28,025 nucleotides of DNA. Origin: an uncultured archaeon. GTDB taxonomy: Archaea; Asgardarchaeota; Lokiarchaeia; Sigyniarchaeales; Promethearchaeaceae. Each line of letters starts with the position of its first letter. The stretch's first letter is position 1. A program made the translations under genes and the position numbers. Location: NCBI GenBank assembly GCA_964426185.1, contig CAYRPF010000019.1, positions 4,397-32,421 of the forward strand, written 5' to 3'. Positions 1-28,025 of the stretch are shown in pieces. The notes beneath the pieces are model-generated. The model was not told the origin of the DNA. It ran no database searches and saw nothing but the letters and a program-made list of their open reading frames with translations.

Positions 1-30
1 TGGTCATATAAATAAATGAAAAGACCCTTT

Positions 31-40
31 AAAAAAAAAA
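31..40 (-). terminator. Candidate oligo-U terminator of the mutS-like gene
   Basis: A10 on + (T10 on -) about 70 nt past the stop at 110. Archaeal intrinsic terminators are oligo-T tracts. Confidence 0.35.
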
Positions 41-109
41 TTTCTATTTAATTTAAAAATAAAAAGGGCATATAGATAATATTTAAGAGATTTGAAAATT
101 AGCAAAATC

Positions 110-2395
110 TTAATGCTGAAACTTCTTCAAAACTTGCTGGAAAAACCCACGTTGGGCAGAAGTTCCTGATTTTGCCAATCTTTCGATAATTAACTCGGGA
201 GTGGAATTTGCTAAATAATGATAATGAGGGTTTCTATCTACAATTAATTCTAAGTTTTCATCCAATCCTTTTGCTTCAATCCCATCCAATCGAATCTTTG
301 ACCGATCTTTTTCAGATAATTCTGATAGAATCAATTCGCCTAAATGTGTCACAAAGATGCCGAAATTATTTGCATTCGATAATATTAAAGTGAAAATACT
401 CGCCAATACCTTGGCGGCAGCGGTAGGTTCGGTAATTGCTTCTAATTCATCGGCGAAAATTAATTTTCTAGCAGATGATTGAGCCATTGAAACAAATTGA
501 AGCAAAGTTGTCTCGAAAGCGCCTGCCGATATCTGCCCGCTAGATTTTTTAAAGAAATAGATTTCATCAAAGGGTGTATAAATAAAACTCCCAATGGAGG
601 GAAATCCCATCTGGGCTAATAAAATTGCTTGTGCAAATGTCAATAAGCACATTGTTTTTCCACCCGAGTTACTCCCAGTTAATAGAGCTAAATTAGCGTA
701 AAGTGGTTTGGAATCTAAAGAACTAGTTTGAATACTATTAAAACTTGAGCAAAGTTGACTATCACCAATAATATAAGAAATTGGTACAGGGGTTACAGGA
801 TGATTAATCTCATTTTTATTACTAGATTTGACTTGTGAAAGAAATTCTTGTTGAAGGTGCAGATTAACCATATTCTTTCCCCCAAGACCCGCCCCATCTG
901 TGATTAAATTGGGAATCGATAATTCATAATCCTTAGCAAATCGACCAATAGCATAAAAAAATTCAAATTCTAATAATGTTTGGTGGAGTTCTAACAGATA
1001 ATGATGAGTTTGCTCCAATTCGATGGCAATTTTATTCATTATATTGAAGCGATGGGTAAAATATCGAGCAGTAACTATCTTTTCTAATAGAAGAATGGCA
1101 GAGTCTTCGAAATGGAAAGGGTATTCTAAAAACTCGGGAATTAACTGAGTAAAATAATCTTCTGATTCTGATGATAAGAACAACTCTTTTCGTAGAAATT
1201 CGATGTTATTTTGTATTATCTCGGATATCAAATCATCAACTTCGGCTGGAATGTAACTTCTCAAGGACTCTGAGGTAACATCATTTCGAAATAAGTTAAG
1301 TATTTGTTTTCCTTGAATTTCAATGGAGCGGTCTCCAATTTCTCTCTGAATTTCTTGATTTATGCGGCCTTCTGCTTCAGAAACAATAGAATCAAAATTT
1401 TTATACACTTGGTAATAACAATCTAACGTAGCATCAACATTTTCACGGATATCACCGTTAGAATTCAGCACAGAAGCATTTTCTTTTATCTGTTTCAAAG
1501 TTTGTAGGTCTATTTTAGAAAGAAAATCTTGTAATAACTTAGTTTCCTTAGTATTTTTTAACATAACTACAATTTTTATCATATTCTGGATGAGATCTTT
1601 GTTAAAACTGAAGAAATTAATAATTCTTTCAGGAATTAAAGAAGCTTCATCTATCTGATTTGGATTAAATGTAAGAATATTAGGCAGATTAGGTATGTTA
1701 CGCGAATTTCTGCCTATATAAACTACGACATTGAAATTACGCGAATATTGATTAAACAACCCTGAAATATCTTGATTTTCATCTAATTTGATCAATTCCA
1801 TATCAATTAAAGAATTGAATTCTTTCTCTTGTAATTCTTGTAGAATTTGTTTTGAATCTGTTAAGCAAATACGGGTTTTGATTTTGGAAAAGCTTTCAAT
1901 TTGCTTCAAAATATTTAATTTCTGCAAAGATTTTGAAAAACCTGCTGCTTCGAGCTGTGCTCCAAATCGATTGAAAAATTGAATTGCTCGATCAAAATAT
2001 TGGTGCCTTTCCTGAATTAAATGGATTTTCGTGGAAGGCAAAGGAATAAAATAATGTAATTTCTGTTTAGAATACTCTGTTTGAGTGTACTGCGCAATAA
2101 TTTGTTTAATTTGCTGAAAGATTTCTAATAAATCAGGAGTTTTTATGACATCTGATAAAGATACACCCTCTTTCAATTCAAAGTATGTTTGAGAAAATCG
2201 GAGGGCTTGTTTGAAGGTAAAGCCAGGTGCACAACCTATAAAGCCATTTTTTATGGCATGAAGTGCACTTTCTTCAGAACCATAATAGGAGAGCAATTTT
2301 TCTTTGGTTTTTTGTCCAATTCCTGGAAAATGGGCTAAATCAAAGGTTTTTATCTCTGTCAGCTGTGATATAGATTGTTTTTGTGTAACTGCCAT
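110..2395 (-). CDS. Archaeal MutS-family ATPase (MutS2/MutS5-like) with an N-terminal helix-hairpin-helix and no Smr domain
   Basis: N-terminal HhH (FPGIGQKTKEKL). C-terminal MutS domain V with Walker A TGSNSGGKT, SAGAFETTL, Walker B IFADELEAITEP and GIFVTHL. Confidence 0.85.
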   Translation of the reverse strand: MAVTQKQSISQLTEIKTFDLAHFPGIGQKTKEKLLSYYGSEESALHAIKNGFIGCAPGFTFKQALRFSQTYFELKEGVSLSDVIKTPDLLEIFQQIKQIIAQYTQTEYSKQKLHYFIPLPSTKIHLIQERHQYFDRAIQFFNRFGAQLEAAGFSKSLQKLNILKQIESFSKIKTRICLTDSKQILQELQEKEFNSLIDMELIKLDENQDISGLFNQYSRNFNVVVYIGRNSRNIPNLPNILTFNPNQIDEASLIPERIINFFSFNKDLIQNMIKIVVMLKNTKETKLLQDFLSKIDLQTLKQIKENASVLNSNGDIRENVDATLDCYYQVYKNFDSIVSEAEGRINQEIQREIGDRSIEIQGKQILNLFRNDVTSESLRSYIPAEVDDLISEIIQNNIEFLRKELFLSSESEDYFTQLIPEFLEYPFHFEDSAILLLEKIVTARYFTHRFNIMNKIAIELEQTHHYLLELHQTLLEFEFFYAIGRFAKDYELSIPNLITDGAGLGGKNMVNLHLQQEFLSQVKSSNKNEINHPVTPVPISYIIGDSQLCSSFNSIQTSSLDSKPLYANLALLTGSNSGGKTMCLLTFAQAILLAQMGFPSIGSFIYTPFDEIYFFKKSSGQISAGAFETTLLQFVSMAQSSARKLIFADELEAITEPTAAAKVLASIFTLILSNANNFGIFVTHLGELILSELSEKDRSKIRLDGIEAKGLDENLELIVDRNPHYHYLANSTPELIIERLAKSGTSAQRGFFQQVLKKFQH

Positions 2396-2511
2396 GATTA
2401 TGAAGAAACTGTTAAATAAAATTATAATCTCGAAGAGTCTGTCAATTTAATAAAAAATAATAATTTGAAATTACAAAAATTTCTTAAGAAGATATTGAAT
2501 TGAATGCAAGA

Positions 2512-2650
2512 TTATTGCCGAAATATACTTGATTTATTGGGTAAACAAGAATTACACAACCCAAAAATCATCTTCGTCCCGATATACTCCAACCGTATTA
2601 CCACATACGGGACATTTTATTCCAGCGTTATTCGTTAAATTATCATTTTC
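2512..2650 (-). pseudogene. Frameshifted Zn-ribbon micro-ORF remnant (CPVC...CNSC)
   Basis: The minus strand reads ENDNLTNNAGIKCPVCGNTVGVYRDEDDFWVV*. The +1 frame continues GLCNSCLPNKSSIFRQ*. No in-frame ATG was found. Confidence 0.4.
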
Positions 2651-2688
2651 TGAATTATTATTTAAAAATAACGAGAAATAGAAAAAAT

Positions 2689-4056
2689 TTAAAGTACTTG
2701 AGAATAACGCTTTAATTCCCACTCCGTAACTTGATTACGATATAAATTATACTCCTTCCACTTCAAATCACTGTAAGCACGATAGGCATCTTCACCTAAC
2801 AATTCCCGAGTAAATGATGAACGCTCCATATGTCGCAGGGCTTCATCCAAACTTGTGGGAATATTCTCAATCCCCATATTACGCAATTCTTCTTGAGTTA
2901 AATGGAATAAGTTGATATCTATAGCTTCGGGAGGTTCAATTTTATACTTAATCCCATCTAAACCTGCATTTAGAAGGGCAGCGAATTGTAGATACGGATT
3001 TCCGGCAGGATCTGGGCTTCGGATTTCACAACGGGCCGCATTCGCTTTATTGAAAAAGTTAGGCACCCTTATCAGCATGGAACGATTTTTAAAACCCCAT
3101 GCTATTAAAGTCGGGGCTTCATATCCGGGAACTAACCGTTTGTAAGAATTAGGCCATGAATTGAGGATAGCAGTCATACTATGTGCATGTTTCAACTGCC
3201 CAGCAATGAAATAACGTAGCGTTTCTGAGATTTGATTTGGATCTTCGGCATTAAAAAAAACATTTTGTTTGGTAGTTATATTCCATAAACTTTGATGCAC
3301 ATGCATGCCAGATCCATTTTGTCCAGCCCAAGGTTTGGGCATAAAGGTTGCCAACATATTGTGTTGGGCAGCCACCACTTTAACAACCATTTTCATAGTC
3401 ATGGTGGAATCGGCCATTTTCAAGGCATTATCATATTTCATGGAAATTTCATTCTGAGATCGTGCCACTTCGTGGTGAACTGTCTCTACATTAATCCCGG
3501 GAAATTTCTCGGCAAAAACTGCGATTTTTCGGCGAATTAAATGGTCTAATTCCGAATCGTCTGCTCCGAAATACCCACGAAAATCAATTGGTTGTGGAGT
3601 TTCTAAGTGATTACCTTGCTTCAATAAGAAAAATTCAAGTTCAGGCGCCAAATAAAATTTATATCCCATATCAGCGGCTTCTTTGATGGTTTTTTGCAAG
3701 ATGTAGCGAGGATCTCCTGGGAATCTTTCCCCATTGGGCTTATAGATATCACAAATTAACCTGGCATCAACTTCACCTTCCTCGCGCCATGGAATTACTG
3801 CGAAAGTTTGAGGATCTGGAACCGCCACCATATCACTTTCCTCTAACCGACCGTATCCAGTAATAGAAGATCCATCAAAACCTTCCCCGTTATAGAAGAG
3901 ATCTTCTAAATGGTCTGTGTTAATTCCAATTGATTTTGGTCTGCCATCTATTGATAGGAACTGAAACAAACAAAATTTGATTTCTTTTTCTTGAATTTCT
4001 GTCAAAATTTGAGAGATTTTTTGGCGATTTTCTTGATTATACATTTTTTCCACCAT
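2689..4056 (-). CDS. glnA: Glutamine synthetase type I (GSI-alpha-like)
   Basis: Motifs FDGSSI, APELEFFL, HHEVA, ATFMPKP..GQNGSGMHVHQSL, NSYKRLVPGYEAP (Glu flap intact), NRS.LIRVP and EIRSPDPAGNPYL. The adenylylation-site Tyr appears replaced (NLFHL). Confidence 0.96.
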   Translation of the reverse strand: MVEKMYNQENRQKISQILTEIQEKEIKFCLFQFLSIDGRPKSIGINTDHLEDLFYNGEGFDGSSITGYGRLEESDMVAVPDPQTFAVIPWREEGEVDARLICDIYKPNGERFPGDPRYILQKTIKEAADMGYKFYLAPELEFFLLKQGNHLETPQPIDFRGYFGADDSELDHLIRRKIAVFAEKFPGINVETVHHEVARSQNEISMKYDNALKMADSTMTMKMVVKVVAAQHNMLATFMPKPWAGQNGSGMHVHQSLWNITTKQNVFFNAEDPNQISETLRYFIAGQLKHAHSMTAILNSWPNSYKRLVPGYEAPTLIAWGFKNRSMLIRVPNFFNKANAARCEIRSPDPAGNPYLQFAALLNAGLDGIKYKIEPPEAIDINLFHLTQEELRNMGIENIPTSLDEALRHMERSSFTRELLGEDAYRAYSDLKWKEYNLYRNQVTEWELKRYSQVL

Positions 4057-4082
4057 TTATCAGAAAAATCGTTTTCTTTCTA

Positions 4083-4090
4083 TTTTTATA
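4083..4090 (-). promoter_or_regulatory. TATA box of glnA (probably leaderless transcript)
   Basis: The minus strand has TATAAAAA about 27-34 nt upstream of the ATG at 4056, and no SD is visible. Confidence 0.6.
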
Positions 4091-4106
4091 GGTAAGAACA
4101 CGATCA

Positions 4107-4163
4107 ATTTTGTCGCTCGACAAAATATGGTTGATGAAACATTTCATTGATAATATTATCAAT
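4107..4163. promoter_or_regulatory. Cluster of three palindromes (candidate operators) upstream of the glnA TATA box
   Basis: ATTTTGTCG-ct-CGACAAAAT at 4107-4126, ATGAAA-ca-TTTCAT at 4134-4147, and a perfect 18-bp ATTGATAATATTATCAAT at 4146-4163. Confidence 0.55.
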
Positions 4164-4328
4164 ATTTATGCCAATCAATTTAAATTTATTTTATTAATTC
4201 TTCAATACAATGACATAATTTTTGAAAATATCACCATTTGTTGAATTGCTATCCAGATCAACAATTTGACATTAAAAACCCTGAATATAAAATCAATTAT
4301 TCGATTTCAAAATTATTCTTAAATTGAT

Positions 4329-4372
4329 TGATCAAAAAATCAAAAAATCTTTATATGATCAAAATCAAAATT
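4329..4372 (+). promoter_or_regulatory. lrp promoter: TATA box flanked by TGATCAAAA(AA)TCAAAA direct repeats
   Basis: TTTATAT at 4350-4356 follows an A-rich BRE-like run. TGATCAAAAAATCAAAAAAT (4329-4348) and TGATCAAAATCAAAATT (4356-4372) flank it. Confidence 0.45.
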
Positions 4373-4396
4373 AATCCTATTGTTTGATCGGATTTA

Positions 4397-4975
4397 GTGA
4401 AAAATATGGACGATTCTCCCTTTGAAATAGATGAAGTAGATGCCCAAATTCTAAGCATTTTAGATGAAGATTCTCGATTAGGATACACTCAAATAGCCAA
4501 GATATTGAAGAAATCGCACATTACTATTAAAAAGCGTTTAGAAGAATTGGAACGCCGCCAAATTATCAAGAAATATACCATCGATATCGATTATGAAAAG
4601 ATTGGCTATGATATTGTTGCAATAATTGAGGTATCCATAGCCAAAGGAAAATTGCTGGAAGTTCAGCGTGAAATTGCTTCTCACCCGAATGTATTTGGGG
4701 TATATGATATTACTGGCGATTATGACAGTATAATCATGGTCCGGTTTAAATCCAGGAAAGAATTAAGCAACTTAATCAAAAAAGTTCTTAGTTCACCTGA
4801 GGTCATTCGAACTAATACACATGTTGCACTAACAGTAATAAAGGATAATGTAGATTACCGTAATATGATATCGGATCAAAAGAATGAATCAGAAATTAAA
4901 AAAGAAGATAAGAAAGAGATGCATCGTAAAGAAATTCATGTAAATATTAAGGTGGATGAACAATTAAGAAGTTAA
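4397..4975 (+). CDS. Lrp/AsnC family transcriptional regulator
   Basis: N-terminal wHTH (IDEVDAQILSILDEDSRLGYTQIAKIL...RLEELERRQII), RAM domain (VYDITGDYD...RTNT) and a charged C-terminal tail. The start may be the ATG at 4406. Confidence 0.93.
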   Translation: MKNMDDSPFEIDEVDAQILSILDEDSRLGYTQIAKILKKSHITIKKRLEELERRQIIKKYTIDIDYEKIGYDIVAIIEVSIAKGKLLEVQREIASHPNVFGVYDITGDYDSIIMVRFKSRKELSNLIKKVLSSPEVIRTNTHVALTVIKDNVDYRNMISDQKNESEIKKEDKKEMHRKEIHVNIKVDEQLRS

Positions 4976-4980
4976 GTAAA

Positions 4981-6573
4981 TTATATTCGCCCTTCTACTA
5001 TATTTTCAGCTATAGTTAACGCTTTACTGTAAACTTCATCGGTGATAATCTTCTTCTCCAATGCTTGTTCTAATAATTCTTTATCAACAATCGATCGTTC
5101 TCCAACCATATTTTCAACTATATCTATTTCTAAATCGATATAGTGGATTCCTCTATTTGTAATTTCAATAGGCGTATTAATATTAAAATAACGACCCTTA
5201 ATTTCCCGTTCGTTAGAGTAATAAGTTGAAACATAATACCAGTTGTTATTTCCGAACTCTGTAATTGCAAAATCACCCCGTTCAATGGGAGTTTTTAATC
5301 CATCATATTTACCACCAGGACGTAAATTTCTACGAACAACTATCCGATAGGGTTCATGATCTTGCCACTCAATATCTTGAATACTGCCTGAAATCAAAGA
5401 AAATCGCTTTCCAGTTAATTTTTGATGCAGTATGTCAATATAGACGCGGGGTTTAAGAAAGCTATGATAATATTGAGATAAGAATTTCACCTCAATTTTG
5501 TTCCGAGCTTCCTTATCCAAGTCACTCATTAGATATTCGGTGTATTTCATCAATTCTTGAATATTCATCCCATGAATCTGATCTCTCTCGGGTTCATCCC
5601 GAAGATTGGAATATAGATGCCATATCCGTTGGAAGTATTTCTGATTCAGTAAGGATTTAATTTCATGATGGTTGGAGATCGTGGGTAGAATTTCCGCTCG
5701 CAATTGATCCAATTGATATTTTATTGATTTTGGAAAGAGATAATTCTCGGAATGGAAATTGGAATAGATTTCACCGATTCTCTCTGGAAACTTGGTTATA
5801 GTGGTTTGAATTTGAATTAATTGTTTTTCTAATTCTTCCAATTCTTCCAAGATTTCATCATCTGAAGCCACTTCAGCAGCCGTACGGAAAACAAAACCGT
5901 ATTTCTTCTCTCGTTGAATATCTTTTCCTAAATCAAATAAGTGTTTTTTCACCCGACCGTGCTTGATTTCTTTACTGATGATGATTTTTTTATTATACGG
6001 CACTATAACAATCAAATCTCCAGGAACCGTGTAATAAGATCCTAATGAAGCATAATTTACCCCGTTATCTTCGTGCGTTACTTGGAAAATACCCTCTTTA
6101 GCATCTGGAATATAATGTGAATAACGTGCTAAGGTAGTTTCAAATTCACTCGATTTCTCGCCATTTCTATTTCCAACTTCTTCTGGTATGAGCCGTACTA
6201 AAGAAAAATTCTGATTTTTATCAGAGTTAACGATTAATCCTCGATAAATAGCATTTTTATGAAAACGGGCCGTAAATTGTAAAAGATTAGGTATTTTCTC
6301 TTGAGTTAAAGGAAAATCTGCAAAATTTTCGGTTTCTAATTGTTCCCAAATATGTTTCTTAAACATTACAGATATACCTTGCCCGTCCAAGCGATCTTTT
6401 ATGGATATATCTTTGGAATAAGTCCCTTTTGGGCGGTAGGGAAGATTAAACCTCATTTGAATATCTTCAGAAGGAAAGATGATGGAATATCCAGCATCAA
6501 GAAATAATTTTGTCAGAGCTGTGGAATAAATTCCGCGTATGAATACATTTGGTTTCGTCATTAATTGTTCCAT
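4981..6573 (-). CDS. fau-1: FAU-1 AU-rich RNA-binding protein / probable ribonuclease (RNase G/E-like middle region, DUF402 C-terminus)
   Basis: Signature N-terminus IRGIYSTALTKL, GFVFRTAA, HHEIK, and C-terminal GGKYDGL...KGRYFNINTPIE...YIDLEIDIV. Confidence 0.88.
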   Translation of the reverse strand: MEQLMTKPNVFIRGIYSTALTKLFLDAGYSIIFPSEDIQMRFNLPYRPKGTYSKDISIKDRLDGQGISVMFKKHIWEQLETENFADFPLTQEKIPNLLQFTARFHKNAIYRGLIVNSDKNQNFSLVRLIPEEVGNRNGEKSSEFETTLARYSHYIPDAKEGIFQVTHEDNGVNYASLGSYYTVPGDLIVIVPYNKKIIISKEIKHGRVKKHLFDLGKDIQREKKYGFVFRTAAEVASDDEILEELEELEKQLIQIQTTITKFPERIGEIYSNFHSENYLFPKSIKYQLDQLRAEILPTISNHHEIKSLLNQKYFQRIWHLYSNLRDEPERDQIHGMNIQELMKYTEYLMSDLDKEARNKIEVKFLSQYYHSFLKPRVYIDILHQKLTGKRFSLISGSIQDIEWQDHEPYRIVVRRNLRPGGKYDGLKTPIERGDFAITEFGNNNWYYVSTYYSNEREIKGRYFNINTPIEITNRGIHYIDLEIDIVENMVGERSIVDKELLEQALEKKIITDEVYSKALTIAENIVEGRI

Positions 6574-6617
6574 CCCAACTATTAATTATTAGCTAATAGT
6601 ATTCGTAAAGTCACAAA

Positions 6618-6695
6618 CAAGTTAAAATTTTCGAGAATACATTCAAGTTAAAATTTTCAATAATAAATGCAAGTTGAAGTTTGTGAGATCTTATA
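6618..6695. repeat. Three degenerate tandem 26-bp units (core CAAGTTAAAATTTTC)
   Basis: Units start at 6618, 6644 and 6670. Units 1 and 2 are 22/26 identical and unit 3 is degenerate (CAAGTTGAAGTTTGT). Confidence 0.75.
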
Positions 6696-7292
6696 TTACA
6701 ACAAATTCTGGGCTTTCAAAGTAGTTCCTAGCTGCTTTATAAGAGGAATTAGGCAATTTTCACTTTTTACACCGGTTAAAATCACTTTTCCAGATGAGAA
6801 TATTAAGAACACCGCCTTGGGAGAATAAACTCGGTAAATCAACCCAGGAAATATTTCGGGTTCATAAATTGAAGAATCTAAAACTAAAGAAGCGATATCT
6901 AAGTTAATTCTGCACTTAAAATCAATAGATGCAACAATATTAGCTAATTCATACTTTGGTTTTGAAGTCACATGAATCCCAATTCTGTTTAATTTATATA
7001 CAATTTTTGCAATTACTTTAGGAATATCTTTCGTATTTTTTAAACCTGTGATAATAGCTTTGCCGTTGTGGAATAACAACACGGTAGATTTAGGAGTTGG
7101 TGGAGTCAATCTAATACAAATTCCAGGAAATTTTTGAGAATTATATTCTATATCGCGATAATGTTTACGAATTTCATCTAAAGGAATTTGGTGGTCAAAA
7201 TTCACAGAAATGACGGAGTTTTGCACTTTGAATGTGGCAGAATGGCCCGTTTTTTTGATATTTTGCGAAGATTCTGAAGGATTAGGCTGCAA
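6696..7292 (-). CDS. tbp: TATA-box binding protein (divergent, probably a paralog)
   Basis: Two TBP repeats: QNSVIS...EYNSQKFPGICIRL...LLFHNGKAIITG and NIVAS...YEPEIFPGLIYRV..PKAVFLIFSSGKVILTG. The TTG start is preceded by SD-like GGGGAG 8 nt upstream. Confidence 0.92.
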   Translation of the reverse strand: MQPNPSESSQNIKKTGHSATFKVQNSVISVNFDHQIPLDEIRKHYRDIEYNSQKFPGICIRLTPPTPKSTVLLFHNGKAIITGLKNTKDIPKVIAKIVYKLNRIGIHVTSKPKYELANIVASIDFKCRINLDIASLVLDSSIYEPEIFPGLIYRVYSPKAVFLIFSSGKVILTGVKSENCLIPLIKQLGTTLKAQNLL

Positions 7293-7394
7293 TATTAATA
7301 CTCCCCATGTTCACATCTGTTGAAATTCGCACTTCTATTGATTATTGGTGCAAAGATATTTAACAATTTAGATTCATGGCATTTAAAAAAATGC

Positions 7395-7470
7395 AACATA
7401 TTTTTCATTTATACCAAATTATTAACCTTTGGAACATATTTTTCATTTATACCAAATTATTAACCTTTGG
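7395..7470. repeat. Perfect 38-bp tandem duplication covering the archaeosortase promoter
   Basis: AACATATTTTTCATTTATACCAAATTATTAACCTTTGG occurs at 7395-7432 and 7433-7470. Each copy contains TTTATA. Confidence 0.92.
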
Positions 7471-7481
7471 AGATAGATTTA

Positions 7482-8219
7482 ATGGGAAAAATAAAATATG
7501 AAGATCATTATTACGATTTCGACTGGTTATCAGTGTTATTATTATTCATTGGTGCTCCTATTATCGCCTTGACTGTGTGGTTTTCTCACGATTGGATTTG
7601 GCTCCACGGTATTACTGCCAAAATAACCGCTTGGTTGCTAAATCTGTTTACAAATACGCAAAGTGTAGTAATGTACGACCCGCGATATTTTCCAACCCCT
7701 TACTATTTTATCGTGGATGATGTACATAATTACGGTTTAGGTTGGATATTTTTCGAATCTTTGTGCACTGGAGTTCATGCAATTGCCATTTTTTCTGCAG
7801 TGATTCTATTAATACCTGCATCTTCTGATCCTACCTTAAAAAAGACAATTTGGCGCAGGAAATTAGCAGCTATCTTAGTAACTACCATTATTTTCTATAT
7901 TGTTAACATACTGCGCATGATTTTGCAGCTTTACCTCTATCAAGATGGAGCTGATTGGGAGGATGTTCATTATCCAATCAGTTCAGCTAGCAGTTTCATT
8001 GCGGTGGCCTGCGTTCTGGTTATGCATAAATATGTGCCTGAATTTATCATGACACTTATTTGGATTGGAGATGAAATTAAAAGTTATCGACGCAAAGGCA
8101 AAGAACTCATAGAAAGTGAAGAAGAGATAATATTGTCGGAAGAAACTGGTGCAGAATCCGGAGCAGAAACAAGAGAAGTCACAAAAGAAGAAAAATCTCA
8201 GAAAATGCATATACCTTAA
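7482..8219 (+). CDS. Archaeosortase/exosortase-family membrane transpeptidase
   Basis: Multi-TM protein with the family's Cys-Arg-His arrangement (ESLCTGVHAI, VNILRMILQ, WEDVHYP) and an acidic tail. ATG 7482 is preferred over TTG 7467, which lies inside the duplication, and TTTATA sits about 31 nt upstream of 7482. Confidence 0.85.
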   Translation: MGKIKYEDHYYDFDWLSVLLLFIGAPIIALTVWFSHDWIWLHGITAKITAWLLNLFTNTQSVVMYDPRYFPTPYYFIVDDVHNYGLGWIFFESLCTGVHAIAIFSAVILLIPASSDPTLKKTIWRRKLAAILVTTIIFYIVNILRMILQLYLYQDGADWEDVHYPISSASSFIAVACVLVMHKYVPEFIMTLIWIGDEIKSYRRKGKELIESEEEIILSEETGAESGAETREVTKEEKSQKMHIP

Positions 8220-8388
8220 GCTGGATATTATCTATTTTTATTATATTTTTATATGCAAAACTCCAATTTACTTAGTTGTGAATGTGATAAAATCTTGTAA
8301 TTTATCCCATTCTTGCATTACATTGTAGTATGATACTAAATGTCAATCCTTTGATGCTTGGTCGTTATGCAAACCATACAATACTATT

Positions 8389-9915
8389 TTATTTTATGTA
8401 TAACACTAGCAAGTTATGAATTTTATTCCTCAAAGTTTCAAAATTTTCTTTCAATATCTGTTCCAGAGCTGAGTTTTTAGAATAAAATAGCAAGAAGAAC
8501 TTAAATTCATCCACATGAAATTTATACATTATTACATAATCCGTGCTGGAAAATTGATATTTACTGATTTGATCTTTAAGATCTGGATGTATTTGGCTGA
8601 ATTGTTGGGCAATTGTGGTAAATTGAGGGGCAGCAATCTCAAATATCTGCTGAATTGCAATATGTTCTCCAGATATCGAATGTTTTTGTTCAACTGAAGC
8701 TAATACTAAACCATTTTCATTTAATAATAATGCAGTCGAAATATCGTGTTGTTTAATAAAATCATGCAATAAATGCTCCAGTAATGGCCGGTTTGGAGAA
8801 AGCTGACGTAAACCATAACTAAAAGCATTAAGGACAGAATAGATAGAGAATATTGAAGTATGGAAGAATTTATAAGGATGTTTACCGAGTAGATTGGTTA
8901 TTCTAGCTTTGATTTGGGCTAAATTTTGAAGAATTATATCCTTTTGAGTTACATCTTCATCCACTTTGGTTAAAATAAACACTATCGGCAGATGTGGATC
9001 AAATTCATCACATCTACTTATAATAGTCTTCAAAAACTCTTCATTTTCAGAAAGTTTTGGATTTTGTACATCAATAAAATAATACATCAAATCGGTTTCA
9101 TAAATATAAAATTCGGCTTTTTCTAGAAATTCGGTGCGATTTGCTGGAGACCCAGGAATGTCCCATTTCAAAATGGTGGTTCCTAAAAAGTCTAGTGAAT
9201 CTTGAGTAGGACGAGTGGTGGGTACTAATGAAGGTAAGAAACTATAATTTCGTTTAATAGATACTAGAAAACTAGTTTTACCTGTATTTTCCAAACCTGT
9301 GAAGATAATTTTAATACGGCGATGTTTGGTAACGGGTGAAATCGGCTTATGCTGAATGGAATTAAGTTCTGCAAAAAAATCAACAAATAGCGGGATAACT
9401 TGTGAATAATGCGATGATGCGTCCATTTCAGAATTAATTTTTAACTTTTTAACCAATTCGATTAAAGTACGGGTGAATTCTCGGGTAGGACCCTTTAATC
9501 GCGGCAGTGAATCATAAATGAAGCCCCGATATCTTTCTGGTATAAACAAAGTTAAGGAGACCGGAGAATATTGATTGGTAATAGGCGAGAAAAAATAAGT
9601 AAAATAGGTAAATCCAATGATTTTCAAATCTGGATATGGTAATACACCATATAATTCAATATTTTCAAGTTGATCTTGGGCTTTATTATCTAGGGAATAA
9701 TCATTGAGCAGTAATGCAATACTTTTAATGGCAACTTGCATGTAATTACGTTGGGAAAACTCTTTTGTAATAAAACTTGGATTTACTTCAAGAAGATTAA
9801 GATCAGAAGGAATTGGATAACCAAAAATTGCTTCCGGGCCCAATTGACCGAATATTGAAAAAACTGACCCCTTAACAATAAATTCTGGAAAAGTGCTGGA
9901 GGATATTTTCGACAT
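8389..9915 (-). CDS. Longin/uDENN-like domain + Rag/Arf-like small GTPase + roadblock fusion
   Basis: G1 GLENTGKT (aa 207-214), G2 PT, G3 WDIPGS, G4 TKVD, G5 TSI, and a C-terminal roadblock-like STALLLNENGLVLAS. The N-terminal ~190 aa begins VFSIFGQLGPEAIFGYP, a longin-type beta hairpin. Confidence 0.8.
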   Translation of the reverse strand: MSKISSSTFPEFIVKGSVFSIFGQLGPEAIFGYPIPSDLNLLEVNPSFITKEFSQRNYMQVAIKSIALLLNDYSLDNKAQDQLENIELYGVLPYPDLKIIGFTYFTYFFSPITNQYSPVSLTLFIPERYRGFIYDSLPRLKGPTREFTRTLIELVKKLKINSEMDASSHYSQVIPLFVDFFAELNSIQHKPISPVTKHRRIKIIFTGLENTGKTSFLVSIKRNYSFLPSLVPTTRPTQDSLDFLGTTILKWDIPGSPANRTEFLEKAEFYIYETDLMYYFIDVQNPKLSENEEFLKTIISRCDEFDPHLPIVFILTKVDEDVTQKDIILQNLAQIKARITNLLGKHPYKFFHTSIFSIYSVLNAFSYGLRQLSPNRPLLEHLLHDFIKQHDISTALLLNENGLVLASVEQKHSISGEHIAIQQIFEIAAPQFTTIAQQFSQIHPDLKDQISKYQFSSTDYVIMYKFHVDEFKFFLLFYSKNSALEQILKENFETLRNKIHNLLVLYIK

Positions 9916-9999
9916 AGATTTTCTCTAATAATAATTACACGGTTCTGTGGTAAAAGATCTTTTTTTTTTGGAATCTGAGATTACACTCTTTGTTGAAAT

Positions 10000-11010
10000 A
10001 TGAACGAAGAATTAAAATTACAACTAATCAAAAAACAGTTTTTAACAGCGCGAAATATCCAAGAAAAGAGAAAATTGACACCTATTCTCCAAAAAATTCA
10101 AACTTATGGTTATAATTTCGAAATTACTCAAAATTCACTAGGGGAAGATTCTGCGATCATACCAGAAAAGAGATATTCTACTGAAGAACTGCAGACTTTG
10201 CATTTATTAACTACTGATGCATTATTACCTTCATTCGTTAGAAAATCTCCATTTGGTGCAGGATTTTCTTCAATTTACGTTGGAATTGATGATATTATAG
10301 CATGTGGAGGTACACCTTCAGCTTGTAGCATAATTATTTCTTTTCCAACTCAAGAAATCGGGGAACAAATTATTCAAGGAATTATTAAAGGCACTCAAGT
10401 ATTTCAAATCCCTTTAATTCGTGGACACACCACCACTGATGCAAATGATGTATTTCTTGCCTCCACGGTGGTAGGCACTTGTCCTTCTAATGGATATATT
10501 TCTTCAAAAACCGCACATCTCGGTGATTTTATCGCTTTGGTTTGGGATAAAGATGGAAAGCAAGGTAAAGCAAATCATATGTATTGGGATACCATAACCA
10601 ACAAAAAAGGAAAAGAGTTTTATGAAAAACGCCAGTTTTTTCCCCGTTTAGCCCGAAAAGGATATATTCATGCCAGCAAAGATGTGTCCAACGGAGGTAT
10701 TTTAGGAACATTGTATCAAATGATGCAATATTCTAAACATAAAGGAGGTGCAACCATTCAATTAGATGAATTGAACCAATTTCTCAAGAAAATTTCTATG
10801 CCATATTCATTAGAAGATTTTCTTTTTGTTTTTCTCACCTCTGCTTTTCTAATTTGTGGCGATCCAGCGGATATTCCCCATATTTCTAATGAAATTTCCG
10901 CTTGTAACATGGAATTTACCATTGTAGGAAAAGTAATTGAAAATCCTCTTCTACAAATTGAATTTCAAGAAGAATCCACTACTTTAATAAAATTGGGGGC
11001 TGACAATTGA
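10000..11010 (+). CDS. AIR synthase (PurM)-superfamily ATP-dependent enzyme, sll0787 / methanogenesis-marker-2-like
   Basis: Motifs GEDSAII, TTDALLP..VRKSPFGAGF, DDIIACGGTP, RGHT and ASKDVSNGGILGTL. Confidence 0.78.
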   Translation: MNEELKLQLIKKQFLTARNIQEKRKLTPILQKIQTYGYNFEITQNSLGEDSAIIPEKRYSTEELQTLHLLTTDALLPSFVRKSPFGAGFSSIYVGIDDIIACGGTPSACSIIISFPTQEIGEQIIQGIIKGTQVFQIPLIRGHTTTDANDVFLASTVVGTCPSNGYISSKTAHLGDFIALVWDKDGKQGKANHMYWDTITNKKGKEFYEKRQFFPRLARKGYIHASKDVSNGGILGTLYQMMQYSKHKGGATIQLDELNQFLKKISMPYSLEDFLFVFLTSAFLICGDPADIPHISNEISACNMEFTIVGKVIENPLLQIEFQEESTTLIKLGADN

Positions 11011-11522
11011 AAATTTTGACTCAAAATGAAGTGAAAATTGTGAGTGTTTGCGGCGCTCGAGATATTACCTCTGAAATTTTTGAGAGAGCAGAAAAATTAG
11101 GTAATTTGCTTGCAAAAGAAGGATATGTGGTTGCATGTGGCGGCTTAAGTGGAACTATGGAAGCAGTAGCAAAAGGAGCATTATCTGCTGGGGGAACTAC
11201 AGTGGGGATTTTACCAACCTATTCGAAAGAATCGGCAAATCCATACATTACCATAGCCATACCAACAGGACTGGGCGAAAGTAGAAATATCATTCTCGTT
11301 TCAATGGCGGATGTGGTGGTTTCTATCAGCGGTGGTGCAGGAACATTAAGTGAAATTGCATTAGCTTGGAAATTGGGAAAACCCGTGGTCAGTTTGAGCA
11401 CTTCGGGGGGATGGTCAGCAAAACTTGCGGGAACAAGAATAGATTCAACCCGAGCTGCAACTATTTACTCCGCTTCAACATGCGAAGAAGTGATTGATTT
11501 TGTGAATTCTCAATTGAAATAA
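11007..11522 (+). CDS. LOG/SLOG family nucleotide-binding protein (TIGR00725-like)
   Basis: Motifs CGGLSGTMEAVAKGA, TVGILP, GESRNIILV and GGAGTLSEIALAWKLGKPVV. The TTG start overlaps the upstream TGA (TTGA). Confidence 0.88.
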   Translation: MKILTQNEVKIVSVCGARDITSEIFERAEKLGNLLAKEGYVVACGGLSGTMEAVAKGALSAGGTTVGILPTYSKESANPYITIAIPTGLGESRNIILVSMADVVVSISGGAGTLSEIALAWKLGKPVVSLSTSGGWSAKLAGTRIDSTRAATIYSASTCEEVIDFVNSQLK

Positions 11523-11672
11523 AATTTCTTATGCTCGTTTTATCATAAGAGCAAAGAGTTAAATTTACTCCAGAAAGATTTTTAAAGTTGAAAATCAATT
11601 CCTTTTTAATAATTAGTGAGGTAAATTCATCCATTTCTAACAAAAGAGGGTAAGATAAAAAGAGGTATTAAT

Positions 11673-14201
11673 ATGAAAAAGAAAAATGTACTATTGCTAG
11701 TTCCTCTCCTATTATTAATTGGATTGGGGGTAATCAGACTAAGTAGTGCAGACATAGCACTCAAAACACAAGCAACTGTATCTATAGAAGGTACGGATCT
11801 TGATGATTCATATACTCGTTTGGCTTTAATCTCAGCACCAAACACTTTAAGCAATGTATTTGCCGAAGGCTCTCACCCCGGGCAATTTTCCTTCACAAAC
11901 AACTATGGAATCGATAATTTAGGATTCCCAGTGGTGGGAGACGATATCCGTCAATATCCTATATATATAGGAACCACAGGTTATTTTGCAGATTCACCCA
12001 AAATTGATCCATGGGACCAAGTTACTTGGATGAAGGTGGATAATGGAACCGAACTAAGTGCAACAGATCATCCTACATACAACATATCCATGGAATACAG
12101 TCATTTTGGAGATCTAAATCCCGGAGAACTTACATATTTTCGCCTGGATTTAATTAATATGATGTATATTCAAATGAATTTGATTGTCAATCAACCAGGT
12201 TTACACATTTTATATTTTGATTACGATGATATGGATAGTGTTATTTCTTTAATTTCTCCCTCCGAAAATCCTGTAAGCTATTCAGTTCAATCGTTGCCAG
12301 ATGTGTTTCCTGGAGGTGAACCATACCGAAAAATGCTGGTTTTTACTGCAGACGAAAAGGGACCTTATCAATTAATTTTTGTTCCAGATTCACGAGATAT
12401 TGCCTTAGAACTGCAAGAAATCGACACCACATCCAAAATTTCCATTGGATCTTATGTTTCCTACAAATCAGAAGATTATGGGGATATTAATCCAGGAAGT
12501 TTACAATCCGAAGATAACCTTCCTGTTCAATCTTATGCCATAGAGGTGGAAGAAAATCAAATTCTTAGTTATAACTTTGATTTTATTTGGGGTCAATCTA
12601 GTTCAGCCTTTATTAAATTAGCTATCCCCACACCAGACGGCTACGACATTTATAGCGTTCATGCCGACGGAAAAGACCATGCACAATTTATTGCCTTTTC
12701 CGGAACTGCTTATCTCGAAGTAATTTATCGAGATTTTTACTACTGGTCGGGTTCCACTCCCGTTCGAGAATTATGTTATTATAATTTTAATATTGAAACA
12801 ATCACACCCAAAGATTATGTTTTTGGGTCAACTGAACTCTTAGAAATCGGAGGAAATCCACCAGTAAATGTCTGGCGTATTCAAGTTAATGAGAGTATCT
12901 CTGCATTCTTAAATGTATCCGTGATCGCGGGATCACCAGATTATACATTAGATTCAGATCCTTCAAATAGTATCTTTTATGTAGATGTAAATGGTCAAGC
13001 TCAAACTCTTCCAGAGTTATTTGAATTCAATGATGCACATTATTATTATCTTGATCCCGGGGATTATTTTATATTTTTCACACATTCGGCCACAACAGTT
13101 AATAATGAATATATCGAACTTCAGTCGGGATTTGGAAATTACTTTACTACTTTAGAGCATAAAAATCTGACCCATGAAAATCTCATATTTACCATCAATG
13201 AAAAAAGTCGATTCTCATCAGATTATATGGCGAGTGAGGATGGTATTGGTGGCTATGTGACCCCTTTTGTTGCAAATATTACCTATGATGACCCTTTTAT
13301 GCTTGGCGTAAATCTCTCCGTAGTTCGGGCAGATAATTCAGATTTTGAAAATTATCCAGTACGAATGCGGTTCAGATGGGCTTATGCACAACAATCTAAA
13401 TATGATGGTTCTACCTATTCTGTGCAAAATTCGGGTGTGACTTCCAATATTTTACTCGATACTGATGAAGAAGAAACTTTAGGAATCTACCAAAATTTCT
13501 TTGAAGCTTCTTCGTTATTCTTTTCTGGTTCAGGAAGGGGAATTTTTGCAGTTTGGCCTTATGCCCTTGAAATAGATTTGGGAAGTGGATTTGTGAGTTA
13601 TAATAATTCGTTAGATCTTAGAATTGCTACATTCAGCAATAAAGAAATAAATAATATTCATCAAATCTCAGAGATTAGCGAGGTTAATCGACAGATTGGT
13701 CCTGGTTTAGATTATGACACGGTCTATTATACCACGATTTCTTCTATTAATCTAACTGAAACATCCGGTATTTTGCTGGATGTTAATGCTTCCCGGATGT
13801 ATGATTGGTATCAATTTATTCTCAAAACCAATATTTCAAATTCTGGTTCAATTTGGGTGAGTTTAATTTATGACAATATCTGGACTACTCTAAATGGTCC
13901 TACTACAGCAAATGTGGATACAGTTATTTCTGGAAGTAATGAAGGAAATCAGTCTATTGAACTTGGAGTTGCTCCAAAAACGTTTAGAATATTTATTCAA
14001 ATTTTGGATCCAGGAACCGAGATTATTTTGTATAGATTCAGATTATCGCACTATAATATCACCCTGCTAAATTCACCAAGTTATACATCGGAATATAAGG
14101 TCCCTCTTCCAAAATGGGTGCTACCTGCAGGAATCGGAGGCGGTGTGGTTGTGGTAGCAGGAATCGTAGTTGTTGTAATTAAGAAACGAAAAAAATTCTA
14201 A
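11673..14201 (+). CDS. Large secreted cell-surface glycoprotein with a C-terminal membrane anchor
   Basis: Signal peptide MKKKNVLLLVPLLLLIGLG, an acidic beta-rich body with at least 13 N-X-S/T sequons, and C-terminal PLPKW + Gly/Val TM + KKRKKF. SD GAGGT at 11662-11666. Confidence 0.85.
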   Translation: MKKKNVLLLVPLLLLIGLGVIRLSSADIALKTQATVSIEGTDLDDSYTRLALISAPNTLSNVFAEGSHPGQFSFTNNYGIDNLGFPVVGDDIRQYPIYIGTTGYFADSPKIDPWDQVTWMKVDNGTELSATDHPTYNISMEYSHFGDLNPGELTYFRLDLINMMYIQMNLIVNQPGLHILYFDYDDMDSVISLISPSENPVSYSVQSLPDVFPGGEPYRKMLVFTADEKGPYQLIFVPDSRDIALELQEIDTTSKISIGSYVSYKSEDYGDINPGSLQSEDNLPVQSYAIEVEENQILSYNFDFIWGQSSSAFIKLAIPTPDGYDIYSVHADGKDHAQFIAFSGTAYLEVIYRDFYYWSGSTPVRELCYYNFNIETITPKDYVFGSTELLEIGGNPPVNVWRIQVNESISAFLNVSVIAGSPDYTLDSDPSNSIFYVDVNGQAQTLPELFEFNDAHYYYLDPGDYFIFFTHSATTVNNEYIELQSGFGNYFTTLEHKNLTHENLIFTINEKSRFSSDYMASEDGIGGYVTPFVANITYDDPFMLGVNLSVVRADNSDFENYPVRMRFRWAYAQQSKYDGSTYSVQNSGVTSNILLDTDEEETLGIYQNFFEASSLFFSGSGRGIFAVWPYALEIDLGSGFVSYNNSLDLRIATFSNKEINNIHQISEISEVNRQIGPGLDYDTVYYTTISSINLTETSGILLDVNASRMYDWYQFILKTNISNSGSIWVSLIYDNIWTTLNGPTTANVDTVISGSNEGNQSIELGVAPKTFRIFIQILDPGTEIILYRFRLSHYNITLLNSPSYTSEYKVPLPKWVLPAGIGGGVVVVAGIVVVVIKKRKKF

Positions 14202-14230
14202 ATATGAAAGGAAGAAACGAAAAAAATTCA

Positions 14231-14806
14231 CTAAAAGTTAATTGGCTTACAGATAAGCTCTTGCATTTTCAAATCAAAAAATGTGCTAGTGTGAGCTGGC
14301 TGAATTACCCAAGCAGTATCTGCCCCCCGACCAGTGCCTCCTATTGCGATTACTTTATTAGTTCCTATCAAACCAGAATCTGCAGCCATTAAGGTGATCT
14401 CTGCACATACTTTGGTACCTTGTCCAAAAATACGAAGAGTTTCAGCAATCAACTCAGAAATCTGCCAAGTCCCATGTTTTTTTCGAACAGCACGATCTAC
14501 TCCAGCAAATGCATGTGTAGTAGTTAAGACCTTCACACCCCGATTCTCAAAATCTTCTCGTAGATTTTCATCGAGTTCAACTTTTCCGGGTTTGATAAAA
14601 CCTGCTTGATGGGTAACTGCAATTAATAGAACAGTCTTTTGGCTATTATCTTTGATATTCTTCAAAATCTGTAGTGCGGCCTTAATTGTTGTCCCTTTAG
14701 TTGTTGCTATTAAAACTGCGGATATATCACCTTGAAAGGCACGTTCTTTCACTAAATGCAGAACTTCCTCGGTATGTACTCCTGCTTCTTCGAAATAAAT
14801 TGTCAT
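14231..14806 (-). CDS. Pyruvate-kinase C-terminal alpha/beta-domain-like protein (COG1751 / MTH1675-like)
   Basis: IYFEEAG..HTEEVL, IATTKGTT, VTHQAGF, THAFAGVDRA, ETLRIFGQGTKVCAEITLMAADSG and IGGTGRGADTA. The family match begins at the ATG at 14806, not at 14890. Confidence 0.85.
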   Translation of the reverse strand: MTIYFEEAGVHTEEVLHLVKERAFQGDISAVLIATTKGTTIKAALQILKNIKDNSQKTVLLIAVTHQAGFIKPGKVELDENLREDFENRGVKVLTTTHAFAGVDRAVRKKHGTWQISELIAETLRIFGQGTKVCAEITLMAADSGLIGTNKVIAIGGTGRGADTAWVIQPAHTSTFFDLKMQELICKPINF

Positions 14807-14941
14807 ATGTGTTGAAATGCTACTTTTCTCAAAAAGCTGTGTGTTGTGATATTTAATAATTGGAATAATTGGAAGGTAATGAATTCTCAACAGTTAACAT
14901 TTTAATAGGAAAGAAGGTAAATATGGATCATAAATAAAATA

Positions 14942-15949
14942 ATGGGGATTGATTTGACTAAAGATAACTCAAAACCAATTGAAAATGAAATACTTCCACT
15001 AGAGACTATGTTAAAAGAAAAAACCGCTTTGGAAGAACAGCAAGAAACTGAAGATAAAATTTTATTCACCGGATTGGATAATTCCGGGAAAACCAGCATC
15101 ATTTACTCACTTAAAAGAGAGATTTCACAGATTGCGCTTTTAAAACCCACACGACAAGCACAAAGGCAAATCTTCAAATATCTAGGAAAACAAATTTCAG
15201 AATGGGATTTGGGTGGGCAAGAACTATATAGAATTGCTTACCTAAAGGAACCTACGAAATTTTTTGACCATACTTCGGTTTGCATTTATACCATCGACAT
15301 TCAAGATTCGAAAAGATTCGATGAATCGCTATCATATTTCAAAGACGTGCTCACCCAGTTTAAAAATCTGGAAATAAACCCTTTGATTTATGTGTTCTTC
15401 CATAAGGCAGATCCTGAGTATATTAAGCTGAATGATGTCCATATTAAGGGCAAACTGGTGGATTTGAAGGATAGGATTCGTAAGATCGTTAATGAGGAGT
15501 TTAATGTCACCTTCTTTGAAACCACCATTTACGAACTATGGACCATAATGTCTTCATTTTCTCAAATACTGCTGCAGTTGTATCCGCTTTCTCATTTATT
15601 GGATGAAACTATTTCCCAGTTTAGCGAGAAAGTGAATGCAGAGTCTGCAATTGTGCTGGATCAAAATTCACTGCTTATAGCGAAGTACTTTAGCAATGAA
15701 GAAGCACGCCGTATTATTCAAAATTCCACGCCGTATTTTCTCACGTTGCTGGATTCTTTAGATAAGAATTCGGAAGAGACAAAGGAGATGCTGGTGAACC
15801 GCGCAGAAAAGCAATTTTTCATTGCTCGATTTCCTTTGGAAAAAACTGATGGTTGGATATATTTAATAATTATGCGGAACCAATCAGAAATGCCAATATC
15901 TCAAAGTGAAATAGATGGATATATTAAAATTCTCTACAGTATACTCTGA
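14942..15949 (+). CDS. Rag/Gtr-like small GTPase with a C-terminal roadblock domain
   Basis: G1 GLDNSGKT (aa 44-51), G2 KPT, G3 WDLGGQ, Rag-type G4 HKAD, G5 TTIYE, and roadblock-like ESAIVLDQNSLLIAKY. Confidence 0.85.
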   Translation: MGIDLTKDNSKPIENEILPLETMLKEKTALEEQQETEDKILFTGLDNSGKTSIIYSLKREISQIALLKPTRQAQRQIFKYLGKQISEWDLGGQELYRIAYLKEPTKFFDHTSVCIYTIDIQDSKRFDESLSYFKDVLTQFKNLEINPLIYVFFHKADPEYIKLNDVHIKGKLVDLKDRIRKIVNEEFNVTFFETTIYELWTIMSSFSQILLQLYPLSHLLDETISQFSEKVNAESAIVLDQNSLLIAKYFSNEEARRIIQNSTPYFLTLLDSLDKNSEETKEMLVNRAEKQFFIARFPLEKTDGWIYLIIMRNQSEMPISQSEIDGYIKILYSIL

Positions 15950-16057
15950 TAAATCATACAAAGAAATTCTATTTTATAAATAACAGAATTTATGAAATCT
16001 TTTTTCATTTTCTTAGGATATTTTCAAGATAGAAATTATTTTTTTTATTTTTTAACC

Positions 16058-17131
16058 CTAATTCCCCATAAATTCTTGAATCTTCAGCTTATCTAAATCT
16101 CCACCTATTACCGTCAAAAAAGATAATTCATTACATTCACGACAGAAGATAGCTGCCCGTTGAATCAATTTATTATCTATTATTTGACAGAAACCTTCAT
16201 ACAAATCAAGTTTTTTAATAATATTGGTGCTGTGACAATGTGGACACACTTTAATATCAGCGATATGTGGAAAATTAGCTTTTTGTATGATGTTGGATGT
16301 ATTCTGGGATGCGCGCGCTTTGGATAAATCAGAAATTTTTGAATCTCCTAAAAATGCCTTCTCATATTCTGATTCCAGAGTCGAGGAAGAAGCTTTATCG
16401 ATACGTCGGACAAATTGGCCGTCTCGAATAACTAATGTATAATCCGCAATTTTACGGAGAGCGGGATCATGGGTAACAACCAATAACGACTTATAGGGAT
16501 TGGAAGCCATGAATTCTTGAAATACTCTCATGATGTTTTCAGCAGATACGGAATCGACATTTGCAGTCGGTTCATCCGCTACAACAATGGCCGGATCGTT
16601 AGCAAAAGCCATTGCAATGGATAATCGCTGCTTTTCACCCCCGGAAAGAGTACTAGGGCGATGATGTGCACGATTTTCCAGCCCCACTTCTGCCAACAAT
16701 TTTTGAACTCGATCTTGTCGTTCTTTTTTGGATAATCTCCCCAAAACGACCATCGGAAGTTCAACATTCCCTGCTGCGGTAAGACTGGGAATTAAGTTAA
16801 AAGATTGAAAAACGATGCCGATTTCTTCTTGTAAAAGTTTTTGAATTCCCTCATCCCGCAGTTTGGTAATTTCCATGCCTTTAATTTTGACAGAACCTGC
16901 GTTAGGACGCTCAATTCCACACAGACAATTCAGTAGTGTGGTTTTTCCCGACCCGCTGGGACCCATGATGACGATTAGTTCTCCAGGGTATATTTTTAAA
17001 TCGATTCCGCGCAGTGCCATTACTTCTATCTTTTTTTGTTTGAAAATTTTGTAAACACCGGTCATTTCGACTACAGGAATGCGAGAACCATTTTCGGATG
17101 ATTTTTCAGATGTTTCTACTAAATTTCTCAT
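16058..17131 (-). CDS. ABC ATPase of the LolD/MacB/FtsE family with a C-terminal Zn ribbon
   Basis: Walker A GPSGSGKT, Q-loop IVFQSFNL, signature LSGGEKQR, Walker B ADEPT and VVTHD. The tail carries CPHC...CREC. Confidence 0.9.
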   Translation of the reverse strand: MRNLVETSEKSSENGSRIPVVEMTGVYKIFKQKKIEVMALRGIDLKIYPGELIVIMGPSGSGKTTLLNCLCGIERPNAGSVKIKGMEITKLRDEGIQKLLQEEIGIVFQSFNLIPSLTAAGNVELPMVVLGRLSKKERQDRVQKLLAEVGLENRAHHRPSTLSGGEKQRLSIAMAFANDPAIVVADEPTANVDSVSAENIMRVFQEFMASNPYKSLLVVTHDPALRKIADYTLVIRDGQFVRRIDKASSSTLESEYEKAFLGDSKISDLSKARASQNTSNIIQKANFPHIADIKVCPHCHSTNIIKKLDLYEGFCQIIDNKLIQRAAIFCRECNELSFLTVIGGDLDKLKIQEFMGN

Positions 17132-17219
17132 CTATAATCTATTAATTTTTTATCTATTAATCTTTTAAGTTCGACCACAACAAATCCCTTTAATTCTAAT
17201 CCAACTTCACTTACATAGG

Positions 17220-18470
17220 ATGAAAGTTCGAGCGATCACATTAGGTTATGATATTTATCAAGATTCCACGGAAATGATGGGTTTAAAAAACAAACTCACA
17301 GAAATTCAAGATCTTAAAGCGAATTTAGAGCAGTTCTATGAAGTTGAATATATTCGATTGGCATCTCCCCCTTTTACAAATAAAATGCCTTTGGCTGAAA
17401 TCAGTGAATGCATTAATTCAGAAATCCCAGAAATCCTTGAGACTTTTGTGGCCGAAAAATTATTAGGAATATATTCTTTTGCTCCTGGATTACTTGATTT
17501 TCCCAATCCATTGGATAATACCCATGATTTTATAGTTTCTAAGGTTTCACAGCTTATTACAAGTCACCCTAACCTGTTTTCCAGCATCCAATTAGGTTCA
17601 AATGCGAATGGAATTAACTTTCAAAGCATAGGGGCTGCTGCAGAAATTATCCAAAATTTATCCCACCCAGATCCGTTTAGAAATGTGCAGTTTGCCGCTA
17701 CTTTCAATGTTCCTCCCAATACTCCATTCTTTCCCTCTGCGTACCATGAAGGATCCCAACCGAAAATTTCCATCGCCTTAGAGGCCGCGGATGAATTGGT
17801 TGATCTTTTCTTAGTGAAAAATGTAAATACAACTTCTTTAATGAAATTAAGACAAGAGATCCAATCCCTTTTTCGTAAAATTTATGATCAAATAACCGAG
17901 GTGGTTATATCATTTTGTGATAAGCATCATATAGAGTTCTCAGGAATTGATTTTAGCCCTGCTCCATATCCAACTATCGAAAAATCAATTGGAAATGCGT
18001 TGGAACAATTGATGATTGCTGAATTTGGGTCTGTTGGCTCCGTCTTCAGCATAGGGTTTATTACTGAAGCATTACAATCTGTAAATCGGCCAAAGATCGG
18101 TTTTTCTGGATTTATGCAACCACTTTTAGAGGATGCAGTGATTGCTCAGAGAAATAATGAAGAAAAACTAGATATTTCGAAATTAATGCTATATTCTACC
18201 ATGTGCGGATTGGGTTTAGATTGTATTCCTATTCCAGGAAACCTTCCTGCTGATGCAATTAAATCTCTTCTATTGGATCTTGGAATGATGTCGATACGAT
18301 TGAAAAAACCGTTAACAGCTCGACTAATGCCAATATCGGGAAAAAAAAGTGGAGAAAAAACTAATTTTTCGTTTGAGTACTTTACTGATAGCAACATTTG
18401 CTCTGTAGATTACTTTCCTCGAACAACATGGAAAGATTTCACACGCCATAATTCTCATTTCAATTTCTGA
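17220..18470 (+). CDS. DUF711 (UPF0210) family protein
   Basis: Motifs MKVRAITLG, NTPFFPSAYH, GIDFSPAP, IGFSGFMQPLLED, CGLGLDCIPIPG and KPLTARLMPI. Confidence 0.82.
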   Translation: MKVRAITLGYDIYQDSTEMMGLKNKLTEIQDLKANLEQFYEVEYIRLASPPFTNKMPLAEISECINSEIPEILETFVAEKLLGIYSFAPGLLDFPNPLDNTHDFIVSKVSQLITSHPNLFSSIQLGSNANGINFQSIGAAAEIIQNLSHPDPFRNVQFAATFNVPPNTPFFPSAYHEGSQPKISIALEAADELVDLFLVKNVNTTSLMKLRQEIQSLFRKIYDQITEVVISFCDKHHIEFSGIDFSPAPYPTIEKSIGNALEQLMIAEFGSVGSVFSIGFITEALQSVNRPKIGFSGFMQPLLEDAVIAQRNNEEKLDISKLMLYSTMCGLGLDCIPIPGNLPADAIKSLLLDLGMMSIRLKKPLTARLMPISGKKSGEKTNFSFEYFTDSNICSVDYFPRTTWKDFTRHNSHFNF

Positions 18471-18532
18471 AAAATACCATATTTGATCTTGCAAAATAAA
18501 AAAAGAAAATGAAGTAAAAATCTCCCGTTACG

Positions 18533-19924
18533 TTATTTGGTGGGCGCAGTTATATGACAATCTGCCACTTTAATGGTAGGAATAAATGTAGGAGTGCGAA
18601 CTTCCCACCACTGAACTTGCTGGACATCTCGTCCGATTTGAATAATATTTTTCATCATCCGTAATAAATTATCAGAAAGACGAACATTGCGAATGGGATA
18701 TTGAATTTCTCCATTTTCCACATAAAATAACCCATCTCTTGGTATTGTGGAAAAAGTTCCTTCCATCATGTTAGTGAATCGTGTATACCAATTTGAAGTA
18801 ATATAAATGGTGGGTTTTTTACTTTCTGCTATAATTTCTTCATGGCTGAAGTCTCCTGGCTGATATTCAATATTACTGGTAAATGGAGCTAAAATTTGGG
18901 ATCCCCCTCCGAAATCTACAAAATTTGAATTCCCGGTGGATTTTCCGCCCGTTTGAATGGCGGAGGAAGTATTGTGGACGAAATTGATTAACTTGCCATT
19001 TTCAACCAAGGGTGTTACTTGACTGGGAGTTCCTTCTACATCGAATGGCCTAGCGTTTAACCCTTCTCCCAGTAATGGGTTATCTCGAATGGTGAGTGAT
19101 TCAGGACCCAACTGTGCACCCAATTTATCTTGTAGAGGGCTCATACCCAGCATGGTTAATAGGGGATTGGCAGCATCTGTAATTTCTCCGAAGATATTTC
19201 CACCTACTGTGGGTGATAGAATCACATCATATATTCCCGCGATGCCAGTTTTTGGATTTACTGCCATAGAAGCAATTTTTCCTGCATTTCGCCCCACATT
19301 TTTCATTTTAGTGCTGAAATCATCCAGATTACGACCGCACAATAGATCTTGTCCACTACTTTCAGAACCAACAAATGCTCTGAGAGTGGCGCGATAATAA
19401 CTGGCTGCATATTCACCAGAAAAACCATGACTGGTTCTTAAAGAGGTAATTTGGCTACCAAAATATAAAACCCCTGAAACTTTCTTAGCACCTTCGGCTA
19501 AAGCAGCATCAATTGCATGATAAACATTTTCTGAGCCATTTTCTACCAGATCTTTGGTTCTAGAGTCAAAAAGGCTTGAAATGCTTGGAGGTGTTTGAAT
19601 GGATTGCTCCATACCAGCATATAATTGGTTGGGAGGAGAATTTTTCATGAAAACAGAAGCTTCTTTCAGCTTCTTTTCAATTATTGTCGGTGTAGGAATA
19701 TCAATTTGAAGCGTAGTAGTTCTTTGATCTTTTACCAAGAAAACTTCAAGTTTGTCAATTTCCCATTCTTTCATAATATCTTGCTCGGAGTTAGAAAAAC
19801 GTATCTGCCAATCATAACCACTATGATATTGGGCAATAAACTCATCCATTCCGCTTTTTTGGATTAACTCTGCTGCAGTATTTAACAATACTTCTGGTTC
19901 TTCTTTACTAAAATTGTTTTGCAT
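18533..19924 (-). CDS. tldE: TldE/PmbA family protein (non-catalytic partner)
   Basis: IRFSNSE, RPFDVEGTP, LVENGKL, STGN, GTFS..PRDG.FYVENGEI..PIRNVR and P.IKV, with no HExxxH. SD GAGGTG lies 6 nt before ATG 19924, and the ORF-track GTG at 19933 falls within that SD. Confidence 0.88.
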   Translation of the reverse strand: MQNNFSKEEPEVLLNTAAELIQKSGMDEFIAQYHSGYDWQIRFSNSEQDIMKEWEIDKLEVFLVKDQRTTTLQIDIPTPTIIEKKLKEASVFMKNSPPNQLYAGMEQSIQTPPSISSLFDSRTKDLVENGSENVYHAIDAALAEGAKKVSGVLYFGSQITSLRTSHGFSGEYAASYYRATLRAFVGSESSGQDLLCGRNLDDFSTKMKNVGRNAGKIASMAVNPKTGIAGIYDVILSPTVGGNIFGEITDAANPLLTMLGMSPLQDKLGAQLGPESLTIRDNPLLGEGLNARPFDVEGTPSQVTPLVENGKLINFVHNTSSAIQTGGKSTGNSNFVDFGGGSQILAPFTSNIEYQPGDFSHEEIIAESKKPTIYITSNWYTRFTNMMEGTFSTIPRDGLFYVENGEIQYPIRNVRLSDNLLRMMKNIIQIGRDVQQVQWWEVRTPTFIPTIKVADCHITAPTK

Positions 19925-19936
19925 ATTATTCACCTC

Positions 19937-21400
19937 TTATTCTCCTAATTGAATCCCCCGCATTCTTACTTCTCCGCCGCCCATCCAAACGGGAACTCCT
20001 TGACCGGGATCGCCCTTTCCACAAGTGCCGTGAGAACTACCAAAACTCTTAGTTACTCCATCAACAGAACCCAAAATTCCTCTGGTGGTTAGTTCCAATA
20101 TGGGCCTTCTGATCATCTTTTCGGTAATTTCACCCTTTTCTATCAAATAGCACTCCAAACCAACGTACTTCGATTGATAACGCCTATCGTCAATATTCCA
20201 CTCGGAGAAACTCTTCATATACATACCGTGATTGATATCTTCCGCCAATTCTTCCAAAGTATAAGAACCGGGCTTGAAGTATGTATTTGCCATTCGCACT
20301 ATAGGCTCCCTATCGTAGGTTTCTGCTCTAGCTGCACCATTAGAGGAAACCCCGAACCGATGGGCAAATTCCCGATTCAGTAAAAGTTCATTTAACATTC
20401 CATCCTTGATTAAAGCACGAGGACGGGCTTTCACACATTCATCATCGTAAAGATAAAAACCTGAACTTCCTGGAAGAGTAGGATCTTCTATGATGGTAAC
20501 TTCAGGGTTTCCCAATTGGATTGACCCAAGTTCACCATCTTTTAGGAGATCAACATAAAATGATTCGCCCGCTTGTGCGCCTTCTCTTCCCAAAATACGA
20601 TCTGCTTCACTGGGGTGTCCCACATTTTCATGAGCCATGATACCAGCAACTTCACTGCTGACGATAACATCGATTTTTCCCAATTTCATTGATTGCGCAT
20701 GTTTAGCAGTTTTCACTAAGCCTAAAGTATCATCGCGGACTTGCTGAAGAATATTTTGATTTTTAAACCATTCCCACCCTCCAGTTCCTCCGATTCCAAA
20801 AAATCGTTGCTCAGAGCCGGAATCTCCCACTGCAGTATTAAAAGTATGAAGGACGGGCTGCATCTTTTCAGAAAAGATTTTGGAACCCTCATTTGTGGCA
20901 ATGTACTTTAATTCATTGGCTAAACTCACCATTATTGTTCGATTAGGTAAAGATTTTCCGAATTCTTGATGCAAGGTTTGATCCATAGTTGCGAAATATT
21001 GTTGCTTTTCTTCAACTGGAACTTCAGCAAATGCAATTTGATAAGGAGTTTTCCATTCATCTTCAACTACTGGTTCTTGAGAAAATTGAATGGGTTTTTT
21101 CCGCTTAGCCGCCAACACCATTGATTTAGCCCTCCTAACCAATTCACTGAGTGAATCACGATTCAATTTAGCGGTGGTTAGAAATACTAGATTTCCGTTG
21201 TGCAATACCCTCAAACCAATACCATCTGTTCGGGTAACTCCACCACCTAAGAGCGCACCATTGCGAAACGTGTACCCTTCACTAGTTAAATGAATATAAC
21301 GCGCTTCAACATAATCTAAATGAAGGTTTTGACCTTCAGTGATTACAAAATCAACTAAAGGCTTATTTTTAGTAAATATTTCACTATCTTCGATTGACAT
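19937..21400 (-). CDS. tldD: TldD family metalloprotease
   Basis: Metal motif HENVGHPSEADR, YDDECV, SNGAARA..Y.REPIVRMANTY and C-terminal CGKG.PGQGVPV. Confidence 0.92.
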   Translation of the reverse strand: MSIEDSEIFTKNKPLVDFVITEGQNLHLDYVEARYIHLTSEGYTFRNGALLGGGVTRTDGIGLRVLHNGNLVFLTTAKLNRDSLSELVRRAKSMVLAAKRKKPIQFSQEPVVEDEWKTPYQIAFAEVPVEEKQQYFATMDQTLHQEFGKSLPNRTIMVSLANELKYIATNEGSKIFSEKMQPVLHTFNTAVGDSGSEQRFFGIGGTGGWEWFKNQNILQQVRDDTLGLVKTAKHAQSMKLGKIDVIVSSEVAGIMAHENVGHPSEADRILGREGAQAGESFYVDLLKDGELGSIQLGNPEVTIIEDPTLPGSSGFYLYDDECVKARPRALIKDGMLNELLLNREFAHRFGVSSNGAARAETYDREPIVRMANTYFKPGSYTLEELAEDINHGMYMKSFSEWNIDDRRYQSKYVGLECYLIEKGEITEKMIRRPILELTTRGILGSVDGVTKSFGSSHGTCGKGDPGQGVPVWMGGGEVRMRGIQLGE

Positions 21401-21532
21401 TTTTTTTTCACAGATACAATATTCAATACTCTATTACGTTCTTGTTAGAAGCAATTGTTATAAATTAAGATGATTGTGGATATTCAGCAAAAGATGGAAA
21501 ATGGAATAGAAATTAAAAATCAAAGCGATATG

Positions 21533-23833
21533 TTAGAAATGATCAGAAAAAATCATACCTTTGCGGAACTTTATAGATTGAATTAAATCATTCAGTTCAT
21601 GGGAGGGAACAGGGGCAAATTCATCAAATAAATTCTGCCAAAAAACGCGACCAGATGTAGCTCCTCGGATTTCTTGGGCAAATTCAATGGAATAACGGAC
21701 AGACATTTTAGCCGTGATGTGAGTTCGATACACATCTTGAGTAATTTCCAAGATCTTTCCATGAAATTGAGAGAGCAAAGAGCTGACCGTGCCTATATAC
21801 TCCTCTGGAGTGGTAATTAGGAGTTTATATATCGGCTCGAGTAAAACTGGCTTGGCTAGGATCAGAGCTTGTTGGAAAGCTTGTTGAACCATGGTAGATA
21901 ATTCAAAATAATTGGCTTTTTCTTCATCGCCTGCAACTGATAAATTGGATATGGTAATTTTAAGCTCGGATAATGGTTCACTGGCTAAAGGCCCTCTCGC
22001 ACATATACCTTGAATGATTTGAATGAAAGATTTTCGAATCTCTTCAGAAATACCCAATATTTCTTCTTCTTTACTTGATTTTCGCCTACTTTTTCTTGAT
22101 TTTTTAGATTTTCGAGAATGTTTTTGCGAATCCGATTTGTCTTCTGGGTTATAATTTTCTTCATTTGAATTTTTTGGTAGAATAATTAGCACATTTTGGA
22201 ATTTATCCACGTTCCATATTCCTTTGGCTTCTTCAGTAGTAAATTGAGTATTATTTGGTAGTTCTTTAACGCGAAGATATTCATATTCCAATACAGAACG
22301 TTTAACTTTACGGATATATTCGATAGTTTCTTTTTCCAATCGTTGAATTTGCAGAGTTAAATGGTTGTATTGGTTTGGGCTTGAAACAGATATTAAATCG
22401 CTTGGTTTTGATATTGATTCATGAAATACACTAGACGGTTTTGAAACAGAAACATCCACACCGCGTTCTTTTATGGTATTAACTACAATTTCCAAATGAA
22501 GAGGGCCCATACCAGATAAAAGAACTTCGCCCGAATCTTCACTAATCTGAACAGAGATATTCGGATCTTCCACTGCAATTTCATCCAAAATTTCTTGAAG
22601 TTTATTCAAATTTTTCAACATATCCGGCTCGATCGCAACAGTTACAACCGGTTCGCTAACATAGTGGACAGATTCGAAGGGTTCTGCATCATCTTTAGCT
22701 GAATTGTCAAATAAAGTCTCTCCACTCGCCAATTTATGTATTCCACCAATAGCTACGATATTTCCTGCGAGGATTTCTGTTACGCTTTCAATCCTAGCTC
22801 CCATGAAAATGCTTAATTGATTAAGATTGGATTTAGTTTCGGCATTTACCAACCAAAATGGCTGTCCCCTGCGTATCACTCCCGAAAACACCCGTCCAGT
22901 TCCTATTAACCGATTTTTCATCTTTTGGACTTTACTTACAAAAACAACAGCAGGACCATTAGGATCACAAGATTTCAGAAATGAACCGACCTCACTCTCC
23001 ACATTTCCACTCCAAATTGTGGGAATGCGATATGATTGGGCCTTTTTTGGATTAGGTAGGAATGTGACGATTGCTGCAAGAACACATTCCCAAACTGGAA
23101 AATCATGAACTAGTGATTGGTGGGAAGATTCATGGTATTTTGAATAAAAATATTCGAGGGTGCGGTTTTGTTTGATTAATTGAGGGATAACAAATCCCCA
23201 TCTATGCAAAGCGGAGCCAAAAATTACAGAACCTTTTTCAGCGGAGACTATCCATTCAGTTTGAGCCCGGTTATCTCCATATATTGTAATTAATTTGTTA
23301 AAATCTTGAATAATTCGGGAGAATTTTGCCTTGATATCCGGCATATCAAGTTTTAATTCATTAAAAAGGCGATCAATCTTGTTTATGAACAAAATAGGGC
23401 GAACTGCTTCTTCCAAAGCTTGCCTGACTACGGTTTCGGTTTGAGAACTAACTTCTTCCACACTATCCACAATCACTACTACGCCATCAGCCAATCTTAA
23501 TGCACGAGTAACCTTTCCTGAGAAATCTAAATGCCCTGGAGTATCCACCAAGTTTATCAAGAACGGTTGGGAACCCTTTAAACTGTGTTCGTAATATAAT
23601 GAAATGTTGGCAGATTTCATGGTTATCCCCCGTCGCTGCTCTTCTTCTAAATAATCCAACACTCGCGCTTCTCCAGCAATAACTTCAGAAAGCAATCCCG
23701 CTTCTGCAAGTAAACTATCGGAAAGTGTGGTTTTTCCATGATCAATGTGTCCAATTAACCCTACATTGCGAATATTCTCTGGATCTTGCATAATACGAAT
23801 GATATCTTCAGTCATTTTCACACGACGGGACAT
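21533..23833 (-). CDS. Translation elongation factor 2 paralog (aEF-2p-like) lacking the diphthamide HRG loop
   Basis: G-domain motifs GHIDHGKTT, RGITM, DTPGHLDF and NKID, plus GMGPLHLE and LLEPIY. The HEDxxHRG position reads VAGDEEKANY. The gene is not in a ribosomal-protein operon. SD AGGTGGAG precedes ATG 23833. Confidence 0.88.
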   Translation of the reverse strand: MSRRVKMTEDIIRIMQDPENIRNVGLIGHIDHGKTTLSDSLLAEAGLLSEVIAGEARVLDYLEEEQRRGITMKSANISLYYEHSLKGSQPFLINLVDTPGHLDFSGKVTRALRLADGVVVIVDSVEEVSSQTETVVRQALEEAVRPILFINKIDRLFNELKLDMPDIKAKFSRIIQDFNKLITIYGDNRAQTEWIVSAEKGSVIFGSALHRWGFVIPQLIKQNRTLEYFYSKYHESSHQSLVHDFPVWECVLAAIVTFLPNPKKAQSYRIPTIWSGNVESEVGSFLKSCDPNGPAVVFVSKVQKMKNRLIGTGRVFSGVIRRGQPFWLVNAETKSNLNQLSIFMGARIESVTEILAGNIVAIGGIHKLASGETLFDNSAKDDAEPFESVHYVSEPVVTVAIEPDMLKNLNKLQEILDEIAVEDPNISVQISEDSGEVLLSGMGPLHLEIVVNTIKERGVDVSVSKPSSVFHESISKPSDLISVSSPNQYNHLTLQIQRLEKETIEYIRKVKRSVLEYEYLRVKELPNNTQFTTEEAKGIWNVDKFQNVLIILPKNSNEENYNPEDKSDSQKHSRKSKKSRKSRRKSSKEEEILGISEEIRKSFIQIIQGICARGPLASEPLSELKITISNLSVAGDEEKANYFELSTMVQQAFQQALILAKPVLLEPIYKLLITTPEEYIGTVSSLLSQFHGKILEITQDVYRTHITAKMSVRYSIEFAQEIRGATSGRVFWQNLFDEFAPVPSHELNDLIQSIKFRKGMIFSDHF

Positions 23834-23846
23834 AATCTCCACCTAA

Positions 23847-23993
23847 AGGAAATACTCAGAAGAATGGGGATCCACACTCAAGATCTTCTTCATTATTACC
23901 CTTCTCCTTATCTCTTTCAAGAAGAGAAAGAAGATGGAAAATTCGGCAGGGTCAGATATATCATTTCCACAAAGAACTTCTTGAGTATTTCCT
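23847..23993 (-). ncRNA. Candidate structured RNA element (5' leader of the EF-2 paralog, or a small ncRNA/MITE)
   Basis: A perfect 12-bp terminal inverted repeat AGGAAATACTCA (23847-23858) / TGAGTATTTCCT (23982-23993) encloses three internal hairpins and ends immediately before the SD. Confidence 0.55.
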
Positions 23994-24036
23994 AATGAAA
24001 AATCAAGGCTTCCCTCAAAAAAAGCTTAATTAATTA

Positions 24037-25686
24037 TCACACTACTTTTCGCTCAGTTACCCTTCGAATTCCAAACTGATCCAATATCACTCTAATTTTC
24101 TTGTAATACAGCGGGGATAAAGGATTTTTAGAAGATATTTCCCTTAATCGGAAAATAACGTTTAAATGATAAACTTTTATGCATTTAACCTTTTTAATTT
24201 GCTTTGATTTTGGATCCCAATTAATTTCTGTGGTTTCCGGATCATCAGCATATTGAAGAAATCGTTTGATATTAAACCGGATAATATCATTCACGTCTCT
24301 ATTTCGTTCGTGAAATTCCGTAATTTTATCTGTTTTCAATTCCACCAGTTTGACATATTTATAAACAACTTCGGGCTTGCCACCGCGTTCAATTGAAATC
24401 TTTGATCCCCTCTCTCGAATATTGATAATATCTTGTGGAATTTGTGAAAAATGGAGAAATCGAACACTTTCTTTGCTGATTCCGATTTTTCGCTCATGGA
24501 TGGTATCAAAAATCAAGAATTTGCGGTCGGGAAAGAATTTGTTCATGAATTTGTGAGAACCTTGACGAATCCATTCTTTAAATCGGTCTTTAAGCATGTA
24601 AACTACTATAAGCAATGTTATATATGCATATGTATTTGATGCAAAATTATCTACGACCCAAAAACCCAGTAGAATGGAAATAAACATAGCAAAACCAGCT
24701 GCGAGGGAATAAAGAAGCTGTAAAGTCTTAGATTTTTCTTTGCTGGGTTTAGTACTTAAATAAAGAACGCTTTGAACGTATTTTTTGAGAATTCCATCCC
24801 AATAAGGAATATTTTCATTGGATGAGTGAGATTTTGTTTGAAATTTTAAATTAAGTGGATTAAATTTGGCAGATTCGTAATCTAAAATTTTAATTAATTT
24901 CTTTTTTAGAGTCTGAATTGTATTATTTGAAGTTAAAGAAATATCTGAAGTATACAAAGTATCCGAATTTTCTTGATTAAATAATCGGAGATAAATTTTA
25001 CCACAGTGGTCTATAATTTGGCGATTGATATATTTATCTACAAATGTAAATGTTTCTTGTATTTCTAGTGGAATCTGGGCAATTTGAAGGTCCACCTCAA
25101 GTTTTTTAAAGCGATTTTGAATTTCTAGCAATTCATCAAAAAATTCTAATTCACCTTCATCCACGGGATTAAATTCGTTAAAAATATGCGGATTAGAGTT
25201 AGCATTAACAATTTCTCTGTTTTTTAGAAACAAATCAGCCTGATCTCTAAGGGTGGATTTTAGAATACATCCCAATACCCGAAGTTCATAATTGATTCGG
25301 TTAAAATGCTCCAAAGAAGTATCCCCATTCTTAATTTTCTCCAATTTCTGATATATAATAGCAAATGGCGATTTTGGGTTATTTCGATTTAAAAGTCCAG
25401 ATAAAGCCATCTGTGGGGTTTTAAACCGGATATAATTAGTCAGATCAGTATAAAAGTCTTCGGAGTGGTAAGTGGCTTGATTAACTTGCAAGGCACTGGG
25501 AATAAAAAAATAAACTTCCAATTCGTATTTATTTATGGGAAAATCTTCTACCAGAGTATAATCTAATTTGACTTCAAAATTATAGCGATCATGCTGTTCT
25601 ATAGTGGAGTCTTGCAGTTCAATAGGTAAACTTGAGTCATCTGGATTTGCTCCAAAAAAAAATCCACGTTTTCTGGCGGGAGACAT
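24037..25686 (-). CDS. Conserved-looking hypothetical membrane protein (large soluble N-domain, two TM helices, soluble C-domain)
   Basis: Long clean ORF with a hydrophobic hairpin LLYSLAAGFAMFISILLGFWV...YAYITLLIVVYML followed by KDRFKEWIR. A TATA-like TTTAATA lies about 30 nt upstream. Confidence 0.75.
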   Translation of the reverse strand: MSPARKRGFFFGANPDDSSLPIELQDSTIEQHDRYNFEVKLDYTLVEDFPINKYELEVYFFIPSALQVNQATYHSEDFYTDLTNYIRFKTPQMALSGLLNRNNPKSPFAIIYQKLEKIKNGDTSLEHFNRINYELRVLGCILKSTLRDQADLFLKNREIVNANSNPHIFNEFNPVDEGELEFFDELLEIQNRFKKLEVDLQIAQIPLEIQETFTFVDKYINRQIIDHCGKIYLRLFNQENSDTLYTSDISLTSNNTIQTLKKKLIKILDYESAKFNPLNLKFQTKSHSSNENIPYWDGILKKYVQSVLYLSTKPSKEKSKTLQLLYSLAAGFAMFISILLGFWVVDNFASNTYAYITLLIVVYMLKDRFKEWIRQGSHKFMNKFFPDRKFLIFDTIHERKIGISKESVRFLHFSQIPQDIINIRERGSKISIERGGKPEVVYKYVKLVELKTDKITEFHERNRDVNDIIRFNIKRFLQYADDPETTEINWDPKSKQIKKVKCIKVYHLNVIFRLREISSKNPLSPLYYKKIRVILDQFGIRRVTERKVV

Positions 25687-25818
25687 CGTGTATATGAATA
25701 TTTGAGAAATTAACTTATTAAAATTTACACATTTACCGAAAAGTTGAGTTCTTATAATTAACCATATAAAATTTGCACGATTATAGAAAAGGTGAGTTAA
25801 AAAAAATACTGTGAATAG

Positions 25819-26817
25819 TTATAATTTTTCGCCACAAACTTCACAAAATTGGAAATTTGGCTTTAAAGGTGCCCCGCAATTTCGACAAAAGCGCCTTTGG
25901 GGAATATTTTCTGCTGAATTTGGTATAGAACTTTTTTTAGTTTGTGTGAGTGCTTGGTGGCGAATTTGGCGGTTAGAGCTTATTTTTGCGATGATTAAAG
26001 AGAGAATTACAATACCACCTACAGGCCACCAAAACCAGTTAAAATGGCTATCTGAAAACACATCTACAAATCCCAAATAAACGGCTAACGTTACAGGAAT
26101 AACGATAAAATATTTGATAGACATCTTTTCGCCTAATGAGCGCTTTTTAATATTTACATAAATCAAAGCATGGAACAGTATATTCATTCCCCATGAAATG
26201 GTGGGCCACAAAAACCACCAGTAATCAACGTCATTGAAATAATTCACAAAAAATAGAAAGAGATTAACTGCAGCATAGATCATTATATGATTTTGGAGTA
26301 ATAATCGATTCATGACAACTTTTTTGGTAAGAGGTAGAGAGATGGCACGTCCTTCCATTCGATATTTATTGTACTCCCTTTCAACGATCCCATCTAACCG
26401 AGATTTACCCGAAAGCTCGGATTTTTTAATAAATTGATACAAAATTAAATGATTAATCCAAATCAGCACCAAAGGAACGATCGCAAAAATAATCCAGTTC
26501 AAGCGCTGATTATCCCACCAGTCATTCCAAATCAGATAACTGGAGATGATCATGGTAATACTAGCATGAATCGCCAAAGAAGCTTGATGGGTCCGGGACA
26601 GGAAATTAATAATAACTACAATAGCTGTATGTATTAAAACCATAGCCCCCCAAGCGGTGAGTGGACATAAAAACCACATATAGCTGAAACTAGTGCTATA
26701 ATTAACCACAAACAAGATAATATTAGTGATTAGGTAGATAAACCAGTGTATTTTTAGCCAACGCATTCTCAAAAATCGAGCGTGCTTTTTCTTAATATCG
26801 TCTGCTTCAATCGACAT
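25819..26817 (-). CDS. Membrane protein with duplicated 2TM-domain modules and a C-terminal zinc ribbon
   Basis: Two copies of H..IY...N..LF.VNY......WFL.P...WG....H, and a C-terminal FCRNCG.......FCEVCG. Confidence 0.82.
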   Translation of the reverse strand: MSIEADDIKKKHARFLRMRWLKIHWFIYLITNIILFVVNYSTSFSYMWFLCPLTAWGAMVLIHTAIVVIINFLSRTHQASLAIHASITMIISSYLIWNDWWDNQRLNWIIFAIVPLVLIWINHLILYQFIKKSELSGKSRLDGIVEREYNKYRMEGRAISLPLTKKVVMNRLLLQNHIMIYAAVNLFLFFVNYFNDVDYWWFLWPTISWGMNILFHALIYVNIKKRSLGEKMSIKYFIVIPVTLAVYLGFVDVFSDSHFNWFWWPVGGIVILSLIIAKISSNRQIRHQALTQTKKSSIPNSAENIPQRRFCRNCGAPLKPNFQFCEVCGEKL

Positions 26818-26847
26818 AACTTTTCAAAATAGTAATACAATTTTACC

Positions 26848-26854
26848 TTATAAA
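26848..26854 (-). promoter_or_regulatory. TATA box of the 2TM/zinc-ribbon gene
   Basis: The minus strand has TTTATAA 31-37 nt upstream of ATG 26817, preceded by an A-rich BRE-like sequence. Confidence 0.5.
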
Positions 26855-26894
26855 TTGTTATTAGCCCTTTTATTGGCGTGTTATCGCAAAATAC

Positions 26895-27764
26895 TTATAT
26901 TTCTGCTGCTTGCCAAGAAATAACATATTGAAGCGGGTTTTCACTGTTATCCGAAAAATGCGGCTCATCAATCACCCAGTATCCTGATAGATGAAGTTCA
27001 CGCACCGTAAGATCAAAATGGGCAACTGCAATGCCGAGATCCATCCGATGAAAATTAGGATGTCGAGCTATAAATGATCCATCAAGTTGAGAACTATAAA
27101 AATGAAAAATTGGGGGATCATTCTGCATTATAATCCGCCACGGTTGCAAATTTCGTGCAGATGGGGCCAATCTGACCATTTCTAAAGCATAAGTATAAAG
27201 ATCCAACTCTTCTGGATTAAGGGGAGTAGTAAAATCCGAGCAGAAGAATAGATGATCCCATGAAAAACGTTTTTTTGCATGAATTGCAGTACGAATTATC
27301 ATCTCTTTAATTCTCCGAGACTTTTTGTAACCAACGGGGGTAATTGCTGGAAGAAATTCATTAGGTTCTAATTGCATGGCTTGGGAGAAGCTACTCTGGT
27401 CAAAAGTCCCTCCCAACCAGCAGGTCCCGAGATTAAATTCGGTCAGTTTCAGAATTAAAATTTCCATACTATAGCCAAATGATTCAAAATCATAAGTTGA
27501 ACGCTCACAAGCGCCAAGTAAGTATGTTTGAGCACCCCGAATAAATCCATATGTTCCATAGCTTTGCTTGGATGATTTGGCTTCAAGAGGAATGTCAAAC
27601 AGCTTAAATCGATTTTTCCCTCCAAAGGGATTAAATTCAAAAGTTGAAGTTAAAAGTTTCTCAATTTCTTGGCGTTCATTGTCGGAAATCGGTTTATCCT
27701 CAAATGTACGCCAAGAGGTTCTTTCTTTAATAATATCTTGAATGGATTTTTGATATTCTAACAT
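26895..27764 (-). CDS. Nitroreductase family protein (tandem-domain, TM1586-like)
   Basis: IIKERTSWRTF, YGTYGFIRGA, LGTCWLGGTF, VRLAPSARNLQPWR and MDLGIAVAHF. Confidence 0.88.
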   Translation of the reverse strand: MLEYQKSIQDIIKERTSWRTFEDKPISDNERQEIEKLLTSTFEFNPFGGKNRFKLFDIPLEAKSSKQSYGTYGFIRGAQTYLLGACERSTYDFESFGYSMEILILKLTEFNLGTCWLGGTFDQSSFSQAMQLEPNEFLPAITPVGYKKSRRIKEMIIRTAIHAKKRFSWDHLFFCSDFTTPLNPEELDLYTYALEMVRLAPSARNLQPWRIIMQNDPPIFHFYSSQLDGSFIARHPNFHRMDLGIAVAHFDLTVRELHLSGYWVIDEPHFSDNSENPLQYVISWQAAEI

Positions 27765-28025
27765 TGTTTCTTCTTCCCATTTTGGTTTAAACTGCTTAAA
27801 TACTTCTTTAAATCTGCTCTAACCAATTCAAACGTACGATAACGATCCCGCGGTTCGTAACAAATGCATTTAGCTACAATTATTTTTAATTGCTCGGGAT
27901 AATCGTAATCTTCCCATTGTATCTTAAAACGTTTAAGTGCTGTACCAGATAATTCTTTGGGCTCTTCCCCGCCACTTAAAGCATAATGAAGTATCATACC
28001 GAATGAATAGATATCAGACTGCGGA
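27758..28025 (-). CDS. Ser/Thr protein kinase, C-terminal fragment (runs off the window)
   Basis: The frame stays open beyond ATG 27997 to the window edge and reads PQSDIYSFGMILHYALSG (subdomain IX) ... KCICYEPRDRY (subdomain XI). Confidence 0.8.
   Translation of the reverse strand, partial: PQSDIYSFGMILHYALSGGEEPKELSGTALKRFKIQWEDYDYPEQLKIIVAKCICYEPRDRYRTFELVRADLKKYLSSLNQNGKKKQC

Follow-up and report, generated by a model that had tools for sequence, protein, structure and literature searches.

Eukaryotic Rag/Gtr GTPases are obligate heterodimers in which one A/B-type and one C/D-type subunit associate through their roadblock domains, and the G3 motif of RagA is WDCGGQ. A 28,025-nucleotide stretch of DNA from an uncultured Loki-type Asgard archaeon (GCA_964426185.1, CAYRPF010000019.1:4397-32421), referred to here as the window, encodes two Rag-like GTPases of 508 and 335 residues (G508 and G335). 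A preliminary description of this locus took the pair to be an archaeal forerunner of the split between RagA/B (G335) and RagC/D (G508). Is this the relationship between the two proteins, or are they connected in another way?

Organization of the locus

Both open reading frames were found where the preliminary description had placed them, with the sequences that it quoted. G508 is encoded on the minus strand (8389..9915; Pfam Gtr1_RagA) and consists of a longin domain, a Rag/Gtr-like G domain, and a roadblock-type C-terminal domain. G335, a RagA-like GTPase with a roadblock-type C-terminal domain (Pfam; PDB 8yl2), is the last conserved gene of a plus-strand unit (14942..15949). The two genes are divergently transcribed, with 5,026 bp between them.

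An AT-rich intergenic region of 84 bp (9916..9999), presumably a bidirectional promoter region, separates G508 from the divergent gene for a 336-residue AIR-synthase-related protein of the PurM superfamily (AIRS; 10000..11010, plus strand). This protein is recognized by Pfam AIRS and AIRS_C; its nearest NCBIfam models, methanogenesis marker 2 (145 bits) and the sll0787-family AIR-synthase-like model (139 bits), both scored below their cut-offs. The shared intergenic region suggests that G508 may be co-regulated with the AIRS-SLOG-G335 side, and no alignment of the 84-bp sequence was obtained beyond the genus. The AIRS gene overlaps by 4 bp with the gene for a SLOG/LOG-like protein of 171 residues (11007..11522, plus strand; Pfam LDcluster4, 143 bits; TIGR00725, 144 bits against a cut-off of 106.9). 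Gene maps identify both genes as conserved cluster members and the two that follow as lineage-specific insertions: an 842-residue secreted/anchored protein (11673..14201, plus strand) and a 219-residue open reading frame with a weak PK_C-like match in the Pfam search (14231..14890, minus strand). The 842-residue protein, for which no Pfam or NCBIfam family was found, is common to the window genome and one genome of the same genus (G054) and appears in a single mapped locus (L027). On the other side, convergent with G508, lies a gene for archaeosortase H (7467..8219, plus strand; NF041736, 267.8 bits against a cut-off of 200), which neighbors the cluster in both families that possess it.

G508 and G335 are Rag-like GTPases with roadblock domains

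As the preliminary description had recognized, both proteins belong to the Rag family, matching Pfam Gtr1_RagA (PF04670; gathering cut-off, 22 bits) with 73.6 bits for G508 (residues 202-412) and 89.4 bits for G335; 33 of 33 G508 orthologues also match. Its caution that such GTPases are numerous is borne out by the 26 PF04670 matches in the window genome, about 13-15 of which are G-domain-plus-roadblock proteins. According to the orthologue alignment and a motif script, the G domain of G508 (residues about 196-374; 8794..9330, minus strand) contains G1 GLENTGKT, G3 WDIPGS (Trp251-Ser256), G4 TKVD (Thr316-Asp319), and G5 TSIF. The corresponding G3 and G4 motifs of G335 are WDLGGQ (Trp88-Gln93) and HKAD (His154-Asp157), and all four G3 and G4 motifs read as originally quoted. 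Across 20 G335 orthologues, WDLGGQ and HKxDP are invariant.

In each protein, the roadblock-type domain directly follows the G domain, again as first described. Residues 25-334 of G335 align end to end with the crystal structure PDB 8yl2 (phmmer, E 8e-109). For G508 (residues about 375-508; 8392..8793, minus strand), the orthologue profiles of G508 200-503 and G335 38-335 align over 290 columns, to the C termini, with a probability of 100% (hhalign), and the alignment to Gtr2 reaches Gtr2 residue 271. An Atlas structural alignment, evidence at the level of a lead, matches G508 196-508 to eukaryotic Rag/Gtr model clusters over 292-297 residues with a TM of 0.77-0.81.

Mean column identity is 60% in the G335 group and 48% in the G508 group, suggesting that G335 is the slow-evolving and G508 the faster-evolving member of the pair. 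The asymmetry originally proposed stands insofar as an invariant G335 faces a variable, longin-bearing G508. The proposed loss of the catalytic glutamine from G508 is correct for the window, where Ser256 occupies the position, but this serine is confined to the window genome among G508 orthologues, and in the window's own family (f1), the position (G3+1) is occupied by Q, K, S, A, N, or T. In a second family (f2), G508 keeps GGQ.

G508 carries an N-terminal longin domain

The AF2 model of G508 residues 1-190 (9346..9915, minus strand), built from a 43-row alignment (pLDDT 89, pTM 0.87), adopts a longin fold (beta-beta-alpha-beta-beta-beta-alpha-alpha). Its best structural match is a Loki longin, 8yqg (Z 17.8), and among the longins of GAP complexes, it matches C9orf72-SMCR8 (Z 12.5), Lst4 (11.9), FNIP2/FLCN (11.1 and 10.4), and GATOR1 (10.2). 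Lst4, GATOR1, FLCN, and C9orf72-SMCR8 are also the top Foldseek matches; in a wide search, non-GAP longins came nearly as close (TRAPP, Z 10.9; VAMP7, Z 10.5). A GP motif (Gly26-Pro27) is invariant in all 43 aligned sequences, with beta2 of the model beginning at residue 26. Stand-alone Asgard longins have a GP motif in the loop or at the start of beta2 (PMC12290439, section 2.4). Relatives of about the same architecture, a 470-residue longin-G-roadblock family, match Pfam Folliculin above the cut-off. Judging from the model, the G508 longin is of the GAP-complex (FLCN/SMCR8) type.

The catalytic arginine finger of these complexes resides in the beta4-beta5 loop, as Arg164 of FLCN and Arg147 of SMCR8 (bioRxiv 10.1101/2020.04.16.045708). 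In the window protein, this loop (Pro111-Ile-Thr-Asn114) and its flanks contain neither Arg nor Lys, and the loop has no conserved Arg across the G508 group. The 470-residue paralogues have an invariant A-R-G there. G508 does possess an invariant arginine, Arg130, at the beta5/alpha2 junction rather than in the beta4-beta5 loop. Because no Arg is conserved at the FLCN Arg164/SMCR8 Arg147 site, a canonical GAP role for the G508 longin is doubtful.

The GTPase genes belong to a conserved four-gene cluster

The G508-type orthogroup (about 500-516 residues) is present in 99 of the 121 genomes of the class (E ≤ 1e-60). By a hand tally of the best G508-type and G335-type matches per genome, the two genes share a contig, at a distance of 1.7-11 kb and always head-to-head, in about 71 of these 99; two additional linked pairs (genomes G015 and G115) emerged at a lower threshold. 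Gene maps of 20 loci reveal the core order G508(-) | AIRS(+) SLOG(+) G335(+), with the SLOG gene between AIRS and G335 in 19 of 19 linked loci mapped. The AIRS gene is single copy and adjoins G508 head-to-head in nearly all related genomes. In the minimal form of the cluster, about 1.9 kb separate the two GTPase genes; inserted genes differ by lineage, and all four core genes are retained. A gene for a Zn-ribbon-roadblock protein, which could be the real roadblock partner of G335, sits directly downstream of G335 in family f2 and in one other genome (G038).

The cluster spans two families of the order (f1 and f2) and at least 15 genera in a single orientation. The linkage is therefore not accidental, and the preliminary description was right to attach meaning to it; the lack of linkage in related genomes that it had named as a refutation is not what the genomes show. 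The pair is separated in two genomes (G092 and G044). In the closed genome of G092, AIRS, SLOG, and G335 remain together and an N-terminal remnant of G508 still adjoins AIRS, so this split is recent. At the thresholds used, the two groups occur only within a single order of Lokiarchaeia; families f4 and f6 yielded neither, and the G335 type occurs in only one f5 genome. Beyond the two families with the cluster, the AIRS homologue that comes closest has other neighbors, none of them Rag-like genes, indicating that the cluster arose as a unit. Its conservation in two families implies that G508 and G335 are probably co-functional, and common descent, as opposed to selection, may account for part of the gene order shared by related genomes.

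The PG motif of G508 is derived

The alignment to Schizosaccharomyces pombe Gtr2 (8fw5_E) shows WDFPGQ, HKVD, and AFS..QKLIP..LENLLNIF, the motifs that the preliminary description had given when it proposed that GG in G335 and PG in G508 mirror RagA and RagC. The window copy of G508 does share WD-PG and a ..L.P..P.LE.LL..F stretch with Gtr2, scores higher against S. pombe Gtr2 (36.5 bits) than against Gtr1 (25.7 bits), and retrieves GTR2 as the first eukaryotic cluster in an Atlas feature search. G335, for its part, matches RagA (51 bits) and Gtr1 (45 bits) ahead of RagC/Gtr2 (below 34 bits), with no RagC among its best 60 PDB matches (phmmer), and Vargova et al. placed eukaryotic Rag/Gtr sequences among Asgard relatives.

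The mirroring fails, however, once orthologues are compared. PG in G3 was found only in G508 orthologues of family f1, whereas the f2 orthologues have GGQ in all 16 (SGQ in two) and the nearest paralogues, the 470-residue family, also have GGQ. In a tree of the Loki groups, built without eukaryotic sequences, G508 (support 96) is sister to the 470-residue family (93) and divides into an f2 clade with GGQ (97) and an f1 clade with PG (99). PG is thus derived inside f1. Searched against the PDB with phmmer, an f2 orthologue matched Gtr1 (49 bits) and RagA (48 bits) but neither RagC nor Gtr2 among the best 60, and both an MK-D1-type f1 orthologue and a 470-residue paralogue matched Gtr1 only. Among the G508-type proteins scored, a lean toward Gtr2 is seen in the window copy alone, whose preference for human RagC over RagA (29.9 versus 28.0 bits) amounts to just 2 bits. 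From these scores and the restriction of PG to f1, no specific relatedness to RagC/D-Gtr2 was found across the orthogroup; the preference of the orthologues for Gtr1/RagA, together with the derived PG, argues against a RagC/Gtr2 identity for G508. Nor is the loss of glutamine a RagC-like trait, because RagC and Gtr2 keep it (WDFPGQ). The preference of G335 for RagA carries no information specific to G335, since every Loki paralogue tested prefers the same side. Comparison of these sequences suggests that the RagC/Gtr2 likeness of G508 arose late and is convergent and lineage-specific rather than inherited.

Discussion

We lean toward the view that G508 and G335 are anciently diverged Asgard Rag/Gtr paralogues in a conserved divergent cluster, that the four products most likely act in one pathway, and that PG is a convergence. 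Within it, G335 would be the canonical GTP-hydrolyzing switch, given its invariant G motifs and an orthologue crystallized with GTP as a homotetramer. G508 would be a GTPase that serves as a regulator or scaffold. Its longin domain of the GP type and its roadblock domain would offer a platform for docking small GTPases, of the kind known from Ragulator, TRAPP, MglB, and complexes of the FLCN type, and its catalytic glutamine would have become dispensable in the window's family. A functional partnership of the two is probable, and direct binding of G335 by G508 is a good deal more doubtful.

It is unlikely that the proteins instead form an analogous asymmetric heterodimer through their roadblock domains, with a slow or non-hydrolyzing G508, that arose independently of the eukaryotic split. 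The end-to-end likeness of their G and roadblock domains, the conserved linkage, the relaxed glutamine position in f1, and the Gtr1/Gtr2-like heterodimer predicted for another MK-D1 pair in the available passages of Tran et al. (2024; PMC10933270) would all suit such a complex. But the two genes are never adjacent and never form one operon, the GGQ of f2 shows that the asymmetry is not general, roadblock domains dimerize promiscuously so that architecture alone picks no partner, and the PDB title of a G335 orthologue describes a homotetramer.

We consider it distinctly unlikely that the two are independent switches flanking an old PurM-like/SLOG pair, their order simply inherited. The abundance of Rag-like paralogues in the window genome and the variable intervening genes are compatible with this, but four genes in fixed orientation have outlasted repeated insertions across both families, and the origin of the cluster as a unit also argues against it. 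We give only a small chance to a small-molecule or nutrient-sensing GTPase module in which G508 docks G335 on its longin and roadblock domains and controls its nucleotide state, making the two an asymmetric Rag-like pair whose FLCN/C9orf72-type longin regulator is built in, as the PurM-like and SLOG proteins make or sense the ligand that sets the switch; that these two make or sense a nucleotide-derived ligand is speculative. Functionally, such a module would foreshadow Rag-FLCN/GATOR signaling in a prokaryote, with the RagA/RagC duplication coming later. Despite the Gtr2-leaning window copy and the Asgard placement of eukaryotic Rag/Gtr, a forerunner of the RagA/RagC split itself is highly improbable, given the derived PG and glutamine loss, the Gtr1/RagA preference of the other relatives, and the confinement of both groups to one order at the thresholds used.

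The paralogue pair in its divergent cluster can be set beside several known systems. The closest is LokiRagO (PDB 8yl2), an orthologue of G335 from a different genus (55% identity in the genome search), titled [quoted passage not shown] with GTP, and released on 2025-09-10; our literature search found no paper on it. The sequence printed for 8yl2 corresponds to the G335 orthologue in genome G105 (locus L029), which lies in the same conserved cluster, and its homotetrameric title indicates that G335 can self-associate without G508. The available passages of Tran et al. (2024, Commun Biol; PMC10933270) describe GTPase-roadblock and longin-GTPase-roadblock architectures for MK-D1, thereby covering both G335 and G508, and AF2 predicts a Gtr1/Gtr2-like heterodimer there for another Rag-like operon pair. 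That pair forms an operon, whereas the genes for G335 and G508 are divergently oriented with two or more genes between them, a distance of 7.9 kb in the MK-D1-type genome. Those passages make no mention of a cluster with PurM-like and SLOG genes; the protein class is already known, and the four-gene cluster is apparently undescribed. FLCN-FNIP, GATOR1 NPRL2-NPRL3, and C9orf72-SMCR8 contain the closest eukaryotic longins to that of G508, which has the GP motif, as do the stand-alone Asgard GP-motif longins (PMC12290439), but the G508 longin, with no conserved beta4-beta5 Arg, is fused to a Rag-like GTPase instead of standing alone or being joined to a DENN domain. Eukaryotic Rag/Gtr proteins belong to the same Pfam family and share the G domain with C-terminal roadblock (TM about 0.8 in structural alignment), G3 WD..GQ, G4 HK.D, and the motif in the linker between alpha5 and the CRD. 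Neither of the two Loki groups is the counterpart of a single eukaryotic paralogue, and G508 is set apart by its additional N-terminal longin.

Two Rag-like GTPases with roadblock-type C-terminal domains

The window, which derives from a 3.26 Mb genome that is 92% complete, was described from its sequence as carrying two GTPase genes, each with a C-terminal roadblock domain. The first encodes a 508-residue protein with an N-terminal longin domain (G508; 8389-9915 (-)) and the second a 335-residue RagA-like protein (G335; 14942-15949 (+)); they match Pfam Gtr1_RagA at 73.6 and 89.4 bits, respectively, both far over the gathering score. The G3 and G4 motifs reported for them are present, with WDLGGQ at residues 88-93 and HKAD at 154-157 of G335, and WDIPGS at 251-256 and TKVD at 316-319 of G508. 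Profile–profile comparison aligns residues 200-503 of G508 with residues 38-335 of G335 over 290 columns at a probability of 100%, the solved structure 8yl2 matches G335 across its whole length (E 8e-109), and residues 196-508 of G508 align structurally with eukaryotic Rag/Gtr model clusters over ≈295 residues at a TM score of ≈0.8. These alignments indicate that both proteins comprise a G domain and a roadblock-type C-terminal domain, in agreement with the preliminary description. A single-sequence AlphaFold2 model of the full 508 residues of G508 reached a pLDDT of 35.

The accompanying caution that such GTPases are numerous is also justified, as the genome contains 26 matches to PF04670, of which ≈13 to 15 combine a G domain with a roadblock domain. 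A third Rag-like GTPase-roadblock gene lies on the same contig, 5.7 kb past the end of the window (G000:C19:38138-39106, equivalent to L002:1486-2454 (+); 322 aa, Gtr1_RagA 93.7 bits). Its product has no tryptophan before G3 and branches outside the G335 and G508 groups.

The two GTPase genes belong to a conserved four-gene cluster

We surveyed synteny in 121 genomes of the class, using cut-offs of E≤1e-60 for the G508 type and E≤1e-50 for the G335 type. The two types occur in 99 and 105 of these genomes, respectively, and are essentially restricted to three families of one order (f1, the window's own, f2, and f3). In ≈71 of the 99 genomes, by hand tally from two place tables, both genes sit on one contig, 1.7 to 11 kb apart and always divergently oriented, so the linkage in related genomes on which the preliminary description had staked its proposal was found. 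In most of the unlinked genomes the two genes sit at contig ends, and a lower threshold adds G015 and G115 to the linked set.

True absence of G508 where no 1e-60 match was seen could be rejected for G015, where a contig end splits the gene, for G115, which has a copy of 46% identity, and for G038, where a diverged copy adjoins the AIR-synthase-related gene (AIRS). This last copy (G038:C27, genus g2; L053:7197-8741 (+)) occupies the G508 position head-to-head with AIRS and encodes a 514-residue protein of 27% identity. No GxxxxGK[ST] P-loop is recognizable in it, which makes it a possible pseudo-GTPase.

Maps of the genes at 20 loci define a core of archaeosortase H (+), G508 (-), AIRS (+), a SLOG/LOG-like gene (+), and G335 (+). 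Five loci show the minimal spacing, with AIRS and SLOG alone filling the ≈1.9 kb between the GTPase genes, and the remaining mapped loci carry one to seven unrelated genes at differing insertion points; in the window these are the genes for an 842-residue protein and a 219-residue ORF. AIRS is a single-copy gene that lies head-to-head with G508 at a distance of ≈100 bp nearly everywhere. The divergent intergenic region between them gave no alignment beyond the genus, and a scan for sigma-70 promoters and intrinsic terminators, models that are not applicable to archaea, returned fewer sites than shuffled sequences.

There are two real exceptions to the linkage. The closed genome G092 retains AIRS-SLOG-G335 intact at 1.84 Mb, with a full-length G508 gene ≈960 kb away at 2.80 Mb. 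Adjoining AIRS in this genome is a 96-residue ORF that resembles the N terminus of G508 (L056:6781-7071 (+), G092:C1 at ≈1.842 Mb), and this remnant implies that the pair was split there by a recent rearrangement. In G044, G508-AIRS and G335 are on separate contigs. The nearest AIRS homologue in families f3 to f6, at 30 to 34% identity, adjoins an EF/SelB-like GTPase gene and has no Rag-like gene nearby, from which we infer that the cluster arose within f1 and f2.

Several further features of these loci were recorded. One genome with 6% contamination (G055) contains two complete G508-AIRS-...-G335 clusters, on contigs C63 and C13, which reflect either a genuine duplication or the presence of two strains in the bin. 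In f2, G508 faces a convergent gene for an MtrH-family methyltransferase, and the stop regions of the two share 4 bp (L031:1087-1998 (+) and equivalents); f1 lacks this gene at that position. Several f2 genomes also carry, a few kilobases beyond G335, an extra longin-GTPase-roadblock paralogue of ≈480 to 505 residues that is 37 to 38% identical to f2 G508 (G115:C10:81147-82442, G015:C31:37113-38408, G029:C51:69445-70740, and G096:C15:7945-9252; L041, L043, and L045), and some have tandem G335 duplicates. Together these copies mark the locus as a hotspot of Rag-like genes.

Proteins encoded within and beside the cluster

The AIRS product is an uncharacterized member of the PurM superfamily, and its matches to the nearest models, "methanogenesis marker 2" and the sll0787 family, fall short of the respective cut-offs. 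The 171-residue SLOG product matches the SLOG/LOG-like model TIGR00725 above cut-off; we found no relevant paper in the TIGR00725/LDcluster4 literature. In f4 to f6 (L048-L052), the nearest AIRS-like homologue adjoins genes for an EF-Tu/SelB-like GTPase of ≈465 residues (GHIDHGKT ... VDAPGH) and a 440-residue protein; this setting outside f1 and f2 is conserved too but differs from the Rag-like cluster, and the trio could be related to selenium or translation.

At the other edge of the core, the archaeosortase H gene (7467-8219 (+); NF041736, 268 bits) encodes a 250-residue membrane protein. The 842-residue protein inserted in the window's cluster (11673-14201 (+)), ≈3.5 kb from that gene, has an N-terminal signal-like segment and a C terminus in which LPAG is followed by a hydrophobic stretch and KKRKKF. 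This arrangement resembles an archaeosortase sorting signal, and the two proteins are therefore a possible enzyme–substrate pair.

In f2 and G038, the gene immediately downstream of G335 encodes a protein of 313 to 363 residues that has a Zn-ribbon at the N terminus, joined by a low-complexity linker to a Roadblock/LC7-like domain at the C terminus (L039:6435-7433 (+), L031:6552-7499 (+), L056:2752-3786 (-), and L054:7044-8135 (+)). This protein is a candidate to partner G335 through its roadblock domain or to regulate it in the manner of MglB; an f2 query did not find it in the window's genome.

The G3 contrast does not reproduce the RagA/RagC split

The preliminary description read the GG and PG forms of G3 in G335 and G508 as parallel to the division between RagA and RagC. 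Among 33 aligned G508 orthologues, WDIPG is limited to f1, where it is followed by Q, K, S, A, N, or T, and the serine belongs to the window's copy alone. The 16 f2 orthologues read WDLGGQ, apart from two with WDLSGQ. We also built a tree of 82 G domain-plus-roadblock sequences (IQ-TREE quick search, LG+C20+F+G4 by PMSF, SH-aLRT support). In this tree the G335 sequences form one clade (support 97) and the G508 sequences another (96), whose sister (93) is a family of 470-residue longin-GTPase-roadblock paralogues that carry WDVGGQ; inside G508, the PG sequences of f1 (99) and the GG sequences of f2 (97) form separate clades. Because the sister family has GGQ and the two forms divide within G508, PG is derived.

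Phmmer bit scores against the PDB, a weaker stand-in for a joint phylogeny with eukaryotic Rag proteins, point the same way. An f2 G508 orthologue scores 49.1 bits with Gtr1 and 47.7 with RagA, with RagC/Gtr2 missing among its best 60 matches; for an MK-D1-type f1 orthologue Gtr1 is the sole match at E≤0.01 (25.9 bits), and a 470-aa paralogue matches Gtr1 at 37.7 bits. Among those scored, only the window's own copy leans to Gtr2 (S. pombe Gtr2 36.5 versus Gtr1 25.7 bits; human RagC 29.9 versus RagA 28.0), and this copy is fast evolving, with an end branch of 0.39 versus 0.11 in its nearest relative. Moreover, Gtr2 itself reads WDFPGQ, so loss of the glutamine is not a RagC/Gtr2 trait. The conserved linkage and the asymmetry of the pair thus stand, but the RagA/RagC parallel is not supported; judged by sequence, the likeness appears convergent and partly peculiar to the window's genome. 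Eukaryotic Rag/Gtr sequences are reported to nest among Asgard relatives (Vargova et al.). Our results remove a tempting wrong inference: the PG/GG contrast is no evidence that the RagA/RagC split predates eukaryotes.

G508 carries a GAP-type longin domain

With an alignment of 43 rows, residues 1-190 of G508 gave a confident model (pLDDT 89, pTM 0.87) with longin topology (β1 16-23, β2 26-33, α1 55-70, β3 88-94, β4 99-110, β5 115-126, α2 127-157, and α3 170-189). The best structural match is the Loki longin 8yqg (Z 17.8), followed by C9orf72-SMCR8 (12.5), Lst4 (11.9), FNIP2/FLCN (11.1 and 10.4), and GATOR1 (10.2), with TRAPP (10.9) and VAMP7 (10.5) nearly equal. Foldseek ranks 8yqg first and then Lst4, GATOR1, FLCN, and C9orf72-SMCR8, and Atlas leads concur. 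At the start of β2, G26-P27 is invariant in all 43 sequences; this pair is the GP motif reported for FLCN, NPRL2, SMCR8, C9orf72, and stand-alone Asgard longins (PMC12290439). PDB sequence searches with longin alignment profiles retrieved only 8yqg and not FLCN, NPRL2, or SMCR8, and G508 orthologues have no match to Pfam Folliculin at E≤0.05. The link to FLCN, NPRL2, and SMCR8 comes from the fold, the GP motif, and the Folliculin matches of the 470-aa paralogues.

The β4-β5 loop holds the catalytic arginine in FLCN (R164) and SMCR8 (R147) (bioRxiv 10.1101/2020.04.16.045708). No arginine is conserved in this loop across the G508 alignment, and the window's copy has neither arginine nor lysine there. 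An invariant arginine, R130, occurs instead at the β5/α2 junction, where the 470-aa family has arginine or lysine and 8yqg has arginine. The G508 longin is thus of the GAP-family type but lacks the arginine finger. The 470-aa family (in the window's genome, G000:C24:32477-33883, equivalent to L004:1243-2649 (-); relatives P0034-P0058) combines the GP motif with an invariant A-R-G in the β4-β5 loop, at the FLCN/SMCR8 finger position, and matches Folliculin above cut-off, which makes it the better candidate for a built-in GAP longin.

Discussion

The most useful product of this analysis is the conserved four-gene cluster, in which G508 is tied, in two families, to a canonical RagA-like GTPase and two small-molecule-handling proteins. 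The four genes probably serve a common pathway, with the short divergent intergenic region coordinating their expression. More tentatively, G335 might act as the canonical switch, with G508 regulating or scaffolding it through a longin/roadblock platform on which G335 docks; that the PurM-like and SLOG proteins supply or sense a nucleotide-derived signal is speculative. A strict G335-G508 heterodimer would be an alternative, and a complex prediction with both orthologue alignments (ipSAE 0.21, mark 0.32) counts neither for nor against pairing. Against strict pairing, however, 8yl2, whose sequence matches the G335 orthologue of a closed genome (G105, L029), is titled [quoted passage not shown] and the Zn-ribbon-roadblock gene next to G335 in f2 and G038 also argues against it. 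The four-protein set is concrete and testable, and cultured relatives exist (MK-D1 and L. ossiferum).

Both GTPases belong to a known protein class, and G335 has a crystallized orthologue. Tran et al. 2024 (PMC10933270) counted 74 small GTPases in MK-D1, including 26 that carry a fused roadblock or longin domain, described both the GTPase-roadblock and longin-GTPase-roadblock architectures, and predicted that one pair encoded in an operon forms a Gtr1/Gtr2-like heterodimer. PDB entries 8zla/9m28 are titled "monomeric ... LokiRagM"; we found no paper on 8YL2 or LokiRag (8yl2, 8zla/9m28). As far as could be found, the four-gene cluster is undescribed. Rag-like GTPases and GP-motif longins of Asgard archaea have been described before, in contrast to their partners and inputs, and the question of which GTPases serve as targets of GAP-type longins in these archaea has been posed explicitly (PMC12290439). 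G508, a GAP-type longin covalently fused to a Rag-like GTPase, bears on that question, and in having no arginine finger its longin domain resembles the non-catalytic partners.

Follow-up and report, generated by a model that had tools for sequence, protein, structure and literature searches.

What is the structured element that precedes a translation factor gene in this Asgard archaeal genome, a leader of that gene or a gene of its own? The DNA analysed here (the window, the whole stretch of 28,025 nt) carries on its minus strand an EF-2 family gene (21533-23833) with the domains GTP_EFTU, EFG_III and EFG_C. This gene encodes a paralog (aEF-2p), and a second EF-2, 35% identical, is found on contig C20 of the same genome (G000). 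The element is located in the 203-nt spacer between the aEF-2p gene and a 549-aa ORF (24037-25686, minus strand), for which a Pfam search gave no match. As both flanking genes are on the minus strand, this is the relevant strand for the element.

A first-pass annotation had described the spacer as holding an unannotated structured RNA, richer in GC than its surroundings and with a closing stem close to the Shine-Dalgarno (SD) sequence of aEF-2p. These observations hold. The RNA is genuine, conserved and covarying (23846-23994), its GC content is 37.4% compared to 23-26% in neighbouring spacers, and the SD GGUGGAG (23837-23843) follows 3 nt after its closing stem. The preferred interpretation, a cis-regulatory leader of aEF-2p, is not supported, given the box C/D architecture of the RNA, its variable distance to aEF-2p and its separation from that gene in two genomes (G003 and G004); the evidence instead supports one of the alternatives that had been named, an independent ncRNA. 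With a probability of roughly 0.8, we assign the element as the gene for a trans-acting archaeal box C/D sRNA, predicted from its sequence to be the methylation guide for C34 of tRNA-Leu(CAA). The architecture, conservation, covariation, copy number, complementarities and partner protein genes on which this assignment is based were all observed directly and are presented below.

Conservation and covariation of the RNA

Orthologs of aEF-2p were gathered from 40 relatives and their upstream regions were read for a conserved element, which was found in two families (f1 and f3). It contains two near-invariant blocks, with the cores UCUGACCC and GAUCUUGAGU, each flanked by UGA/GA motifs, and between them a hairpin of varying length and sequence. 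The closing helix changes in sequence and keeps its pairing, for example in the forms GGAAAUACUCA, GCGGGAAAUGA, GAAGUAC and GAUCGGU. A covariance model was built from 22 sequences. Covariance-model searches gave matches in 121 of 151 genomes of the same order, with one copy each except for two in G035, and in 76 of the 151 genomes of a phylum sample, with one copy each. On the evidence of these searches, the predicted sRNA belongs to a previously uncurated family, present in one copy per genome and conserved across the Asgard archaea.

In a model alignment of 49 sequences, 82.7% of the pair cells were canonical (57.2% after shuffling, 39-47% when the partners were slid), and the covariation score was 0.579 compared to 0.09-0.15 for the slid controls. 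Double compensatory changes were observed in 22 of the 23 pairs. All ten modelled pairs of the terminal closing helix (helices 1 and 2) show such changes, with 93-98% of cells paired among the 49 homologs, and the six modelled pairs at the base of the inserted hairpin (helix 5) all covary. The closing stem of the first-pass annotation (23847-23858/23982-23993, with its GAAG/CUUC extension) is therefore present and strongly covarying, and the central hairpin was also recovered, within 23895-23942. Both are seen in the MFE and centroid folds of the minus strand. RNAalifold on a plain MAFFT alignment recovered the closing stem alone because the insert is unalignable, and the structure was therefore specified by hand and the alignment based on the covariance model. 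The comparison of folding energies with shuffled controls on both strands, which had been proposed as a check, was not distinctive (z = -1.69, with 12 and 10 of 200 shuffles folding equally well).

Box C/D architecture

The copy in the window was matched by cmsearch with model R1 over the full model (69.8 bits, E 2.7e-18). Its parts and immediate surroundings, from 5′ to 3′ on the minus strand, are the following.

24017-24023, minus strand: T-rich box, 24-30 nt upstream of the sRNA 5′ end; candidate TATA box and/or terminator of the upstream ORF
23846-23994, minus strand: whole predicted box C/D sRNA gene, 149 nt according to the covariance-model match (cmsearch)
23982-23993, minus strand: terminal closing helix, 5′ arm, a perfect 12 bp with 23847-23858; extension GAAG at 23977-23980
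23966-23968, minus strand: GGA, C-stem of the terminal K-turn, pairing with UCC at 23868-23870
23958-23965, minus strand: degenerate box C, AAUGAUAU (consensus RUGAUGA), aligning with the canonical GAUGAUGA of distant homologs
23947-23957, minus strand: D′ guide, an 11-nt spacer with the core UCUGACCC, which is kept in f1 and f3
23943-23946, minus strand: box D′, CCGA (consensus CUGA), a CNGA column block in all homologs
23895-23942, minus strand: 48-nt hairpin inserted between D′ and C′, found in the MFE and centroid folds
23887-23894, minus strand: box C′, AAUGAAGA, near-consensus; its AUGA-NGA block is conserved in all homologs
23875-23886, minus strand: D guide, a 12-nt spacer with the core GAUCUUGAGU, invariant in 48 of 48 aligned homologs
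23871-23874, minus strand: degenerate box D, UGGA (consensus CUGA), aligning with CUGA of distant homologs
23868-23870, minus strand: UCC, the partner of the C-stem GGA at 23966-23968
23847-23858, minus strand: terminal closing helix, 3′ arm; extension CUUC at 23859-23862
23837-23843 and 23831-23833, minus strand: SD GGUGGAG and start codon ATG of aEF-2p (gene 21533-23833)

The blocks of the homologs follow the order terminal stem, C, 11 nt, D′, loop or hairpin, C′, 12 nt, D. The 11- and 12-nt spacers are nearly gap-free over 48 homologs (single-base exceptions in a few members) at total lengths of 71-158 nt, and near-fixed spacing of this kind is a hallmark of the Nop5-fibrillarin ruler. The distant homologs, of 71-113 nt, are textbook archaeal box C/D sRNAs with consensus boxes; L140, for example, reads stem, GAUGAUGA, 11 nt, CUGA, UUU, AUGAAGA, 12 nt, CUGA, stem. 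Compared with this canonical form, the members of the window's order have a long closing helix, extra internal-loop sequence and a hairpin that turns the C′/D′ K-loop into a K-turn. Box D′ makes tandem G.A pairs with box C′, and the inserted hairpin is the C-stem of the internal K-turn, in place of the usual K-loop of 3-8 nt. The hairpin differs in length and sequence between genomes and is missing in the distant members, which have a short K-loop in this region.

The terminal boxes have drifted in the window's order. In the window, box C reads AUGAUAU and box D UGGA, with the GA/GA core retained in both. Three pairs beyond the tandem G.A pairs covary instead: the 3 nt following the box-C GA pair and covary with the 3 nt preceding the D-box GA (helix 3). 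In some f3 genera (L021, L023, L024), a Watson-Crick or U.U pair takes the place of the second sheared pair in the terminal K-turn, so the terminal motif may not be a classical K-turn everywhere. The core of the D′ guide is kept throughout f1 and f3 with one substitution (L018), and was found in many other families. Three further pairings of the first-pass annotation, the hairpin GAAGAA..GAUC, the stem UGGAAA/UUUCCA and the AGGGU/ACCCU pseudoknot, were not borne out, as their segments fall on the invariant single-stranded guides and boxes or on the non-conserved insert and clash with the K-turn architecture.

At gathering thresholds, Rfam gave no match in the whole window. An E-value scan of the window region returned a weak C/D snoRNA match (ceN53, 21 of 50 bits) and noise. 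With the canonical homologs as queries, the matches were again sub-threshold, and all those on the sRNA were to C/D-box families: the best was snoPyro_CD (34.4 bits, 45 needed; E 1e-3), followed by sR5, sR3, sR2, sR9 and sR55. Finally, genes for the protein partners of such an RNA were detected in G000 by Pfam above cut-off, with fibrillarin (265 bits) and Nop (219 bits) on contig C39 and L7Ae (93 bits) on contig C84. The Nop5 and fibrillarin genes adjoin at G000:C39:9337-10847, the usual archaeal arrangement.

The D guide and tRNA-Leu(CAA)

GAUCUUGAGU, the core of the D guide and invariant across the phylum, is fully complementary to ACUCAAGAUC, with 10 of 10 Watson-Crick pairs. This sequence is A31-C40 in the anticodon arm of the intron-containing tRNA-Leu(CAA) of the same genome (G000:C13:6690-6834), a gene that was read by hand since ARAGORN calls this intron-rich tRNA Lys(ttt). 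The N+5 count from box D leads to C34, and the predicted product of the D guide is Cm34 of tRNA-Leu(CAA). The same arm sequence is present in the tRNA-Leu(CAA) genes of relatives, and the conserved guide stretch and the invariant part of the tRNA arm end at exactly matching points. A strict pattern of D-loop plus anticodon arm was found phylum-wide in 50 of 151 genomes, with 8 control matches. The introns of the tRNA-Leu(CAA) genes are inserted after position 40, so that the target is whole both before and after splicing.

No comparable site was found in the 16S and 23S rRNAs of a closed genome of the same genus, where the best matches of both guides were 8-9 interrupted pairs, which is chance level, and the D′ core UCUGACCC had no match beyond chance. 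Scans of the whole of G000 for 8-10-mer targets gave mostly chance matches in coding regions.

In G000, the genes of tRNA-Leu(CAA) (G000:C13:6690-6834, plus strand) and tRNA-Leu(UAA) (7148-7281, minus strand) are divergent and have a common acceptor stem (locus L047, 191-335 and 649-782). Both hold a non-canonical intron in the D-arm region, and the CAA gene has a second intron after position 40. At locus L061 (G015), the intron after position 40 of tRNA-Leu(CAA) holds a C/D-box-like CUGAUGA, which is not conserved in G025.

Relation to the aEF-2p gene

A leader function could apply instead of guiding or besides it, with L7Ae/sRNP assembly or excision of the RNA setting the amount of translatable aEF-2p mRNA. 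The layout of the window fits such a mechanism: the 3′ arm of the closing helix lies 3 nt from the SD, leaving no space for a separate promoter between sRNA and SD, from which we infer co-transcription. The spacing is also tight at L010, L011, L012, L013 and L014 and in most f1 loci, where the 3′ end of the sRNA is 13-23 nt from the start codon. Over all loci, however, this distance ranges from 13 to ~96 nt. The gap is wider in f3 (80-96 nt), and within it lies a conserved, A/T-rich, promoter-like box, which is probably the promoter or operator of aEF-2p itself. At loci L020-L031 and L078-L104, this A/T-rich box (AAUCCUAAAAUUUUAAUC-like) is found ~25-45 nt downstream of the sRNA, and one genus has a second, related box.

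Boxes upstream of the sRNA were also observed. Loci of f1 and f3 repeatedly show a T/A-rich box at about -20 to -33, and in f3 a TATA-like box lies ~25 nt upstream. The T-rich box at 24017-24023 may accordingly be the sRNA promoter in the window. The C-terminal sequence of the 549-aa ORF is kept upstream of the sRNA in several f1 genomes. In the genus of the window, co-transcription with aEF-2p and subsequent excision of the sRNA would be the simplest reading.

Elsewhere the two genes come apart. They are on different contigs in G004, an unrelated gene follows the sRNA in G003, and no EF-2-like gene was found within 3 kb of the sRNA at 18 of 20 distant loci. In f21 an EF-2-like gene does lie near the sRNA, but its scores against the paralog and the canonical EF-2 are close (596 vs 544 bits), and we therefore make no claim of synteny for f21. 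Within the order, the sRNA and aEF-2p co-occur: six f3 genomes (G015, G024, G029, G034, G038, G039; completeness 91-99%) are without both, and none is clearly without one alone. This favours a leader function, and the joint absence is odd for a housekeeping tRNA guide unless the locus assembles badly. In other genomes, many sRNA matches are no more than a few hundred bases from a contig end, and the two genes are adjacent, so one deletion event, or a gap in the assembly, can account for their joint absence.

Beyond the C/D boxes and the guides, the RNA has no conserved core resembling a ligand pocket, and no conserved helix sequesters the SD. As a guide target, the aEF-2p mRNA offered 7 weak sites, with 6.2 expected by chance. 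We consider a regulatory leader unlikely on these grounds; in this genus, an additional effect in cis on aEF-2p, beside the guide role, is conceivable. A riboswitch is not supported either, as the RNA has no constant leader position and no conserved helix that involves the SD, and has a full box C/D architecture instead. The locus thus warns against reading the region upstream of aEF-2p as a dedicated regulatory leader.

The D′ guide and tRNA introns

The complement of the D′ guide, GGGUCAGA, has a sole structured-RNA site in G000, the non-canonical D-arm intron of tRNA-Leu(UAA). The motif recurs in the same intron in f1, and with one extra base in f3 and f4. In other families, small closed genomes were searched for the 9-mer complement, and it was located in the intron of an elongator-type tRNA whose anticodon is CAU; this is tRNA-Met, or may be tRNA-Ile2. 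The pattern CTCATAA-N(1-30)-GGGTCAGA (in RNA, CUCAUAA, 1-30 nt, GGGUCAGA) was found in 25 of 41 relatives with 26 matches, compared to one match for the reversed control. Twenty-five of the 26 matches are in tRNA(CAU) genes, the exception being the second match in G009. Phylum-wide, 42 of 151 genomes hold the pattern.

It was seen in families that keep the UCUGACCC(C) guide (f3, f5, f15, f21, f10) and was not found where the D′ guide has diverged (0/19 in f14, 0/1 in f26, 0/1 in f28), these families not being phylogenetically independent. A search in five incomplete f14 genomes gave no match, and a 10-mer search located no tRNA(CAU) in f24, f14 or f26. In f24, where the guide reads CUCUAGCCC, a compensatory test found no tRNA-like site with the predicted target. 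The cognate guide-intron duplexes are 9-11 bp long in 16 of 17 genomes, with some covariation in the flanks. The elongator tRNA(CAU) is not assembled in G000, and for the window's genus the pairing is therefore taken from G001, where the duplex is 11 bp. Four f3 genomes (G015, G029, G034, G038) keep the motif without a detectable sRNA, so that it is not maintained solely by the sRNA.

Two side observations concern the same sequences. The f3 D′ guide and its 5′ neighbour (CUCUGACCC) have the same sense sequence as the anticodon loop and 3′ stem of tRNA-Gln(CUG) (G000:C22:4233-4308, minus strand). The intron motif is thereby also complementary to the tRNA-Gln(CUG) loop, which may be a coincidence. 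In addition, two neighbouring tRNA(CAU) genes, both with the GGGGUCAGA intron motif, are present at G176:C356:8427-8644 and at G181:C169:7729-10118; such a pair could consist of Met and Ile2 isoacceptors, or have arisen by duplication.

Because the D′ target is intronic, a methyl group there has no obvious use. Precursor docking, a chaperone role, or assistance to the D guide on imperfect anticodon loops are possibilities for this pairing. The last would make the sRNA two-handed, the D guide acting on anticodon loops and the D′ guide clamping the shared intron motif, so that several tRNAs would be served and the neighbourhood of aEF-2p would be a functional decoding module. The fit of the D guide is perfect on tRNA-Leu(CAA), includes a G.U at position 34 on tRNA-Leu(UAA) and has two mismatches on tRNA(CAU). 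We offer this extension tentatively and regard it as rather doubtful.

The RNA could also be a K-turn RNA without methylation activity, serving as an antisense chaperone or docking RNA in the folding or splicing of intron-containing pre-tRNA(CAU) and pre-tRNA-Leu. Degenerate terminal C/D boxes in this order would suit such a role, as would the pairing of the D′ guide with one arm and the loop of an intron hairpin (in f3, the motif is the 3′ arm and loop) and the presence of both guide targets ~17-25 nt apart in pre-tRNA-Leu(UAA). However, the spacers stay at 11-12 nt, the length needed for fibrillarin placement, the D guide has perfect N+5 geometry on C34, the C′/D′ boxes are near consensus and the distant homologs are fully canonical, which makes a purely non-catalytic RNA very improbable. 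The third candidate is a mobile inverted-repeat element such as a MITE, in which the 12-bp arms would be the terminal inverted repeats and the CCTAA near both ends a target-site duplication. The perfect repeat occurs nowhere else in the window. This candidate has next to no probability, since BLAST of the 3.26-Mb assembly matched the element alone (next-best match 22 nt), relatives have one copy per genome, the arms covary as an RNA helix, conserved C/D boxes lie inside and CCTAA belongs to the stem context of a single-copy gene. This BLAST count refuted the MITE and, among the checks listed with the first-pass annotation, was decisive together with the covariation and the orthologous upstream regions.

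Comparison with known systems

The haloarchaeal sR-tMet (Joardar et al. 2011) is listed as a guide for Cm34 (PMC4033218). The site of this sRNA is reportedly C34 of elongator tRNA-Met, with the intron-containing precursor as substrate, and it reportedly has K-turns, not a K-loop, at both C/D and C′/D′. The RNA of the window likewise has K-turns at C/D and C′/D′ and is a predicted C/D sRNA for wobble Cm34. Its perfect guide, by contrast, is for tRNA-Leu(CAA), and tRNA(CAU) would be contacted through the intron only, by the D′ guide.

Pyrococcus is known to have C/D guides for position 34 of tRNA-Leu(CAA) (PMC7994747). Like these, the Asgard RNA has the order C, D′, C′, D with guides of ~12 nt and a tRNA substrate, with C34 of tRNA-Leu(CAA) as predicted target; as with many tRNA-directed sRNAs, just one of its guides matches a mature tRNA. 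It differs from the Pyrococcus guide in being one gene conserved across a phylum, and the two are likened by class and target, not by sequence homology. In the window's order, it is 100-157 nt long with a long closing helix and a C′/D′ hairpin (~55-60 nt for the Pyrococcus guide), and, as a further difference, it has a conserved second guide that matches introns of tRNAs.

In archaeal pre-tRNA-Trp, a C/D guide is encoded by the intron, and both guides act on exon positions, 34 and 39 (PMC4033218, PMC7994747). Both systems link a guide RNA, an intron and wobble methylation through C/D-guided Nm34 on a pre-tRNA, as predicted in the Asgard case. The pre-tRNA-Trp guide is the intron itself, whereas the Asgard guide is a separate gene with one guide on the introns of other tRNAs. 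Finally, Nm34 is formed by protein-only enzymes in bacteria (TrmL) and eukaryotes (Trm7-Trm734) (PMC4033218, PMC6847430). The outcome on tRNA-Leu, Cm34/Nm34, is the same as that predicted for the Asgard sRNA, but these are stand-alone methyltransferases without a guide RNA.

Proposed mode of action and significance

By analogy with established C/D sRNP biology, L7Ae would bind both K-turns, C/D and C′/D′. Nop5 and fibrillarin would assemble after L7Ae, each spacer of 11-12 nt then serving as an antisense guide. On A31-C40 of tRNA-Leu(CAA), the D guide would place the wobble C34 opposite the fifth position upstream of box D, giving Cm34. The pairing of the D′ guide with the intron motif of elongator-type pre-tRNA(CAU) and pre-tRNA-Leu(UAA) suggests that unspliced precursors are what the RNP acts on or docks to. 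Within this genus, one transcript from the sRNA's promoter probably covers both the sRNA and aEF-2p, and processing would then excise the sRNA from the 5′ leader.

A tempting riboswitch reading is thus replaced by a testable assignment, a phylum-wide box C/D sRNA with a named substrate and site, and the annotation of Asgard genomes gains an ncRNA that is ready for covariance-model searches. The canonical archaeal guide RNA of 70 nt appears to have been enlarged in one order to a snoRNA-like form of ~150 nt with two K-turns. The specific question that the sRNA raises is that of its conserved guide pairing with tRNA introns. If the two-handed reading were true, Nm34 of tRNA-Leu(UAA) and of elongator tRNA(CAU) would be intron-dependent and coupled to splicing, and the neighbourhood of the sRNA and aEF-2p, with its fused 5′ leader in this genus, would be a functional decoding module and not an accident.
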